A stretch of DNA of 64,000 nucleotides from an uncultured Candidatus Saccharibacteria bacterium (GCA_964652615.1 CAZZAT010000002.1:7296-71295); one strand, 5' to 3'; shown: positions 1-64,000, counted from the first letter of the stretch. Notes: a model not told the origin generated them from the sequence alone. Numbers and translations are program-made.

Positions 1-471
1 GCGCACATCCGCACCCTCATCCTTACCTTGTTCTATCGCCACTTCCGCGCTGTCATCGATGGCGGCTTCGTATACATCGCACAGCCGCCCCTCTACAAGA
101 TTAAGCGCGGCAAAGAAGTGCACTATGCATACACGGACGAGGAGAAGTTTAAGATAGTAGGGAAAGATGCAGAGATAGAAACAGGAGAAGGAGAGGAGCC
201 GGAGGAGGAAGAGGAGGGTGCAGAAGAGGATACAAAGAAAAAGACCGCGTCCAAGAAGTTCTCCATTCAGCGCTATAAAGGTCTTGGAGAAATGAATGCG
301 TCAGAATTGTGGGAGACCACCATGGATCCAAAAGCACGTGTCTTGAAGCAGGTAGAAGTGGAGGATGCCGCCGAAGCAGATCGCATCTTTGATGTGCTTA
401 TGGGTACCGACGTTGCTTCGCGCAAGTCATTTATTCAATCAAACGCAAAGCTTGCGAATCTGGACGTGTAA
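1..471 (+). CDS. gyrB: DNA gyrase subunit B, C-terminal fragment (5' end outside window)
   Basis: The frame is open from nt 1 (AHIRTLILTLFYRHF...). It carries the conserved GyrB C-terminal motifs PLYKIKRGK, YKGLGEMN, LWETTMDP and DAAEAD, and includes an acidic insert. Confidence 0.9.
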   Translation, partial: AHIRTLILTLFYRHFRAVIDGGFVYIAQPPLYKIKRGKEVHYAYTDEEKFKIVGKDAEIETGEGEEPEEEEEGAEEDTKKKTASKKFSIQRYKGLGEMNASELWETTMDPKARVLKQVEVEDAAEADRIFDVLMGTDVASRKSFIQSNAKLANLDV

Positions 472-481
472 CATGACGAGC

Positions 482-512
482 CCCTCTTGCGAGGGGCTCT
501 GGGTTTTTAGGG
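482..512 (+). terminator. Intrinsic terminator downstream of gyrB
   Basis: Hairpin agcccctc-ttgc-gaggggct followed by ctgggttttt. Confidence 0.6.
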
Positions 513-629
513 CGTGCCGTGCGAGAAGGCGATCATGAAGGCAGCAATGCCTCCTGCAATTCCGACGTACAACACGGCGCGAGCGATGTGGCCGAGAAGC
601 GTGAGTTTCCCGTCTTTCGTCACAAGCAT
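507..629 (-). CDS. Small hydrophobic peptide (40 aa; MLVTKDGKLTLLGHIARAVLYVGIAGGIAAFMIAFSHGTP), absent from the ORF track because it is under 60 aa
   Basis: An ATG is preceded by AGGGAG at 6-7 nt spacing, with its own promoter-like element upstream and the stop inside a hairpin. The product has a single predicted TM helix. Confidence 0.3.
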   Translation of the reverse strand: MLVTKDGKLTLLGHIARAVLYVGIAGGIAAFMIAFSHGTP

Positions 630-655
630 AGGTTTCTCCCTGTTACCTGAATTTA

Positions 656-683
656 ATGATATCATAAATGAATATAAAGTCAA
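656..683 (-). promoter_or_regulatory. Putative sigma70-like promoter for the small ORF at 507-629
   Basis: On the minus strand, TTGACT (plus 678-683), a 16-nt spacer, then TATCAT (plus 656-661). Confidence 0.3.
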
Positions 684-720
684 GAAGAAACCGCCTCGGG
701 TATTCCGAGGCGGTTTCTTC
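684..720 (-). terminator. Strong hairpin (16-bp perfect stem) immediately downstream of the CARDB gene
   Basis: gaagaaaccgcctcgg-gtatt-ccgaggcggtttcttc, a perfect inverted repeat; on the minus strand it is followed by a T-rich stretch. Confidence 0.55.
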
Positions 721-729
721 GTTCTCCCG

Positions 730-1464
730 TTAGTCTATCTCAAGCTCGATAGAGCGGTCGTTGTTTCGCTCGTTAGACTCATCAACGCGGTCGTCGTAGT
801 CGACTTCAATGTCGATATCAATATCGCGATTCTCGCGAGGGTCTTCGATGCGAAGCGTGAAGTTCTGGTAGCCGTTTGGCATAAGGTAGCCGCCGTTGCC
901 GCGCACCGTATCCTCGCCCGTTACCTCTACCTGAACGCGCCAGCCGCTTGCGGCGTTGGTGCCAATGTTCTTTACGGTAAAGCGGACAGCGCCATCGCGG
1001 TTTGAAGGAACGGTATCATCTTCAACAAACGTCGAACCGCGGAAATAGCCTGCCTCAAGATCTGTTATGACAAGATCAGCGCGTCCGTAGAGTTCAGGTG
1101 TCTGCGGGTAATACACCGGAGTCTGGGGGTAATAGACTGGTGGGTTTGGAGAAACAGCAACGGGAGGCGTCACAACTTGTGGGCCACCTGTCTGTGGGGT
1201 GGAAGGAGTTTCTGGTGCAGGAGCCTCTTCCTCCTCTTCGACAGGAGCAGCAGGGGCCTCTTCCTCTTCAGGATTTTCCTCGTTGTCAGAAGAGAGAATA
1301 ACTGCAGAAGAAAGACGTGAAAGGGTTTCTGGAACGTAGCGTGCTGCGTAGATAGCAAGAAAGATGCCCGCTATGATGAGCGCGCCAAAACCAACGATAG
1401 CGAGGCCGTTTACGGCCGCTTTCTTCGTTTCTTCAGAGTTTGCCATACCAAAGGAGCGTACCAC
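730..1464 (-). CDS. Membrane-anchored CARDB-domain protein
   Basis: An N-terminal TM helix, a Pro/Glu-rich linker (PVYYPQTP repeats) and a C-terminal CARDB-like beta-sandwich (DLVITDLE...VKNIGTNAASG...ESNERNND). Confidence 0.7.
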   Translation of the reverse strand: MVRSFGMANSEETKKAAVNGLAIVGFGALIIAGIFLAIYAARYVPETLSRLSSAVILSSDNEENPEEEEAPAAPVEEEEEAPAPETPSTPQTGGPQVVTPPVAVSPNPPVYYPQTPVYYPQTPELYGRADLVITDLEAGYFRGSTFVEDDTVPSNRDGAVRFTVKNIGTNAASGWRVQVEVTGEDTVRGNGGYLMPNGYQNFTLRIEDPRENRDIDIDIEVDYDDRVDESNERNNDRSIELEID

Positions 1465-1534
1465 TGCAAGAGATACTTGTCAATAGCTACGAGAAAGCAG
1501 GGAGAGATGCTCTTGTGCTAGAGTAAAAAGCATC

Positions 1535-2185
1535 ATGGCTGAACAGAAGGGGTCAACTGCCTTTGAAAATGTCCTTCGCCGCAAGTGGAGCTTCCTTGCG
1601 CTCTTCACGCTTGTCTATTTCATCTCACTTTCTACACTTGCAGGCTTTGGCCTTGCGCCGTGGTCTTCAGAGCCTCCTTCATTTGTACCAAGCGAAGGGG
1701 AGACAGTAGTGGAGGGAAGTAATCCCATTGCGGTAGCACAGGGAGAATTGCCGCTTCGCATCGAGATACCAAAACTCGGCATTCGAACGACAGTTTCAAA
1801 CCCAACCTCTGCAGCTATCTCTGTCCTTGATGCTGAACTCACCAAAGGCGCTGTGCGCTATCCAGGTTCCGGTACTCCAGGGGAAGCAGGTAACGTCCTT
1901 ATTTTCGGCCACTCAAGCCAGCTGCCTGTGGTGCAGAATCAGGCGTACAAAGCATTCAACGACATCCAGAAACTGAACGCCGGAGATGTGATTTTTGTAC
2001 TTGGCGAAGAGCACGCCTACGTGTATGCGGTTGAGAGCGTGTCAGAAGCAAACACCGCATCAGACGCAGTGCCGCTTGCGGTCGATGGCGCAAAGCTTAC
2101 TCTTGCTACCTGCAATAACTTCGGCTCAAAAGAGGATAGATTTATCGTCGTTGCGAACTTGGTGAAGGTGGATGTGTTGCCGTAA
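1535..2185 (+). CDS. Sortase family transpeptidase
   Basis: An N-terminal TM anchor, a His-containing LIFGHS motif, the catalytic TLATC motif (sortase TLxTC) and the downstream conserved Arg. Divergent from the CARDB gene. Confidence 0.8.
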   Translation: MAEQKGSTAFENVLRRKWSFLALFTLVYFISLSTLAGFGLAPWSSEPPSFVPSEGETVVEGSNPIAVAQGELPLRIEIPKLGIRTTVSNPTSAAISVLDAELTKGAVRYPGSGTPGEAGNVLIFGHSSQLPVVQNQAYKAFNDIQKLNAGDVIFVLGEEHAYVYAVESVSEANTASDAVPLAVDGAKLTLATCNNFGSKEDRFIVVANLVKVDVLP

Positions 2186-2210
2186 AGATTTTTAGTAGAG
2201 GAGAGAATAC

Positions 2211-2237
2211 GCTTCTTTACAAGAAGCCGTTTTTCTT
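2211..2237 (+). terminator. Weak hairpin plus T-tract after the sortase gene
   Basis: gcttctt-tac-aagaagc followed by cgtttttctt. Confidence 0.35.
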
Positions 2238-2290
2238 ATACTGTCCAGTCGGAATCCTTCAACACTTCAACCTCGGAAAGGAGGACTCTA

Positions 2291-2995
2291 ATGAAGGATA
2301 GTGAACAAAACCAGAAGCTTTCTGGGTGGGTGAAGTTGAGTATCGGCATTGTTCTGGCACTCCTTTTTGGTGTTTCGTTCCAACTCGATCCTTTTGGAAC
2401 TGGAAACGGTCCAGAGGCACGAGTTGGAGGCATTCTTCCACAAATTCGTATTTGGATGGAAGAGCGCGAAACAGCAGAAAAAGAAAAACAGGAACGTGTT
2501 GAGCGAGACGTTGCTGAGGTTGTTGAGCCGGAGGCAAAAGCTACGCCACGCCCAAATCGAGCACGACGTGTTTCCACACAAAGAGAGCCGACACTACATG
2601 TCTTAAATGGGACATATGGCGACTTTGAAGCGACAGGCACGTTTGCCGATATAGGCACACACCGGCTCGCTCCTGGTTCACACGTATCAACTTCCATATA
2701 TCTGCCTTCGAGAAATGGAGTTGGGTCTGTTTCGATAGATTTTGGCCCGCGCAGAGTGGACGCAACTGGTATTTTCCATGCGAAACTGCCACGATACGTC
2801 CGAAATCTGCGAACGGGAGACTTCATCGATCTTGCTTCACGTCGCTATAGGCTTGTCATTTCAACTGATGACGAGAGATATCGAGGCTGTGGTGCTCGTT
2901 ACAACATTCTCGAGGAAGGCGACTCTACAGGCTGGTTTTATGGAGCAGACAGAATATTTTGTGCAAGAAATGAAGGGGTCCCCGACCTCTACTGA
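2291..2995 (+). CDS. Hypothetical membrane-anchored extracytoplasmic protein
   Basis: A strong SD (AAAGGAGG) and an N-terminal TM helix; no recognisable domain. Confidence 0.6.
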   Translation: MKDSEQNQKLSGWVKLSIGIVLALLFGVSFQLDPFGTGNGPEARVGGILPQIRIWMEERETAEKEKQERVERDVAEVVEPEAKATPRPNRARRVSTQREPTLHVLNGTYGDFEATGTFADIGTHRLAPGSHVSTSIYLPSRNGVGSVSIDFGPRRVDATGIFHAKLPRYVRNLRTGDFIDLASRRYRLVISTDDERYRGCGARYNILEEGDSTGWFYGADRIFCARNEGVPDLY

Positions 2996-2997
2996 AA

Positions 2998-3030
2998 CCT
3001 CCGGCGCATACGCGCCGGAGGATTTTCTAT
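2998..3030 (+). terminator. Intrinsic terminator
   Basis: cctccggcgc-atac-gcgccggagg followed by attttctat. Confidence 0.7.
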
Positions 3031-3045
3031 AGGATCCCGTAAGTA

Positions 3046-3074
3046 TTGACAATCGGTCATTATTGGTGTAGTAT
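3046..3074 (+). promoter_or_regulatory. Putative promoter for the gene at 3111
   Basis: TTGACA, a 17-nt spacer, then TAGTAT. Confidence 0.4.
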
Positions 3075-3110
3075 ATTTTCACAGTCGTACCCAACATAAG
3101 GAGGGAAGAA

Positions 3111-3635
3111 ATGGCTGAAGGTTCTAATTCATCGTACGGTTCCAAGATCGTCGCCATCATTACGACAGGGTTGATTGTCGTCGGCCTTATCGCTGCACTC
3201 GGATGGTATGTTCTGCCATTCATGTACAACGAAAGGATTCCGTTTGAGTCCGAAGCGGAGACTTCTTCCGTGCAGACTGCAACAGAAGCTTCAACATCTC
3301 CTGTCGTTGTTGTGCAGGTACCTCAACCACCGCAAGCTACAGTGTCCGCTCGGCAAGAAGTCAGAACAGCCTTCGCAGGCAACTCTGGCAATGCTGCTGT
3401 AGAAATGCAGCTTGGTGAACACTTGGGGAGCGGCGAAGTGCGTGCGTCCGATGTCGGAATCGACGTAGCAGGAACCATCGTCGACACGGGAACCGGTTAC
3501 CGCCACTACGGTCAGCCGGTTCGCCGTCCCAATGGCACGGTCTGTCGATCTCTGCCGTCAGGAGAAAGACAATGCGTTCCGGGGGTTTGCACTGCAGACC
3601 CTCAGTCAGGCCGACAAGTGTGCCGACCGACGTGA
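3111..3635 (+). CDS. Hypothetical membrane-anchored protein with a Cys-rich C-terminus
   Basis: SD AAGGAGGG, an N-terminal TM helix, and a C-terminal region with 6 Cys (CRSLPSGERQCVPGVCTADPQSGRQVCRPT). Confidence 0.6.
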   Translation: MAEGSNSSYGSKIVAIITTGLIVVGLIAALGWYVLPFMYNERIPFESEAETSSVQTATEASTSPVVVVQVPQPPQATVSARQEVRTAFAGNSGNAAVEMQLGEHLGSGEVRASDVGIDVAGTIVDTGTGYRHYGQPVRRPNGTVCRSLPSGERQCVPGVCTADPQSGRQVCRPT

Positions 3636-3650
3636 AGACACCTTAACTAA

Positions 3651-3686
3651 GGGCCAGAACACACGACGTGTTCTGGCCCTTTCTGT
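3651..3686 (+). terminator. Intrinsic terminator (12-bp stem)
   Basis: gggccagaacac-acgac-gtgttctggccc followed by tttctgt. Confidence 0.65.
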
Positions 3687-3691
3687 ACCTC

Positions 3692-3720
3692 TTGACATAT
3701 GTTTGCTAATAGTTTACAAT
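3692..3720 (+). promoter_or_regulatory. Near-consensus sigma70-type promoter
   Basis: TTGACA (3692-3697), a 17-nt spacer, then TACAAT (3715-3720). It lies about 105 nt upstream of the 3826 start, with a hairpin-rich leader in between. Confidence 0.5.
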
Positions 3721-3825
3721 ACTCTTTGTGTGGGAAGCTGTTTGCTTAGGAACGAAACGAGGCGTTTCCCAAGCAGTCAGCTCTCCGCTGGGAGAGTGTG
3801 TACAACAGAATGAAAGGAGGGGGCG

Positions 3826-4704
3826 ATGCTGAAGAAGCTCACCCTTATTCTGCTTGCGTTCGCGGGGATTACTTCTGCGACGCTTGCACCGGCAAACGCC
3901 GAGATTACGTGGACGACATGGGGGGAAGCCCCGTACGCTTCGTCGTACGACGAAGCGGTCAGGCGCCTCCCTGACGCGCTGCGTACTCTGAACATTCCGG
4001 AGTCTGTAAGGACTCTCTTTCTGGAAGAGGTGCGCCGCAATCCGCAAGGAGCGCGTGTGTATCTGACGCCAGGAAACCGCTTCACAGCAATGATGTCGGG
4101 TGGGCGTGCTCCGCACGCAATGCAAGACGTTGTTGTTGGACGCAATCCGGTTCGCCGGGGGGCTGTCCAAGCGGCTGAGGCACGCGAGTGGCGTGTGGAA
4201 TATCAGGGCCAGATCTATATCTTGGTTTTGCCGGAAATCTGTTTTAACTGGGCGTGGCGTCAAGAACCACGTCCGCAGGAGATTCCTGTTGAAGAACCAT
4301 GTGCGGTCGTCACGCTGACGATTGAGCAGGGACGAGGACAACTGCTTTTCGGCGGTCTCTCGCCCACAGCGTCGCCCCCGTCACGTTGTTTTGCTGTGAA
4401 GCAAGGCAGTGGTGAATGGGAAGCGCTTCCAGGCGGATGTATCGAATGCGTCCGCTGGCAACCGGTCTTAGCGAGACTTCCCGAATCTGCGGCTGCGGAC
4501 AGAAATGTCAGCATGCAAAGCAGAATCGTGATTCGCGCAACAACGGTACAAGTCAGAGTCCCGGTTTGGTTTGAATCCCACCACTTGGGTTTCTACTTGC
4601 TCGCGGAAGATGGCTTGTGTAGTTGGCTCGTTGTACAACCAACGGACTGGCGCTCGCATGCGTTCAGCTTCAGAGATTGGAGATGGCGGCCGCGAGGCCA
4701 CTAA
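3826..4704 (+). CDS. Secreted hypothetical protein
   Basis: SD AAAGGAGGGGG and a cleavable-looking signal peptide (MLKKLTLILLAFAGITSATLAPANA); no known domain recognised. Confidence 0.6.
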   Translation: MLKKLTLILLAFAGITSATLAPANAEITWTTWGEAPYASSYDEAVRRLPDALRTLNIPESVRTLFLEEVRRNPQGARVYLTPGNRFTAMMSGGRAPHAMQDVVVGRNPVRRGAVQAAEAREWRVEYQGQIYILVLPEICFNWAWRQEPRPQEIPVEEPCAVVTLTIEQGRGQLLFGGLSPTASPPSRCFAVKQGSGEWEALPGGCIECVRWQPVLARLPESAAADRNVSMQSRIVIRATTVQVRVPVWFESHHLGFYLLAEDGLCSWLVVQPTDWRSHAFSFRDWRWRPRGH

Positions 4705-4801
4705 ATCCCGTGTGGGACGACAGCGCATGCTGCTGTCGTCCCCCACGCTCTTTTTTGTACGGGCGTCCATTAATAGTAGTCGCACCGTTTATTAAAAAAT
4801 T

Positions 4802-6133
4802 ATGAACACCATTACTACCACTATGAAAAGTCCAATACTCGGCTATTCCGGTCTCTTTGGCATGCTTGTAGCGCTTGCGCTTGGCGTAGCGTTTGCTTTC
4901 GCGTCCGGTCTTGCAACCCCGCAACCTGCAAACGCGTACATCGCCGACTACGGTGATTGTTACGATTGTGGCGGATGGGAACAGGGCTACGACACGTACA
5001 TCCCGTACGACGACTATGGTTACGGATGGGAACAGGGCTACGACACGTACATCCCGTACGATGATTATGGCTACTATTGGGAGCAGGGATACGACACCTA
5101 CATTCCGTACGATGATTACGGGTACGACTACTACGACTACGGGTATTACGATGATTCGTACTACTACGACTACACCGACTACTACGCGTACGACTACTAT
5201 GACTACGGGTACTACGATTCGTACGACTACGACTGGTACTACGACTACGACTATGATTACGGCTGCTACAGCGGCTGCAATCCGCCCACCTTCGACTATT
5301 GTTCGAACATCCCAGGCAACCAGCCTGCAGGCTACAACTGCTACCCAGACAACGGCTGCCATAACCACTGCAACCCTCCGCACGACGAGTGTTCCAACAT
5401 TCCTGGCAACCAGCCTGATGGCTATGACTGCTACCCTGACCACGACACGGAACCCGTTTGTACGCTCTCTGCTGACGATAAGAACCTAGAGGAAGGGGAC
5501 TCAACAAAGCTTCGCTGGACGAGCGATAATGCAACGTCTGCAAGCCTTACCTCTTTCGGTTCTGTATCAACGGACGGCACTAAAACCGTATCGCCAACGT
5601 CTGATAAGACGTACACCCTTACGGTGCGCGACAATGATGGCGACACTGATACGTGTTCTGTAACCATTCGTGTCGAGGAAGAGGATGAAGATGAGGAGGA
5701 ACCATGGTGCCGCCTCACCGCATCTGACTCTCGTGTTGATGAAGGCGATCGCATTACCCTTGAATGGGATACGCGAAACGCAGACTACGCTTCTATCAAT
5801 CAGGGCATTGGCCGTGTTGATGAAGATGGCGGCGAAGAGCGCTTCACTATGGATGATGACGACATCACCTTCCGCATGACGGTTCGCAATAGCGACGGCG
5901 ACGAGGATACGTGTTCAACCACGGTTCGCGTTGACGAAGAGAACGATTTCTCTTCAGTCTCGTTCGAAGGTGAGCCGGTAAACAACCCTCCTGTGGTGTA
6001 CCTCTCGTCGCTGCCATACACGGGTATCGAAGACCTTTCACCTTCTATGATTGGCTTCCTCGCAACCCTTCTTGCCCTTATGGGTATGGGCGGCTACTAC
6101 TTCTTCGTGAAGCGTAAGCAGGTTATTGCCTAA
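4802..6133 (+). CDS. LPxTG-type cell-wall-anchored surface protein with a Tyr/Asp-rich repeat region
   Basis: A signal peptide; three tandem 17-aa repeats (GWEQGYDTYIPYDDYGY) followed by a long Y/D low-complexity tract; two Cys repeats (CNPPxxDxCSNIPGNQPxGYxCYPD); two approximately 80-aa Ig-like repeats; and a C-terminal LPYTG sorting signal with a hydrophobic segment and a KRK tail. Confidence 0.75.
   Translation: MNTITTTMKSPILGYSGLFGMLVALALGVAFAFASGLATPQPANAYIADYGDCYDCGGWEQGYDTYIPYDDYGYGWEQGYDTYIPYDDYGYYWEQGYDTYIPYDDYGYDYYDYGYYDDSYYYDYTDYYAYDYYDYGYYDSYDYDWYYDYDYDYGCYSGCNPPTFDYCSNIPGNQPAGYNCYPDNGCHNHCNPPHDECSNIPGNQPDGYDCYPDHDTEPVCTLSADDKNLEEGDSTKLRWTSDNATSASLTSFGSVSTDGTKTVSPTSDKTYTLTVRDNDGDTDTCSVTIRVEEEDEDEEEPWCRLTASDSRVDEGDRITLEWDTRNADYASINQGIGRVDEDGGEERFTMDDDDITFRMTVRNSDGDEDTCSTTVRVDEENDFSSVSFEGEPVNNPPVVYLSSLPYTGIEDLSPSMIGFLATLLALMGMGGYYFFVKRKQVIA
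4973..5125 (+). repeat. Three tandem 51-nt repeats inside the surface-protein gene
   Basis: Units at 4973-5023, 5024-5074 and 5075-5125 are near-identical (ggatgggaacagggctacgacacgtacatcccgtacga...). Confidence 0.85.
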
Positions 6134-6147
6134 CAAGCACACTAAAG

Positions 6148-6182
6148 AAAACCCCGAAGCAATACGCTTCGGGGTTTTCTTT
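6148..6182 (+). terminator. Intrinsic terminator after the surface-protein gene
   Basis: aaaaccccgaagc-aatac-gcttcggggtttt followed by cttttgg. Confidence 0.7.
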
Positions 6183-6197
6183 TGGTACACTCTACAC

Positions 6198-6488
6198 ATG
6201 GATACCCAAACGCTCCTCTACTACGGCGCCCTCGCTCTCTGGAGTGCCTTTATTGCCTATACGATTCTCTTCTCCTTCCGAAAGCAACAGAAGGAGACCG
6301 TACAAGCGCCCCCTCCTGCACTAGCGCCTGTTTCTTATGACGTACCGCGCAGCGTACCTTCTGTATATGAACCCACCCCCATCCCCGAGCATGCACGAGC
6401 ACTTGCTACTGATGGCTTTCGAGCCTTTCAGACAGGAGATGAACTCACCGTCGAAGATATTGTAAAGGGGCTTTCAAGAAACGAATAA
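6198..6488 (+). CDS. Small membrane protein (hypothetical)
   Basis: Begins MDTQTLLYYGALALWSAFIAYTILF downstream of the terminator; the listed ORF start at 6126 would run through the terminator. One TM helix and a Pro-rich tail. Confidence 0.45.
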   Translation: MDTQTLLYYGALALWSAFIAYTILFSFRKQQKETVQAPPPALAPVSYDVPRSVPSVYEPTPIPEHARALATDGFRAFQTGDELTVEDIVKGLSRNE

Positions 6489-6513
6489 ATCTCCCTTAGG
6501 GGAGATTTATTTC
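6487..6513. terminator. Bidirectional hairpin terminator
   Basis: aaatctccc-ttag-gggagattt, with A-tract and T-tract flanks. Confidence 0.6.
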
Positions 6514-6538
6514 CGCACAATTCTACACTTTTCCTAGT

Positions 6539-6754
6539 TTAGGAGAGCACATCAAGAGTGGCGTGGTTGTCTCGGCGAGATTTCAAGGCAATCTTGTGTT
6601 CACCCTCGGCATCGGCGTATGTGTATACCTTACCTTCCTCACCGTACATTTCAACGCGTCTCTTGAAAGTCTCGAGGTCGGGGATGTTGGAGTCTGCTCC
6701 CTCGGCAGTTACAAGGATTCCGGGGACATAATCTGGCTTTCCTTCAAATGGCAT
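6539..6754 (-). CDS. Hypothetical small acidic protein (71 aa)
   Basis: An ORF downstream of thrS on the same strand; weak SD; no domain recognised. Confidence 0.3.
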   Translation of the reverse strand: MPFEGKPDYVPGILVTAEGADSNIPDLETFKRRVEMYGEEGKVYTYADAEGEHKIALKSRRDNHATLDVLS

Positions 6755-6802
6755 GTGATATTAGGTTATTCCAATAACTGCACCTAATAAATCGTACTAT
6801 TT

Positions 6803-8062
6803 TTACTTGTGAGTGGTCTTACGGCTGTGTACATGTTCTAAGAACACATCAACGGTCATAGCGTCAAGTTTTCCTTCGTCGCGTCCCTCAACCGAAACCG
6901 TCTTCGCTTCAACTTCTGCATCTCCAACCACAAGGAGGTAGGGAACCTTCTCTTCTTTGCCGCTTCTAATCTTTTTTCCAAGCGATTCGTTTGAAGCATC
7001 ACACTCTACGCGTATATCCTTAGCGCGAAGCGTGTCTGCAACTTCTTTTGCATATGCAAGGTGTTTTTCAGAAACGGGAAGCACCTTTGCTTGTACTGGA
7101 GAGAGCCAGAGCGGAAATGCGCCTTTGTATTTCTCGATAAGGAAGGCCATAGTCCGCTCAATCGAGCCGATAGAGGAGCGGTGCACGACGAAAGTACGAT
7201 GCTCCTTGCCGTCCTCGCCTATGTACGAGAGATTGAACTTCACCGGAGAAGAGAGGTCGTACTGCACGGTAAACGCAGTATCTTCCTTGCCGTTGACGTT
7301 CTTCATCTGAATATCAATCTTGGGGCCATAGAAAGCGGCCTCGTCTTTTTCTTCAACGAACGCAACGCCGCGCTTGTGCATTGCTTCGCGAAGCAGTGTT
7401 TCGGCCTTCTCCCAGCCAGCATCATCCTTGAAGTACTTCTCGGTATTCGCGCGATCTCCAAGCGACAAACGATACGAATAGTCCTCGCCCATCTTGAGCC
7501 CGAGGACGCCGTTTGCGTATTCAATAAGATCGAGCGCCTTGTGTATCTCTTCAATAGCCTGCTCCTCGGAAGCGCAAATAATATGTGCGTCTGAAAGACA
7601 GAAACTGCGGACTCTTTGAAGGCCCATTAATTCTCCCGACTGCTCGTAGCGGTACAGCTTTGCAAGTTCTGCATAGCGGATAGGGAGTTCGCGGTAGCTG
7701 TGCGGCTCGCGAAGATAGAGTTCGAAGTGGTGCGGGCACGTCATCGGACGGAGCATGAACTGCTCGTCTTCGTCGGTGATAGGCGCGTACATCGAATCTT
7801 TGTAGTGCGGGTAGTGGCCTGACTTCTCATAGAGTCCAAGCTTCGCCATGTCCGGCGTAATCACATGCTGATATCCGCGGCGTATCTCCTCATCGACGAT
7901 AAAGCGCTCAAGCTCGCGGCGTATTGTTGCACCCTTTGGCGTAAAAAGCGGCAAGCCTTTGCCGACAACATCCGAGAAGGCAAAGAGGTCGAGCTCCTTG
8001 CCAAGCCTCTTATGGTCATTCTCCTTTCCTTGGTTAGGTTCCATACCAGTCGAGAATAACAC
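6803..8062 (-). CDS. thrS: Threonyl-tRNA synthetase, minimal form (catalytic core plus anticodon-binding domain; no N-terminal TGS or editing domains)
   Basis: Class II aaRS motifs (HKRLGKELDLF, PMTCPHH, FVVHRSSIGSIER) and a C-terminal anticodon-binding domain; only 419 aa. Confidence 0.9.
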   Translation of the reverse strand: MLFSTGMEPNQGKENDHKRLGKELDLFAFSDVVGKGLPLFTPKGATIRRELERFIVDEEIRRGYQHVITPDMAKLGLYEKSGHYPHYKDSMYAPITDEDEQFMLRPMTCPHHFELYLREPHSYRELPIRYAELAKLYRYEQSGELMGLQRVRSFCLSDAHIICASEEQAIEEIHKALDLIEYANGVLGLKMGEDYSYRLSLGDRANTEKYFKDDAGWEKAETLLREAMHKRGVAFVEEKDEAAFYGPKIDIQMKNVNGKEDTAFTVQYDLSSPVKFNLSYIGEDGKEHRTFVVHRSSIGSIERTMAFLIEKYKGAFPLWLSPVQAKVLPVSEKHLAYAKEVADTLRAKDIRVECDASNESLGKKIRSGKEEKVPYLLVVGDAEVEAKTVSVEGRDEGKLDAMTVDVFLEHVHSRKTTHK

Positions 8063-8072
8063 ACAACGCGCT

Positions 8073-11000
8073 TTAGAGCGGCTTTACGTTCTCAAGGGCA
8101 AGCGATATTTCTCCATTTCTTGAGGAAACTTTTGCCTTTATCAGCATGCAATTGCCGGCCGATAGAAGCTTGGCATGTTCCTTGAAAAGGCGCGGGAAGG
8201 CCACTGCTTCAATAGATCCTGTCTTATCCTCAAGCTTTAGAAACGCCATCTTCTCGCCGCCCTTGGTGAGTATCGCGCGCGCCTCAGTAATAAGGACAGG
8301 GAGTATGAGTGTCATGCCGACCACCGGTTCTTCAAGGAGCGCTGCAATCGTCGTACCTGCTTTCGATGACTTCTCGGCATGCGCATCAAGCGGATGCCCG
8401 GAGACATAGATACCAAGCAGTTCTTTTTCCCATGCAAGCTTGTCGATAAGGGAGGTAACGGAGTCTGCAGAAGGCAGGGTAAGCGTGGGCGGGGCAACGG
8501 CGCCAAACAAAGAGTCTTGCGCTTGGGGTGCTGTTGCGTCCCGATGGAAAGTGAGCAGGGTCTCGATGTGCGCAATGAGATGCGAGCGTTCGCCAAGCGC
8601 ATCAAGCGCACCGCACTTAATCAAGGACTCAAGCGACTTCTTATTCAGATTCTTCGATCCGATACGAACGAGAAACTCCGAAAGGGAAGCAAACGGACCC
8701 CTCTCACGCTCTTGCATGATACTTTCTGCAATACCTTCGCCAAAGTTCTTAATTGAAGAGAGGCCGAAGCGTATCTTTGTTCCCGCATCAACGATGGTAA
8801 AGGTAGAGCGACTTTCGTTGACGTCTGGAGGAAGCACTGGTATCGAAAGGCGCTCGCATTCAGCGGCAAGCACGGCAATCTTCTCAACATCGCCCGCGTC
8901 TGCGGTAAGAAGAGCGGCCATGTATTCAACAGGGTAGTTGGCCTTCATATAGGAAGTCTGATACGCCACTTTGCCGTAGCTTGCTGCGTGTGAGTTGTGC
9001 ACAATGATGTCGTTTGCAATGAAGTTTTGAAGAACAGACACAGAGAGGTCGTAGGTCATTTCTTCTCCATCAGGTTCAATACTGCGGATTTCATCCCAAA
9101 ACACGTCGCTTCTTGCATGCTCGGCAAGCGTCTTTGAAGAGAGGGCTACAGCAGTTTTCTCAAGCACTGCACGCGTATATCCGCGCTTTCGTGTGTCTTC
9201 ATAGAAAAGGCGTTCTGAAAGATTTGTACATCGTGCAAGTTCTGCTATAGGCACTCCTTGCCGTGCAGCTTCTGCACGTATGTGTTCGAGTATCTGCGCC
9301 GGAACAGTATCTGCTGTTCCTCGTCCTCGTGCATTGGTCCGTACGGAACAAAGGCGCACCAAAAGTGCGAGCGAATCGCGTTTTGTTCCGATAAGGTGTG
9401 CGCCAGCAGTTTTTTCAAACCGTGTAAGATTTTCTATACCCGTAACGGTAACGGTATACCCGATACGCAAGCTCCCGCGATACCAAAATTGTTTACGATG
9501 TATCGTTGAAAGTATTGAAAGGCGAAGAAGTACATGCTGTACGTCGTGCGCAAGGTGCTTAGAGCTGGTCGCATAGAACACCTGCTGATTTTTGAGGGAA
9601 ATAGCTCCATCTCCCTGCCACATCTTCCCGAGCATGAGTGCAAGAGAATCGTTGTTCCAGGTAAGCACTGAATCAGGAATTTCTTTCTCTGTAGCGCGCT
9701 TCCCTCGAATACCAAGTCTCTCTGCCCATACAAGCATGCCATTTTGTTCTTTCTGGGTACGTCTGCCTACATATGCGCTTATAGCAGCTTTTGAACGATT
9801 TAAGGTCACTTGTGTGCCCGGGAAGCAGAGCGCTGCACGCGAGAAATCTGCAATCTCATTTTCCTGTGTCGAGTACATGTATAAACCATGCGGATGGCAC
9901 AGATTTCCCTCCGAGAGCAAATATCCAAGCGCTGCCGCTTCGTGTGCTGGGGCTGCACAGGATTCCGTTGGTTCGGGGAGATGGCGTGGAACAGCGATAC
10001 GTGCGCCAGCAGACAGCTCGCCAAGCGGGCGCCACCCTGCAAATGTGAGCAGAGGATGATTGTCTGTTGCACGAATAGTACGGCCGGAACGGGTGGTAAG
10101 GCGGAAGACACGCTTTACGCCATTTTCTCTAACCCAAGAGCCTTGTCCCTCTACAAGCTTCTGGCCTTTCGACAAAGCGAGTACGGGCACTTTACCTTTC
10201 GTTTCAATAAGGGTTTTCAGTGATGTGCGAGAACCTGTTTTTGGATTGTAAATACACGTATCACCCGTTAAGCACTTATTAAACCCATACGCTGCAAAGG
10301 GTTCGATAAGTTTCCAAAGCTCTTCCGCACGCTTTTGTGGGAGCTTTCCATGCTCTACAAAGCCACTAATAAGCTTCTCGCGTTCCGCTTCCATCACTTC
10401 CGGAATCTTCTTACCCATCGCTTTGCGGAGCATGTCTGCCTGAAGCCACGAATAGCCGCCAAGCGTAATCGAGGTCAAAAGCACGTCGTCTTGGTACACC
10501 AGAAGGCCGTAGGAAGCGTCGAGGTAGTCTTTCATGCGCTCATCCATATACGTAATGAGCTTCGGGTTTCGTTTGCGCTCGATGTACTGCGGGATGGTTT
10601 CGATAGGGCCGGGGCGATAGAGCGCCACCATAGCGTTGATGTCATGGATGGTTGTAGGCCGGAGTTCCTTCAGATACCGAGTCATGCCCGAGCCGTTTAA
10701 CTGGAAGGTGCCTTCTGTTTCTCCGCGCGCAAGCATGGCAAAAGTCTTCTCGTCATCAAGCGGCACGTTTTCAATATCAATGACGATGCCGCGCGTTTCT
10801 CGCACGCGCTCCACCGAGTCTGCGAGAATGGCGAGGTTCTTGATGCCAAGGAAGTCGAACTTCAAAAGGCCCGCATCCTCAATGGAATGCATATCGTACT
10901 GGGTGATAAGCTTGCCTGTTTTTTGGTCGGTCTGAAGCGAGGTCCACTCGGTCAGCGGCGTAGGGGAAATAACGACGCCAGCGGCATGTACGCCCGTGTG

Positions 11001-12491
11001 GCGGGCAGAACCTTCAATACGCCGTGCAAGATCAATAATTTCCTTCACATCATCATCTTCTTGGTAGAGCTGCTTCAACTCTTCTTCCATCGTAAGCGCG
11101 CGGTCAATAGTCATAGGGAATCCTTGAGAGCCAAGGGGAATGAGCTTTGCAATGCGATCTCCCGTGCCGTATGCGTGTCCCAAAGCGCGCGCAACGTCGC
11201 GCACTGCCGCTCGCGCAAGCATGGTTCCAAAGGTGCCTATCTGCGCAACGTGGTCTTCACCATACTTTCTTTTTGCGTACGCAATCATCTCGTCGCGCCT
11301 ATCGTCGGCGAAGTCCATGTCGATGTCGGGCGCTGACGGACGCTCGGGGTTCAAGAAGCGCTCAAACGGCAGCTTGTATTTCATCGGGTCTACGTTGGTA
11401 ATGCGGGCAAGATAGGTAACTAGCGATCCTGCAACCGAGCCGCGAATGGTGGTTAGGATGTGGTTTTCGTGAGCGAAGTTGAGAAGGTCGGATACAACAA
11501 GGAAGTAAGGCGCATAACCCTTTTGCTTGATGACCGAGAGCTCGTATTCAATGCGTTTTTCAACTTCCGGTGTCTTCTCCATGCCGCGTGCAGACAATCC
11601 TGCATAGGCTTTTGCCCGAAGTTCTTCGTCGTGGTCGCTAAATCCTTCAGAGACCGCAAGCGCAGGGAACACCCATTTGCCAAGTTCAAATTCAAGAGTG
11701 CAGCGCTCTGCTATTTCTCCTGAACGGTCGACTGCCTCTCCCATATCTTTGAACCATGCGCGCATATTCTTTTCGGATACAAACGAGAAGTCTTCCTTTT
11801 CGTTGTATCCTTCGCTTCCTTGCTGGATGCGCCGCAATACCGCACATGCTTCGCGGTCATCAGGGGAGAGGTAGTACACATCATGCTGCGCAACGAGCGG
11901 CACGCCGCTTTCTTGCGAGAGCTTCTTAATCTGTTCCATCTTTTGCGCGTGCCCTTCTACCGATGGGTGGTGCGTAATTTCAAGGAAGACATTTTCTTTT
12001 CCGAAGATGCTTTGCCAATGAGCAAGAGCGGCCGCAGCTCCTTTTGCGTCGCCTCGTGAAAGCAATTGTGACGTGTCTCCTGCAAAAGAAGGAATGAGCG
12101 CAATGAGTCCTTTCGCATGTTTTTGCAGAAGCTCGCGGTCCATGCGCGGGCGCTCAAAAAAGCCATCGGTATACGAAGCAGTCACAAGCGCAAGCAAGTT
12201 CTTATACCCTTCCTGATTTTCAACAAGAAGCACGAGGCGCGAGCGCTTTTCATCTCGGTCGTGCACTAATCGTGATGCGGGAGCGATATAGGCATCAACA
12301 CCAAGCACTGCTTTAATGCCCGCCTTCTTCGCTTCTTTATAAAACTCAATTGCGCCATGCAGGTTGCCTTCATCGGTTAGGGCAAGCGCTTCCATGCCTT
12401 CCTTTTTTGCAGCCTCGACAAGCTCAGGCACTTTCGGAAGGGCTTTTAAGAAAGAGTAGTGGCTGTGGGTGTGTAGGTGAACGAATGCCAT
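8073..12491 (-). CDS. dnaE: DNA polymerase III alpha subunit (DnaE) interrupted by an in-frame intein
   Basis: An N-terminal PHP domain (MAFVHLHTHSHYSF), a polymerase core and a C-terminal OB fold. The conserved GFNK|SHAASY motif is split by a 427-aa insertion. Confidence 0.9.
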   Translation of the reverse strand: MAFVHLHTHSHYSFLKALPKVPELVEAAKKEGMEALALTDEGNLHGAIEFYKEAKKAGIKAVLGVDAYIAPASRLVHDRDEKRSRLVLLVENQEGYKNLLALVTASYTDGFFERPRMDRELLQKHAKGLIALIPSFAGDTSQLLSRGDAKGAAAALAHWQSIFGKENVFLEITHHPSVEGHAQKMEQIKKLSQESGVPLVAQHDVYYLSPDDREACAVLRRIQQGSEGYNEKEDFSFVSEKNMRAWFKDMGEAVDRSGEIAERCTLEFELGKWVFPALAVSEGFSDHDEELRAKAYAGLSARGMEKTPEVEKRIEYELSVIKQKGYAPYFLVVSDLLNFAHENHILTTIRGSVAGSLVTYLARITNVDPMKYKLPFERFLNPERPSAPDIDMDFADDRRDEMIAYAKRKYGEDHVAQIGTFGTMLARAAVRDVARALGHAYGTGDRIAKLIPLGSQGFPMTIDRALTMEEELKQLYQEDDDVKEIIDLARRIEGSARHTGVHAAGVVISPTPLTEWTSLQTDQKTGKLITQYDMHSIEDAGLLKFDFLGIKNLAILADSVERVRETRGIVIDIENVPLDDEKTFAMLARGETEGTFQLNGSGMTRYLKELRPTTIHDINAMVALYRPGPIETIPQYIERKRNPKLITYMDERMKDYLDASYGLLVYQDDVLLTSITLGGYSWLQADMLRKAMGKKIPEVMEAEREKLISGFVEHGKLPQKRAEELWKLIEPFAAYGFNKCLTGDTCIYNPKTGSRTSLKTLIETKGKVPVLALSKGQKLVEGQGSWVRENGVKRVFRLTTRSGRTIRATDNHPLLTFAGWRPLGELSAGARIAVPRHLPEPTESCAAPAHEAAALGYLLSEGNLCHPHGLYMYSTQENEIADFSRAALCFPGTQVTLNRSKAAISAYVGRRTQKEQNGMLVWAERLGIRGKRATEKEIPDSVLTWNNDSLALMLGKMWQGDGAISLKNQQVFYATSSKHLAHDVQHVLLRLSILSTIHRKQFWYRGSLRIGYTVTVTGIENLTRFEKTAGAHLIGTKRDSLALLVRLCSVRTNARGRGTADTVPAQILEHIRAEAARQGVPIAELARCTNLSERLFYEDTRKRGYTRAVLEKTAVALSSKTLAEHARSDVFWDEIRSIEPDGEEMTYDLSVSVLQNFIANDIIVHNSHAASYGKVAYQTSYMKANYPVEYMAALLTADAGDVEKIAVLAAECERLSIPVLPPDVNESRSTFTIVDAGTKIRFGLSSIKNFGEGIAESIMQERERGPFASLSEFLVRIGSKNLNKKSLESLIKCGALDALGERSHLIAHIETLLTFHRDATAPQAQDSLFGAVAPPTLTLPSADSVTSLIDKLAWEKELLGIYVSGHPLDAHAEKSSKAGTTIAALLEEPVVGMTLILPVLITEARAILTKGGEKMAFLKLEDKTGSIEAVAFPRLFKEHAKLLSAGNCMLIKAKVSSRNGEISLALENVKPL
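8994..10274 (-). mobile_element. Intein (427 aa) with LAGLIDADG-like homing endonuclease domain in dnaE
   Basis: Spans aa 740-1166 of DnaE. It starts with Cys1 (CLTGDTCIY, block A), has a TxxH block B (TDNH), LAGLIDADG-like motifs (LGYLLSEGNL and LALMLGKMWQGDGAI), and ends in VHN followed by a Ser +1 extein residue. Codons verified: 10272-10274 revcomp tgc (Cys) and 8994-8996 revcomp aac (Asn). Confidence 0.8.
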
Positions 12492-12511
12492 ACCTTCAGT
12501 ATACTTTTTCC

Positions 12512-13105
12512 ATGAAATATCTGCTCGGTGTGGATGAGGCAGGCAGAGGACCGCTTGCGGGCCCTGTTGCCGTGGGGGTTGTTGCGGTTCAAGAAGGCTT
12601 TGACATCCTTGCTGCGTTTCCTGGCCTAAACGACTCTAAAAAGCTCTCCGAAAAGAAACGCGAAGCATTGTATGAACTATTGCTTGTAGAAGGTAAGAGG
12701 GGAACTGTGCGCGCAACGGTATGCTTTGGAAGCGAGAAGACTATCGATGAGCGGGGCATTGCATACGCTGTCTTTAGCGCGCTCTCGCGCGGCGTACGTT
12801 CGCTCGCACCTCGACCTGAAGAAGTGAAGATAGTTCTTGATGGCTCACTTCGCGCTCCGAAAGCGTATGCGCAAGAAACTATTATCGGAGGCGACGCTTC
12901 TGTACCTGCCATCATGCTTGCCTCTGTTGCGGCAAAAGTTGCGCGCGACCGTCTCATGCACAAACTTTCAGCGGCATATCCGCAGTATGGATTTGAGACG
13001 CACAAAGGGTATGGGACCAAGGCGCACTTTGCCGCTATTGAAGAACACGGGCTCTCTCCAATACACAGAAGAAGTTTCGTACATCTGGAAGAGAAGGGAA
13101 GATAG
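12512..13105 (+). CDS. rnhB: Ribonuclease HII
   Basis: MKYLLGVDEAGRGPLAGPV is the RNase HII signature; the ATG at 12512 lies downstream of the longer listed ORF and is divergent from dnaE. Confidence 0.85.
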   Translation: MKYLLGVDEAGRGPLAGPVAVGVVAVQEGFDILAAFPGLNDSKKLSEKKREALYELLLVEGKRGTVRATVCFGSEKTIDERGIAYAVFSALSRGVRSLAPRPEEVKIVLDGSLRAPKAYAQETIIGGDASVPAIMLASVAAKVARDRLMHKLSAAYPQYGFETHKGYGTKAHFAAIEEHGLSPIHRRSFVHLEEKGR

Positions 13106-13145
13106 GCGTATACTGCACGCTTTGTTCTTTTTGGGAGAAGTTTCC

Positions 13146-13406
13146 GTGCCTGAAAGCTACTACCAGCGGCGTGCCCGCATGCGCAAGGAGCTTGAAAGCA
13201 AAGGGGTGCCCTGCGCTTCGTGTCCGAAGTTCGCTCTTGTTACAAGACGCCACATGGTATTTTGTGAAGTAAACGCAGGTTCAGGGGATTCGCGGGTACC
13301 CTCTGAAATTAGCCTCATACAGGCAAAAGAGTGTCCAGGAGCAGAGCTTCGTGCTCTCTTTCTTGGCGCTCCCGCCCACTACAAAAGCCGCTCAGGGTCC
13401 TCCTGA
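13146..13406 (+). CDS. Hypothetical small protein (86 aa) with Cys residues (CASC...C...EC)
   Basis: A GTG preceded by GGGAGAAG; the stop lies inside a terminator hairpin; it is the in-frame tail of the listed ORF 12837-13406. Weak call. Confidence 0.25.
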   Translation: MPESYYQRRARMRKELESKGVPCASCPKFALVTRRHMVFCEVNAGSGDSRVPSEISLIQAKECPGAELRALFLGAPAHYKSRSGSS

Positions 13407-13425
13407 GCGGTTCTTCTTTGCTTTT
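13388..13425 (+). terminator. Intrinsic terminator
   Basis: ccgctcagg-gtcct-cctgagcgg followed by ttcttctttgctttt. Confidence 0.5.
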
Positions 13426-13460
13426 GGACACGAGAAAGGCTCTGTGGTAAGGTAGCCCTC

Positions 13461-13814
13461 ATGTCCGTACGAATGCGCCACACCAGCTCGCATACGAGAA
13501 ACCGCCGAAGCCACCATGCTTTGAAGAACCGCGTTATCTTGAAAAACGAGGACGGTACGTCACGCCTTCCACACCGCATCGACGAAGCTACCGGCATGTA
13601 CCGCGGCAAGCAGATTGTCGAAAAACGCATCGTCAAGGAAAAGAAGAAGGATCATGAGAAGCGCCTCGCAGAGCACAAGCATGAGCACCCTGAAGGCGAA
13701 AAGGCCCCTATTCATACCGAAAAGGTTGAGGATGCTCCAAAGAAAGCTGGCGTTCTCGGTCGCGTCATGAAAGACAGAGCTCGCTCACGAAGCGGCATGG
13801 GCGGAGGAGCGTAA
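13461..13814 (+). CDS. rpmF: Ribosomal protein bL32 with a long Lys/Glu-rich C-terminal extension
   Basis: N-terminus MSVRMRHTSSHTRNRRSHHALK and the HRIDEATGMYRGKQIV motif match bL32; a KKKDHEKRLAEHKHEHPEGEK tail follows. Confidence 0.8.
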   Translation: MSVRMRHTSSHTRNRRSHHALKNRVILKNEDGTSRLPHRIDEATGMYRGKQIVEKRIVKEKKKDHEKRLAEHKHEHPEGEKAPIHTEKVEDAPKKAGVLGRVMKDRARSRSGMGGGA

Positions 13815-13838
13815 GCTTTCTTTTCCACATACTGTGCA

Positions 13839-13869
13839 CAGGAACGCGCGCCAAAGGCGCGCGTTCCTG
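13839..13869 (+). terminator. Strong hairpin (14-bp stem) after rpmF
   Basis: caggaacgcgcgcc-aaa-ggcgcgcgttcctg; the T-tract is weak. Confidence 0.45.
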
Positions 13870-13889
13870 CTACCGTGTACTTTAGATAC

Positions 13890-14786
13890 ATGGCAAACAG
13901 GCACCTTGCACGCTCGGTTGTTCTTCAGACCCTCTTTGAGTGGGATAGTGTTTCTGTACCGGAAGCCGAGGTGCCTGCCATTTTAGAGCGAAACGCCGCA
14001 GAATTTGGAGGCTCGGATACGGATAAGCCGTTCATGCAGGAGCTTCTCTCCGGAGTGCTTGCAAAGCATACCGATCTTGATGCCATCATCGTTAAGGCAG
14101 CGCCTGACTGGCCCCTTGAACGCATCGCTCCCATAGACCGCAATATTCTGCGCATCGGCCTCTACGAACTTCTCTTTTCTGATAGAGCGCAAGTGCCTCC
14201 TAAGGTTGCTATTAACGAAGCGATTGAGCTTGCAAAAGTGTTTGGCGGAGACTCCTCCGGAAGATTTATTAACGGCGTTTTGGGTGCGGTATATAAAGAG
14301 CTTGGAGAACCAGGCAAAGACGAGCAAGGAAAGAAAGAGAAGCAATCGCGCAAAGAACTCCCGCTTGAAAATCTTGCAGGCGCTATTGTCTACGCATACC
14401 ACGACGGCCAATACTATCTCGCGCTCGTTCATGACGTCTTTGGACGCTGGACGCTTTCAAAGGGCCATATTGGCGAAGGAGTAGCGCCTAAAGACGGCGT
14501 TGCAAAAGTGGTTAAAGATGAGATAGGGCTAGAAGGGAAGGTACTAGAGCAAATTGGCGAGAATGAGTACGTTGCTTCGCATCCCGAGAAAGGAAAAGTG
14601 CGAAAGCATGTGTACTTCTTCCTCGTTGAAGCTCCGTATGAGACGCTCGAACTTAAAAAGAGCGGCGGCCTCGATGATGCGAAGTGGTTTCGGCTCCCCG
14701 ACATCCTCGCCCTTAACTTCTATGACGACATGCTGCCGATAGTTACTGCAGCGGTGCAGAAGCTTTTGGATAAGAGTAGTGCTTAA
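13890..14786 (+). CDS. nusB: Transcription antitermination factor NusB fused to a C-terminal Nudix-like domain
   Basis: The N-terminal approximately 150 aa match NusB (LARSVVLQTLFEWD, INEAIELAKVFGGDSSGRFINGVLG). The C-terminal approximately 140 aa have a Nudix-like fold signature (GHIGEGVAPKDGVAKVVKDEIGLEG, with a degenerate Nudix box). Confidence 0.7.
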   Translation: MANRHLARSVVLQTLFEWDSVSVPEAEVPAILERNAAEFGGSDTDKPFMQELLSGVLAKHTDLDAIIVKAAPDWPLERIAPIDRNILRIGLYELLFSDRAQVPPKVAINEAIELAKVFGGDSSGRFINGVLGAVYKELGEPGKDEQGKKEKQSRKELPLENLAGAIVYAYHDGQYYLALVHDVFGRWTLSKGHIGEGVAPKDGVAKVVKDEIGLEGKVLEQIGENEYVASHPEKGKVRKHVYFFLVEAPYETLELKKSGGLDDAKWFRLPDILALNFYDDMLPIVTAAVQKLLDKSSA

Positions 14787-14845
14787 AAGTTGCTTTTCTT
14801 TATAGCGTTAGCTATTCTCGATGTCGGTTACCAAGGGAGCGACCG

Positions 14846-15013
14846 ATGCAGGAACAGAAGCTTTCAGATCGGCTTCTTGAAGACGCGATTGTATACGAAG
14901 CGACCATGCAGCAGCATCTCGAACAGGAAGAGTTCGGCAAGGCAGAAATCTTCGAGTCCGCCCGAGACGAAACGTTTGATGCTGCGCTCGCGGCAGAGCG
15001 GCAAGGAACGTAG
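14846..15013 (+). CDS. Small acidic ORF (55 aa), not in the ORF track
   Basis: An ATG preceded by AAGGGAG, followed 12 nt later by a terminator; sequence MQEQKLSDRLLEDAIVYEATMQQHLEQEEFGKAEIFESARDETFDAALAAERQGT. Confidence 0.25.
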   Translation: MQEQKLSDRLLEDAIVYEATMQQHLEQEEFGKAEIFESARDETFDAALAAERQGT

Positions 15014-15025
15014 TAGATACAAAGC

Positions 15026-15052
15026 GAACGCGTACGAAATTCGTACGCGTTC
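15026..15052. terminator. Bidirectional terminator formed by a 27-nt palindrome between convergent genes
   Basis: gaacgcgtacgaa-a-ttcgtacgcgttc is a perfect inverted repeat with 13-nt arms. Confidence 0.55.
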
Positions 15053-15056
15053 ATTG

Positions 15057-15578
15057 TTACTTACCGCGCAGGTGCGGCACGCCTTCGACTCTTATTCGAA
15101 CCTGAACTCCGTTGTGTTCGGTCGGATACGTTCCTTCTGGGACTTCGCAATACAGCCAGATAGAGACGTAATAGCTCGTCCCGTTTCTGCCGATGCCGCT
15201 TCCCATAAAGCTGTTCTTCCAGGGTTCTTGGGTTTTGAACTTTTCATCCAGTTGGTCTCGCGCTGCCAGAGCTTCTTTTCTAGTCGCTGCGTATTGGCGG
15301 AGTTTCGGGAATATGAGCTTAACGACTGCGACACTGAATAGATAGCATATGAATGAAACAGCGAGAGGCGCAAACGCGACAAACGGCAGTCGCGAGAACA
15401 AAACTGCCACTGTGAGGATTAGCATCAGCGGAATGGCCCATATTGCTATAAGAACGCATTGGGCACCCGCTCGGTACCATTCGCCGTAAAGGACATTGTC
15501 TTTGTTCATTTCTTCAATGAGGCGGTATTGGCTGTTGAAGGGCCAGAACCAGTCATTGTATTGAGGGCGCAAATCCAT
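15057..15578 (-). CDS. Hypothetical membrane protein (2 TM)
   Basis: An internal ATG (MDLRPQYNDWFW...) is preceded by AAGGAGGAG. The longer listed ORF would overlap the rnc start. Confidence 0.55.
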   Translation of the reverse strand: MDLRPQYNDWFWPFNSQYRLIEEMNKDNVLYGEWYRAGAQCVLIAIWAIPLMLILTVAVLFSRLPFVAFAPLAVSFICYLFSVAVVKLIFPKLRQYAATRKEALAARDQLDEKFKTQEPWKNSFMGSGIGRNGTSYYVSIWLYCEVPEGTYPTEHNGVQVRIRVEGVPHLRGK

Positions 15579-15677
15579 ATGCTCCTCCTTTCCATGCGAA
15601 CGGTAGCATGGCTCCATGAGAGCACCAAGTCGCAGGCCCCGCTTTATTTTTACCCGCAAGTAGGTCATAGTCTTCGT

Positions 15678-16361
15678 ATGGATTTCGCCACATACGCTAA
15701 GAAGCTCGGGCTTTCCTTCGCCAACCTCGACTTGCTTGAGGAGGCTTTGACGCACCGCTCGTACTTGAACGAGCATAAGAGCGCAAAGGCGCACAACGAG
15801 CGCCTTGAGTTTCTTGGAGACGCAGTCCTAGAACTCTCCGCTACTCGCTTTTTGTTTGACACGTATCCAGATAAGCCGGAAGGGGATTTGACCTCGTATC
15901 GTGCTGCGCTTGTGAATACCTACTCTATTTCAGAAGTGGCAGAAGCGCTTGGTATAAACGACATGCTGCTTCTTTCAAAAGGAGAGAAGCGCGATACGGG
16001 CCGTGCGCGCCAGATAATCCTTGCAAACGCATTTGAAGCGGTTGTGGGCGCCCTGTATCTCGACCAAGGGTATGAAGCAGCAGACGCGTTTCTTGGTAAG
16101 CACCTCTATCCAAAACTCGAAGGCATCATCAAGAAAGGCGCGTACCAAGATGCGAAGAGTCGCTTCCAAGAAGCAGCACAAGACAAACAGAGTGTTACCC
16201 CAAGCTATAAAACCATCCGCGAAGACGGTCCCGATCATGACCGTGAGTTCACCGTTGGTGTGTATTTGAAAAATGAAGAAGTGGCGAGAGGTTTAGGGAA
16301 GAGCAAGCAGGAAGCAGAGCAGAACGCTGCTGCAGTTGCTCTTGACAAGAAGGGTTGGTAA
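15678..16361 (+). CDS. rnc: Ribonuclease III
   Basis: Carries the RNase III signature HRSY...NERLEFLGDAVLEL and a C-terminal dsRBD. Confidence 0.9.
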   Translation: MDFATYAKKLGLSFANLDLLEEALTHRSYLNEHKSAKAHNERLEFLGDAVLELSATRFLFDTYPDKPEGDLTSYRAALVNTYSISEVAEALGINDMLLLSKGEKRDTGRARQIILANAFEAVVGALYLDQGYEAADAFLGKHLYPKLEGIIKKGAYQDAKSRFQEAAQDKQSVTPSYKTIREDGPDHDREFTVGVYLKNEEVARGLGKSKQEAEQNAAAVALDKKGW

Positions 16362-16414
16362 GATATAATACAAAGCGAACCTCGGCGTTGTGTCGAGGAA
16401 AAGAGGGGGCCGAA

Positions 16415-16768
16415 ATGGGCTTTCTTGAAAATCTGAACTGGGTTGTCTTTGCTTCGCTTAGCGTTGGCGCCGCCCTCATCTCGTGGGGGTGGACGCTCAC
16501 GAAGGTGCTATCTTCGTCGGGTAAAACGTGGGCGGAACCCGGCTATCTTACGGTGCGCCTGCCTGCGCTCTGGATGCTCTGCACAACAATGGCGTTTGCC
16601 TTCGTGGTTCCAGCGGCGTATTTCGCGCTCTTTGTGGACTACGTCGTTCCTCGCGAGTACGTGCAGTATGTCGTCTTTGGCGCCATACTTTCACTTTGCG
16701 CGGCGCTTATGTTTGCACTCGGAGCACTCCTTGTGTTCTTGGCGCCAGACGAAGCAAAAACCTTATAA
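16415..16768 (+). CDS. Hypothetical membrane protein (4 TM)
   Basis: An ATG after AGAGGGGG; hydrophobic throughout. Confidence 0.5.
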   Translation: MGFLENLNWVVFASLSVGAALISWGWTLTKVLSSSGKTWAEPGYLTVRLPALWMLCTTMAFAFVVPAAYFALFVDYVVPREYVQYVVFGAILSLCAALMFALGALLVFLAPDEAKTL

Positions 16769-16775
16769 ACGACAG

Positions 16776-16806
16776 CGGGGATTCCTGAAAAGGAATCCCC
16801 GTTTTG
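16776..16806 (+). terminator. Intrinsic terminator
   Basis: cggggattcct-gaaa-aggaatccccg followed by ttttg. Confidence 0.65.
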
Positions 16807-16827
16807 CATACGGTATACTATTTCCTA

Positions 16828-19044
16828 ATGCTCAAGCGGCTCGAAATAGCCGGATTTAAGTCCTTTGCGCGCAAGACTGCGTTGGACTTTTCCTCTGCAA
16901 CAACCGCAATCGTGGGACCAAATGGTTCTGGCAAATCAAACGTTGCTGAAGCGTTTCGCTTCGCGCTTGGCGAACAATCCATGAAGAGCATGCGCGGCAA
17001 GCGAAGCGAAGACCTCATCTTCGCGGGTTCCCACGACACCGCGCGCCAGAATCGAGGAGCGGTGCTCATTACGTTTGATAACCGCAAGCGTATCTTCCCA
17101 AGACTCGATTTCGACGAGGTATCGGTTGAGCGCGTAGTGTATCGAGATGGTGCGAGCGAATACTCGATAAACGGTTCAAGAGTACGACTACGCGATGTGC
17201 AGGAGCTTCTTGCCTCTGCAAACATTGGTGAGACAGGGCACCACATCATTTCCCAAGGCGAGGCAGATCGCATCCTTCTTGCAAACCCCAAGGAGCGCCG
17301 CCTCATGCTTGAAGACGCGCTTGGTCTTAAGGTGTATGAATTTAAGAAGCAGGAGGCAATACGCAAGCTTGAGAAGACGCGTGAGAACGTAAAGGAAGTA
17401 GAGAGCCTTCGAAGAGAACTCGCACCTCATTTGAAGTTTCTTCAAAAGCAGGTAGAGAAGCTTGAGCGTGCAGAAGAACTCATACGAGGCCTGCAGGAAG
17501 CTGCTCGCGAATACTTCGCTATTGAAGAGCGATACCTTGATGATGAGCGAGAAATAAATGAGCGTTCAACGCGAGATGCACGAGAACGCCTTTCTGTTGC
17601 AGAGCAGGAACTGGGCGCTTTTTCAGATGAAACTTCAAGCGAGAGCGAAGGAATGAAGCGCATCGAAGGTGTGCGGCTTGCAGAGCGCGAGGTAGATCGT
17701 GCGCTTGGCGAGCGCGCGGAACTCTCCCGAGAAATTGGGCGCGTAGAAGGAGCTTTGTCTGAAGCAAAGCGCCGCAGCGCAGCCCTTGCGCGAGAGCCGT
17801 ACGTGAAAGTCTCTCGCGAGCATCTTGAAGCACTTCGCGATGAAGCGGAGAAGCAGGGAAGCATTGAGACGGATGAGCCGTCAGCGCTGAAGGCAGCGCT
17901 TCGAGGACTCAAGACAGCAGTTTCTGCATTCTTTGAACGCTTTGCGCTTCCTTCAGACGATTACCTAGCCGAAGAAGAACAGGCAGTCTTTCGTCTTGAA
18001 AGCGAAAAAGAAAAGCTTCTTGAGCGTGACCGCACCCTTGAAGCAAAAACAGAAGAAGCAAAGACAAAGCTTGAAAAAGCGCGCGAAGCACGTACTGCAT
18101 ACGATGAGACCGGCCGCGAAACTAAAGCGCGCATTCTCGAGCTTGCCGAGACTCGTGCAAAAGAAGAGTCTGCGCTTACCCGCGAAGAGGCGCGCGGAAA
18201 AGAGCTTAGCTATCTTCGCGAAGAATTGACAAGGGAGCGCGCTGAAGTCTTGGCGCTTGCCGGCAGCGCCGCATTTTCATACGAACCACTCGCTTCACTT
18301 CCACAAGAAGAGAGAAAAGTGCAGGAAGACCGTAAGCGTGCCATGGATCGCCTTAAGATCCGTATTGAAGAAGCGGGAGGTACCGGAGAAGAGGTGCGCA
18401 CTGAATATAACGACACAAAGAGTAGGGAAGAGTTTCTTGCGCGCGAGCTTGAAGACCTTCGCAAGTCTGCAGAAGGCCTTGAAGAGCTCATCACCAACCT
18501 CGATGAAGAACTCTCAAAATCATTTGCAGAAGGCCTTGCGAAAGTGAATGAGTCCTTCCGTGAGTTCTTTGCTCTTATGTTCGGCGGCGGCGGCGCAAAG
18601 CTCACCCTTGAAGATCTTTCGCCAAAAGCAAAAGAGGAAGAAGATCTTGATGAAGAGGAAGGAGAAGAGACTCCTGAACGCGTTGAGCGTCCGGGACTTG
18701 AGATAAGTGTGAACTTACCGAAGAAGAAGCTTCAGTCATTGATGCAGCTTTCAGGAGGCGAGCGAGCGCTCACCTCCATCGCCCTTATCTTTGCGATGAG
18801 CCAGGTGAACCCGCCGCCATTTCTTATTCTCGACGAAACAGATGCGGCGCTCGACGAAGCAAACAGCCGACGCTACGGCGATATGGTTGAACAGCTTGCA
18901 AAGAAGTCTCAGCTTATCGTCATTACACACAACCGCGAGACGATGAGCCGTGCTGGCATCCTCTACGGCGTTACGATGGGCGGGGATGGTATCAGCAAGC
19001 TTCTTTCGGTGAAGTTTGAAGAGGCGATGCAGGTGGCGAAATAG
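16828..19044 (+). CDS. smc: SMC-family chromosome segregation ATPase (short, about 739 aa)
   Basis: An N-terminal Walker A (GPNGSGKSN), extensive coiled coil, and a C-terminal signature LSGGERALTSIALIFAM plus Walker B LILDETDAALD. Confidence 0.8.
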   Translation: MLKRLEIAGFKSFARKTALDFSSATTAIVGPNGSGKSNVAEAFRFALGEQSMKSMRGKRSEDLIFAGSHDTARQNRGAVLITFDNRKRIFPRLDFDEVSVERVVYRDGASEYSINGSRVRLRDVQELLASANIGETGHHIISQGEADRILLANPKERRLMLEDALGLKVYEFKKQEAIRKLEKTRENVKEVESLRRELAPHLKFLQKQVEKLERAEELIRGLQEAAREYFAIEERYLDDEREINERSTRDARERLSVAEQELGAFSDETSSESEGMKRIEGVRLAEREVDRALGERAELSREIGRVEGALSEAKRRSAALAREPYVKVSREHLEALRDEAEKQGSIETDEPSALKAALRGLKTAVSAFFERFALPSDDYLAEEEQAVFRLESEKEKLLERDRTLEAKTEEAKTKLEKAREARTAYDETGRETKARILELAETRAKEESALTREEARGKELSYLREELTRERAEVLALAGSAAFSYEPLASLPQEERKVQEDRKRAMDRLKIRIEEAGGTGEEVRTEYNDTKSREEFLARELEDLRKSAEGLEELITNLDEELSKSFAEGLAKVNESFREFFALMFGGGGAKLTLEDLSPKAKEEEDLDEEEGEETPERVERPGLEISVNLPKKKLQSLMQLSGGERALTSIALIFAMSQVNPPPFLILDETDAALDEANSRRYGDMVEQLAKKSQLIVITHNRETMSRAGILYGVTMGGDGISKLLSVKFEEAMQVAK

Positions 19045-19047
19045 AGA

Positions 19048-19482
19048 ATGAGATACGGCAAAAGTCCCGAGACGCATGGCGGCGAAAAAGCGACTATAGT
19101 AGATGCGCACCTCGCAGCCCTCATCATGCGCGAGATTCCGCAGATACAGGGAATCGAGGTATTTGGAAGCCTTGCGCGGTCTGGGAAGGGAAACGATATC
19201 GACTTACTTCTTCTTACCGATGACGTACTTTCCATTCAATTTTTCAATGAATGTGAGAAAGATGTGATAACAGTATTGGGTGCCTCCTCTCCAAAAGAGC
19301 GCCGCCGCCGCGCGGCAGCAAAGGTGCTCGGTCCTGCGTTTAACAAAATATTGAAGAGCCTGACTTCCGCGAAGAAGGCGGACTTCGACGTGTTCCTTGC
19401 TCCTCCCGACTGGCGCGACAGGACGCCTTCTACCCATCCATTCTGGTCGCAGTTAAACAGGGATGCCGTGCGCATTGCGTAG
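19048..19482 (+). CDS. Minimal nucleotidyltransferase (MNT) domain protein
   Basis: Carries the MNT signature GS...ARG...(S/N)DIDLL: VFGSLARSGKGNDIDLLLL. Confidence 0.65.
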   Translation: MRYGKSPETHGGEKATIVDAHLAALIMREIPQIQGIEVFGSLARSGKGNDIDLLLLTDDVLSIQFFNECEKDVITVLGASSPKERRRRAAAKVLGPAFNKILKSLTSAKKADFDVFLAPPDWRDRTPSTHPFWSQLNRDAVRIA

Positions 19483-19513
19483 GCAGAAGGTTCATTTGGT
19501 ATACTCTTCCTCT

Positions 19514-20059
19514 ATGCAGGCAACCAACCTAGAAGGAAAGAATGTACCCGCAGTCGTCTTTAAGACACGAGTACGCGATGAGTCTGTCGGAGGAGATAAC
19601 CCCTTCCGCTGGCAGGACTTGTCGTCTGATGAGATTTTCAAAGGAAAGAAGGTGGTTTTGTTTGCGCTCCCTGGCGCATTCACTCCTACCTGCTCCTCAA
19701 CGCACGCACCTGGCTATGAAGCCAAGTACGAAGAGTTCAAGGCGCTTGGCATCGATTCTGTCATCTGTCTTTCAGTCAATGACGCATTTACGATGTATCA
19801 ATGGGCAAAGAACTTGAATATATCAAAGGTCTTCATGCTTCCTGACGGCAACGCCGACTTTACGAAAGCAATTGGTGCCTTGGTGAAGAAAGAGAACCTT
19901 GGTTTCGGAGACCGCTCATGGCGCTACTCCTTGTATGTGGAAGACGGCACCATCAAGAAAGCATTCATCGAGGAAGGCTTTTCAGATAACTGTCCGGACG
20001 ATCCTTTTGCCGTATCTGATGCAGATACGATGCTTAGCTACTTGAAGGAAGCAAACTAG
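19514..20059 (+). CDS. Peroxiredoxin, Prx5-like (type II)
   Basis: PGAFTPTCSSTHAPGY with the peroxidatic Cys. Confidence 0.8.
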   Translation: MQATNLEGKNVPAVVFKTRVRDESVGGDNPFRWQDLSSDEIFKGKKVVLFALPGAFTPTCSSTHAPGYEAKYEEFKALGIDSVICLSVNDAFTMYQWAKNLNISKVFMLPDGNADFTKAIGALVKKENLGFGDRSWRYSLYVEDGTIKKAFIEEGFSDNCPDDPFAVSDADTMLSYLKEAN

Positions 20060-20060
20060 T

Positions 20061-21269
20061 ATGGCTGCATTCGAGCATTTTAAGCACCACCTGAAAAAGG
20101 CGGCAGATTTGCTCGATCTTAGCGAGGGAGAGCGCATAAAGCTTGCGACACCCGACCGCGTCCTTAGAAGTGAACTCACCATACCGCTTGATGCGGGAGG
20201 CACTGCCTCATTTCCGGCATACCGCGTGCAGTTTGATAACCGGCGCGGTCCGTACAAGGGAGGGATACGCTTTCATCCTGATGCGGATGAAGACGAAGTA
20301 TCTGCGCTTGCAGCGATGATGGCGATAAAGTGTGCGGTTGTCGATATACCCTTTGGCGGAGCGAAGGGCGGCGTTGCCGTTAATCCTAAAAAGCTTTCAG
20401 AGCATGAGCAGGAGGAGCTTGCGAGAGCATATGTGCGTGCGTTTGCAGAACATCTTGGCCCTGCTATCGATATTCCTGCTCCAGACATCGCAACAAATGC
20501 GCACCTCATGGCCGTTATGAAAGAAGAGTATGAGCGTCTTGTGGGCGTACCGTCTCCTGCCGTTATTACCGGAAAGCCTCTTTCTGACGGCGGGATAGCG
20601 GGGCGCGAGAGTGCGACTGCCGCGGGTGCTGTTCATGTTCTCTCTGCACTTCTTGCGGACAGACATACAAGTGCCGCAGGGCTTCGTGTGGCAATACAAG
20701 GAGCAGGAAACGCTGGAGCCGAAGCTGCGCGTCTGCTCTCGCATATGGACATGCGCATTGTCGCGCTTTCCGACTCAAAAGGAACGCTTCTGCGAGAGGA
20801 AGGTATCGAGATACAAGAGACGCTTCGCATAAAAGAAGAGCAAGGGTCAGTCATTTGCGCTGGAGTACATGAAAACCCCGAAGCAGTACTCTCTACTCCT
20901 TGCGATATTCTTGTGCCCGCTGCGCTTGAAGAGCAGATTCACAAAGACAACGTTGAACACATACCTGCAGGCATTGTGCTTGAGATAGCAAATGGGCCCA
21001 TAACACCAGGGGCTGATGATGTGCTTTCAGCAAAAGCAGTTGCTGTCGTGCCAGACGTGCTTGCAAATGCAGGAGGCGTCACCGTCTCATACTTCGAGTG
21101 GCTTCAAAATACGAGTGGTGAAGCGTGGGACTCGATGCGTGTTGCCAGTCGCCTTGAAGAGACGATGAAAGATGCATATCGGGATGTTGCTGACTTTGCG
21201 CTTGATAGGGGAACGACACTTCGGGAAGCCGCATACGCTCTCGCGCTCCTTCGTCTGACCGAAGAATAG
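20061..21269 (+). CDS. Glutamate dehydrogenase, or a member of the Glu/Leu/Phe/Val dehydrogenase family
   Basis: YRVQFDNRRGPYKGGIRFHP...FGGAKGG and a Rossmann GAGNAG motif. Confidence 0.85.
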   Translation: MAAFEHFKHHLKKAADLLDLSEGERIKLATPDRVLRSELTIPLDAGGTASFPAYRVQFDNRRGPYKGGIRFHPDADEDEVSALAAMMAIKCAVVDIPFGGAKGGVAVNPKKLSEHEQEELARAYVRAFAEHLGPAIDIPAPDIATNAHLMAVMKEEYERLVGVPSPAVITGKPLSDGGIAGRESATAAGAVHVLSALLADRHTSAAGLRVAIQGAGNAGAEAARLLSHMDMRIVALSDSKGTLLREEGIEIQETLRIKEEQGSVICAGVHENPEAVLSTPCDILVPAALEEQIHKDNVEHIPAGIVLEIANGPITPGADDVLSAKAVAVVPDVLANAGGVTVSYFEWLQNTSGEAWDSMRVASRLEETMKDAYRDVADFALDRGTTLREAAYALALLRLTEE

Positions 21270-21274
21270 AAAAA

Positions 21275-21298
21275 CTGCAGGCTAGGGATAGCCTGCAG
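21275..21298. terminator. Bidirectional hairpin terminator
   Basis: ctgcaggct-agggat-agcctgcag, flanked by aaaaa and tttcg. Confidence 0.55.
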
Positions 21299-21303
21299 TT
21301 TCG

Positions 21304-21603
21304 TTAAGCGCGTTTTTTAGGGCGCGTTGCTGATTTTTCTGGAGCATTCTCGCTTTCTGCAAGAATTCGTTCCACTTCAGCATTTGCTTTTGCAAGAATT
21401 GATCTGCGCGTCTGCGCCATTTCAATAAGGACTTCTGCAAGAGAAGCTTCATGGGGCGCAAAGAGATGGATACGCTGTCCATCTGCGGCAAGCACTGCGC
21501 GTCCCCAATCATCTTCTGTGCTCCACGGCCCAGGATGCTTTTCGACAAGCGCATCAAGGAGTGGCATGAGAGCTCGGAGTCTGCGAGCATACGATACTGT
21601 CAT
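21304..21603 (-). CDS. Hypothetical protein (99 aa)
   Basis: ORF only. Confidence 0.4.
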   Translation of the reverse strand: MTVSYARRLRALMPLLDALVEKHPGPWSTEDDWGRAVLAADGQRIHLFAPHEASLAEVLIEMAQTRRSILAKANAEVERILAESENAPEKSATRPKKRA

Positions 21604-21744
21604 GTATACCTCCGTACATCTTTTAGAAGACTAGCGCTTTTCAGTGCCTCTGCAAGTTATGCACCTACGCGCATTTCTCCTGCGTAAAAGATTCTATACT
21701 TTCCTCCATGCCGCGTTTAGCGGCTAAGAAAAGGAGACGGGGAC

Positions 21745-21930
21745 ATGTATCCCGAACATCCTGAAAAAAGATCCGTAGTTGCTGAATGGCTCATACCGGT
21801 TTGCTTGTGGGTGTTTGGCGTCCTCCCGATGGGGTGGCTCGCCTATGAATCCTCCAAACCGCGCGAACTGTTTGCCGAGTACGGCAGCGGGGTAACGACC
21901 GAAGAAGCAACTATTGCTTCAAATGAATAG
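21745..21930 (+). CDS. Small membrane protein (61 aa)
   Basis: A strong SD (AAAAGGAGACGGGG); one TM helix. Confidence 0.35.
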   Translation: MYPEHPEKRSVVAEWLIPVCLWVFGVLPMGWLAYESSKPRELFAEYGSGVTTEEATIASNE

Positions 21931-21961
21931 CTCCTCGTCCGCGCGGCAGAACGCCGCGCGG

Positions 21962-23944
21962 TTATTTCTTCACTAGTTCAAAATCAAGCTCTCGCTCGGG
22001 AATGCGCGCTGCAGTGAGGCGCACCTGCACGCGGTCGCCAAGCGCGTATTCGGTCTTGGTGCGCTCTCCCACAAGACGGTAGCGCTTCTGGTCATGGACG
22101 TAGTAGTCATCGCCAATGGTTGTGATGCGCACCATGCCATCTGCACGCGTCTCATCAAGTTCGACATAGAAGCCGCGGTCGGTGACGCCTGATATGACTC
22201 CTGAAAACTCTTCGCCAATTCTTCCTGCGAGAAACTCCACTTGCTTCATCTTTATAGAATCGCGCTCGGCTTCAGCTGCCGCTACCTCGCGTTCAGACGA
22301 GCGAAGCGCAAGAGTATCAAACTCTGCCATTGCCCCCGTACTCATCGGCTGGTTTGAGACATAGTGCTTTAGCATGCGGTGCACCAACACGTCTGGATAG
22401 CGCCTAATAGGGGAGGTGAAGTGCGTATAGAAATCGAAGGCGAGACCAAAGTGCCCGATGTTCTTTGTTGAGTAGATGGCTTTTGACATAGACCGGAGCG
22501 TTGCCATTTTGATGAGGTATTCCTCGGGAGTTCCCTTCGCTTTTCCAAGAAGCGTATTGAGGGCAGGACCTGCAACGCGTCCGCCAGGGCCTACCGGAAG
22601 GTCGTATCCCATAACCTTCAAAAACGCAGAGAGATTCACGATGCGCTCTGCGTCCGGTGCGTCGTGTATGCGGTAGATAGAAGGATTGCCGCCGTTTCGC
22701 TTGCCTTGCTGCGCAAGCTCTTCGGCAACTGCTACGTTTGCGAGAAGCATGAAATCTTCAATGAGGAGATTGGTTTCTTTGCGTTCCTTGAGGTGCACGG
22801 CGATAGGCTTCCCTTCGTCATTAAGCTCAATTTTCACTTCTGCAGTATCAAATTCGACTGCGCCGTGCGCGATGCGGCGCGCGCGCATCTTGCGAGCAAG
22901 ATCGCGAAGGATGTTGAGCTCGGTAAGCATCGGCCCACTCTGTGCGTCAATCACTTCTTGCGCTTCTTCGTAGGCAAACCGCTTGTCAGAGTGGATGATG
23001 GTTTCTCCAAACCAGCGTTCTTTAATGGTTCCTTCTGCATCAAGAACAAACACAGCGCTCATAGCAAGACGGTCCACATTCGGGTTTAAGGAACAGTAGT
23101 TCGTCGAAAGAACATGGGGGAGCATGGGAATAGTGCGGTCAACAAGGTATACGCTTGTTGCGCGGTTGCGGCCTTCAGCATCAATAACTGATCCAGGACG
23201 CACGAAGAAGGAAACGTCTGCAATATGCACGCCCACCTCCACATCGCCGTTTGAAAGGGGGCGCACCGAAAGCGCATCGTCAAAGTCCTTCGCGTCAACA
23301 GGGTCTATCGTAAACGTCGTGATACCTCTAAAGTCGCGGCGCACGCCTGTTGAAGGCGTGCCATCCCATACCGCTACGCCTTTTGCTTCTTCTGCAATCA
23401 TCGCTTCGCCTGTTTCTTCGAGCTTTTTTGCTTCGGCAACAACTCCAGGAGGGAAGTCAGAGGAGAAGCCTTGAGAGAGCGCAAGTGCGCGCATCTCAAC
23501 GTCATGCACGCCCGCCTCTCCAATAATTTCTTCAACGGTGCCCCAGGGGAAGCGCGCATCTTTTTCCCAGCCGCCAAGCGCGAGCACCACCTTACTGCCA
23601 AGCGGAAGCTTCTCTCCCTTTGCAAAGAAGGGGACGTACATTTTCTTCCAATCAGGTACGAGAATGACCTCGCCCTCTTCAGGACCCTCGCCAGCAACGA
23701 GTTTTCCTACGAACTTCTCACGGCTTCGAGAGATAATGCGCGCCACTGCTCCAGTCTTTCGCTTTTTCCCTGTCTTTGGATCTACGGACTCTCCTGTCTC
23801 CTCTATCTCAACAATGTCTCCAGGGAAGGCGGTGCCAAGAGCATCTTCGGGGATGTAGATGTCTTCCTCACCTTCTTTGTACGTGAAAAACCCCTTGCCG
23901 GTGCGGGTAATGAGTATCGGTCCTTCGTGTGTTGCGCCCTTCAT
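21962..23944 (-). CDS. rnr: Ribonuclease R (RNB family exoribonuclease)
   Basis: An RNB catalytic domain (ITTFTIDPVDAKDFDDALS...HIADVS) and a C-terminal S1 domain. Confidence 0.85.
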   Translation of the reverse strand: MKGATHEGPILITRTGKGFFTYKEGEEDIYIPEDALGTAFPGDIVEIEETGESVDPKTGKKRKTGAVARIISRSREKFVGKLVAGEGPEEGEVILVPDWKKMYVPFFAKGEKLPLGSKVVLALGGWEKDARFPWGTVEEIIGEAGVHDVEMRALALSQGFSSDFPPGVVAEAKKLEETGEAMIAEEAKGVAVWDGTPSTGVRRDFRGITTFTIDPVDAKDFDDALSVRPLSNGDVEVGVHIADVSFFVRPGSVIDAEGRNRATSVYLVDRTIPMLPHVLSTNYCSLNPNVDRLAMSAVFVLDAEGTIKERWFGETIIHSDKRFAYEEAQEVIDAQSGPMLTELNILRDLARKMRARRIAHGAVEFDTAEVKIELNDEGKPIAVHLKERKETNLLIEDFMLLANVAVAEELAQQGKRNGGNPSIYRIHDAPDAERIVNLSAFLKVMGYDLPVGPGGRVAGPALNTLLGKAKGTPEEYLIKMATLRSMSKAIYSTKNIGHFGLAFDFYTHFTSPIRRYPDVLVHRMLKHYVSNQPMSTGAMAEFDTLALRSSEREVAAAEAERDSIKMKQVEFLAGRIGEEFSGVISGVTDRGFYVELDETRADGMVRITTIGDDYYVHDQKRYRLVGERTKTEYALGDRVQVRLTAARIPERELDFELVKK

Positions 23945-23949
23945 TTGTT

Positions 23950-24145
23950 TTACTCTAGCAGATTACCGGCCTTCTGCTATCATGCGCGTGTCCGTACGAA
24001 AGGCAGGCTTTCCTGAAGTAGGTCGTATCAAGTCGCGTTGCGCGATCGAGGAGGGAGCCGCTTCGGGTACCGACGGCCGTATCTGTAACGGTCCTGAGCC
24101 TTTGCTCAGGTGCGCCAAGCCTTCGGGTTTGGCGCACTTTTCTTT
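23950..24145 (+). ncRNA. Candidate small structured RNA or leader element ending in an intrinsic terminator
   Basis: Multiple nested hairpins and no convincing CDS. It ends in a 12-bp helix capped by a UUCG tetraloop, followed by ttttcttt. It is bounded by the rnr start and the rpsP promoter-like element. Confidence 0.2.
24110..24145 (+). terminator. Intrinsic terminator with a UUCG-capped stem
   Basis: gtgcgccaagcc-ttcg-ggtttggcgcac followed by ttttcttt. Confidence 0.55.
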
Positions 24146-24150
24146 CGGGT

Positions 24151-24179
24151 TTGACTGAAACCGCTTATTTTGGTACTCT
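24151..24179 (+). promoter_or_regulatory. Putative rpsP promoter
   Basis: TTGACT, a 17-nt spacer, then TACTCT, ending 9 nt before the rpsP ATG (short or absent leader). Confidence 0.35.
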
Positions 24180-24187
24180 CGCGGGAC

Positions 24188-24646
24188 ATGTTGATGATTC
24201 GCTTCCAGAGGATAGGCCGCAAGAACGACCCGGCTTTTCGCATACTCGTCCTCGAAAAGACCTCAAGCCCTAAAGCCGGCACCTATGTCGAGCAGGTCGG
24301 CACCTATAACCCAAAGACCAAAGACTTCAGCGCAAACGCCGAGGCTATTAAAGGCTGGATAGCAAAAGGCGCACAGCTCTCTCCTTCACTCCAGAACCTC
24401 CTCATTCGCAAGGGCGTTATCGAAGGTAAGAAGAGTGCGTCGGTCGTGAAGAAGAAGAATCTTGAGAAGAACATTGCAAAGAAGGCCGCTGAAGAGGCTG
24501 CGGCAAAGGAAGCTGCAGAGAAAGCAGCGGCTGATGCGGCAGCTGTTGAGGTAGTAGCAGAGGCTCCTGCAGAAGAGCCTGTAGCTGAAGCTCCGGCTGA
24601 AGAGGTTGCAGAAGTGAAGGAAGAAGAGGTTCCTGCTGCTGCGTAG
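24188..24646 (+). CDS. rpsP: Ribosomal protein bS16 with an Ala/Glu/Lys-rich C-terminal extension
   Basis: MLMIRFQRIGRKNDPAFRI matches the bS16 N-terminus; the listed ORF start at 24170 is a TTG, whereas an ATG sits at 24188. Confidence 0.85.
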   Translation: MLMIRFQRIGRKNDPAFRILVLEKTSSPKAGTYVEQVGTYNPKTKDFSANAEAIKGWIAKGAQLSPSLQNLLIRKGVIEGKKSASVVKKKNLEKNIAKKAAEEAAAKEAAEKAAADAAAVEVVAEAPAEEPVAEAPAEEVAEVKEEEVPAAA

Positions 24647-24697
24647 TAAGTGCGCCTTTGGCGCTGTGTGCTTAATGGCTGAACTGACTGAAACGAT

Positions 24698-25012
24698 ATG
24701 AATGAAAAACATCCAGAAGAACTCTTTCTTGAATACGTGGTAACGGCACTCGTTGACCATCCGGAAGACATTTCCATTACACGCACCGTCGACAATCTCG
24801 GCGTTCTCCTTACCCTTACGGTGCATAAAGATGACATGGGCAAGGTGATAGGACGCGGCGGTAAGCTTGCAACGCAGGCAATACGCCCTCTTCTTTCTGC
24901 TGTTGGCATGAAGCACAATGCGCGCGTTTCTTTGAAGATAAACGAGCCTATGGGCGGGAAGCGTGAACAGGAATTCAAGAGTCTTGAAGAAACGCTCGAA
25001 AGCCTGAACTAA
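24698..25012 (+). CDS. KH-domain RNA-binding protein (KhpA/YlqC-like)
   Basis: Has the GRGGK...AIR KH motif and sits in the conserved position between rpsP and trmD. Confidence 0.8.
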   Translation: MNEKHPEELFLEYVVTALVDHPEDISITRTVDNLGVLLTLTVHKDDMGKVIGRGGKLATQAIRPLLSAVGMKHNARVSLKINEPMGGKREQEFKSLEETLESLN

Positions 25013-25668
25013 TGCTTCGCTTTCACCTCATCACCCTTTTCCCTGAAGCGTGCGACGCCTATCTAAACGCATCCATACTGGGGCGCGCCAGAAAGAACAA
25101 GAAGATTAGCGTCTCGTATCAGTCTCCGCGCGACTATGTCGATAACAAGTGGGGGAAGGTAGATGAGCGTCCCTATGGCGGCGGTCCTGGCATGGTGATG
25201 CAAGCACTCCCTATCGTACGCGCTGCAAAGAAAGCGGTAGGAAGAAAGAAAGGGAAGAAGGCGTTTGTTTGGTTCTCGCCTTCTGCTCCTGCTTTTACCA
25301 ACAAGGAAGCAGACAAGCTCGCAGCGTTTGATGACATCGTTCTCATCTGCGGCCGCTATGAAGGTATCGATGAGCGTGCAGCAAAAATACTAAAGACCAT
25401 GGGCACTCTGAAGCGGTATTCGGTGGGCGAGGCAACTCTGACGGGTGCTGAAGTTCCTGCTATGGCACTCGTGGATGCGGTTTCTCGCAGACTTACCGGA
25501 GTCCTTGGAAAGGATGAGTCAGTAGAAGAGCGCAGAGTTTCAAGCGGAGAAGTATATACGCGCCCTGAAGAAATCGTATTTGAAAAGAAGAAGTATCGCG
25601 TGCCGAAAGTGCTCATTTCAGGACATCAGGCGAAGATAGAGGAGTGGAAGAAGGGGAGGAAGAGCTAA
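25012..25668 (+). CDS. trmD: tRNA (guanine37-N1)-methyltransferase
   Basis: ITLFPE, PYGGGPGMVM, LICGRYEGIDER and the SPOUT knot motifs; its start overlaps the upstream stop (TAATG). Confidence 0.9.
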   Translation: MLRFHLITLFPEACDAYLNASILGRARKNKKISVSYQSPRDYVDNKWGKVDERPYGGGPGMVMQALPIVRAAKKAVGRKKGKKAFVWFSPSAPAFTNKEADKLAAFDDIVLICGRYEGIDERAAKILKTMGTLKRYSVGEATLTGAEVPAMALVDAVSRRLTGVLGKDESVEERRVSSGEVYTRPEEIVFEKKKYRVPKVLISGHQAKIEEWKKGRKS

Positions 25669-25687
25669 CGTATTTCAAATAGAAAGA

Positions 25688-25714
25688 GGGGGCAGGTTTA
25701 TCCTGCCCCCTCAC
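25688..25714 (-). terminator. Hairpin terminator (T-tract on the minus strand) downstream of the Cys-rich peptide ORF
   Basis: gagggggcagg-tttat-cctgccccctc; a tttctattt run follows it on the minus strand. Confidence 0.5.
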
Positions 25715-25734
25715 TGGGTGTAGTCGAGGTTCGA

Positions 25735-25854
25735 CTACTTCTTTTTATTGCACTTCGAGCACTGTCCGCAGTGCCCGCAACCGCTACCGCGGTGCCCACC
25801 AGAGCCGTGTTTTGACCCTGGGTGATTGCATTTGCGGCCGCTACCTTTACCCAT
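25735..25854 (-). CDS. 39-aa Cys/His/Gly-rich peptide (MGKGSGRKCNHPGSKHGSGGHRGSGCGHCGQCSKCNKKK), not in the ORF track
   Basis: An ATG preceded by an AAGGA-like SD; it has 6 Cys and 4 His, including a CxxCxxCxxC run; its own terminator follows. Translated codon by codon from the sequence. Confidence 0.35.
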   Translation of the reverse strand: MGKGSGRKCNHPGSKHGSGGHRGSGCGHCGQCSKCNKKK

Positions 25855-25987
25855 AGGAACATTCCTTCTTTCTCGTATCCCTCGCGCTCAACTGTACCAT
25901 TAGAAATATGGAAAGCAAGGAGCTGTGTGTAGGTGTATCAAAACACAACTACAAAAACAGGACGTCCAAAGACGTCCTGTTCCAGTT

Positions 25988-26662
25988 CTACGCAATTTTC
26001 AGCGTCTCTTTATTGTAAGCATCCGCTCTTTCTCGCGCCGCTTTTCCTGCACGCTCGGAGCGAGCAAAATGCTCCTCGATAAAAGCTCTGCCAGCTTTAC
26101 GGCCAAGCCACCACATAAGAGCATCCACAGCTACTCGGTCACGAAGAGTCGTTTCTTCAGGGTCGTGCCAGCAAGAATTGAACGGAAGAACCGTTCCTGT
26201 ATGGCCATCCTTGCACTTTTCACTACATATGTGCGTGAAGTGCATAACCATGTCATGAGATTCCCGCTTAAACAGGAGCGAGAACACTCTTTCAGGATGT
26301 GCTTCTTTAGAGCGGTACGCATCCAAAAGAAAACTGTTCCCGATATTCGTGCCAAGCCACTGCACTGTTGTCGACACGAGAGCGATGTCTCTGCTGTTGT
26401 ACGGCCGACCTTTGAATTCGAAGTCAGGCTTGAAGCGTCCCGTAAGCGTTCCCATTCCTGGGAGGATGCGGTGGATAATAACTTCAAGAGGGGTCGGTTC
26501 GGGAGCGTCAACGCGATGCGCGCGCTCCCACTGCTTTGCGATAACTCGCTCCGCATTGAACCCTCCGTATTCGGGTTTAGGTTCAAAGGCAAGTCTCTCC
26601 ACGTAGCGGGGAAAGACGAAACCATAGGGAGCGAGCGATTTGGTCGCTAGCGGATGTCGCAT
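25988..26662 (-). CDS. Hypothetical protein (224 aa)
   Basis: ORF with His/Cys-containing motifs (HFTHICSEKCKDGH); no family recognised. Confidence 0.5.
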   Translation of the reverse strand: MRHPLATKSLAPYGFVFPRYVERLAFEPKPEYGGFNAERVIAKQWERAHRVDAPEPTPLEVIIHRILPGMGTLTGRFKPDFEFKGRPYNSRDIALVSTTVQWLGTNIGNSFLLDAYRSKEAHPERVFSLLFKRESHDMVMHFTHICSEKCKDGHTGTVLPFNSCWHDPEETTLRDRVAVDALMWWLGRKAGRAFIEEHFARSERAGKAARERADAYNKETLKIA

Positions 26663-26798
26663 GTGAATGTTCCTTTCTGCTTATCCGGCGGGACTATAGC
26701 ACAGAACAAAAAAGAGGCTATTGTACCAGCAAAAAAGCAAGTATTGCAGAACACACTCCTTTCTGTACAGTGCGGGAGGGAAACAAAAGGAGAAGACA

Positions 26799-27116
26799 AT
26801 GGAAGAGCCTGAAGTTCTATCCGATGAGCGGTTTGCCGAGTTGTTTGGTTTTTGTCCTGTACGTCACACGAAAGAGCAAAAAGAAAAGGCCAGAGAGGTT
26901 AACTTACTTCTTGACGCTGTCTCTGATGAGCTTTCGATACCTGATCGATACTTTTTCGAGATTACTAGAAGGGAGGAAGAATACACTCAGTTTCTTTCTC
27001 GCGTGATCAATTGCCCCGAAGACATTATACGGAGGGCGCAGCATATGCTGAAACCTGATTCTCCAGAAAGACGAAGCCTGGCGCTCATACAAGCCTTTCG
27101 GAAGGGCAAGCGATAG
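26799..27116 (+). CDS. Hypothetical protein (105 aa)
   Basis: The ATG at 26799 follows AAAGGAGAAG; no domain recognised. Confidence 0.5.
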   Translation: MEEPEVLSDERFAELFGFCPVRHTKEQKEKAREVNLLLDAVSDELSIPDRYFFEITRREEEYTQFLSRVINCPEDIIRRAQHMLKPDSPERRSLALIQAFRKGKR

Positions 27117-27120
27117 GTAA

Positions 27121-27151
27121 AGAACCAGCGTTAAAACGCTGGTTCTTTTCA
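27121..27151 (+). terminator. Intrinsic terminator
   Basis: aagaaccagcg-ttaaaa-cgctggttctt followed by ttc. Confidence 0.65.
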
Positions 27152-27167
27152 TATCCCCAACTCTCCT

Positions 27168-27196
27168 TGACGCCCTCGTATAGTGGGCATATACTC
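27168..27196 (+). promoter_or_regulatory. Putative rpoBC promoter
   Basis: TTGACG, a 17-nt spacer, then TATACT; a structured leader of about 150 nt lies between it and the rpoB ATG. Confidence 0.45.
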
Positions 27197-27351
27197 CTCC
27201 ATACCAGAACAGATTGAGTGGCGGCGGCACTCTGGCGGGCGACATACGAAGATTTTTAGAAGCGTCCCGGGAAACCGGAACGCGGCTCGTTGCGCACGAG
27301 CCCATTTGGCGTTTCCATGCCTCACTATTACTACACTGACGTATTCACCAC

Positions 27352-30300
27352 ATGAAGACCAACAAAGCCCTCCCGCAGAAGACCTTTGCTGCGTACCAGA
27401 AGCCCCGTGTTGCGTTCCCTGACCTCGTTGCCCACCAGCGCGATTCATTTGAATGGCTTGTGAAGGAGGGCCTTGCCGAACTCTTTAAGGAGTTCTCTCC
27501 AATACCAGACTACTCTGGAAAGAAGTTCGAGCTTCGCTTCGATGGCTTTGAGCTTGGTGAGCCTAAATGCGATATAGACTTCGCACGCGACAACATGCGC
27601 ACCTACGAAGTGCCGGTGAAGGCGCAAGTGACGCTCTTGAACAAGACGCTTGGAACCGAGAAGTCGCAGGACCTCTTCCTCGCTGATCTTCCTATGATGA
27701 CCCCGCACGGGTCCTTTATCGTATCTGGCGTTGAGCGCGCCATCGTCCCCCAGCTTGCGCGAAGCTTCGGGGCGTTCTTCATTTCTGAAGATATAAAAGG
27801 CAAGCAGTTCTTCGGTGCAAAAATCATTCCCGCACGCGGCGTCTGGATTGAAATAGACTCTGAAGCAGACGGCGCTATCTTCGTGAAGATAGACCGCAAG
27901 CGCAAGTTCCCAATCACCAACCTTCTCTCGGTATTTGGCGCAGGCGTTGGCGAAGAGCTTGCAAAGCACTTCAAGGGCGATAAGGTTGCGCTCGCAGCGC
28001 TTGCCGCAACCCGTGCGCACGACACAACTGAATCAGTCGAAGATGCATACGTTGAAATACACCGCCGCATGCGCGATGGGGATCTTGCTACCGCAGACAA
28101 CGCAAAGTCGTACGTTAAACAGCTCTTTGCTGCTGAACGCTATGACCTTTCTAAAGTAGGTCGCCACCGCTTGAACCAGCGCTTTGCGCTTCCTACCGAT
28201 GCAAAGGCTCTCAAAGAGCGCGCACTCACTCTCCCTGACCTTATCCGCATCGTCGCTGAAATCGCACGCTTGAACGTAACGCCAAACTCGGTTCCAGACG
28301 ATATCGACCACCTTGGCTTCCGCCGCGTTCGTTTCGTCGGGGAACTCCTACAGGCCCGCATGCGTGTGGGTATGTCGCGCATGAAGCGCAATATCCAAGA
28401 TCGCATGTCGACTATTGAGAGCGAGACCGCGCTCCCTATGGCGCTCGTGAACCCGCGTCCGCTTCAGGCATCTATTCGCGAATTCTTCACCGCAAACCAG
28501 CTCTCGCAGTTCATGGATCAGCAGAACATCCTTGCTGAACTTGAAAGCATGCGCACCCTCTCCGCTCTCGGCCCTGGAGGCCTTACCCGTGAGCGCGCCG
28601 GCTTTGAGGTGCGCGACGTGCATCCGTCGCATTACGGACGCCTCTGTCCTATTCACACACCTGAAGGAGCGAACATCGGCCTTATCCTTCGCATGGCGCT
28701 TCACTGCCGCACTAACGAATTCGGCGTCATCGAAACTCCCTACGCTGTCGTAAAGAAAGGCGTGGTAACAGAGGAAGTGGTGCACTTGAACGCTCTTGAA
28801 GAGGAGAACCAGATCATCGTGCACGCTGCAACGCCAGTAGATGAGAAGGGACGCATCGTTCCTGAAATGGTGGAGGCGCGCCGCAACGGTGAGCCAGCAG
28901 TTGTCTCACGCGATGAGGTTACCCTTATCGACGCTTCGACATACCAGATGTTCTCTGCTGCAACTGCAATGATTCCGTTCGTTGACCACGACGACGCAAA
29001 CCGCGCACTCATGGGTTCAAACATGCAGAAGCAGGCAACTCCTGTGCTTATTCCTGAAGCACCGCTTGTTGCTACGGGCATCGAAGAGCATGCAGCACGC
29101 AACACTGGCCGCCTCATCCTTGCTGAAGAAGCAGGCGACGTCACGTATGTTGATGCAAAGAAGATTATCGTCACGAACAAGGATAATAAGAAGAGGGAGT
29201 ACCGCCTTCAGGAACTCATTCAGACCAACCAGAACTCCGCACAGCGCCAGCGTCCGGCTGTCTCTACCGGCGACAAGGTGAAGAAGGGTGAAGTCTTGGC
29301 GGACGCTTCAAGTTCCGCACATGGTCAGATGGCGCTCGGGCAAAACGTGCGCGTCGCCTTCATGAGCTGGTCTGGCGCAAACTACGAAGACGCCATCATC
29401 GTCTCCGAGCGCCTTGTGCAGCAGTCTAAGTTCACCACTATCCATATCGAAGACTTCGAGTGCGCCGTGCGCGACACCAAGCTCGGTCCTGAAGTAACAA
29501 CGCACGACATTCCAAACGTCGGAGAACTTCGTTTGAAGAACCTTGATGAGGATGGCGTCATTCGTATCGGTGCAGAAGTGCGCCCTGGCGACATTCTTGT
29601 CGGAAAGGTAACGCCAAAGGGCGAGACCCAGCTTACTCCTGAAGAGCGCCTCCTTCGCTCTATCTTCGGCGATAAGGCAAAGGACGTGAAAGATACCTCG
29701 CTTCGCATGGAAGGCGGCAAGCGTGGTCGTGTCATTGGCGTGAAGGTTTTCTCACGCGAACAGGGCGATCAGCTTGAAAGCGGCATCATCAAGAAGATTG
29801 TCGTAACAGTTGCGCAGGTACGAAACGTCTCCGTGGGAGACAAGCTTGCCGGACGCCACGGAAACAAGGGCGTTATCTCCCGCGTGCTTCCTGCTGAAGA
29901 GATGCCATACGACAAGGATGGTAATCCGGTTGACGTTATCTTGACGCCCCTTGGCGTGCCGTCTCGTATGAACCTTGGTCAGATTCTTGAAATGCATCTT
30001 GGTCTTGCAGCAAATGCGCTTAACTATCAGGCAGTGGTTCCGCCGTTTGCAGGCGCAACCTCTGATGAAATTCGCGATGAGCTTGTTGCGGCGGGCTTTG
30101 ACCGTTCCGGCAAGATGCAGCTCTTTGACGGCCGTACCGGCGAAGCATTCGCACAGCCTATTTCAGTCGGATACATGTACATCTTGAAACTCCATCACAT
30201 GGTGGAGGACAAGATCCATATGCGCTCCATTGGTCCGTACTCGCTCATCACCCAGCAGCCGCTTGGCGGAAAAGCACAAAACGGTGGTCAGCGCTTTGGA

Positions 30301-30534
30301 GAAATGGAAGTGTGGGCGCTCCTTGGCTACGGCAGCGCCTATACCCTTCGCGAAATGCTTACCATCAAGTCTGACGATATCCAGGGCCGCTCGGCTACCT
30401 TCGATGCGATTGTGAAGGGCGAGTCGGTCGTGCATTCTGGCACCCCTGCTTCGTTCTCCGTACTTACTAACCAAATCCGCGGCCTTGCGCTTGATATCGA
30501 GCCTATGGAGCGTCCTAACGACGTTGACGCGTAA
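27352..30534 (+). CDS. rpoB: RNA polymerase beta subunit
   Basis: Full-length collinear RpoB conserved regions (for example GSFIVSGVERAIV, NMQRQA-like and the C-terminal motifs); 1060 aa. Confidence 0.95.
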   Translation: MKTNKALPQKTFAAYQKPRVAFPDLVAHQRDSFEWLVKEGLAELFKEFSPIPDYSGKKFELRFDGFELGEPKCDIDFARDNMRTYEVPVKAQVTLLNKTLGTEKSQDLFLADLPMMTPHGSFIVSGVERAIVPQLARSFGAFFISEDIKGKQFFGAKIIPARGVWIEIDSEADGAIFVKIDRKRKFPITNLLSVFGAGVGEELAKHFKGDKVALAALAATRAHDTTESVEDAYVEIHRRMRDGDLATADNAKSYVKQLFAAERYDLSKVGRHRLNQRFALPTDAKALKERALTLPDLIRIVAEIARLNVTPNSVPDDIDHLGFRRVRFVGELLQARMRVGMSRMKRNIQDRMSTIESETALPMALVNPRPLQASIREFFTANQLSQFMDQQNILAELESMRTLSALGPGGLTRERAGFEVRDVHPSHYGRLCPIHTPEGANIGLILRMALHCRTNEFGVIETPYAVVKKGVVTEEVVHLNALEEENQIIVHAATPVDEKGRIVPEMVEARRNGEPAVVSRDEVTLIDASTYQMFSAATAMIPFVDHDDANRALMGSNMQKQATPVLIPEAPLVATGIEEHAARNTGRLILAEEAGDVTYVDAKKIIVTNKDNKKREYRLQELIQTNQNSAQRQRPAVSTGDKVKKGEVLADASSSAHGQMALGQNVRVAFMSWSGANYEDAIIVSERLVQQSKFTTIHIEDFECAVRDTKLGPEVTTHDIPNVGELRLKNLDEDGVIRIGAEVRPGDILVGKVTPKGETQLTPEERLLRSIFGDKAKDVKDTSLRMEGGKRGRVIGVKVFSREQGDQLESGIIKKIVVTVAQVRNVSVGDKLAGRHGNKGVISRVLPAEEMPYDKDGNPVDVILTPLGVPSRMNLGQILEMHLGLAANALNYQAVVPPFAGATSDEIRDELVAAGFDRSGKMQLFDGRTGEAFAQPISVGYMYILKLHHMVEDKIHMRSIGPYSLITQQPLGGKAQNGGQRFGEMEVWALLGYGSAYTLREMLTIKSDDIQGRSATFDAIVKGESVVHSGTPASFSVLTNQIRGLALDIEPMERPNDVDA

Positions 30535-30545
30535 CTTCCACGACT

Positions 30546-33500
30546 ATGCCTACCTCACGAAACGATTCTGCAAAGCCGTTTGGCCGCCGTCCGCAGGGAC
30601 CCCGCCAAGACTGGAACGCATTGCGCCTTTCGCTCGCGTCTCCCGAGCGCATCCTTGAATGGTCGCGTGGTGAAATCACGAAGCCAGAAACCATTAACTA
30701 CCGCACCCAGCGCTCTGAAAAGCACGGACTTTTCGACGAAAAGATCTTCGGTCCTGAACGCGATTACGAATGCTACTGCGGTAAGTACAAGGGTATCCGC
30801 TATAAGGGCATCACGTGCGATAAGTGTGGTGTTGAAATAACCCGCTCCATCGTGCGCCGCGAGCGCATGGGCCACATCGAGCTTGTTACCCCTGTCGCAC
30901 ACATCTGGTTCTTGCGCTCCATGCCAAGCCGCATGGCGCTTGTCCTTGGTATTCCTTCGGGCGATCTTGAGAAGGTTGTCTACTTCGCTGGCTACATCAT
31001 CACGAAAGTGAATGAAGACGTGAAGAAGCGACTTCTCTCCGAGCTTGAAGGCGAGTACAAGACCAAGCACAAGGCAGCGAAAAACGACAAGGAGCGCGAT
31101 GCACTCAAAGAGCGCATGACGCTTGCAAAGGGTGAAATCGATTCCGTCATTGTCGGCAAGGTCTTCGATGAAATCGCCTACCACCGCTTCTCGGTGAAGT
31201 ACGGAACCTTGTTTGAGGCGAAGATAGGCGCGGAAGCCATTTACGATATTTTCCGCAACATTAACCTTGAGGACTTGAAGAGCACTCTTGAAGCCCGCTA
31301 CCAGAATGCAGCGTCTGCCGAGCGCGAGAAGCTTGCAAAGCGCATTTCACTCTTGGCTTCTATGATTGCATCGAAGGTGCGTCCTGAATGGATGTTCATG
31401 ACGAAGATTCCAGTTATTCCGCCAGCACTTCGTCCGATGGTCGCGCTTGATGGCGGCCGCCATGCAACGTCAGACGTAAACGACCTCTATCGTCGTGTGA
31501 TTAACCGCAATAACCGCTTGCGCAAGCTTCTTGATATTCATGCGCCAGAAGTCATCTTGCGCAACGAGAAGCGCATCTTGCAGGAAGCAGTTGACGCTCT
31601 CCTTGATAACTCTATTCGCAAGTCGGGAGCTTCAGGAGGTGCGCTCACCCCAAGCCAGCGCCGCCCGCTCAAGTCTCTTGCAGACTACCTGAAGGGTAAG
31701 CAGGGTTATTTCCGCCAGAACCTTCTTGGAAAGCGCGTCGACTACTCTGGCCGCTCCGTTATCGTCGTTGGTCCTGACCTTGAGCTTGATGAATGCGGTA
31801 TTCCAAAGCACATGGCGCTCGAGCTCTTCCGTCCGTTTGTTATTGCAGGCCTCCTTGAGCGCGAGCTTGCCTTCAACATCCGCGGTGCAGGACGCCTTAT
31901 CGAAGACAGCGTGCCTGAAGTCTGGGAAATTCTTGAAGAAAAGATCCAGGGCAAGTATGTCCTCTTAAACCGCGCGCCAACGCTTCACCGCCAAGGTATC
32001 CAGGCATTTCGTCCGCGCCTTATCGAAGGTGATGCTATCCAGCTTCATCCGCTTGTCTGTCCTGCCTTTAACGCAGACTTCGACGGCGACCAGATGGCTA
32101 TTCACGTGCCGCTTTCAGAAGAAGCGCAGTGGGAGGCACGCGAAGTGATGAGTGCAAACAAGAACATCTTGAAGCCAGGTTCTGGAGCTCCTGTTATTGC
32201 AACCTCGCACGATATCGCGCTTGGCTGCTACTGGCTTACGAAAGTCATTGAAGGAGCAAAGGGCGAAGGCTCGCACTTCCCATCGCCAAACGCCGCTATC
32301 CTCGCTCATGACTACGGCGCTGTCGATCTTCGCGCAAAAGTCTCTATCTTGCCGATGCAGGATAAGGCGAAGTACGCAGGCTTTGACGGAAAGATCTTCG
32401 AGACTACGGTTGGCCGCCTTCTCTTCAACACGGTTCTTCCTTCTGACTATCCGTACGTCAATGACGCTATTACGAAGAAAGTCTTCGGCAATATCATTAA
32501 GGACTGCATCGTCCGCTACGGTCTCGATCGCATTCCGGACATTGTGAACAAGATTAAGGAGTTCGGCTTCGAGTACGCAACAAAGTCCGGTATCACGTGG
32601 AGTTTGGACGACGTATCCGTTCCTTCCGAGAAGGAAGCAGTGGTTGCCGCAGCGCGCACCAAGGTAGAGCGCCTTGAGAATGACTTCAAGGAAGGTCTTC
32701 TTTCTGAAGAAGAGAAGCGCCGCATCGTCATTGAAACGTGGCACGGCACCAAGACTGAAGTCGAGAAGCTTGTCGATAAGGGATTGAACCCAAAGAGTCC
32801 GGTGTCTGACATCATCAGCTCTGGTGCCCGCGGTTCTATCGGCAACCTTACCCAGATGGTTGGTATGAAGGGTCTTATCCAGAGCACCTCAGGAGAGACC
32901 ATCGAGCTTCCTATCGTTTCATCCATGATGGAAGGCTTGAACCCGATTGAATACTTCATGTCGACCCACGGTTCTCGCAAAGGTTTGACTGACACTGCGC
33001 TTGGAACGGCACGCGCCGGCTACCTTACCCGCCGTCTCTTCGACGTTGCGCAGGACTCTATCGTCACTGAAGCTGACTGTGGTACGAAGAAGGGTATTAA
33101 CATCGGACGCGTTTCTGCTTCTGGTATCACGATTGACTTTGCTGAAGCAATACGCGGACGCGTACTTGCTGAAAGCGTTGGCGAGTTGAAGCGCGGAACA
33201 TACCTCTCTGCAGATGATGCAAAGGCACTTGCTAGCGATGAGAGCATCACGAGCGTTCCGGTGCGTTCTCCGATGAGCTGTGAGACACGCTTTGGTATCT
33301 GTGCAGCCTGCTACGGTATGGATCTCACCACGCAGGAAATCGTCGATCTTGGTGAAGCAGTGGGAACTGTTGCTGCTCAAGCAATTGGCGAGCCAGGAAC
33401 CCAGCTCACTATGCGTACCTTCCATGCCGGCGGTACCGCATCAGTTGGTGGCGACATCACCTCTGGTCTTCCACGCGTTGAAGAAGTACTTGAAAAGCGT

Positions 33501-34304
33501 ACACCGAAAGTGCCAGCAGTCGTTTCAAAGACTGACGGCATGGTGGTTGAAATCAAAGAAGAAGGACGCGAGAAGTACATCGTAGTTGCGCACGAAGCAG
33601 GGCAGAGCGCGAAGAAGTCCACGAAGAAAGCTAAGAACACCGAGGAAGCTATTGAGTACCTCGTCACGTATCCGCGCATGCCGCTTGTGAAAGCAGGAAG
33701 CGCAGTCAAAAAGGGCCAGCTCTTGACTGACGGTTCTGCAGATCTTGATGAGCTCTTTGAGTTCGCAGGACGTGCAGCAACCCAGGAATACATCATTGCT
33801 GAAACCTCTAAGATTTATGAACTCCAAGGAGCTTCCGTGTCCCGCAAGCACCTTGAAGTCGTAGTGAAGCAGATGTTCTCGCGCATGAAAGTAACGGATG
33901 TAGGAGACTCTGATTATTCGGTAGGGGATGTCCTTGAAGACTGGGAATACAACGAGGCAGTGAAGACAGCTGAAGCGGAAGGGAAGCTTCCGGTGAAGGC
34001 TCGCGAGATGGTGCTCGGTATCAAGGAGTCTGCGCTCTCGCGCCGTTCCTTCCTCTCCGCAGCATCCTTCGAGCAGACAACGAAGATTCTCATCGGTGCA
34101 GCCTTGAAGGGCTCTGTCGATACGCTTCGCGGTCTTAAGGAGAACGTTATCCTTGGTCGCCTCATTCCTGCTGGTACTGGCTTTGCAGGCTCTAAAAAGC
34201 GCACTGCTATCGAAGGCCTCCAGAAGGAGCGCGAGGCAGAGCGCATGGAGCGTGCTTCAGAAGATGCGCCTGTGGGTGTTACCGAGCTTGGTGCACGTCG
34301 GTAA
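30546..34304 (+). CDS. rpoC: RNA polymerase beta' subunit
   Basis: A zinc-binding CYCGKYKGIRYKGITCDKCG region, the NADFDGDQM catalytic motif, and a trigger loop or helix region; 1252 aa. Confidence 0.95.
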   Translation: MPTSRNDSAKPFGRRPQGPRQDWNALRLSLASPERILEWSRGEITKPETINYRTQRSEKHGLFDEKIFGPERDYECYCGKYKGIRYKGITCDKCGVEITRSIVRRERMGHIELVTPVAHIWFLRSMPSRMALVLGIPSGDLEKVVYFAGYIITKVNEDVKKRLLSELEGEYKTKHKAAKNDKERDALKERMTLAKGEIDSVIVGKVFDEIAYHRFSVKYGTLFEAKIGAEAIYDIFRNINLEDLKSTLEARYQNAASAEREKLAKRISLLASMIASKVRPEWMFMTKIPVIPPALRPMVALDGGRHATSDVNDLYRRVINRNNRLRKLLDIHAPEVILRNEKRILQEAVDALLDNSIRKSGASGGALTPSQRRPLKSLADYLKGKQGYFRQNLLGKRVDYSGRSVIVVGPDLELDECGIPKHMALELFRPFVIAGLLERELAFNIRGAGRLIEDSVPEVWEILEEKIQGKYVLLNRAPTLHRQGIQAFRPRLIEGDAIQLHPLVCPAFNADFDGDQMAIHVPLSEEAQWEAREVMSANKNILKPGSGAPVIATSHDIALGCYWLTKVIEGAKGEGSHFPSPNAAILAHDYGAVDLRAKVSILPMQDKAKYAGFDGKIFETTVGRLLFNTVLPSDYPYVNDAITKKVFGNIIKDCIVRYGLDRIPDIVNKIKEFGFEYATKSGITWSLDDVSVPSEKEAVVAAARTKVERLENDFKEGLLSEEEKRRIVIETWHGTKTEVEKLVDKGLNPKSPVSDIISSGARGSIGNLTQMVGMKGLIQSTSGETIELPIVSSMMEGLNPIEYFMSTHGSRKGLTDTALGTARAGYLTRRLFDVAQDSIVTEADCGTKKGINIGRVSASGITIDFAEAIRGRVLAESVGELKRGTYLSADDAKALASDESITSVPVRSPMSCETRFGICAACYGMDLTTQEIVDLGEAVGTVAAQAIGEPGTQLTMRTFHAGGTASVGGDITSGLPRVEEVLEKRTPKVPAVVSKTDGMVVEIKEEGREKYIVVAHEAGQSAKKSTKKAKNTEEAIEYLVTYPRMPLVKAGSAVKKGQLLTDGSADLDELFEFAGRAATQEYIIAETSKIYELQGASVSRKHLEVVVKQMFSRMKVTDVGDSDYSVGDVLEDWEYNEAVKTAEAEGKLPVKAREMVLGIKESALSRRSFLSAASFEQTTKILIGAALKGSVDTLRGLKENVILGRLIPAGTGFAGSKKRTAIEGLQKEREAERMERASEDAPVGVTELGARR

Positions 34305-34330
34305 GAGATAGCGGAGATATATACAAGAAT

Positions 34331-34357
34331 CGCGGCCACCTTTTTGAGGTGGCCGCG
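34331..34357. terminator. Hairpin after rpoC
   Basis: cgcggccacct-ttttg-aggtggccgcg. Confidence 0.45.
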
Positions 34358-34363
34358 GGTCGT

Positions 34364-34609
34364 TTAGTCTTTTCGTTGCCAGTGAGTCCACTGCATGTGG
34401 TGTCCAAGTGGCACGTACGTTGCGATCACGACGCCAAAAAAAGCGAGGACTGCACCCAAGGCTGCGGACGCGCCCTCTGCTTCGACGAAAAGTTTCGTGC
34501 CGAACAAAATCAGAAGGGTCGCCATGGCCGTCGATGCAAGTAAGGCCCATCGAGCCCAGACTGGAACCACTGCTTCTTTGTCGTCAAGAACAGCACTTTC
34601 TTCGGCCAT
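34364..34609 (-). CDS. Small membrane protein (81 aa, 2 TM)
   Basis: An internal ATG after GAGGAG; hydrophobic. Confidence 0.45.
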   Translation of the reverse strand: MAEESAVLDDKEAVVPVWARWALLASTAMATLLILFGTKLFVEAEGASAALGAVLAFFGVVIATYVPLGHHMQWTHWQRKD

Positions 34610-34727
34610 CAGATTTCTCCTCAATAAGCCGGTTAGTGAAGATTTAATAATACCATATATATTAATTTTATGCAAGTTCTCGTAAAACGCTAGCAGGGAT
34701 ACGCTAAACGCTATAAGCTATGCAGTA

Positions 34728-36389
34728 ATGGCCGACACCGCGCAGAAAATAAAGGAAAAGCTCTCCATCGTAGACGTGGTGTCACCCTACGTGAAGCTCG
34801 TCAAAGCAGGACGCTACTACAAAGGTCTCTCTCCCTTTAATAAGGAGAAGACCCCCTCTTTTTATGTAAACCCCGAGCGCGGCAGCTACTACTGCTTCTC
34901 CTCAAGCCAAGGAGGCGACCATTTCACCTTCATCGAAAAGATGGAAGGACTCGACTTCAAAGGAGCTTTGAAGGTACTTGCCGAGAAAGCGGGCGTACCG
35001 CTTGAGTACTCGGCAGGGAAGAAGAATACCGAGAAGACAGATCGTCTTCGAGAAGCGATGGCGCGCGCCGAAGCCTTTTACATGCGAAACCTTGATGAGA
35101 AAGGAGAGGCATATCAGTACGCTCTTTCACGCGGCCTCACCAAGGAAACCATTACTGCGTGGAGCATCGGCTACGCTCCTGATGGCTGGCGAACTCTCCT
35201 TGAAGAGCTAACCGCCGCAGGCTTCACCATCGAGGAACTCGTTGCCGCAGGCCTTATCAAAGAAGCAGACGGCAAGCAGGGCACCTACTACGACCGCTTC
35301 AGAAACCGCCTCATGTTTCCTCTAAAAGACAGCGCTGGCAGAACCGTCGCATTCTCTGGCCGAGCGCTTTCTCCTGAAGATCCGGCAAAGTATTTGAATA
35401 GCCCTGAAACAGAGCTCTTCAAGAAGTCAGAAGTTCTCTTTGGCATGCACTTTGCAAAAGATGCGATACGCACGAGGGGATTTGCGCTTCTTGTTGAAGG
35501 ACAGTTCGATCTCGTGCTCCTGCATCAGATTGGATTCGGGAATGCTATCGCCCTTTCAGGAACTGCTCTGTCAGACACGCACCTTTCGCTCGTCAAACGA
35601 TATGCGGACAATCTGATGCTTGCCTTAGACGGCGATCGCGCAGGTCTTGCTGCAAGCGCAAAGAACGCACACGCAGCACTTCGCTCCGGCATGCGCGTCA
35701 AGGCAGTCAGATTGCCGCTCGGGAAAGACCCTGCAGATCTTGCAAAAGACACTCCGCAAGACCTCACCCGAAGAATTAAGGAAGCAGAGCCCATTGTTGA
35801 GTTCTTCCTCTCGGTACTTGCTTCGTCTGAAAGCGATCAGCATCGGCTTGTCGTTGCATCAGAGCGACTGGTGCTTCCGCTTATCCGCGCCATGAAAAGC
35901 CCTATGGAGCGGGAGCACTTCGTAAGCGTGGTTGCCCGATCGCTTGGCTCATCTGCCGAAGCGGTGCGCGCCTCTCTTGGGAAGGCTGAACCCTCTCCAG
36001 AGGTACTGTCAAAAGAGGAGAGGGAAGCGGCTCTTCCGGAAGAAACATCGCGCGCGCTCCTCATTAGAGCCACGATTGCCTGCTATCCAGACACCCTCCT
36101 TGCGAAAAGGCTCAAAGAGGAGTACGCTCGTATTACTGGAGTGTCGCTTGAGGAGACCGAGGTCCCCGAGCGCTCCCTTTTTGAGGCGGGACTTCTCTTC
36201 GGAGAGACGCCAAGCGAGAGTGCAGGAGACGACTTACTAAACGCATTCGAGCGGACGGTACTCGCCGACCGTTTACGAGAAGCAACACATGCTCTGCGCA
36301 TAGCAGAGGCAGCTAAAGACGAAGACGGCATACACAAGGCACTTGCCGCGTGCAAAGACATTTCACAAGAACTCGCTCGTCTCGCTTAA
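34728..36389 (+). CDS. dnaG: DNA primase with a degenerate zinc-binding domain
   Basis: A TOPRIM domain ([10 protein letters not shown]...LDGDRAG). In the N-terminal ZBD, positions equivalent to CPFH/CFGCG read SPFN/CFSSS, so only one of the four CHC2 ligands remains. Confidence 0.9.
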
Positions 36390-36409
36390 CTACCATTACT
36401 TTCCGTACT

Positions 36410-37663
36410 ATGGCTAAAAAAACTACCAAGAAGAAAGCAAAAAAAGTCGCAAAGAAACCTGCGAAGGGCAAGAAGGCTATAAAGAAGAAGTCGGTAAAGA
36501 AGGCTGCCAAGCGCCCTGCAAAGAAAGTATTGAAGGGCAAGAAAGGCATGAAGGCAGTAGTTCGTGCAGGCGCACTCTCTGCACGCCAGAAGGCCAAAGT
36601 AGCGCAGGAGGATAAGGCGGAAGCCCTTATTCGCAAGGGACGCGATCGCGGCTACATAACGTACAGCGAAATCCTTCGCGAATTCCCGCACATCGAAGAG
36701 GACGTCTCCTTTCTCGATGAGCTCTATGAGCGCTTCTCAACCTGCGGTATCGACATTCTTGAAGGCGGTATGCTCGAGGATAATGCTGATGAGTATCTTG
36801 CAACAAGAAACATCAAAGGCCGCGACTCCGCTTCCTATGACTCCATCCAAATTTATCTTCGCGAAATCGGCCAGTACCCGCTTTTGACTGCGGCTGAAGA
36901 GCGCGAGCTCGCAAAGCGCATTGAAAAGGGAGATGATGAGGCGCGCAACATTCTTGCTCGCTCAAACCTTCGTCTCGTCGTCTCTATCGCAAAGAAGTAT
37001 GTGGGCCGCTCTCCTGACCTCACGCTTCTCGACCTTATCCAAGAAGGAAACCTTGGCCTCTTTAAGGCGGTTGATAAGTTTGATTGGAACAAAGGCTTCA
37101 AGTTCTCAACGTATGCAACGTGGTGGATTCGCCAGGCGATTACGCGCGCACTTGCAGACCAGTCCCGCACCATCCGCATTCCCGTGCACATGGTCGAGAC
37201 TATTGCTAAATACAAGCAGGTCTCTCGCCGCCTTGCCCAAGCGCTTGGACGCGACCCGCAGCCTGAAGAGGTTGCTATTGAGATGGGCCTTGAGGTGGAT
37301 AAGATTTATCAGATTGAGAAAATAAACCAAGATACCCTCTCTCTTGAAAGCCCCATCGGTTCAGATGACGACGAGAAGTCTTCTCTTGGCGACTTTATTG
37401 CAGACGATAAGATCCCGTCTCCGGTACAGGAGTCTTCGGAGCGTATCTTGACTGAACAGGTGCGAGATATTTTGGACGACCTCTCTCCCAAGGAGCGCAA
37501 AATTCTCGAGATGCGCCACGGCCTTATGGATGGCATCTATCACACCCTTGAGGAAGTGGGGCGCGAGTTCGGCGTTACGCGCGAGCGCATTCGCCAAATA
37601 GAAGCGAAAGCGCTTGAGAAGATACGCACGCACGAGAAGGCGCGGCGTCTCAAAAGCTATTAG
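36410..37663 (+). CDS. rpoD: Primary sigma factor (sigma-70 family) with a Lys-rich N-terminal extension
   Basis: Region 2.4 ([13 protein letters not shown]), region 3, and region 4.2 ([24 protein letters not shown]); it lies directly downstream of dnaG. Confidence 0.9.
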
Positions 37664-37708
37664 TTTCTCGTACTTGCAACTCCCCCGCGGTGGGGTAGGA
37701 TACGCTCT

Positions 37709-37728
37709 TGCCGTGCATTCGCACGGCA
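37709..37728 (+). terminator. Hairpin after rpoD (weak T-tract)
   Basis: tgccgtgc-attc-gcacggca. Confidence 0.3.
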
Positions 37729-37757
37729 GTCGTATTGCCTTATAAAAGGGAAGACTG

Positions 37758-38837
37758 ATGCAAACAGCACCCGTACGAAACCTACACAAAACCATGCGCG
37801 TCACAGATGAAATCCTTGAACGGTACCGCACGCAAAGCGCGGCGTTCATGTCGCCCGACCAAGCCGGCGCCCGCCGGTTCTACCGCTCGCAGCACCGCAC
37901 CGAAATAGCGGTGTTGAAGTGCATGGACGGCAGGCTCAACTTGGCGCTCATGACGAATACGCCGCCCGGCATTCTCTCGCCGTTTCGCACGATGGGAGGA
38001 AAGTTCAACATGGGGTGGCCGTGGTTTGGCGACCTCATCGATGAATGGGTGAAGCATGCGTGGGAGAAGCAGCGCAGCGCGGTCATTCTGGTGACCTACC
38101 ACTTTTCGCGCTCCCATAATTCGCATCTCGGATGCAAAGGATGGGGGTACGACCAAGCGGCTGCACAGGATGCGGCGCATGCGCTCGTGAACGACATTGG
38201 GCGCATCTATGGCGTCGGGCACGATGGCGTTCGCGCTATCGTAGTCGGTATTGAAACGGATGAAGACGCACTCGTTTTTCACGGAAATGGAACGCTCGAC
38301 TTGGCACAAGAGGCGGACACCGCTGAATTTGAGCTTCTCGAGAAGTTTCGCGTTCTTTTCCCTGGCATGGGACTTCAAGTTCTTTCCGATGTGTTTGAAC
38401 TCGTGAAAGGCAATATTGCGCATATCGCCGAGATTCGCGCCAAAAAGCGCGAACCTATCGACATGGACCATCGCGAAAACATCATCGGGGTGGGCCGCGG
38501 TTTCGATTCGCTCCATATGCCCAACCGAGCGCTCATCATCGGCCCCTTCGATCATGGGTGGCCAAACGAAGTGGCAGTCGCAGGAAAGATTGTTAAAAGC
38601 AATCTTGAAGCGGGCCGCATCAACGTCGAGGACGGCTTCCTTTTGCTGTGCTCGTCTGCGTTTCGCAAGGACCGCGGCACGGGCCTTGAACGGCACCGCT
38701 CTGAATTCCGAGCGAAGGAAATTGCGAAGTACGCTCAAAAGGCGCTTACCGAGGCAGTTCCCGATCTTACATTCGATGTCGTTATCGGCACTGTCGATAT
38801 GGATACTCGCGAACTCTACGTTCTCGAGCGGTCATAG
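37758..38837 (+). CDS. Hypothetical protein (359 aa) with a CxDxR ... HxxC motif pair
   Basis: VLKCMDGR at aa 52-59 and SHLGCKG at aa 122-128 resemble the zinc-site spacing of beta-carbonic anhydrase, but overall similarity is not established. Confidence 0.5.
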   Translation: MQTAPVRNLHKTMRVTDEILERYRTQSAAFMSPDQAGARRFYRSQHRTEIAVLKCMDGRLNLALMTNTPPGILSPFRTMGGKFNMGWPWFGDLIDEWVKHAWEKQRSAVILVTYHFSRSHNSHLGCKGWGYDQAAAQDAAHALVNDIGRIYGVGHDGVRAIVVGIETDEDALVFHGNGTLDLAQEADTAEFELLEKFRVLFPGMGLQVLSDVFELVKGNIAHIAEIRAKKREPIDMDHRENIIGVGRGFDSLHMPNRALIIGPFDHGWPNEVAVAGKIVKSNLEAGRINVEDGFLLLCSSAFRKDRGTGLERHRSEFRAKEIAKYAQKALTEAVPDLTFDVVIGTVDMDTRELYVLERS

Positions 38838-38902
38838 GCGGCAGAGCACTTCATTTGGAGCTGGCACCTTGGTGCCAGCTCTTTTTGCTACACTATGGCC
38901 GT

Positions 38903-39727
38903 ATGCCGCGACGCAAGAAGAAATATCCCATAACGCACTGGAGCTACTCCTCCTTGATGGCGTATTTGCGCAACCCTCTGGCGTGGTATAAGCACTACGT
39001 TCTTAAGATATACGACACGCCGCGCGGTCCCTCTGCCATTGTGGGCGTTGCAGGCCATCTTGCGCTCGAGCATTTCTATACCGGCTTTTCAAAAGAGCAG
39101 GCAATTGAGCAGGGGCTCGTCTATCTTCGCAGCGTTCCTGATTTTGAAATAAACTTCGGTGTTGCTTCAACGCGCCTCGCTAAAAAAGCAAAGCGCCTTT
39201 CCATGGAGCGCGACTATCTTCAAGCCATCGGCTTCTATCTCGCTCGTCCGCCGCGTCATCGCGTGCTTGCTGCAGAAGCGAAGGGACTTGCTAAAGTACA
39301 AGGCCTTCCGCTTCAGGTCAAAGCGGTCGCAGATCTTGTCGTCGAGTCGAAAGGAAACAAGGGATGCGTTGATGTTGTGGATCATAAGTTTGTCGAGACG
39401 TTTAGTAAGGCAAAGGGCGCAAAACCACTCTTCATGCTCCAAGCAGTCTTTAACTACTATGTCGTCTCCTCACTGTACGGGAAGCCGGTGAAGCGCTTTA
39501 TGGTCTATGAGTGCAAGAAGTCCAAAAACAAAGACGGGAAGCCCCAGCTTCGAAAGTACGTCCTCCACTATGACGACATGGCAGATGCCTTTGACGTCTT
39601 TCACCGGCTCGTGAAGGAAGCGAGCGCGGAAATAGCAACGCGCCGCACGTATCTTCCTAACCCTTCAGACATGTTTGAAGGAGAAGATTCGTTTGAACTC
39701 TACCGTCTTCGACTTACCGAAGACTAA
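38903..39727 (+). CDS. Putative PD-(D/E)xK nuclease of the Cas4/RecB-like family, without the C-terminal Cys cluster
   Basis: An N-terminal SYSSLxxYxxNPxxWY motif (cf. RecB-family SxSxLxxYxxCP); candidate motif II ADLVVE and motif III VVDHK; no C-terminal CxxC...C. Confidence 0.45.
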   Translation: MPRRKKKYPITHWSYSSLMAYLRNPLAWYKHYVLKIYDTPRGPSAIVGVAGHLALEHFYTGFSKEQAIEQGLVYLRSVPDFEINFGVASTRLAKKAKRLSMERDYLQAIGFYLARPPRHRVLAAEAKGLAKVQGLPLQVKAVADLVVESKGNKGCVDVVDHKFVETFSKAKGAKPLFMLQAVFNYYVVSSLYGKPVKRFMVYECKKSKNKDGKPQLRKYVLHYDDMADAFDVFHRLVKEASAEIATRRTYLPNPSDMFEGEDSFELYRLRLTED

Positions 39728-40407
39728 CGTACGCGCGAGATTGCCTCTTCAATGACTTGCTTCAAAGGCTCGTAGGGAAGAGCACCCGTTACGGGAATAG
39801 GGTCTGCGCCGCGAACCAAAATTACGATGTAGGGAGTGCCGCCAGCTCCTGCATCCTTTGCATTTTGTATATCGTTTGCAACACGCTCAACAAAACGGTC
39901 GCTCTCCATACACTGCGTAAACACATCTTGTGAGAGTCCGAGACTTGAAACTACAGCCCCATAGCCATTTGGATTGAACTGGTCGCTTCCAGGAGCTGCC
40001 TGCTGAAGCGCATCTATGAAGCTAAAGAAAAGAGGGTCGCCTCCTTGCTCTGCAACGCACTCGGCAGCTTCAGCGTGGAGTCCTGCGTTTGGGTGTACAG
40101 GAATGAGAGGAAGGTGGCGGTATACCCATGCCACTTGGCCTCCTTCACCATATTCGCTCATGAGCTGGGCCATGGTTGCTTGGAAGCTTTTGCAGTATGC
40201 GCAATCAATATCAGAGTATTCAACGACAATAACAGGAGCTTCTGGGTTGCCAATCATATGGTCGTCCGGAGAGACAGGACGCACGGATGCGGCTGCTTCA
40301 AGAGGTGATACCGACACATCGGTGCGCACGACATAAATAGCTATCGCAAGCAGGGCGCCAGCGATAAGGATGGTAATAGGGATGAGATACGGGTGGCGGT
40401 CATTCAT
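39724..40407 (-). CDS. DsbA/thioredoxin-fold thiol-disulfide oxidoreductase, membrane anchored
   Basis: An N-terminal TM helix and a CAYC active-site CxxC in a thioredoxin-like context. Confidence 0.7.
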   Translation of the reverse strand: MNDRHPYLIPITILIAGALLAIAIYVVRTDVSVSPLEAAASVRPVSPDDHMIGNPEAPVIVVEYSDIDCAYCKSFQATMAQLMSEYGEGGQVAWVYRHLPLIPVHPNAGLHAEAAECVAEQGGDPLFFSFIDALQQAAPGSDQFNPNGYGAVVSSLGLSQDVFTQCMESDRFVERVANDIQNAKDAGAGGTPYIVILVRGADPIPVTGALPYEPLKQVIEEAISRVR

Positions 40408-40434
40408 ATATGCAGTATATCGTCCCGTCTTTCT

Positions 40435-41013
40435 CTAGAGACCAAGCGTGTGGGTAAGGGCGTGGGTGTCGCCTGGCGCTTCCCACGAAGAAGTATCGAG
40501 TTTAATCTCACGCTTTTGCGAGAAGTCCTTGTATTTCACATGCCCATGCTCCTTCGCATAGTCATAGAGTTCTCTTGTGAGCCGCACATCTTCGATGCAG
40601 TACTCGCGCACTTTGTCGTAGAGCCCTTCGTCCCACCACTTCATTGCATCTAGGCCTGCCCCTTTCTTGCCTTTACCAAGCGTCGCTTCCGCAAGCGACT
40701 GAAGGCGTATGCGCCGTCCAAGCGACTTATATACCTCGGAGAGAAGGTCGAGCGAGCGAATCTTGGTGAGGTCGCCTGGGTAGTAGCGGTTTAAGAGGGG
40801 AATATCGAAGGTGTCCGAGTTAAAGCCGATAAGCATGTCTGCGCCCTCAAGAATAGGCCAGAGCTTCGGCAGATCCTCCATAAGGTATGAAGAGTATTCT
40901 CCTGTCGAAGAGTCGTGTACGCCAACCACCGTAAGCTCCATCTGGTTTACGTCGAGCCTGCCGCCAACGGCGGATGTCATCTTTGTTTCAATGTCGAAAG
41001 TAATCGCTCGCAT
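40435..41013 (-). CDS. DEDD-family 3'-5' exonuclease domain protein
   Basis: ITFDIET...LIGFNSDTFDIPLL...YCIEDVRLT matches the Exo I/II/III motifs. Confidence 0.65.
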   Translation of the reverse strand: MRAITFDIETKMTSAVGGRLDVNQMELTVVGVHDSSTGEYSSYLMEDLPKLWPILEGADMLIGFNSDTFDIPLLNRYYPGDLTKIRSLDLLSEVYKSLGRRIRLQSLAEATLGKGKKGAGLDAMKWWDEGLYDKVREYCIEDVRLTRELYDYAKEHGHVKYKDFSQKREIKLDTSSWEAPGDTHALTHTLGL

Positions 41014-41020
41014 ATCCGCA

Positions 41021-42286
41021 CTAGTGCCTTGCGATATAGGATGGAGCGTCTTTCACCTTGACTTCCTTTTCCTTGCTTTTCGTAAGCTCTTTCACGCGTA
41101 CTTTCTTTTTCTTCTGCTCCTCTTTACCAAACGCTATGAAGAAGGGAATGCCGCGACGTACCGCTTCTTTTACCTGATCGCCAAGTCCTTTCGTACCGGA
41201 AGCGACCATACTTGCTACGCCTTCCTTGCGAAGCGTCTCAGCAAAAGCTTGCGCGAGAGCCATATCGTCCTCATCAGGCACGCCTACATATACCGTAGGG
41301 GCGCTTGCACTATTCTTGTGAAGCTTGTGCGTCTCAAGAAAATCAAGAAGTGTCGTCACCCCTACCGCAAAGCCAACTGCAGGGAGCTCTTCGCCGCCGA
41401 AAAGGGAAACGAGTCCGTCATAGCGGCCGCCTCCAAGCAAGGCTCGTGGGTTTTCTGCATTTGTGTCGTACACCTCAAAGACGATGCCCGTGTAGTAGAG
41501 GAACCCGCGTACAACCGTAGGGTCAAAGACAACGTTATCCATGCCGCGTTCCTTGAAAGCATGTAAGAGACCCGCAAGCTTCTCGCGTTCCTCGATGACT
41601 GCTTCGTGCGCATCAGCTTCAATAAGTTCAAGCGGGTCAGTGCCGTTTCTGCGGTAGGGTGCGCGTGCAGTCTCGAATACATCAGCAGGCATCTTGTCTT
41701 TTCTATCAAGCACGGCGCAATACGCCGTTACTTCATCTTTTGAAAGGCCAAGTGCTTCGCACGCAGCATCCAAGAGCGCTCTCGAGTTTATCTTTATGCG
41801 AAAGTCTGCATTCTTTGCGCCATATGCTCGCAGAAGCTCGTAGGCAGTGACGACTGCTTCTCCTTCAGCTTGTGCGCCGCTAAAGCCCACAATATCCACG
41901 TCTATTTGATAGAACTCGCGCTCGCGCCCCTTTTGCGGACGCTCATAACGGAAGCGGTTGCCGATAGAAAACCAGCGAAGCGGGTAGACAAGCTCACGGC
42001 GCTTTCCCGCTACCATGCGCGCAAGCGTAGGCGTCATTTCAGGACGGAGCGTCACACGACGCTCGCCTCTATCAGTGAAGGTATAGGTCTGTTCATTCAC
42101 TATTTCCTCCGATGTCTTGCTTTCGTAAAGCTCCGCTCGTTCAAGCGGGGAGGCGTTGTATTCGGAAAAGCCGCGTAGTGTGAGCGTTTTGCGGGCAGTC
42201 TGGAAAATATCCTGCATGCGCGCCCAATCTTCCGGGTAGAAGTCGCGCACTCCTTTATACGGCTCAGTCGACAAATGCTCCTTCAT
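41021..42286 (-). CDS. hisS: Histidyl-tRNA synthetase
   Basis: RPEMTPTLARMVAG, REFYQIDVDIVG and GGGRYDGL motifs, plus a C-terminal anticodon-binding domain. Confidence 0.9.
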   Translation of the reverse strand: MKEHLSTEPYKGVRDFYPEDWARMQDIFQTARKTLTLRGFSEYNASPLERAELYESKTSEEIVNEQTYTFTDRGERRVTLRPEMTPTLARMVAGKRRELVYPLRWFSIGNRFRYERPQKGREREFYQIDVDIVGFSGAQAEGEAVVTAYELLRAYGAKNADFRIKINSRALLDAACEALGLSKDEVTAYCAVLDRKDKMPADVFETARAPYRRNGTDPLELIEADAHEAVIEEREKLAGLLHAFKERGMDNVVFDPTVVRGFLYYTGIVFEVYDTNAENPRALLGGGRYDGLVSLFGGEELPAVGFAVGVTTLLDFLETHKLHKNSASAPTVYVGVPDEDDMALAQAFAETLRKEGVASMVASGTKGLGDQVKEAVRRGIPFFIAFGKEEQKKKKVRVKELTKSKEKEVKVKDAPSYIARH

Positions 42287-42313
42287 ACGCCCTAGTGTAG
42301 CAGAAAGGGGAGA

Positions 42314-42886
42314 TTAAAGCCCCGCCCGAGCCGCCAAAGGACGCTCATTCTCATGCCTCGAGGCCTCCCGCAGTATCACATCTCGCACATGCTCGGGACG
42401 CGCAAGACCGGTCATGCGTATGCGGTTCACTTCAGCGCCCGCAGACTCAACCGATACGGTACCAAACCCAAAGATGGTATGGAAGAAGCCCGTGACATCC
42501 GTCTCTACGTTTTGCACACGATGCAAGAATAAGGAAGACACCTCGCGGCTCCAGAAACTCTTCTGGTTCACATCAATGATGCGCTCGGTCGTGACAATCC
42601 ATTTATCAAGATAGTAGTCGGTAAAGACACCAAACGCCCCCATCCATACAAAGAGCCAGTAGATGCCGACGATAAAGCGCACCCACGGGTTATCAAACGA
42701 AAGCGTCGCGGCGATATCAATAGTTGCTGACGGATTCATCTGCGCTATATACCTTCCCGCAGCAGGAATGAGATACGGAATGTAATCAAGGATGGCAAAG
42801 GGAATGAGCTTTCCCACAAGAATAAGCGGGTGCTTGCTTAGCTTCAGAATCACTTTCTCGCCTGCGTGAAGGTGTACGGTATCCAT
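42314..42886 (-). CDS. Bacterial PH-domain (bPH_2/DUF304, YdbT-like) membrane protein
   Basis: The start is coupled to the upstream small ORF (TAAcATG); two TM helices followed by a bPH-like domain (YYLDKWIVTTERIIDV). Confidence 0.6.
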   Translation of the reverse strand: MDTVHLHAGEKVILKLSKHPLILVGKLIPFAILDYIPYLIPAAGRYIAQMNPSATIDIAATLSFDNPWVRFIVGIYWLFVWMGAFGVFTDYYLDKWIVTTERIIDVNQKSFWSREVSSLFLHRVQNVETDVTGFFHTIFGFGTVSVESAGAEVNRIRMTGLARPEHVRDVILREASRHENERPLAARAGL

Positions 42887-42887
42887 G

Positions 42888-43130
42888 TTAGTGAAGGCCG
42901 CCGGTTGCAAAGACGAATATCCATATCGATACGGCAAAGTGCACGGCCATAGCAGGTACCGCAATCATGTTGTCGCGCGAGTACTTGAACCAGTGGTACA
43001 GCACTACGAGCGTAAATACGGCCCACCAGATGAAAACGATGGTAATAATGACCGCGAGTACCGCTTCAATGCTTGCAGCAGGGAACAAGGACAGGGGATT
43101 AGGAATGACCGGTACTGGCGCTTCAGGCAT
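42888..43130 (-). CDS. Small membrane protein (80 aa, YdbS-like partner)
   Basis: The start overlaps the prmC stop (TAATG); two TM helices. Confidence 0.45.
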   Translation of the reverse strand: MPEAPVPVIPNPLSLFPAASIEAVLAVIITIVFIWWAVFTLVVLYHWFKYSRDNMIAVPAMAVHFAVSIWIFVFATGGLH

Positions 43131-43846
43131 TAGGGATAGTATGCCACGAGAAGGCGGGGCCTGCCGTACTGGTCGGTGCGTATCTCGCCTCCTATAAGCT
43201 TGTGTGCCTCGTTTATATTCTCTATGTCGCACTCCATCCATAGTTCACCTCCTTTCAGGTACTCTGGCGCTTCCGACGCTATGGCACGTATCAAAGAAAG
43301 GCCATCCTCTCCGCCAAAGAGCGCTTCTTTTGGTTCAAAGCGCATAACGCTCTCGGGCAGTTCTCGTGAGGAAGGAATATAGGGAGGGTTGGTAGCAATA
43401 CTGTCGAACATCTCGCCCTGAAAGCTCTCAAAGAGATCGCTCACGCGCACCTCACTCCTTGAAGCATCGAGATTATTTCTTTCGATGTTTTCCTGTATCT
43501 GGCGGCAATGTAGAGGAGAGATTTCACCAAATGACACTCGCGCATTTGGACAGTGTTTCAGCACCGAAAGCCCTATGGCTCCCGAGCCAGCGCACAGATC
43601 AAGTACGCGAAGCGGCCGTTCTCCAATATGTGTACAGAGTTCTTCTGCCCACCATTCAGTCTCGGGACGGGGGATGAGCGGCTTTGACGCTAGCTCTATC
43701 GAAAGCCCTAAAAAGGGAATATGCCCTATGACATACGCCAAAGGCTCTCCAGCAGCAAGCCTTGCTTCGTCAGCTTTAGTCGCGTCTGGCTTCTCGAGAT
43801 ACAGGGCTTTTATATCGTCCATATCCATACGGTATACTACGAGCAT
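43130..43846 (-). CDS. prmC: Release-factor glutamine N5-methyltransferase (HemK/PrmC), short form
   Basis: A SAM-binding VLDLCAGSGAIG motif and the NPPY motif (IATNPPYIP). The exact start is uncertain because its start codon abuts the divergent gene. Confidence 0.8.
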   Translation of the reverse strand: MLVVYRMDMDDIKALYLEKPDATKADEARLAAGEPLAYVIGHIPFLGLSIELASKPLIPRPETEWWAEELCTHIGERPLRVLDLCAGSGAIGLSVLKHCPNARVSFGEISPLHCRQIQENIERNNLDASRSEVRVSDLFESFQGEMFDSIATNPPYIPSSRELPESVMRFEPKEALFGGEDGLSLIRAIASEAPEYLKGGELWMECDIENINEAHKLIGGEIRTDQYGRPRLLVAYYP

Positions 43847-44308
43847 ATGAAATCTGCATTTTGGAATATCGTATTTGGTCTTTTCTTTGCATTCATCGTC
43901 TTGAAGGGCTCATGGCTTTTGACGGACGGCGGACGCTCTCTGCCTGTCCTTTCGTTCTTTGAGCTTTCCTTGATGACGCTCGCTATTTTCCGCCTCGTGC
44001 GCCTTGTGAGCTATGACGTCATTACGAAATTCATCCGTGATGCGGTTGCGGGTGCTCCCAGAGATTCCTTCCTTGGCACCTTCTCGCAGCTCATTAATTG
44101 CCCATGGTGCACTGGCCTTTGGTTTTCGTTCTTTGTTGTCTTCGCCTACTTTGCGACGCCGGTTGCATTCCCGATAATCGTGATTCTCGCGCTTGCAGGC
44201 GTTGCTTCCTTTATTCAAATACTTTCGAACCTTGTAGGCTGGCATGCAGAAGGGAAGAAGCGCGAGGTGCTTGGTTCTTCAGAGCAGTCAGTAACAAAAT
44301 GTGGGTAG
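43847..44308 (+). CDS. DUF1360-family membrane protein
   Basis: Has the characteristic CPWCTGLW motif and 3-4 TM helices. Confidence 0.6.
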   Translation: MKSAFWNIVFGLFFAFIVLKGSWLLTDGGRSLPVLSFFELSLMTLAIFRLVRLVSYDVITKFIRDAVAGAPRDSFLGTFSQLINCPWCTGLWFSFFVVFAYFATPVAFPIIVILALAGVASFIQILSNLVGWHAEGKKREVLGSSEQSVTKCG

Positions 44309-44325
44309 CGCAATAACCTGTACGC

Positions 44326-44505
44326 ATGTCACACGAAACACCAGCCTGGAAGAAACGAGATATTCAAGTGCTTCTTGAAGGGTTGCGAGGGTCGGGGAGA
44401 ATAAGCGATGAGGAAGCACGTCAAATTGAGGAGCGGGCGCACCATGCAAATGACAACGAACTTGACGTTATTAAAGAAGCGCTTACAAAGCGAAACTCCG
44501 CATAA
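44326..44505 (+). CDS. Small ORF (59 aa), weak
   Basis: An ATG with no SD; followed by a terminator. Confidence 0.2.
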   Translation: MSHETPAWKKRDIQVLLEGLRGSGRISDEEARQIEERAHHANDNELDVIKEALTKRNSA

Positions 44506-44538
44506 GGGACTCGTGCGAACTCTGTATATAAAGAAAAA

Positions 44539-44563
44539 CCCCGCCGAAGCGGGGAATTTCTTT
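44539..44563. terminator. Bidirectional terminator
   Basis: aaaaa-ccccgc-cgaa-gcgggg-aatttcttt. Confidence 0.55.
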
Positions 44564-44573
44564 ACGGAGCTAC

Positions 44574-44909
44574 TTAATAGCCGCCGCCGTAGCCGCCGCG
44601 ATCATTACCGTAACCACCGCGGTTACCGTAGCCGCCTCCCTGACGGGGAGGACGCTCGCCCTGTGGGCGTGCAAGGGAAACCGAGAGCGAACGCCCATCG
44701 AAGTCCTTACCGTCCCAACGGTCGATAGCCGCCTGCGCCGAGGCCTCATCAGCCATTTCGACGAAGCCGAATCCGCGTGAGCGGTTCGTCATGCGGTCCA
44801 TAATAATGCTTGCGGACGTAACCTGTCCTGCCTCTTCAAAGGCAGTGCGAAGCTGGTCCTCGGTCGTGCTGTAGGGAATACCGCCGACGTAGAGTTTTGT
44901 GTTAGCCAT
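44574..44909 (-). CDS. RRM-type RNA-binding protein with a Gly/Arg/Tyr-rich tail
   Basis: RNP-2 LYVGGI, RNP-1 RGFGFVEM, and a C-terminal GGYGN repeat region. Confidence 0.85.
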   Translation of the reverse strand: MANTKLYVGGIPYSTTEDQLRTAFEEAGQVTSASIIMDRMTNRSRGFGFVEMADEASAQAAIDRWDGKDFDGRSLSVSLARPQGERPPRQGGGYGNRGGYGNDRGGYGGGY

Positions 44910-45062
44910 GAATCTTCTTTATCTGTAACCTCGCCGATACCGAACACTTTTCAGGTTTAGGCCGTGAAGCTCCTGCCACCCGCGAGTTAGGGTCATAATC
45001 CCACAGACTTCATAAAAAAGCAATGTTGTCGGCCGTTCCTGTGGATTACAGGGCCCAGATAC

Positions 45063-45090
45063 TTGACATTTTGTATATACATGATACTGT
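45063..45090 (+). promoter_or_regulatory. Putative promoter
   Basis: TTGACA, a 16-nt spacer, then TACTGT. Confidence 0.3.
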
Positions 45091-45115
45091 AGATTGCGGG
45101 AAAGGAGGTGAGCAT

Positions 45116-45337
45116 ATGAACAAAGCTCATCAATTGATTCGCAAACTGCATCAGTGGCCGTATCTGCTCTCAGGGGCAGGTGGCGGTTATGTAATCTTGC
45201 AGGGCTCGCAAACGGCCGACAGCATGACCGGCGGCGCCTTCATGCAGCTGCCCTTCGTTGGGCCGGCTGTGTGCTTGATCGGCGTGCTGGCTCTCTACTG
45301 TCTCGGGCGCCTTTGCTGGCCGCTCTTGACTCGCTGA
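45116..45337 (+). CDS. Small membrane protein (73 aa)
   Basis: A strong SD (AAAGGAGGTG) 6 nt before the ATG; a GGG-rich middle region and a hydrophobic C-terminus. Confidence 0.45.
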   Translation: MNKAHQLIRKLHQWPYLLSGAGGGYVILQGSQTADSMTGGAFMQLPFVGPAVCLIGVLALYCLGRLCWPLLTR

Positions 45338-45388
45338 TCAAACGCGAATCCCCGACGGGGTGTGTCCACTACGGGCGCACCCCGTTTA

Positions 45389-47779
45389 TTACATCCCCCG
45401 AATCATATCCTTTTCAATATCTGCAAACGTACCACCTACTTTCTTTCCCGGATTCAAGATATTCAAAGGATCAAAGATACGCTTCGTCTCTTCAAAGAGA
45501 GCCATCATATCCGGACCAAACATATGGGGCAGATAGGGCGTTCGTATGATGCCGTCATTGTGCTCTCCAGTGGTTGAGCCGCCATACTCCATCACCAACT
45601 CATATACGCGCGGGGAAAGTTCGAGGATAATTCTATGCGACTCTTCCTTTGCAAGATCCATAAGCGGGATGATGTGGAAGTTGCCGTTGCCGATATGGCC
45701 TGCAATGGTGTAGATGAGATCGTACTCGGCAAGGAGTTTGTTTAGGCGCGGCAGAAACTCGGGATAACTGTCTGGCGGTACAACAAAGTCATCGATAAAA
45801 GGGGCAGCGTATAAGCCCTTTAGGTTCTTGCGAAGCAGCGAGAAGCTCTCCCGTCGCACTATCCAGTACTTTTCTGCACCTGCCTCATTCTTTTTGACGC
45901 TCGTAGGAAGTCCCATATCGGCAAGCGCTGCTTTTGCTTCTTCCGCCTTGCGTACCGCCTCTTCAGGCGTATCTTCGGAGAACTCTGCCATGAGAACGAG
46001 CTTTGGTACGCCGCCCTGAAGCGCCATCATAACTTCTGGAATAAAAGAAATACCAAGGCGTGCGGCGCGTACAAAGCCCATCTGCGAGAGCATCTGCGGC
46101 AAGTACTTTAGGGCAAGCGAGAAAGTATGGTCGTCATAGGATTCAAATGATTCAGGATTTGATTTTAAGACCCTGCGTACAATTTCCGGCAAGGGCGCAA
46201 GGTCTTTCAAGAAGATGACGAGCATGGCGCGCGATGGTTGTGGCGTCACCAGTTTCAAGGTCATAGAGGTGGTGAGTGCAAGCGTTCCTTGCGCACCACA
46301 CAGGAGCTTCGCAAGATTGAAGGTTCCGTTCTCAACGTCAAAGACATTCCAGAGCGCATAGCCCGCAGAGTTCTTTGAGACGGTAGGTCGATGTGCCTCT
46401 ATGACCTCGCGATTCTTTACGATAAGGTCGCTCATCCTGCGATAGATATCACCCTCAAGGGTAGGGAGCTTCTTCTTTTCAAGAAGCTCGTCTGGCCCAA
46501 GCTCTCCAAAGGTTGCAAGCGAACCGTCTGAAAGCACCACCTCTGTTGAGACGACATAGTTCTCGGTCTTGCCGTATTCAAGGGTCCGCTCTCCGCCTGA
46601 ATTGTTGTTGAATATGCCTCCCATCGCAGCAATAGAGCGCGAAGCAGGGTAGGAGGGGAGGATGAGGTTTTTAGCGAGCGTTGCTTTCTCAAAGTCTCGG
46701 TAGTAGACCCCTGGTTCGGTTGTTGCCTGTCCTTTTTCAATCGTCCCAATATGGTTCATATACTTCGTAAACACGGCAACAACCGAACGGGTCAAAGGAC
46801 CGCCGCTCATATCAGTACCTGCGCTTCGTGCTGTTATCGACACTTCTTCTCCAGCACTCTTTGCGTCATGTATCTTTTTCACAAGCGCTCCCACTTCCTC
46901 CTTGTTCTTTGGAAACACCACAAGAGAAGGCGTGCGCTCAAACACGCTCGTATCGCGCGCGTATTTCTTGCGCACCTCAAGAGCATCTTCTGCTTCAATG
47001 CCAGCTTCTTGAAGCAAGGAACGAAGCGGGCTGCCGATAAGCTCCTCGATAAGTGCAGCGGTCTCTTCGGGGCCTTTAACCGCATGCGTTGTGATGCCGG
47101 TTGTCTTTACGATTTCGTCATTGCCGCCTGGAAAGAGAGCATCTCCCGTGTAGAGCATTTCAGAAACAGGGATGCCAGTCATTTTCGAAAGCTCCTCTAC
47201 GCCATACGCTTTGGTCATTCCTTCCTTTGTTATATCTATCGAACTCATTGCATTTACGCGTACCGAGAACCCTGGAAGCGCCTTTCGAAGTATCTTTGCA
47301 AGCGGTTCGCGCTTCTTCTTGTCAGGATCCCATGTTTGTTTTTCTTCAGGAGGAGCTTCTTGTCCCAACCCCGAGAACGTAATCTGTGCACCGCGATCTT
47401 CAATGCGCTCACCCCATACCTTTTCAGGGGGCGTATCCATGCCCGTTTTTTTGAGTCCGTCATCAAGAGCGGTAAGCACCTTTTCGCGCTCCTGTTTGGT
47501 AAAGCGGTGCGTATAGACGGTTTTCCATCCAGAGCCCGTGTACTGCAGGCACTCCGCAGCACTTACGGGGAAGAGATAGAGTTTTTCAAAGCGCGCAGTT
47601 TTCGGTATGGCAGAGATGAGCTGTGTTTCAATTTGCTCCCAAGAACCTCCGGTCATCACTGCGACCGGCATCTTTTCAAGAAGGCGGGCAAGCAAAGCGC
47701 CCATGTCTTTTTCAACAGGGGACTTGCTCTTTGCAAGCGTTCCATCAAGATCAAATATTGCTATGCGCGGCTTTTCCAT
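45389..47779 (-). CDS. Fusion protein: eukaryotic-type phosphomannomutase (HAD) N-terminal domain joined to an FAD-linked oxidase (GlcD/D-LDH-like)
   Basis: At the N-terminus, IAIFDLDGTLA and YTGDALFPGGNDEIV match PMM-family HAD motifs. At the C-terminus there is a PCMH-type FAD-binding domain (VVFPKNKEEVGALVKKIHDA...ARSAGTDMSGGPL) plus an FAD-oxidase C-terminal domain. The start was moved to M41. Confidence 0.7.
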   Translation of the reverse strand: MEKPRIAIFDLDGTLAKSKSPVEKDMGALLARLLEKMPVAVMTGGSWEQIETQLISAIPKTARFEKLYLFPVSAAECLQYTGSGWKTVYTHRFTKQEREKVLTALDDGLKKTGMDTPPEKVWGERIEDRGAQITFSGLGQEAPPEEKQTWDPDKKKREPLAKILRKALPGFSVRVNAMSSIDITKEGMTKAYGVEELSKMTGIPVSEMLYTGDALFPGGNDEIVKTTGITTHAVKGPEETAALIEELIGSPLRSLLQEAGIEAEDALEVRKKYARDTSVFERTPSLVVFPKNKEEVGALVKKIHDAKSAGEEVSITARSAGTDMSGGPLTRSVVAVFTKYMNHIGTIEKGQATTEPGVYYRDFEKATLAKNLILPSYPASRSIAAMGGIFNNNSGGERTLEYGKTENYVVSTEVVLSDGSLATFGELGPDELLEKKKLPTLEGDIYRRMSDLIVKNREVIEAHRPTVSKNSAGYALWNVFDVENGTFNLAKLLCGAQGTLALTTSMTLKLVTPQPSRAMLVIFLKDLAPLPEIVRRVLKSNPESFESYDDHTFSLALKYLPQMLSQMGFVRAARLGISFIPEVMMALQGGVPKLVLMAEFSEDTPEEAVRKAEEAKAALADMGLPTSVKKNEAGAEKYWIVRRESFSLLRKNLKGLYAAPFIDDFVVPPDSYPEFLPRLNKLLAEYDLIYTIAGHIGNGNFHIIPLMDLAKEESHRIILELSPRVYELVMEYGGSTTGEHNDGIIRTPYLPHMFGPDMMALFEETKRIFDPLNILNPGKKVGGTFADIEKDMIRGM

Positions 47780-47781
47780 AG

Positions 47782-49701
47782 CTAGTTCCAGGTAAGTGCT
47801 TTCATGATGCGCGAAAGAGAGGCAGTTGCAACGCCAACCACTTTGTCTGCACCTCCGTAGTACATAAAGAGGGTATCGCCACGAAGTACGAGGCCGCACG
47901 GAAAGACAACGTTTCCAATCTCACCCACTTTCTCGTAGTCAGTTTCAGGCTCAAATATTGGGTCTGCGCTTCGGGCAAGTACGGTGGTGCCGTGCTCATC
48001 AAGGAGTGCCGCACCCACGCGATAGCGGGAGCGATGTGAGACGCCATGATAGAGCATGAGCCAGCCGCCCTTCACTTTAACGGGCGGCGCTGCAATACCC
48101 ACCTTCGCTGCGTCCCAGAGCCCCTCTCGTGGTCCCATAATTTCAATACACTTTGAGACGCGCTTTCCAGAATGGAGATCAGGAAGCACATCTGCGCAAA
48201 TGCGCCTTGATACGCGGTGATACAGAAGATAGCCATCTTCCCGTTTCTCTGGCAGGAGCGCCAAGTCTTTATCATCAACATCATCCGGCGTCACAAGAAG
48301 CGGCTCCGTCCACTTGTCGAACTCTTTATTGCGGAACTCTTCGAGAGAGAGCGACGTAATGGCGCCAATAGGGGCATGCACGCCATCATAGGCGGTATAC
48401 GTCATATAGATGCGATCATCGATGACAACGGTGCGCGGATCCTCACACCCTGAATTGCCGTCCGGTTTTCCTTGCTTCATCTCAAAAGGAGCGCGCGGTC
48501 CATAGATAGGTACAGAAAGCCGCTCACTAATCTGGAGCCCATCTTCGCTTCGTGCATAGCCAACAGTGGAAGTATTCGGGTTGTCCATCGCTCTATAGAA
48601 AATATGTACGGAACCATCGAGCTCAAACGCTGCAGGATTAAAGACCAGCTTTTCTTCAAAGGTATTTTCAGGCTGCGGAGAGAGTATAGGGTTTCCGGGG
48701 AAGCGGACAAACAAAGGATCTTCTTTTGCAGTGAGTGCTTCAAGCAAGTCCGGCAAATGAAGTGCGGCCCGTGCGCATGTGGTATCGGCTGCGCCATAGT
48801 AGAGATCGAGCGTGTCTCCGCGCAGAAGCGCTCCGGAAGGGAAGACGATGTTTGGGATAAGGCCGAAGCGCTCATACACTTCTTCAGCTACCATGAAGGG
48901 GTAGGTTCGACTCTTTAAGATGCGCGGGTCCTCTAGATCAAGAAGAAGCGCCTCAACGCCAAACATACGCTCCTTTTCGTTGTAGTAGCGCTGGGTATAG
49001 GAATAGAGGAGAAGCCAGCCTTCATCTGTCTTTACGGGCGGCGCCCCTATCTCTACATGGTCATCATCGCTGCGGCGCAAGTTCGGCAGCGCATGCTCGC
49101 TCAAGTGCTCGTGCCACTCTCGCCAGAAGTCATGGTTCCAGAAATCTTCCATGTTTTTGACGCGCGCAATGCCAATGGTTGGACGCGGATGCTCTGGCGT
49201 GAAATCGGTATGCACTGTTACGAGCGCAACATACTCGCCATTAATCTTTTCTGGAAACAAAGCAAACGCTTTTGCATTAAAGGGAGTAAGCAGGTGGCGC
49301 TCATCAAAGTCTTCGCCGTTATGGGAAATAGCGAGCGCTGCCTTAATGTTGTCTGGTCCGTACGGGTGTCCGCCAAGAGCTGTGTAGGAAAGATACGTGA
49401 TGCCATCGATGATGGTTGCGCGCGGATCTTCGCACCCAAACGCTTCCCAGTCGTGCATAGGCGCTATGACCTGCCGATGGTGGGAGAAGTGCGTACCGTC
49501 TCTGGACTCTGCCATGCCTATCGTCGATTCAGGAGAAAAGGGCGCGATGATAGCCTGCGGGTTTGCAAGCGCGCGATAGTACATGCGCAGCTTTCCGTGC
49601 TCTTTCACCACTGACGGATTGAATGCAGCAAGCGCTTCCCATGGATGCTCGCGCCGTGGCGCAAGGAGCGGGTTTTCAGGATCTCGTTTGACGATAAACA
49701 T
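47782..49701 (-). CDS. Glycoside hydrolase family 130 protein with two tandem GH130 domains
   Basis: Two copies of the approximately 300-aa GH130 (DUF377) fold, each with AFNP...YRA, CEDPR and YYGGAD motifs. Confidence 0.8.
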   Translation of the reverse strand: MFIVKRDPENPLLAPRREHPWEALAAFNPSVVKEHGKLRMYYRALANPQAIIAPFSPESTIGMAESRDGTHFSHHRQVIAPMHDWEAFGCEDPRATIIDGITYLSYTALGGHPYGPDNIKAALAISHNGEDFDERHLLTPFNAKAFALFPEKINGEYVALVTVHTDFTPEHPRPTIGIARVKNMEDFWNHDFWREWHEHLSEHALPNLRRSDDDHVEIGAPPVKTDEGWLLLYSYTQRYYNEKERMFGVEALLLDLEDPRILKSRTYPFMVAEEVYERFGLIPNIVFPSGALLRGDTLDLYYGAADTTCARAALHLPDLLEALTAKEDPLFVRFPGNPILSPQPENTFEEKLVFNPAAFELDGSVHIFYRAMDNPNTSTVGYARSEDGLQISERLSVPIYGPRAPFEMKQGKPDGNSGCEDPRTVVIDDRIYMTYTAYDGVHAPIGAITSLSLEEFRNKEFDKWTEPLLVTPDDVDDKDLALLPEKREDGYLLYHRVSRRICADVLPDLHSGKRVSKCIEIMGPREGLWDAAKVGIAAPPVKVKGGWLMLYHGVSHRSRYRVGAALLDEHGTTVLARSADPIFEPETDYEKVGEIGNVVFPCGLVLRGDTLFMYYGGADKVVGVATASLSRIMKALTWN

Positions 49702-49704
49702 AGA

Positions 49705-50853
49705 TTAGGCAGTTGCGTAGGCAGGAGCGAGCATGCCAGAAACTTTTTGTGGCGCGACAAGCTTCCCGAGCAGTTTTGAAAGAGACGTTTGTGCCGTGCA
49801 GACAACCTGATCACCGCCTCCGTAATAGACGCGGAGCATGTCGTTTTCAACCGTTGCCCCGCATGCGTACACGATGCCTGGCTTCCCATGGTTTTCATAC
49901 CACGCATCCGGTTCAAGAACAGGCACCGGAGAACGCGCAAGCACCTTTGAAGGATTCAACAGGTCAAGCAGCAGCGCACCAAGCTTATAGCGATGCGGCT
50001 CGCGCGCATCATTTGCGTGATACAAAACAAGCCACCCATGCTTTGTTTTAAGGGGAGGAGGACCTGCGCCGCGTAGCTGTGAATCCCAGACGGTAGCATC
50101 AACGACAGGATTGTACGGACTCTCGATGCCCACATCATCTTTCAATTCTTCAAGATGTTCAACCAAGACGCTTTCTCGCGAGCCTGAATGCAAACTGTGC
50201 AAAAGCGAGAAGCGTCCCTGCATCTTTTGCGGGAACAGTACCCAGTTCTTGTGCACTTGTCCCTCGGGAGAAAGGTATGCTGGCTTCGTCCACTTCCAGC
50301 GCTTGTTCAAAAGATCATCAAGTGAAAGAGAAGTAACGGCAACACGAAGCGATCCCCATCCAGAGAATGCATTAAAGGTGAGGTAGACACGATTCTCTAT
50401 CACGACTGCGCGCGGATCTTCAACGCCCGCAAATGCGTAGCTTCCGCCAGACTCTGCAAGCCCCTCGTGTCCGGAAAATGCTTCGCGCCCCCCCGCATCT
50501 GTCTGGAGCGCAAATACAGGGTAGGGAGGACGTTCGTCTATATGTACGCCATCTTTACTTTTTGCATACCCGATACGTGAGACGCCGTCTGCGCCCACGG
50601 CTCTATAAAACATATGGGTGTGTCCGCCTGCGCGCACCACCGCAGGATTCATGACCCCGCCGCGCTCCCACGACTGTTCTCTGGCTTCGAGTATCGGATT
50701 CATCTCTTCGCGCGTAAGGCCAAGAGCACGAAGCAGGTCTTTAATGCGTTCAGGAAGCGAGAGTGCGCGTACAATCTTCCATACGCCGTACAAGAATATG
50801 CCGGTTGTCGTAAGAGCCCCAGCGAGTGCGAGATAGAAGAGAAAGAGTCCCAT
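49705..50853 (-). CDS. Glycoside hydrolase family 130 protein with an N-terminal TM anchor
   Basis: A single GH130 domain (MNPAVV...MFYRA, VEDPR, YYGGGD). Confidence 0.8.
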   Translation of the reverse strand: MGLFLFYLALAGALTTTGIFLYGVWKIVRALSLPERIKDLLRALGLTREEMNPILEAREQSWERGGVMNPAVVRAGGHTHMFYRAVGADGVSRIGYAKSKDGVHIDERPPYPVFALQTDAGGREAFSGHEGLAESGGSYAFAGVEDPRAVVIENRVYLTFNAFSGWGSLRVAVTSLSLDDLLNKRWKWTKPAYLSPEGQVHKNWVLFPQKMQGRFSLLHSLHSGSRESVLVEHLEELKDDVGIESPYNPVVDATVWDSQLRGAGPPPLKTKHGWLVLYHANDAREPHRYKLGALLLDLLNPSKVLARSPVPVLEPDAWYENHGKPGIVYACGATVENDMLRVYYGGGDQVVCTAQTSLSKLLGKLVAPQKVSGMLAPAYATA

Positions 50854-50856
50854 ACT

Positions 50857-51216
50857 TTAGGCAGCGCGCCCGAAGTCATCTTCGAGCCGCTCGATATCTT
50901 CTTCATTAAACTCACCAAACGCTATCTCAAGAACCGTAATGCCTTCAGGTCCTCCGGTGAGCCTATGCGCCATCCCTATCTTCACCAGTGTCTCATCACC
51001 CACCTGCAATGTACGTGCTTCACCCTCAAGCTCAAGCGTGCCGCTTCCGCGTATAACGCGCCAGAACTCTTCGCGTCCTCTGTGTCGCTGCAGCGAGAAG
51101 CGTTTATCCGGCGCAACATGCAGAAACTTCACGGTGCACTGCTCATTCTCTACAAAGCGCTCAAACGAACCCCACGGGCGCTCCTCTTTGTAATAGGTAT
51201 CTAAAGGGTGGGCCAT
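50857..51216 (-). CDS. Mannose-6-phosphate isomerase type II cupin domain protein
   Basis: ERPWGSFE, KVKFLHVAPDKRFSLQRHRGREEFWRV, GMAHRL and LEIAFGEFNEEDIERLEDDFGR match the PMI C-terminal cupin. The start is at M89, after AGGAGG. Confidence 0.75.
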   Translation of the reverse strand: MAHPLDTYYKEERPWGSFERFVENEQCTVKFLHVAPDKRFSLQRHRGREEFWRVIRGSGTLELEGEARTLQVGDETLVKIGMAHRLTGGPEGITVLEIAFGEFNEEDIERLEDDFGRAA

Positions 51217-51325
51217 GCTCCTCCTATAATACCGCATCCTCTCCCTATACTTCCCGTGGATTGCTCCATGAAAGTGAAAGGTATATAAAGGTCTCACACC
51301 TGACGCTAGCACTAGGAGGTTGGGT

Positions 51326-51799
51326 ATGGAAGAACGCACGAAGAAAGCAGCGACAGCTGTTGCTCGGGCACTTCTTGAAGATTCCGAGTTGAGTTTTTCG
51401 GCGGCTTGCGTAGCTGCAGAAATTGCATCTGGCACCCTGAAGCGATATGTAAAGCACGACACACCGGAAACCTTCCTCAAGAAGTGGGGAGGATCACTTG
51501 CTACTCCGGAACGGGTGAAGCTTGTTCTTCAAGGAACGTTGCGCAGACTGCACGAGATTGCAAGGCGAGCCGCTAAAGCAAAGGAGCGCGAAGAAGCGCG
51601 AGCGGCGGCAAAAGAAATACTAGTACCGCTGCCTAAGCCGCAGCGAGCGCTCGGAAGCCATGAGTGTCAGTGGGTGGTCAATCCGAAAGGTCCGGACTAC
51701 TACTGCACAGCAGCGGTTATGGGTTTGTACTGCGTGAAGCATGATCTGATAGCGCAACAGCAGGCCGAGCGTCGATTTAAGATTCTACGCACGGCGTAA
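51326..51799 (+). CDS. Hypothetical protein (157 aa)
   Basis: AGGAGG 6 nt before the ATG; a C-terminal Cys cluster (HECQWVV...YYCTAAVMGLYCVKHD). Confidence 0.5.
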   Translation: MEERTKKAATAVARALLEDSELSFSAACVAAEIASGTLKRYVKHDTPETFLKKWGGSLATPERVKLVLQGTLRRLHEIARRAAKAKEREEARAAAKEILVPLPKPQRALGSHECQWVVNPKGPDYYCTAAVMGLYCVKHDLIAQQQAERRFKILRTA

Positions 51800-51806
51800 C
51801 GAAATA

Positions 51807-51839
51807 AGGAGCACGCTTAGGCGTGCTCCTCCTTTTTTG
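51807..51839 (+). terminator. Intrinsic terminator
   Basis: aggagcacgc-ttag-gcgtgctcct followed by ccttttttg. Confidence 0.75.
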
Positions 51840-51856
51840 CTATACTGCCTCTCTCT

Positions 51857-52621
51857 ATGCCTCCAGCAATTGAAGTGAAAGGGGTTAAGAAGACCTATAA
51901 AAAGAGCGGGCGCTCTGCAACTGCTACCGAAGCTCTGAAAGGAGTGTCTCTTGCTGTGCCTTCAGGTGAGTTCTTTGCGCTTCTTGGCCCAAACGGCGCA
52001 GGCAAGACGACGCTTATTGGAATACTCACCGGCCTTGTTGAAAAGAGCGAAGGGGAAGTGCGCGTGAACGGCATTTCTATAGACGAAGACCCAGACACAG
52101 CAAAGACCTATATAGGTGTCGTCCCGCAGGAGATGAACTTCAACATCTTCGAGAAAGTCATTGATATTATTCTCGACCAAGCAGGGTACTACGGCATAGA
52201 GCGCAGCGTTGCGCTCCCGCGCGCAGAGCAGCTCCTGAAAGATCTTGGCCTTTGGGAGAAGCGAAGCGAGAAGTCGCAGAACCTTTCAGGAGGGATGAAG
52301 CGCCGCCTTATGATTGCGCGTGCTCTTATTCATGAACCAAAGATTCTTTTGCTCGATGAACCTACCGCAGGCGTTGATGTGGAGCTACGGCGCGGCATGT
52401 GGGAGTACTTGCGGCGCATCAACAGCGAAGGAACGACCATCGTCCTTACCACCCACTACCTTGAAGAAGCTGAACAGCTTTCGCGCCATGTTGCCATTAT
52501 CAATAAGGGGGAAGTGGTGGTTGATGAAGCAACGAAAGCGCTGATGGCGCGCCATGAAGGCAAGCGCCTCGAAGATATCTTCCTCGATATTATCGGTGAA
52601 GAGAAAACGACCATAGCATGA
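51857..52621 (+). CDS. ABC transporter ATP-binding protein (ABC-2 type)
   Basis: Walker A GPNGAGKTT, the LSGGMKRR signature and Walker B LLLDEPTAGVD. Confidence 0.9.
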   Translation: MPPAIEVKGVKKTYKKSGRSATATEALKGVSLAVPSGEFFALLGPNGAGKTTLIGILTGLVEKSEGEVRVNGISIDEDPDTAKTYIGVVPQEMNFNIFEKVIDIILDQAGYYGIERSVALPRAEQLLKDLGLWEKRSEKSQNLSGGMKRRLMIARALIHEPKILLLDEPTAGVDVELRRGMWEYLRRINSEGTTIVLTTHYLEEAEQLSRHVAIINKGEVVVDEATKALMARHEGKRLEDIFLDIIGEEKTTIA

Positions 52622-53391
52622 TGAAGAACCCCGCACTCGTTGGTTTGTATACGATGGTCCGCAAGGACACCATTCGCATTTTCCGTATCTGGTCGCAGAC
52701 GCTTCTGCCGCCCGTCGTGACAACCGCACTCTACTTTGCAGTGTTTGGCGGCTTTATCGGCAGCCAAGTCGATCCTATCGACGGCTTCTCCTATATGCAG
52801 TTCATCATGCCGGGACTCGTGATGCTCACCATCATCACCTCTGCATACATGAATACGGTTTCCACCTTCTACTTCTCAAAGTTCATCAAGACCATCGAAG
52901 AGCTTCTCGTCTCTCCGATGCCGTCATGGGCTATTGTCACAGGGTTTGTCTTAGGCGGCGTGGTGCGTGCTTTCTTAACAGGCTTTCTCGTCGTTATTAC
53001 CTCGCTCTTCTTCACACACCTCACTATTCATAGCCTTGTCTTTGTATTTGCTGCGGCATTTCTAACTGCACTCCTGTTCTCGCTTGCAGGACTCGTGAAT
53101 GGATTCTTTGCAAAGAGCTTTGATGCTATTAGCATCATTCCGACCTTCGTACTGACGCCCCTTACGTACCTTGGCGGCGTCTTCTACTCTATCGACCTTC
53201 TCCCAGAACCATTTCGCACCCTCTCTCTGTTTAACCCTATCCTCTATATGGTGGACGCGTTCCGCTACGGAATACTCGGCATTTCAGATGTGGGCGTGGG
53301 TCTCTCGTTTGCTGTGCTTGGCGGCCTTACCGTTCTCTTTTTCCTCATTACGCTCTTTATGTTTATTAAAGGAACAGGCTTCAAGAATTAA
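52618..53391 (+). CDS. ABC-2 family transporter permease
   Basis: Six TM helices; its start overlaps the ATPase stop (ATGA). Confidence 0.8.
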   Translation: MMKNPALVGLYTMVRKDTIRIFRIWSQTLLPPVVTTALYFAVFGGFIGSQVDPIDGFSYMQFIMPGLVMLTIITSAYMNTVSTFYFSKFIKTIEELLVSPMPSWAIVTGFVLGGVVRAFLTGFLVVITSLFFTHLTIHSLVFVFAAAFLTALLFSLAGLVNGFFAKSFDAISIIPTFVLTPLTYLGGVFYSIDLLPEPFRTLSLFNPILYMVDAFRYGILGISDVGVGLSFAVLGGLTVLFFLITLFMFIKGTGFKN

Positions 53392-53392
53392 A

Positions 53393-53426
53393 GACAAACC
53401 GCCCCTTTTGAGGGCGGTTTGTTGTT
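53393..53426. terminator. Intrinsic terminator
   Basis: caaaccgccc-cttttga-gggcggtttg followed by ttgtttt. Confidence 0.65.
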
Positions 53427-53708
53427 TTACGCAGGCCAGTGCCCATGTCGTATGTAGTAGCCAAGCCAGATAAGTCCGATACAAAACCAAACCAAAAGCA
53501 AGGCGACGAAATGGTGTGTTCGAAACTCATAGGTACCGTAGGATGTAGGCTGTCCCATAAGCATTGCAAAGGTAAGTCCACCGCCCACCAGTGCCGTGAG
53601 GAACATAATCAAAAGCGCAGAAGAGAAGAACCCTATCCCCACATACGCCAGTAACACCACGAGTACGAATACGCCTATAAAAAGGACATCTTTTGTTAAA
53701 ATACTCAT
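53427..53708 (-). CDS. Small membrane protein, paralog A (93 aa, 3 TM)
   Basis: Hydrophobic; shares a TY[EK][EF]...WIGY..RHG..P C-terminal pattern with the ORF at 53786-54061. Confidence 0.5.
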   Translation of the reverse strand: MSILTKDVLFIGVFVLVVLLAYVGIGFFSSALLIMFLTALVGGGLTFAMLMGQPTSYGTYEFRTHHFVALLLVWFCIGLIWLGYYIRHGHWPA

Positions 53709-53746
53709 GAGTACCTCCTCTGACGCGACTATACCCTCTCATTCTT

Positions 53747-53779
53747 AAAAAGAAAACAGACCGCCCATATAGGGCGGCC
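53747..53779 (-). terminator. Minus-strand intrinsic terminator
   Basis: ccgccc-atata-gggcgg; a ttttctttttaa run follows it on the minus strand. Confidence 0.5.
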
Positions 53780-53785
53780 CAAAGT

Positions 53786-54061
53786 TTACGTGACTGGAAG
53801 CGTGCCGTGTCGTGCGAGGTATCCGATCCAGACGACGCTGAACAGGCACCACGCAATTGCATTCACTGCAGCAATTTCTTTGTACGTTCTTCCGTCGTAC
53901 AAACCCTCGAAGGAAATAGCGAGGATAAACGATGCGAGAAAAAGTGTCGCAAGGAACACGACAATCGATTCTTCTGCGCTGTATCCAATGAATGCGCAGA
54001 ACAAAACGATGAAGGAGAGCACAGCGGCTAAGGGACCGCGTCTTTTGAGAGTAGCGTACAT
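53786..54061 (-). CDS. Small membrane protein, paralog B (91 aa, 3 TM)
   Basis: See paralog A. Confidence 0.5.
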   Translation of the reverse strand: MYATLKRRGPLAAVLSFIVLFCAFIGYSAEESIVVFLATLFLASFILAISFEGLYDGRTYKEIAAVNAIAWCLFSVVWIGYLARHGTLPVT

Positions 54062-54107
54062 GAGCTTTCCCTTTCTATTTTCGAATATACCGTGCGAGAA
54101 GATGATG

Positions 54108-54143
54108 GGCTAGTGGATAAAAAGAAAACGGGCCGCCCATGTG
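54108..54143 (-). terminator. Minus-strand intrinsic terminator
   Basis: cgggccgccc-atgt-gggcggcccg; a gttttcttttt run follows it on the minus strand. Nearly the same sequence as the terminator at 53747. Confidence 0.5.
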
Positions 54144-54159
54144 GGGCGGCCCGTCATGC

Positions 54160-54567
54160 CTATGCCGGCAAAAGTTGGCTTTTGAGAAACTTGTCGAGCA
54201 TTGCTTGCGATGATGCTGTCGTCTGCAGCTCAAGTCGAATCGCCGAGACAGCGCACTGCATGAGCTCGCCTGCAAGTTCGACGTCCCATGCGGTTCCAAG
54301 AGCAGGTTCTTTGTTGTGCGCGGCCGCAGAAAACGTATTTCTTCCATACGGGCCGCGAAGCATTGCTTGTACATCGATATACATCCACGAGTTTCCGTTC
54401 CTGATAGTGAACGTAATCGAGTCGACAGACACAATGTCACGCATGGGACGCATGCGGTTTATGAAAAGCCGCGCCGCTCCCATGATGCCTGCAATCGTTG
54501 TTGCTGGCACATCAAGGTATACATCCGCTTCGTGTGCACGGATGATGATATTGGGGCCAAGACCCAT
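54160..54567 (-). CDS. Hypothetical protein (135 aa)
   Basis: An ATG 6 nt after AGGAGG; divergent from nrdA. Confidence 0.55.
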   Translation of the reverse strand: MGLGPNIIIRAHEADVYLDVPATTIAGIMGAARLFINRMRPMRDIVSVDSITFTIRNGNSWMYIDVQAMLRGPYGRNTFSAAAHNKEPALGTAWDVELAGELMQCAVSAIRLELQTTASSQAMLDKFLKSQLLPA

Positions 54568-54834
54568 CAGTTCCTCCTAGAGCTACGTCTCCCGCCACCT
54601 TACGCCTCACCTCGTCTTCGTGTCAAACTTCATACAAAGGCCATCAAAGCAACCATATGCTGGATATTTTGAAGGGCATAGGTTGAAAGACTCTCAAAAC
54701 GTGTCGCAAGGAACCCTGTCCACAGTGCTTCATCTTCCCGACGGCGGTATCATAAACCTCCAAAAGCCCGTCTGGAAAGAAGCTCTTTGTCGCTCTTCTC
54801 CCAGTCGAATTATTGAGCCTAACTGTCGACCACC

Positions 54835-57720
54835 ATGCGCCAAATCAAGAAAAGGAACGGAGAAATAGTTGATTTCAATACCGAAAAGATTACGAATGCG
54901 ATGCGTAAAGCGTTCCTCTCCATGAACGTTGCGATTTCCGAGAGCCAACTCTCTGATATGACAGGCCTTGTGGTGCAAGACATAGGGCGCTCGTTCCCTG
55001 AAGCGACTCCATCAGTCGAGCATGTGCAAGACCGCGTAGAGCTCGCACTCATGCGTGCCGGTTTTCATGAAGTTGCGAAGCATTACATCGTTTACCGCTA
55101 CGAGCACACGAAGATTCGCGAGGTAGAGCGACAAGAAGTGCTCGAGAAGATAGAAGAGGAGGGACTCCACATCACCACACGAAGCGGTGCGCTTGAGAAA
55201 TATTCGGAAGAACCGATTCGCAAAGTGCTTGCAAAGTGTATTGCAGAAGAGCACGCATCAGTCATCGATGTTGATGCGATTATGGCGCAGCTGAAGTACG
55301 AACTCTACGAAGGTATTGCAACGAAAGACCTAATGAAAGCGCTCATCATGGTGGTGCGCTCCATGATTGAACGCGATCATGCGTACTCAAAGCTCGCGGC
55401 GCGCATTCTCCTTCGCCAGATTTATGAAGAAGTGCTCGGTAAAGATGTATCTGATAAAGAACTTGCCGCAGCGCACGCTGCTGCATTTCGTCCATTGCTT
55501 TCGCGCGGTGTCGACATAGGGCGCATCGATGAGCGTCTGCTTTCGTTTAATGTTGAAGCACTTGCTGAAAAGATGGATCTCTCGCGCGACCTCCACTTTG
55601 ATTACTTGGGACTTCAAACACTCTACGATCGTTACTTCGTGCGCGATGACTCTACCAAGAAGGTGATTGAAACACCGCAGATGTTCTGGATGCGCGTTGC
55701 TATGGGTACGGCAGTACTTGAAAAGGAAGAGGTGCGCGAGGCACAAACCGAGGAGTTCTATCGCATCATGAGCGATTTCTACTACACGCCCTCAACGCCA
55801 ACCCTCTTCCATGCCGGAACGCCAAAACCCCAGCTTTCTTCCTGCTATCTGAACACGGTGCCAGATGACCTTAACGCTATTTTCAAGAGCTATGCGGACA
55901 ACGCACAGCTCTCAAAGTGGTCGGGAGGCATTGGTACTGACTGGACCTCGCTTCGTGCTACGGGCGCCTTTATTAAAGGTACCGGCGTTGAAAGCCAGGG
56001 CGTCATTCCGTTCCTTAAGATCGCAAACGATGTAACGGTTGCCATAAACCGTTCAGGAAGACGCCGCGGGGCAGCCTGCGTATACCTTGAAGTCTGGCAC
56101 TATGACTTCCTCGACTTCGCAGAGCTTCGTAAAAACACAGGCGATGAGCGCCGCCGCACTCATGACATGGATACGGCAAGCTGGATTCCTGACCTGTTTA
56201 TGAAGCGGGTTCGTGAGGGAGGGGACTGGACGCTCTTTTCTCCAGATGAGACGCCAGAACTTCATGAGATATACGGTGCAGCGTTTGATAAGCGCTATAT
56301 GGAGTACGAGGCGATGGCAGAGCGCGGCGAGATAAAGCTCTTCAAGAAGATTCCTGCAGGAGACGTATGGAAGAAAATAATCTCTATGCTCTTTGAAACG
56401 GGCCATCCATGGATTACGTGGAAGGATCCTTCAAACGTGCGCAGCCCGCAAGACCATGTGGGAGTCGTGCATAACTCAAACCTCTGCACGGAAATAACGC
56501 TCAACACGTCCGCAAACGAAACAGCAGTCTGTAACCTAGGCTCTTTGAACTTTGCGAAGTTCGTAACACCTGATGCGTCCGGCAAGCTTCGTTTCGACCA
56601 TGAGCTCACCGCATCTGTCGTGCGCACCTCGATGCGCATGCTCGATAACGTTATCGATATCAACTACTATCCAACTGAAGACGCAAAGCGAAGCAACATG
56701 CGTCATCGTCCTGTAGGACTTGGTCTTCGCGGGTTGCATGACGCGCTCTACCTTCTTGATATCAACTTCGATTCAGAAGCAGCAGTGGAATTCTCCGATC
56801 AGAGCATGGAAGTGGTTGCGTACTATGCGATACTTGCTTCCTCTGAACTTGCGAAAGAACGCGGTACCTATGAGACGTACAAAGGTTCGAAGTGGGATCG
56901 CGATATCTTCCCGCAGGACACCTTGAACCTGCTTGAAAAAGAGCGCGGCGAAGCAATTCCAACGCCTCGCGGTGGGAAGCTCGACTGGTCGCCGGTGCGC
57001 GCGCATGTGCGCCAGTACGGTATGCGCAACTCAAACACTATGGCGATAGCACCTACCGCAACAACCGCAAACATCGTAGGCTGTATCCCGACGACCGAGC
57101 CTATCTACAAGAACCTGTATGTGAAAAGCAACCAAGCGGGAGACTTCGTTATTATCAACAAGTATCTCGTCGAGGAATTGAAGAAGCACAATCTCTGGAA
57201 TGTAGGCATCTTGAACCGCATCAAGTATGCCGACGGTTCGGTCCAAGATATTGAAGAGATTCCAGCTACGGTACGCGCAAAGTACAAGGAAGTGTTTGAA
57301 ATCGACTCGAAGTGGCTTATCGATGCAGCAGCGAGAAGGAGTAAGTGGATAGACCAGTCGCAAAGCTTGAACATCTTCTATGCAGGCTCGTCTGGTAAGG
57401 ATCTTTCCGACATCTACTTCTACGCATGGAAGCTCGGCCTTAAGACCACCTACTACCTACGTACCCTAGGTGCATCACAGGTAGAGAAGTCGACGGTCTC
57501 CACCGCAGAATACGGCTCAACCCACACCAGAGGCGCAAAAATCATGTCTGCGGCTATGGCATCAATTGAAACACCAGAAGCGTCTACTGCTGTCGATGAA
57601 GTAGCTCCAAAGGTTGCACTCCCTATTCCTTCTGGATTCACTGCAGAAGAATGGAATGCAAAGCTTGCGCGAGTAGCAGCAGGAGAGGAGAGCGGCACGT
57701 GCGAGAGTTGCGAGGGATAG
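54835..57720 (+). CDS. nrdA: Ribonucleotide reductase class I large subunit with an N-terminal ATP cone
   Basis: An ATP cone (IKKRNGEIVDFNTEKITNA), the RNR catalytic barrel motifs (NLCTEI) and a C-terminal CESC redox pair. Confidence 0.9.
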   Translation: MRQIKKRNGEIVDFNTEKITNAMRKAFLSMNVAISESQLSDMTGLVVQDIGRSFPEATPSVEHVQDRVELALMRAGFHEVAKHYIVYRYEHTKIREVERQEVLEKIEEEGLHITTRSGALEKYSEEPIRKVLAKCIAEEHASVIDVDAIMAQLKYELYEGIATKDLMKALIMVVRSMIERDHAYSKLAARILLRQIYEEVLGKDVSDKELAAAHAAAFRPLLSRGVDIGRIDERLLSFNVEALAEKMDLSRDLHFDYLGLQTLYDRYFVRDDSTKKVIETPQMFWMRVAMGTAVLEKEEVREAQTEEFYRIMSDFYYTPSTPTLFHAGTPKPQLSSCYLNTVPDDLNAIFKSYADNAQLSKWSGGIGTDWTSLRATGAFIKGTGVESQGVIPFLKIANDVTVAINRSGRRRGAACVYLEVWHYDFLDFAELRKNTGDERRRTHDMDTASWIPDLFMKRVREGGDWTLFSPDETPELHEIYGAAFDKRYMEYEAMAERGEIKLFKKIPAGDVWKKIISMLFETGHPWITWKDPSNVRSPQDHVGVVHNSNLCTEITLNTSANETAVCNLGSLNFAKFVTPDASGKLRFDHELTASVVRTSMRMLDNVIDINYYPTEDAKRSNMRHRPVGLGLRGLHDALYLLDINFDSEAAVEFSDQSMEVVAYYAILASSELAKERGTYETYKGSKWDRDIFPQDTLNLLEKERGEAIPTPRGGKLDWSPVRAHVRQYGMRNSNTMAIAPTATTANIVGCIPTTEPIYKNLYVKSNQAGDFVIINKYLVEELKKHNLWNVGILNRIKYADGSVQDIEEIPATVRAKYKEVFEIDSKWLIDAAARRSKWIDQSQSLNIFYAGSSGKDLSDIYFYAWKLGLKTTYYLRTLGASQVEKSTVSTAEYGSTHTRGAKIMSAAMASIETPEASTAVDEVAPKVALPIPSGFTAEEWNAKLARVAAGEESGTCESCEG

Positions 57721-57741
57721 CAAGGACTCTATACAAGAAAT

Positions 57742-57768
57742 CGGACCGCCCCCTAGTGGGGCGGTCCG
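57742..57768 (-). terminator. Hairpin terminator (T-tract on the minus strand)
   Basis: cggaccgcccc-ctagt-ggggcggtccg. Confidence 0.5.
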
Positions 57769-57773
57769 AAGTA

Positions 57774-58295
57774 TTACCGGATGAAGCAGAGTTCACCATC
57801 AGCCCTATCAGGACTGTCCATCCAAGCTTGGTACGCCATGCCAATAAGCATTTCAGCGACCATGCCGGAAATCATCTTGTCGAGCCATGGCTTTACGCCA
57901 GAGCACGCAACCACGATGCCGCCGCGCTTTACGCCGCCCCAAAACGGGGTGTCACCGCCCATAAGGAGGTGCGGCATGATGTCGGTCTGCTCGATGTTCT
58001 GGCCTTGCCAAAGCTGCAGCGCCTTCGATCGTGCGATTTCCTTGAATGGATACGGAAACTTTTGCGGATTTCCGTAGGACGCTTCGTGGAGTAGGGCAGG
58101 CTCGATGATTGCGCCTTTGGGCCAGAACGGCGCCTGCATCGATGCTTGGTTTTGTATATCCGGCACAAGCACCACGATATGTGCTTGCATGCGGTGAGGT
58201 TTCAAGCCGCTTGAAGGCGTCTCGAAGACGATGTCGCATACGGACGTAATGGCCCGCTCTGCCATGTTTTTTGTAAGGAACCGAGGAGTACTCAC
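57774..58295 (-). CDS. GlcG/HbpS-like (DUF336) protein
   Basis: GGDTPFWGGVKRGGIVVACSG resembles the DUF336 GG.P...GG..IG.SG signature; GTG start after AAGGAG. Confidence 0.45.
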   Translation of the reverse strand: MSTPRFLTKNMAERAITSVCDIVFETPSSGLKPHRMQAHIVVLVPDIQNQASMQAPFWPKGAIIEPALLHEASYGNPQKFPYPFKEIARSKALQLWQGQNIEQTDIMPHLLMGGDTPFWGGVKRGGIVVACSGVKPWLDKMISGMVAEMLIGMAYQAWMDSPDRADGELCFIR

Positions 58296-58366
58296 GTTTC
58301 TCTCCTTAAGCGCTCCATGCGCTGTGAGGGGATATAACCATTTGAGAAGAGGATAGTCAAAAGAAA

Positions 58367-58393
58367 CCGCCGCAGGCTGAAAGCCTGCGGCGG
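58367..58393 (-). terminator. Minus-strand intrinsic terminator
   Basis: ccgccgcaggct-gaa-agcctgcggcgg; a tttcttttgac run follows it on the minus strand. Confidence 0.5.
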
Positions 58394-58400
58394 GAAGTCT

Positions 58401-58862
58401 TTATGCGACCGATTTGCGCAGTATCGGAAGATCGAGCCGCAACAGACCGCCTCGGATTATTTGCACCTGTCTTTGGAAGTCTGGGTGCGTAATAGCCCGC
58501 TTTGTAAAGTCAGGATCTTTCACGTACATGTTTTTCCACGGAGTACACCATGCGGTGTATAAGAGACTTGCCGAAGCACCTGCTACCGGATACATGTCTG
58601 CAATTACGAGACTGTTTTCGCCGTCCTCTTCGAACGTGCGGCGCTGTAGTACGAGCCAGCTATGTTGCGAGCTCCTATCAAAGCGACCATCAACGACTTC
58701 GACATCGAAGATTCCTGCAAGCGCATGACATATGTGATGACAGGAAATCAGCGTCCCGTCGAGCAGGTTGTCGGGAAGGTTTTCTACCCGTGCTCGCATG
58801 TTCTTGAACATCTCGAAGTCTTCTCTCGAAATGTCCCCGTTTTCCACTGCATAAGGCGTCAT
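58401..58862 (-). CDS. Hypothetical protein (153 aa)
   Basis: ORF only. Confidence 0.45.
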   Translation of the reverse strand: MTPYAVENGDISREDFEMFKNMRARVENLPDNLLDGTLISCHHICHALAGIFDVEVVDGRFDRSSQHSWLVLQRRTFEEDGENSLVIADMYPVAGASASLLYTAWCTPWKNMYVKDPDFTKRAITHPDFQRQVQIIRGGLLRLDLPILRKSVA

Positions 58863-58928
58863 ATTCGCCCTCCTTTCTGTCCGTTTCGCATCCTACCCGA
58901 CCCGCCTTCGAAAGGGAAGTAAAATGCT

Positions 58929-59198
58929 ATGCTGTCCTTTATGGAAATGAGCCAAGAAGAAGCGATGCGCCTTGCGAGAGAGCGCATGAAAAGGGAAGCC
59001 GCTCTTCAGGGACGTCTCGCGATGCATCTTTATAAAGGGGAAGAGAACGCTCTCATGCGCTGGTCAGAGGATGTGCCGAACTCTCCTTCAGATAGATTCC
59101 GTGCGTATATTTCAGACCATCCTGAAGTAAATCTCAATGCCTCTTCCCCTGAAGAGTTAGAGGCAGTGCTTAAAGCTGCTGGTATCACGATTCATTAA
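58929..59198 (+). CDS. Hypothetical small protein (89 aa)
   Basis: GAAAGGGAAG upstream of the ATG. Confidence 0.4.
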   Translation: MLSFMEMSQEEAMRLARERMKREAALQGRLAMHLYKGEENALMRWSEDVPNSPSDRFRAYISDHPEVNLNASSPEELEAVLKAAGITIH

Positions 59199-59347
59199 TA
59201 TAGAGTAAATACAGCATATTTTTCATATGCCACAGAATGTGTCGTACTAGACGCTTTCCACATTGCGTAGAGGACCCTCTAGAGGGAAAATAGGGGGACT
59301 AACCCCGAGATTACGAACTCGAATTATTCCATAACCTGTACCTTCGT

Positions 59348-60382
59348 ATGCCCATCAATAAAGGAGCCCCAGCGGTCGACATTAATGCACGCCGCATTAT
59401 TAATGGAAAAGACGCTGACGTCATGCAGCTCTATCCCATGCGCTACAAGTTTGCGTGGGAAGCGTATATGGCTGGAAATGCCAACCACTGGCTCCCAACA
59501 GAGATTGGTATGCAGCGTGATATCGAGCAGTGGAAGAGTCCGACCGCTCTAACTCCAGACGAGCGCCGCGCATTTGAAACCGTACTTGGTTTCTTTACAA
59601 CCGCAGACTCTATCGCTGCAAATAACGTGGTGCTTGCCCTCTATAAGCACATCACGGCACCCGAGTGCCGCATGTATCTTCTTCGCCAAGGATACGAAGA
59701 GGCGATACACACCCATGCCTACCAGTACATCGTGGAGTCGCTTGGCATGGACGAGTCTCGCGTCTTCAATATGTACCGCGAGATAGACGCTATCTACCAG
59801 AAAGACAACATGGTGCTTTCTCTAAACGAAGGCATTTTTGATCCGGCGTTTAAGACAGGCACTCTAGAAAACGATCAGAAGTTCCTTGAGAACCTCATTG
59901 TCTTCTCGCTCGTCATGGAAGGCATCTTCTTCTACTCATCGTTTGCGGTTATGTTCGGCTTCCAGCGCCAGAACAAGCTCACGGGCTCTGCAGAGCAGAT
60001 CCAGTACATCATGCGCGATGAATCCCAGCACTTGAACTTCGGCATCAACATGATTAATGCCATCAAAGAAGACCAGCCAGAGCTGTGGTCGCCAGCCTTC
60101 CAGGCGCACGTCATTGATCTTATAAAGCGTGCGGTCGCCCTCGAATACACGTTTGCAACCGAAGTCTTCCCGAAGGGAATCTTTGGCATGAACGCACAGG
60201 GCTTCAAGCAGTACATCGAGCACATTGCTGATCGCCGTCTTGGGGCAGTGGGGCTTCCACCCCAGTACAAGGTAGAGAACCCGTTCACGTGGATGAGCGA
60301 GGCTGTCGACCTGAACAAGGAGAAGAACTTCTTTGAGACGAGAGTAACCGAGTACAAAGTGGGCGGCCAGCTCTCTTGGTAA
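59348..60382 (+). CDS. nrdB: Ribonucleotide reductase class I small subunit (R2)
   Basis: Di-iron ligand motifs (EAIHTHAY, MRDESQHLNFG) and the radical-site region FSLVMEGIFFYSSFA. Confidence 0.9.
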   Translation: MPINKGAPAVDINARRIINGKDADVMQLYPMRYKFAWEAYMAGNANHWLPTEIGMQRDIEQWKSPTALTPDERRAFETVLGFFTTADSIAANNVVLALYKHITAPECRMYLLRQGYEEAIHTHAYQYIVESLGMDESRVFNMYREIDAIYQKDNMVLSLNEGIFDPAFKTGTLENDQKFLENLIVFSLVMEGIFFYSSFAVMFGFQRQNKLTGSAEQIQYIMRDESQHLNFGINMINAIKEDQPELWSPAFQAHVIDLIKRAVALEYTFATEVFPKGIFGMNAQGFKQYIEHIADRRLGAVGLPPQYKVENPFTWMSEAVDLNKEKNFFETRVTEYKVGGQLSW

Positions 60383-60385
60383 GCC

Positions 60386-60412
60386 AAAAGCCCCGCCGCA
60401 GCGGGGCTTTTG
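60386..60412 (+). terminator. Intrinsic terminator
   Basis: aaaagccccgc-cgca-gcggggctttt. Confidence 0.75.
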
Positions 60413-60602
60413 CTATAGGTGCATGGTAGAAAAGGCTAGATTTTCGTAAAAAGGCCAGTTATCAAGGGCCGTAGCTCCCTTTATACAAAATCAACCCAGA
60501 AGATTTGATGAAGTCCCTTTTCGGGGGTGTTAATATATGGCTTATTTACTGCATATTATGGCATTTCTACTCTTGACATAAAGAATAAGAATGTCATGGG
60601 TA

Positions 60603-60631
60603 TTGACTTTTTGGCTTGATTTTGCTATCCT
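60603..60631 (+). promoter_or_regulatory. Putative promoter for the 3D-domain gene
   Basis: TTGACT, a 17-nt spacer, then TATCCT. Confidence 0.35.
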
Positions 60632-60666
60632 CTCCTGCAAGAGACGGCGAAAGCCGTTTCGTCTTT

Positions 60667-61281
60667 ATGCCAGTTATCACCGTAGCCCTTATGGGCTTTT
60701 TTGCTTTCGCAGGCGGCCCCGCAGCCCCCGTGGAAGCAATACCTGAAAGCGTCATGAGCGAGACGGCAGCAGAAGCTGCTATCGCGCTCCACGAGACGCC
60801 GGTGCTTGCGCGTAACTCGGTTGAAGACGTCTACACCGTTAAGCTCACCTCATATAACGCGGTGCCAGAGCAGACTGACAGTACGCCAGACGTTACTGCT
60901 TCGGGCCTTGCTACAAACCCTGAAGTCGTTGCTGCCCGTTCGGTAGACCTTAAGGGCGAGCTTCCGTGGGGTACCGTTATTGCCCTTACGCGTACTGCAG
61001 GCGACACGGAGAACTGCCGCTTTAACAAGGTAGAGCACCTCATTGGCTACCGCGTCATTGCCGACTCCATGCATTCAAGAAAGCGTAACCAAATCGACGT
61101 GCTTCTCGACCAGAAGGATACCGTCGAGGTGCATGGCAAGGAGACGAACCCTTCGGTTGCTCTTGGCGTATGTGATGAAGTGACGATGCGCGTTATCGGC
61201 CAGCTCCGCCTAAGCGATATTCCAAAGACGCAGGAGGAACTCCGCCGCATTGTTGAGGGCGACAAGTTCGCACTTCGCTAA
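60667..61281 (+). CDS. 3D-domain (YuiC/MltA-like) cell-wall-binding protein
   Basis: A signal anchor followed by a 3D-domain pattern (VKLTSYNAVPEQTDSTPDVTASGLATNPEVVAARSVDLKGELPWGTVIAL). Confidence 0.6.
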   Translation: MPVITVALMGFFAFAGGPAAPVEAIPESVMSETAAEAAIALHETPVLARNSVEDVYTVKLTSYNAVPEQTDSTPDVTASGLATNPEVVAARSVDLKGELPWGTVIALTRTAGDTENCRFNKVEHLIGYRVIADSMHSRKRNQIDVLLDQKDTVEVHGKETNPSVALGVCDEVTMRVIGQLRLSDIPKTQEELRRIVEGDKFALR

Positions 61282-61390
61282 AAGCATAACGACACCGGCC
61301 AAAAGGCCGGTGTCTTGCTTTATATAGAAAGTACGGTATGGTGCTTCTTGTATTCAGCTACGATGGCTGGTGCTAAGAGAGGTAGGAACT

Positions 61391-61567
61391 ATGATCTTTC
61401 GAGGTAACAGAACGACAACTCCTGCCGTGCGTGAGCTTAAGAAGCCGCGACGGAATTTCGGGCCGTACCGCCCCGCCTATTTACACAACGGCGAAGATGA
61501 GCGGCTCCGGCGCGAAATGGAGGAAGAACACATCTTGAGGTTTAGAGAGCGTACGCGCTCTTTGTAA
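61391..61567 (+). CDS. Small basic protein (58 aa)
   Basis: GAGAGGTAGG upstream of the ATG; a terminator follows. Confidence 0.35.
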   Translation: MIFRGNRTTTPAVRELKKPRRNFGPYRPAYLHNGEDERLRREMEEEHILRFRERTRSL

Positions 61568-61578
61568 GCCAGTCATCG

Positions 61579-61614
61579 AAAAAGGCGCCAGCAACCTGCT
61601 GGCGCCTTTTAGTT
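61579..61614. terminator. Bidirectional terminator
   Basis: aaaaa-ggcgccagca-acc-tgctggcgcc-ttttagtttt. Confidence 0.65.
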
Positions 61615-62484
61615 TTAATCAAAGAAATCTATGAGGTATTCGTCGAGTGTGCGCTGATCGAGGTCGTAGAAATGCTTGCCGTCATCATGGAGGTCATCGG
61701 CAAGCTCTCTGCCGACGAAACGCCAATGCCATGGCTCATAGACGTAGTACGCGTTTCCCTTAGGGTAGGAGAGGGCAAAGCCATACTTATGGCCGTTTTC
61801 GCTAAGCCACTTGAAGCCCTCGGAGTCTTCAAAGGAAGACGTCCAGCCGGAGCCTAGTTCTTCGGTAGTAAAATCAAGCGTAATGCCTAGCTGGTGCTCG
61901 GAGTACCCCTGGTCTGCGGAAAATGCGTTTGCGCCGCTGCCGTAGCGCACAAGATAGTTTCCCTTCAAAATTGCTTGTGTTTCAAATGAGCGGTAGGCAG
62001 AAACGACGCGAAGCGAGACGCCGTCGTCTTCCGCATCCTCGAGCAGGGACTCAAGGTGCGGCCAGACTTCCGTATGGAAATACTCCTCTTGGCCGCCGTA
62101 GGTCCACTTCGTAGGGATTTGCGTGAGACCAGAGGGGACATAGTTCTCATTCAAGAAATACACTTTCGAGTACTTCTGCAGCAGTTCGGGATCGGTCTTT
62201 GCGAGCTTATCAAGTCTTCCTACCGTGCCTGAAATATCTTGGATACGCTCTTCAAAAGCATCATTTCGCTTCTGCTCGGAAGCAAGCGCTTCAGAAAGCT
62301 CCTTATTGTCATACTGTGCCTTAACAAGCTCTGCTTCAAGAGACGCAGCAGTAGACGAGGCGTGGGAGAGCTCGCCTTCGGTTTTCGTAAGCTTTTCGTA
62401 CCCAAGGAAGAGCGCTCCGAGACTTCCAAGCAGAGCAACTCCGAGGACGACGAGACCATGCTTCGCTTTCATATACTCGGGCAT
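61615..62484 (-). CDS. D-alanyl-D-alanine carboxypeptidase (peptidase M15B, VanY-like), membrane anchored
   Basis: SAYRSFETQ, SEHQLGITLD and YEPWHWRFVG motifs. The listed ORF starts at a GTG that overlaps the upstream gene, so the start is placed at an internal Met and is uncertain. Confidence 0.7.
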   Translation of the reverse strand: MPEYMKAKHGLVVLGVALLGSLGALFLGYEKLTKTEGELSHASSTAASLEAELVKAQYDNKELSEALASEQKRNDAFEERIQDISGTVGRLDKLAKTDPELLQKYSKVYFLNENYVPSGLTQIPTKWTYGGQEEYFHTEVWPHLESLLEDAEDDGVSLRVVSAYRSFETQAILKGNYLVRYGSGANAFSADQGYSEHQLGITLDFTTEELGSGWTSSFEDSEGFKWLSENGHKYGFALSYPKGNAYYVYEPWHWRFVGRELADDLHDDGKHFYDLDQRTLDEYLIDFFD

Positions 62485-62501
62485 CCTAGCACATATTCCC
62501 C

Positions 62502-63125
62502 CTAGGTACGCGGATCTGACTTTTCCCACTCGATACGGTCAAGCGAGGAGCGCTCAAAAGAGGTTGCAGGACGGATGCGTCGTTTATTTATTTCGGGGAT
62601 AAGGGGGAAGTGGTTTGACGCGCGCAGCTGGTAGGCAAAATCCCAAAGCTCTCCATCGTGCGTGACCCATGCATAGGAGCGCGGCAGCCGAAAAGGTTTT
62701 GAGTATGCTCGCAACGTCTTTATTCCATACTCGAAGCTGAAGTACTCGTGGAAGTACGAGAGTGCAAGCTCGCGCAGCGTCTTATACACCGGATCGCGAT
62801 AGCGCAGCACCGCATGGTTTGTTTTTGAGAGCGCTCCCCAGTACCCATTTTCTTTAAAGAGAGCAACGGCATGGTCTTCATCGCCAGGGGCGGTATAGAA
62901 GTTCATAAGGAGAGCGGGGCGGCCATGGAAAGCGAGAACTGCTGCTCCAAACAAAGCCCCTTCAAGGCAGTGTATTTTTCGATGCTCCATAACCAGTCGC
63001 GGAGAGTAGCAGGTTTCTCCGCCCTTCTCGTGGTTTATTGGCAGCTCATCAAGAAAGTCTTGTATCTTCTCTGGTGTTTTGAGCTTTTGAAAGAGCGCTC
63101 GTTCTGCGCTTGTGAGTGCGTCCAT
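62502..63125 (-). CDS. Hypothetical protein (207 aa), possibly a papain-like Cys/His fold
   Basis: ORF; conserved-looking Cys (ETCYSP) and His (DEDHAV) residues; no family assigned. Confidence 0.45.
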   Translation of the reverse strand: MDALTSAERALFQKLKTPEKIQDFLDELPINHEKGGETCYSPRLVMEHRKIHCLEGALFGAAVLAFHGRPALLMNFYTAPGDEDHAVALFKENGYWGALSKTNHAVLRYRDPVYKTLRELALSYFHEYFSFEYGIKTLRAYSKPFRLPRSYAWVTHDGELWDFAYQLRASNHFPLIPEINKRRIRPATSFERSSLDRIEWEKSDPRT

Positions 63126-63194
63126 ATCTCTACGGTAGCACGGTGCATGTAAGAAACATGGCGCAGATGCGTCATAGTACGTATACTACCTACA

Positions 63195-64000
63195 ATGAAT
63201 CGCTTCGTACTTATCGCGCTTCTCTTTGCGCTTATGCTTCCTGCGCCTACGTCAGCTGCTTCGTTTGAAGTATCTGGCTGGATACCGTACTGGGCATCGT
63301 CAGACGGTACGCGTTCAGCACGCAAAAACCTTGATTCACTTACTGCAGTCATGCCGTTTTCACATACCGTTAAGAGCGACGGTACGCTAAACGATCTCGC
63401 AAAACTCTCAAAGAGCACATGGAAGCGCCTTATAAGCGATGCAAAGCGTGATGGTGTGCGTGTGACGCCTACCATCATGACAAGTGATGGTGCGCTGGTA
63501 CATACGCTTCTTTCAAATGAGAAGCTTCGTGAGAAGCATATTGAGGAAATAGTCGAGATGGTCCGCAAGGGAAAGTATGATGGCGTCGATATAGATTATG
63601 AGGGCAAGCGCTCTGCAAGTCGCCCCTACTTCTCCCTTTTTCTAAAAGAGCTTAAGGAAGAGCTCGATGGCAAGTTTCTTTCGTGCGCCATAGAAGCGAG
63701 AACGCCGCCAGATTCCCTCTACCGCACGGTGCCAGCAGTCATTGAATATGCAAATGACCTTAAGGAGATAGGGAAATACTGTGACCGCGTTAACGTCATG
63801 ACCTATGACCAGCAACGAGCAGACTTGAAGCTTAACGATGCACGCAAAGGTTCTCCCTACTATCCTGTTGCCGATCCTGAATGGGTGAAGAAGGTTATCG
63901 AGTACATGGCACGCGATATTTCAAAAGATAAGCTTGTCATAGGTGTTGCAAGCTATGGACGCGAAGTCGCGCTCACGGTTGCACCTGACTGGTTTCAGTC
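63195..64000 (+). CDS. Glycoside hydrolase family 18 domain protein (3' end outside window)
   Basis: Absent from the ORF track because there is no in-window stop. It has a signal peptide (MNRFVLIALLFALMLPAPTSAAS), GWIPYW, and the GH18 catalytic motif DGVDIDYE. The frame stays open to the window end; this was checked by manual translation. Confidence 0.7.
   Translation, partial: MNRFVLIALLFALMLPAPTSAASFEVSGWIPYWASSDGTRSARKNLDSLTAVMPFSHTVKSDGTLNDLAKLSKSTWKRLISDAKRDGVRVTPTIMTSDGALVHTLLSNEKLREKHIEEIVEMVRKGKYDGVDIDYEGKRSASRPYFSLFLKELKEELDGKFLSCAIEARTPPDSLYRTVPAVIEYANDLKEIGKYCDRVNVMTYDQQRADLKLNDARKGSPYYPVADPEWVKKVIEYMARDISKDKLVIGVASYGREVALTVAPDWFQ

Follow-up and report, generated by a model that had tools for sequence, protein, structure and literature searches.

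A HAD-type phosphohexomutase fused to a predicted FAD-dependent D-2-hydroxyacid dehydrogenase in Paceibacteria, and its unfused relatives

In a stretch of 64,000 nucleotides (the window) from an ultra-small Patescibacteria bacterium, one gene at 45389..47779 on the minus strand encodes a chain of 796 amino acids in which a HAD-type phosphohexomutase runs into an FAD-linked oxidase. The reading that we favour, at a probability of about 0.6, is that this bifunctional chain consists of two self-contained enzymes, joined repeatedly when the stop codon separating neighbouring genes was lost, and that it does not represent a new pathway. As such joins seem to have arisen several times in this way, two ordinary enzymes on one chain is the most likely state of affairs. 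Each half comes from a well-known enzyme family, but their combination is undescribed in the literature searched, where neither a description of the fusion of mutase and FAD oxidase nor one of this oxidase in Patescibacteria was found; Nelson and Stegen (2015), from whose study the C7867-001 genome comes, do not discuss the protein either.

The fused gene and its operon

The covalent fusion claimed in the preliminary description is borne out. The gene is a single uninterrupted ORF, within a frame open over 45389..47899 (-), and the identical 796-aa protein is present in the NCBI record and was assembled independently by Logan from two sequencing runs, SRR15237817 and SRR15237806. Translation starts with an ATG at 47779, 2 nt past the TAG that ends the GH130 gene upstream (TGGAACTAGCTATGGAAAAG), the protein begins with MEKPRIAIFDLDGTL, and the gene terminates with TAA TAA at 45389. 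A scan for promoter-like sites at this gene gave results at or under shuffle expectation, and no clear terminator was seen 3' of it. Four Pfam families are recognized, PMM (PF03332; 34.1 bits versus a cut-off of 22.4, residues 120-248), Hydrolase_3, FAD_binding_4 (86.9 bits, residues 284-424) and FAD-oxidase_C (151.8 bits, residues 516-779). The resulting layout, halves of 250 and 534 aa around a 12-aa join, is close to the approximately 270 and 520 aa estimated earlier, and both phosphomannomutase (PMM) signatures named then are present, DLDGTL at residues 10-15 and GDxxFPGGNDxEI, here GDALFPGGNDEI, at residues 212-223.

The same architecture is found in 48 further 90%-identity clusters (771-871 aa, 54-77% identity to the window protein), and all clusters possessing it come from Parcubacteria/Paceibacteria. 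Among the best 150 matches from 1.84 billion representative proteins it occurs in only one 50%-identity cluster. Relatives of the query are encoded in at least 550 stretches of GTDB representative genomes. The architecture is undescribed, but lineage-restricted.

The fused gene is the last of an operon with the order mannose-6-phosphate isomerase (PMI), GH130, double GH130 and fusion, in which the genes are separated by gaps of only 2-3 nt (Table 1). The cupin PMI gene begins with ATG at 51216, preceded by AGGAGG; the mechanical ORF extends to 51480, and homologues have 117 aa. The double GH130 gene reaches 389 bits with NF052550, whose cut-off is 450. A PMI-GH130 cassette upstream of a fused gene is also present in L001/L002, L003/L004, L008, L018 and other loci. 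The double GH130 gene directly precedes a mutase, stand-alone or fused, in at least 23 related loci, and in at least 15 loci with an unfused oxidase a stand-alone mutase directly follows it.

Table 1. Genes of the operon, in transcriptional order, and parts of the fused gene; positions are those of the window.
Feature	Position	Strand	Evidence
Cupin-type mannose-6-phosphate isomerase domain, 119 aa, first operon gene	50857..51216	-	Pfam MannoseP_isomer 68.4 bits; TIGR01479 C-terminal PMI part
GH130, 382 aa, N-terminal transmembrane helix	49705..50853	-	Pfam GH130 124 bits; PDB 9fj8, E 3e-40
Tandem double GH130, 639 aa, β-1,2-mannobiose / 1,2-β-oligomannan phosphorylase-like	47782..49701	-	Pfam GH130 319.9 bits, 2 stretches; PDB 9fj8, 7fip
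N-terminal half, predicted HAD-IIB phosphohexomutase (eukaryotic-PMM / PgmH type), residues 1-250	47030..47779	-	Pfam, TIGR01484, 4BND, Foldseek
Join, residues 251-262 (PLRSLLQEAGIE)	46994..47029	-	DNA/protein comparison with L087, AF2 model
C-terminal half, putative FAD- and metal-dependent D-2-hydroxyacid dehydrogenase, residues 263-796 and stop codon	45389..46993	-	Pfam, PDB matches, Foldseek

The two halves and their predicted activities

The PMM identity first given to the N-terminal half holds in part. Its sequence places this half in the eukaryotic-PMM branch of HAD-IIB, with scores that pass PF03332 and TIGR01484 (46.4 bits versus a cut-off of 41.8, residues 8-222), but its nearest characterised relative is the Lactococcus α-phosphoglucomutase (α-PGM) 4BND, not a canonical PMM, and two cap arginines are replaced. 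HAD motif I lies within FDLDGTL (D10 as nucleophile, D12 as the Asp+2 acid/base residue, and T14), motifs II-IV consist of T43, K190 and D213, N220 and D221, and the cap residues are Arg129, Ser136, Gln140 and Lys147. Sequence matches in the PDB comprise only PMMs and the PMM-like 4BND, which is by far the best (E 2.5e-38, 135 bits, residues 5-248), whereas any PMM reaches at most 58 bits (range 23-58). The L. lactis enzyme PgmH (4BND), an “atypical α-PGM related to eukaryotic PMMs,” matches colinearly over its full length, and its fold agrees (Foldseek TMt 0.88, rmsd 2.3 Å, 32% identity). The DxDxT and GDxxxPGGND motifs are common to both, as is the Gln/Lys pair at the positions of PMM2 R134 and R141; however, PgmH is a stand-alone protein of 253 aa without GH130 or PMI linkage, whereas the mutase half is linked through its operon to mannoside phosphorylase-like genes and fused to an oxidase. 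Residues 4-247 also align colinearly to PMM1, PMM2 and other PMM chains (PF03332; 2AMY, 2FUC, 6I5X), with which this half shares the HAD-IIB C2B-cap fold, the catalytic motifs and the predicted conversion of Man-1-P to Man-6-P. Numbered from the 2AMY alignment, R123 and S130 of PMM2 are kept as R129 and S136, but R134 and R141 correspond to Q140 and K147, which are invariant in 86 homologues, and the scores with PMM1/PMM2 are much weaker. PMM1 and PMM2 are eukaryotic enzymes, and no fusion of either to an FAD oxidase is known.

A generic Cof-type HAD, named earlier as the case speaking against a PMM, can be set aside, as TIGR00099 reaches 32.4 bits versus a cut-off of 137 and matches only residues 166-214. 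Phosphatases were also rejected: no NCBIfam model for mannosyl-phosphoglycerate (MPGP), sucrose-P or trehalose-P phosphatase matched, and a phosphoglycolate or phospholactate phosphatase feeding a glycolate or lactate oxidase, attractive as it would be for a HAD+GlcD fusion, is at odds with the PMM-type cap and with stand-alone orthologues encoded directly after GH130 genes.

Since the mutase half is encoded by the last gene of the PMI-GH130-double GH130 operon, conversion of Man-1-P to Man-6-P fits as its role. The published GH130 route proceeds from Man-1-P through PMM to PMI (PMC4264767). In the operon, β-1,2-mannoside and phosphate would be converted to α-Man-1-P by GH130, further to Man-6-P by the mutase half and finally to Fru-6-P by the cupin isomerase, a sequence that could also run in reverse, and the mutase half may use glucose-1-P as well. 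By analogy with PMM and PgmH, Asp10 would be phosphorylated by hexose-1,6-bisphosphate and would donate its phosphate to O6 of mannose-1-phosphate, after which the bisphosphate intermediate would flip and return the C1 phosphate to Asp10. Paceibacteria would then employ a eukaryotic/PgmH-type HAD mutase, and not the usual ManB/AlgC type, to serve a GH130 β-1,2-mannoside phosphorylase operon.

The mannose assignment is drawn from gene context only, because the nearest characterised relative, PgmH, is said to have been found glucose-specific by Neves et al. in 2006. The mutase half might instead be a glucose-specific, PgmH-like α-phosphoglucomutase acting on Glc-1-P/Glc-6-P (glycogen or UDP-glucose), with an incidental link to GH130. 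The wide lead of 4BND over all PMMs in score, its agreement with the mutase half in Q140 and K147, and the adjacency of mutase and oxidase without nearby GH130 or PMI in seven loci (L009, L011, L033, L039, L020, L013, and L015) would be in line with such an enzyme. However, the mutase half shares just 32-38% or so of its residues with 4BND, the mutase follows the double GH130 directly in the 23 or more loci mentioned above and is co-packed with the mannose-6-P isomerase cupin, all characterised GH130 phosphorylases release α-Man-1-P (PMC4264767, PMC4599007), and HAD-type PMMs such as HAD5 commonly accept both mannose and glucose phosphates (PMC8808168). Strict specificity for glucose seems rather unlikely.

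For the C-terminal half, the earlier assignment to the PCMH-type FAD oxidases of the GlcD/D-lactate dehydrogenase class is upheld by Pfam, NCBIfam, PDB matches and Foldseek alike. Its sequence characterises it as a PCMH/VAO-type FAD enzyme of this class with a predicted metal-dependent D-2-hydroxyacid dehydrogenase site, in which an insert of about 90 aa separates FAD_binding_4 from FAD-oxidase_C. Active-site residues, mapped from Yang 2021 (PMC7801405), are Arg642, His695, His702, Glu739 and His740, the equivalents of R386, H434, H441, E475 and H476 in D2HGDH, and they are invariant in 78 sequences (47 fused and 31 oxidase-only). Apolar residues (Phe646, Ile662, Ala693, and Ile704) form the distal pocket, which is missing the D2HGDH distal-carboxylate binders T390, K401, Y432 and N443, at whose positions D-LDH and GlcD have hydrophobic or small residues (PMC7801405). 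With such a pocket, the likely substrate is D-lactate or a D-2-hydroxyacid like it, small or aliphatic. LctD, LDHD and D2HGDH are the PDB matches, and Foldseek recovers the same three at TMt 0.80-0.84 (LDHD 0.82-0.84). With mouse LDHD (8JDE), A. woodii LctD (7QH2_C) and GlcD, which include the best fold matches, the oxidase half shares both FAD domains and the Arg/His/His/Glu/His site; it differs from them by an identity of only about 20-22%, by the insert and by having no evident ETF, cytochrome or Fe-S partner. The GlcD equivalogs are not reached (TIGR00387, 190.8 bits versus 567.9; NF008408, 119 versus 897).

Outside the lineage, the nearest relatives of the oxidase are YdiJ-like proteins of 930-1000 aa. 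In NCBIfam, no model scores higher than that for YdiJ, NF049975 (229 bits, far under the cut-off of 1350), and of its 1018 positions only 34-539 are covered before the protein ends. The N-terminal half of E. coli YdiJ, a D-2-hydroxyglutarate dehydrogenase, is colinear with the oxidase, with 27% identity over 548 aa and the insert region included, but the whole C-terminal Fe-S (CCG) half of YdiJ is missing from the window protein. D-2-Hydroxyglutarate, hinted at by this match, was rejected as a substrate: in addition to the missing D2HGDH distal binders, the oxidase has Ile704 where YdiJ has Arg and is therefore unlikely to use it. The case highlights a YdiJ-like FAD dehydrogenase that is highly conserved and has no Fe-S half; organisms carrying it are reported to be without FAD synthase (PMC4508563). 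It would be the resident FAD- and divalent-metal-dependent D-2-hydroxyacid dehydrogenase of the lineage, in which His695, His702 and Glu739 would hold the metal, Arg642 would bind the carboxylate and His740 would deprotonate the 2-hydroxyl, with hydride transfer to FAD and a 2-ketoacid as product.

Unfused relatives and the origin of the join

At the junction, ...AALIEELIGS is followed immediately by PLRSLLQEAGIEAEDALEVRKKYARDTSVF, with no stop, frameshift, added linker or internal ATG. The closest relative, locus L087 (GCA_049653065.1), whose oxidase is 79% identical, has the order GH130, double GH130, 251-aa mutase (3257..4012), 7 nt, 548-aa oxidase (4020..5666), RRM, DUF1360 and MTS. This gene order is the same as in the window, but L087 has two genes, separated by stop, 7 nt and ATG (...IEEMFMHV, stop, ttacccc, ATG, ALTEELKQKLGDGV...), where the window has an in-frame join. 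By this comparison, the mutase ends as it naturally would and the oxidase begins, directly after it, at its own natural N-terminus, and the GGND-to-DTS distance of 56 aa in the window protein equals the sum of both natural termini. Separate production of the oxidase from an in-frame internal start was rejected, as no ATG occurs between residue 1 and the TDMSGG of the FAD domain. L005/L006 have a lone oxidase of 549 aa (71% identity) at the same syntenic site, without the cassette and flanked by ABC transporter genes and by genes for RRM, DUF1360, MTS, bPH and HisRS.

Mutase and oxidase genes are adjacent but separate in ten GTDB loci, four of them with an in-frame stop and one with an ATGA overlap; fused status was set by an ORF check, by which 10 of 15 loci counted as fused from tblastn coverage proved to be adjacent separate genes. 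In another arrangement, seen in fifteen loci, the cassette lies 2-6 kb upstream of the oxidase with unrelated opposite-strand genes between. Fusions have two junction types, direct ones with a GGND-DTS distance of 56-66 aa and ones with P/S/T/A-rich linkers and a distance of 73-101 aa; three homologues with 76-77% identity share the junction type of the window protein. Fitch parsimony on an NJ tree of the oxidase requires 10 changes between fused and unfused states (9-14 in 200 bootstraps) versus at least 33 when the state labels are shuffled among the tips, a count that comes from the NJ tree of one protein and could be inflated by MAG gene-calling or sequencing errors. The key positions compared (15 in the mutase, nine in the oxidase) carry identical residues in the 47 fused sequences and in their 39 mutase-only and 31 oxidase-only counterparts, apart from Thr or Ser at position 43, two substitutions at 693 and two at 704.

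In the proposed course of events, the mutase gene would first have been placed immediately 5' of the oxidase gene in these compact genomes, 7 nt away from it or overlapping it by ATGA. Loss of the stop codon would then have joined the two end to end, a step that would have happened or reverted several times and would have left two enzymes working without cross-talk. The fusion has been retained across lineages down to 54% identity, so it is harmless at a minimum and may be favoured. Its main value is that of a clean, well-sampled example of fusion origin in streamlined genomes, in which every stage is seen in living relatives: genes 2-6 kb apart, side by side, with an ATGA overlap or with a single in-frame stop between them, and fusions made either end to end or through a linker. 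It also cautions that not every Rosetta-stone fusion is evidence for a pathway.

Possible coupling between the halves

The preliminary description had suggested that the fusion channels a mannose-derived intermediate into the oxidase or serves regulation. Of the first idea, the mannose link is retained through the PMI/GH130 operon, but no evidence for channelling was found, nor any for a regulatory fusion; for both ideas, the oxidase alone at the same site in relatives, the separate genes of L087, the coming and going of the fused state on the tree and the unchanged catalytic residues point the other way. In the AF2 model of the window protein the join is helical (pLDDT 85-91) and pTM is 0.78, whereas the model of a long-linker homologue has the same pLDDT of 88.1, a pTM of 0.68 and a disordered linker (pLDDT 36-38). 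Comparison of these values reveals no evident conserved inter-domain interface, which fits domains that need no fixed mutual orientation; the window protein itself may have a real packing interface, its join being modelled as ordered helices.

A shared metabolic context might nevertheless have selected adjacency and fusion for co-expression or physical coupling of the halves. Phosphorolytic hexose phosphate entering glycolysis might be linked to D-lactate or another D-2-hydroxyacid leaving it, for example D-lactate from a methylglyoxal bypass under sugar-phosphate overload, or fermentation balance might be tied to sugar supply. The mutase does lie near the oxidase in many species (within 10 kb upstream on the same strand in 35 of 80 loci), fusions recur and persist, the join is ordered in the window protein (pTM 0.78), and the pair is adjacent in the seven loci without a GH130 cassette, although the latter could reflect a functional pairing or, equally, inherited synteny. 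On the other hand, RRM, DUF1360, MTS and HisRS are equally syntenic without a plausible functional link, many species have the oxidase and no mutase within 10 kb, and where the genes are 2-6 kb apart the opposite-strand genes between them preclude co-transcription. Active sites are unaltered by fusion, in the long-linker clade the tether is disordered and pTM is lower, and the hexose phosphate formed by the mutase is chemically unrelated to the 2-hydroxy-carboxylate that Arg642 and the metal would bind in the oxidase. Selection for coupling is possible but improbable. Still more doubtful is that adjacency and fusion of HAD mutase and FAD dehydrogenase mark a real functional partnership in Paceibacteria, be it a complex, shared regulation, or an oxidase acting on an as yet unrecognised product of the β-1,2-mannoside pathway. 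If this were so, entry of Man-1-P/Glc-1-P would be coupled to flavin oxidation of D-lactate or another D-2-hydroxyacid, and the pair could form a redox or overflow valve in organisms without a respiratory chain.

It is very unlikely that the HAD half has lost mutase activity and, as a regulatory or sensor module binding a sugar phosphate, gates the oxidase. Enzyme fusions to ligand-binding relatives exist elsewhere, which agrees with the regulatory suggestion made earlier, but the checked catalytic and cap residues are invariant in the 47 fused proteins and the same in the 39 stand-alone mutases, and an inactive HAD half would leave the operon without a phosphomannomutase. An artefact of sequencing or assembly joining two genes in this contig only is conceivable, since genes just 7 nt apart in very close relatives mean that a single error could mimic a fusion, but its probability is negligible in view of the identical protein in two independent assemblies and the NCBI record, the homologues (76-77% identity) with the same junction type and the 48 other fused clusters.

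Fusions of neighbouring genes are common in this group, and DedA plus mutase, His_Phos_1 plus mutase and Pyr_redox_2 plus oxidase were also encountered.

The fused gene and its unfused relatives

The window encodes, as the final member of four closely packed minus-strand genes separated by spacers of 2-3 nt, a 796-aa protein consisting of an N-terminal HAD-IIB mutase and a C-terminal FAD oxidase. Its start, ATG 47779, lies 2 nt past the TAG with which the upstream gene ends. We favor, at a probability of roughly 0.6, the reading that two independent enzymes, a predicted mutase and a resident oxidase, share one chain. A HAD-type phosphohexomutase would complete a GH130/mannose-6-phosphate isomerase route and the resident D-2-hydroxyacid dehydrogenase of the lineage would have become joined to it when, in a compact genome, the stop codon between abutting genes was lost.

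Features of the fusion locus (nucleotide positions in the window; residues of the fusion protein)
Feature	Position	Strand	Remarks
Cupin with mannose-6-phosphate isomerase C-terminal domain	50857..51216	-	119 aa
Cupin, mechanical ORF	50857..51480	-	207 aa, TTG start
GH130 with N-terminal transmembrane helix	49705..50853	-	
Tandem double GH130	47782..49701	-	single 639-aa protein
Fusion gene	45389..47779	-	last of four
PMM, PF03332	residues 120-248		Pfam, 34.1 bits, cut-off 22.4
Hydrolase_3	N-half		Pfam
FAD_binding_4	residues 284-424		Pfam
FAD-oxidase_C	residues 516-779		Pfam
RRM-domain RNA-binding protein	44574..44909	-	small, Gly/Arg-rich tail; directly downstream of fusion
CsoSCA-like protein	37758..38837	+	359 aa

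In the closest relative, L087 (GCA_049653065.1), which has exactly the gene order of the window, mutase (251 aa) and oxidase (548 aa, 79% identical to that of the window) are encoded separately. Whereas the L087 junction consists of a stop, 7 nt and ATG ('...IEEMFMHV* ttacccc ATG ALTEELKQKLGDGV...'), its window counterpart is an in-frame join ('...IEELIGSPLRSLLQEAGIEAED...'), and from this comparison the window fusion is two natural termini joined end to end. In fused proteins, the spacing from GGND to DTS is either 56-66 aa (direct join) or 73-101 aa (P/S/T/A-rich linker).

From a scan of GTDB species representatives, in which at least 550 stretches encode a relative of the query, 80 loci, all Patescibacteria-like, were examined by mapping the window proteins with tblastn and then checking ORFs. 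The fused state occurs in the window, L001, L003, L008, and L018, whereas mutase and oxidase adjoin as separate genes in 10 loci, four of them with an in-frame stop and one with an ATGA overlap. In about 15 loci a cassette of GH130, double GH130, and mutase genes precedes the oxidase at a distance of 2-6 kb and in the same orientation, the intervening genes being unrelated and on the opposite strand (PIF1-like helicase, pyruvate kinase, small membrane proteins), and in the remainder no mutase lies within 10 kb of the oxidase. L005 and L006 possess a 549-aa oxidase at the site syntenic to that of the window and no cassette whatsoever, with ABC transporter genes on one side and genes for RRM, DUF1360, MTS, bPH, and HisRS on the other. 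In four species, represented by L009 (10742), L011 (10745), L013 (10763/10781), and L015 (10757), mutase and oxidase are in the same frame with one or two stop codons and 20-100 nt between them, which is one point mutation or read-through event short of fusion. The fusion is instructive chiefly since its relatives preserve every intermediate of the process.

On a neighbor-joining tree of 143 oxidase-domain sequences (200 bootstraps), the fused/unfused character requires 10 changes (9-14 over bootstraps), compared with at least 33 when tip labels are shuffled; the fused state is thus heritable, yet has switched repeatedly. This recurrence, together with a mutase-oxidase adjacency that persists in seven loci without GH130, might be taken to indicate a genuine functional coupling of both activities, but inherited synteny accounts for the same facts, since unrelated downstream genes are equally syntenic, and we consider such a coupling, although the main alternative, rather unlikely. 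Species that have the pair but no GH130 in its vicinity include C7867-004, UBA6241, and those of L020, L013, and L015. The most conserved neighbor is the RRM protein, with 75-89% identity in nearly all related loci.

Other neighbor fusions were encountered as well, i.e., DedA/VTT with the HAD mutase (452 aa, L013 9407..10765), His_Phos_1 with the HAD mutase (492 aa), the HAD mutase with a Gmad2 Ig-like domain (508 aa), and a Pyr_redox_2 flavoprotein with the same FAD oxidase (950 aa); the proteins cited for those beside L013 are P0377, P0316, and P0285. The last of these combinations could be a pointer to the redox partner of the oxidase. At L012 (3253..5133), an oxidase extended N-terminally by about 85 aa, including a hydrophobic TM-like stretch, directly follows the cupin isomerase with neither GH130 nor mutase between them; the cassette would seem to have undergone a deletion here. 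Many GTDB records with Paceibacteria-type synteny (L012, L016, L017, L019, L020, and others) bear the titles 'uncultured Candidatus Saccharibacteria' or 'Bacillota bacterium', and the taxonomy given to these MAGs is probably imprecise or erroneous.

GH130 neighbors and the N-terminal mutase

Both GH130 proteins of the operon find their best matches in the 1,2-β-oligomannan phosphorylase 9FJ8 and the β-1,2-mannobiose phosphorylase 7FIP. Inspection of the modules shows K-D, +18 Arg, and Y-H, the three basic phosphate-binding positions of 9FJ8, to be retained in the C-terminal module of the double GH130 but not in its N-terminal module or in the single GH130. The N-terminal module seems by eye to carry Thr and Y-S at these positions, suggesting that it may be hydrolase-like or non-catalytic. 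The single GH130 has Ser at the +18 Arg position and an N-terminal transmembrane helix (MGLFLFYLALAGALTTTGIFLYGVW). Phosphorylases of the GH130 family are normally cytoplasmic and a membrane anchor is unusual; a role as membrane-located mannoside synthase or hydrolase is conceivable for this protein. For the cupin, ATG 51216 is most likely the start rather than the TTG of the mechanical ORF; AGGAGG is found upstream, and homologs have 117 aa.

GH130 phosphorylases release α-mannose-1-phosphate, which reaches glycolysis through phosphomannomutase and mannose-6-phosphate isomerase (PMC4264767; PMC4599007). Phosphomannomutase is therefore the single activity missing from the operon, with the N-half of the fusion as its candidate. 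Among solved structures, however, the top match of the N-half is by far the α-phosphoglucomutase 4BND of Lactococcus lactis (E 2.5e-38, residues 5-248), and eukaryotic PMMs rank after it (E 9e-15 and weaker). The AlphaFold model (pLDDT 88.6) superimposes on 4BND with TMt 0.88 and an rmsd of 2.3 Å. When residues are numbered by alignment to PMM2 (2AMY), R123 and S130 are retained as R129 and S136, whereas R134 and R141 are replaced by Q140 and K147, the Gln/Lys pair of 4BND. A generic Cof-type HAD was ruled out (32.4 bits vs. a cut-off of 137). With 4BND as best match, its Gln/Lys pair shared and Cof excluded, the N-half belongs to the PgmH branch of the PMM-like clade. The assignment as PMM made in the preliminary description thus holds at the level of the clade, with PF03332 passed, but not for the nearest structure or the two cap arginines. 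A glucose-specific, PgmH-like role would fit 4BND and its shared residues, the mannose route of the operon speaks for the phosphomannomutase candidate, and we regard the glucose-specific role as doubtful.

The C-terminal dehydrogenase

Sequence and fold comparisons (TMt 0.80-0.84 for the latter) both relate the C-half to LctD (a D-lactate dehydrogenase whose deposited name is 'glycolate oxidase'), to mouse LDHD, and to human D2HGDH, in agreement with the GlcD/D-lactate dehydrogenase class proposed initially. Active-site residues mapped from the human D2HGDH structure (PMC7801405) correspond to R642 (carboxylate Arg), H695 and H702 (metal His), E739 (metal Glu), and H740 (catalytic His). Unlike D2HGDH, the C-half has F646, I662, A693, and I704 in place of the four distal-carboxylate residues, resembling D-LDH and GlcD with their small or hydrophobic residues there (PMC7801405). 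E. coli YdiJ is colinear with the C-half (27% over 548 aa), including an insert of about 90 aa, but differs in having Arg where the C-half has I704 and in possessing an Fe-S half, which is missing from the fusion protein. Taken together, mapped residues, distal positions, and the YdiJ comparison argue for a D-2-hydroxyacid dehydrogenase that depends on FAD and a metal and has an apolar pocket; D-lactate would be the simplest guess as its substrate.

In L001 (Parcubacteria C7867-001; 11156..13569), the fused gene is immediately followed by oppositely oriented genes for cytochrome bd oxidase subunits I and II, which the window does not have at this site. These subunits may point to a path for electrons from the FAD dehydrogenase, or their proximity may be coincidental; the C7867-001 genome is without quinone synthesis genes (Nelson & Stegen).

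Integrity and distribution of the fusion protein

At the 15 mutase and nine oxidase positions examined, the 47 fused sequences agree with the 39 mutase-only and 31 oxidase-only ones, apart from Thr/Ser at position 43 and two substitutions at each of 693 and 704. That the HAD domain plays a regulatory role is highly improbable. The model of the window protein shows an ordered helical join (pTM 0.78), whereas P0040, a long-linker homolog, has the same pLDDT of 88.1, a disordered linker (pLDDT 36-38), and a pTM of 0.68, which speaks weakly against the need for a fixed interface between the domains.

The minus-strand ORF 45389..47899 is unbroken over its entire length, and an identical protein (P0001) is found in an NCBI record and in independent assemblies from the DNA runs SRR15237817 and SRR15237806, so that the frameshift or stop between the halves considered in the preliminary description is absent and a sequencing or assembly artefact has a negligible chance. 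The motifs quoted there, DLDGTL and GDALFPGGNDEI, are present at residues 10-15 and 212-223. HAD-SF-IIB passes its NCBIfam cut-off; GlcD and the N-terminal half of YdiJ also match, both far under their equivalog cut-offs. The same architecture occurs in 48 further clusters (90% identity level; 771-871 aa, 54-77% identical), the named ones all from Parcubacteria or Patescibacteria. Among the best 150 matches from 1.84 billion representatives (50% identity), P0046 is the sole protein with both domains; the architecture is limited to one narrow lineage. Database names of fused proteins are 'HAD-IIB family hydrolase', 'phosphomannomutase', and 'oxygen-dependent FAD-containing oxidoreductase', and in the literature searched we found no description of the fusion, or of the oxidase, in Patescibacteria. 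It is a new domain architecture made of known parts.

Elsewhere in the window, the CsoSCA-like protein shows weak similarity to carboxysome-shell carbonic anhydrase in its catalytic domain, scoring 29.8 bits with CsoSCA_cat and 44.6 bits with TIGR02701 (far under the cut-off of the latter), an odd occurrence in a Patescibacterium. Its counterpart at L005 16051..17163 is kept in synteny in that related Paceibacteria genome.
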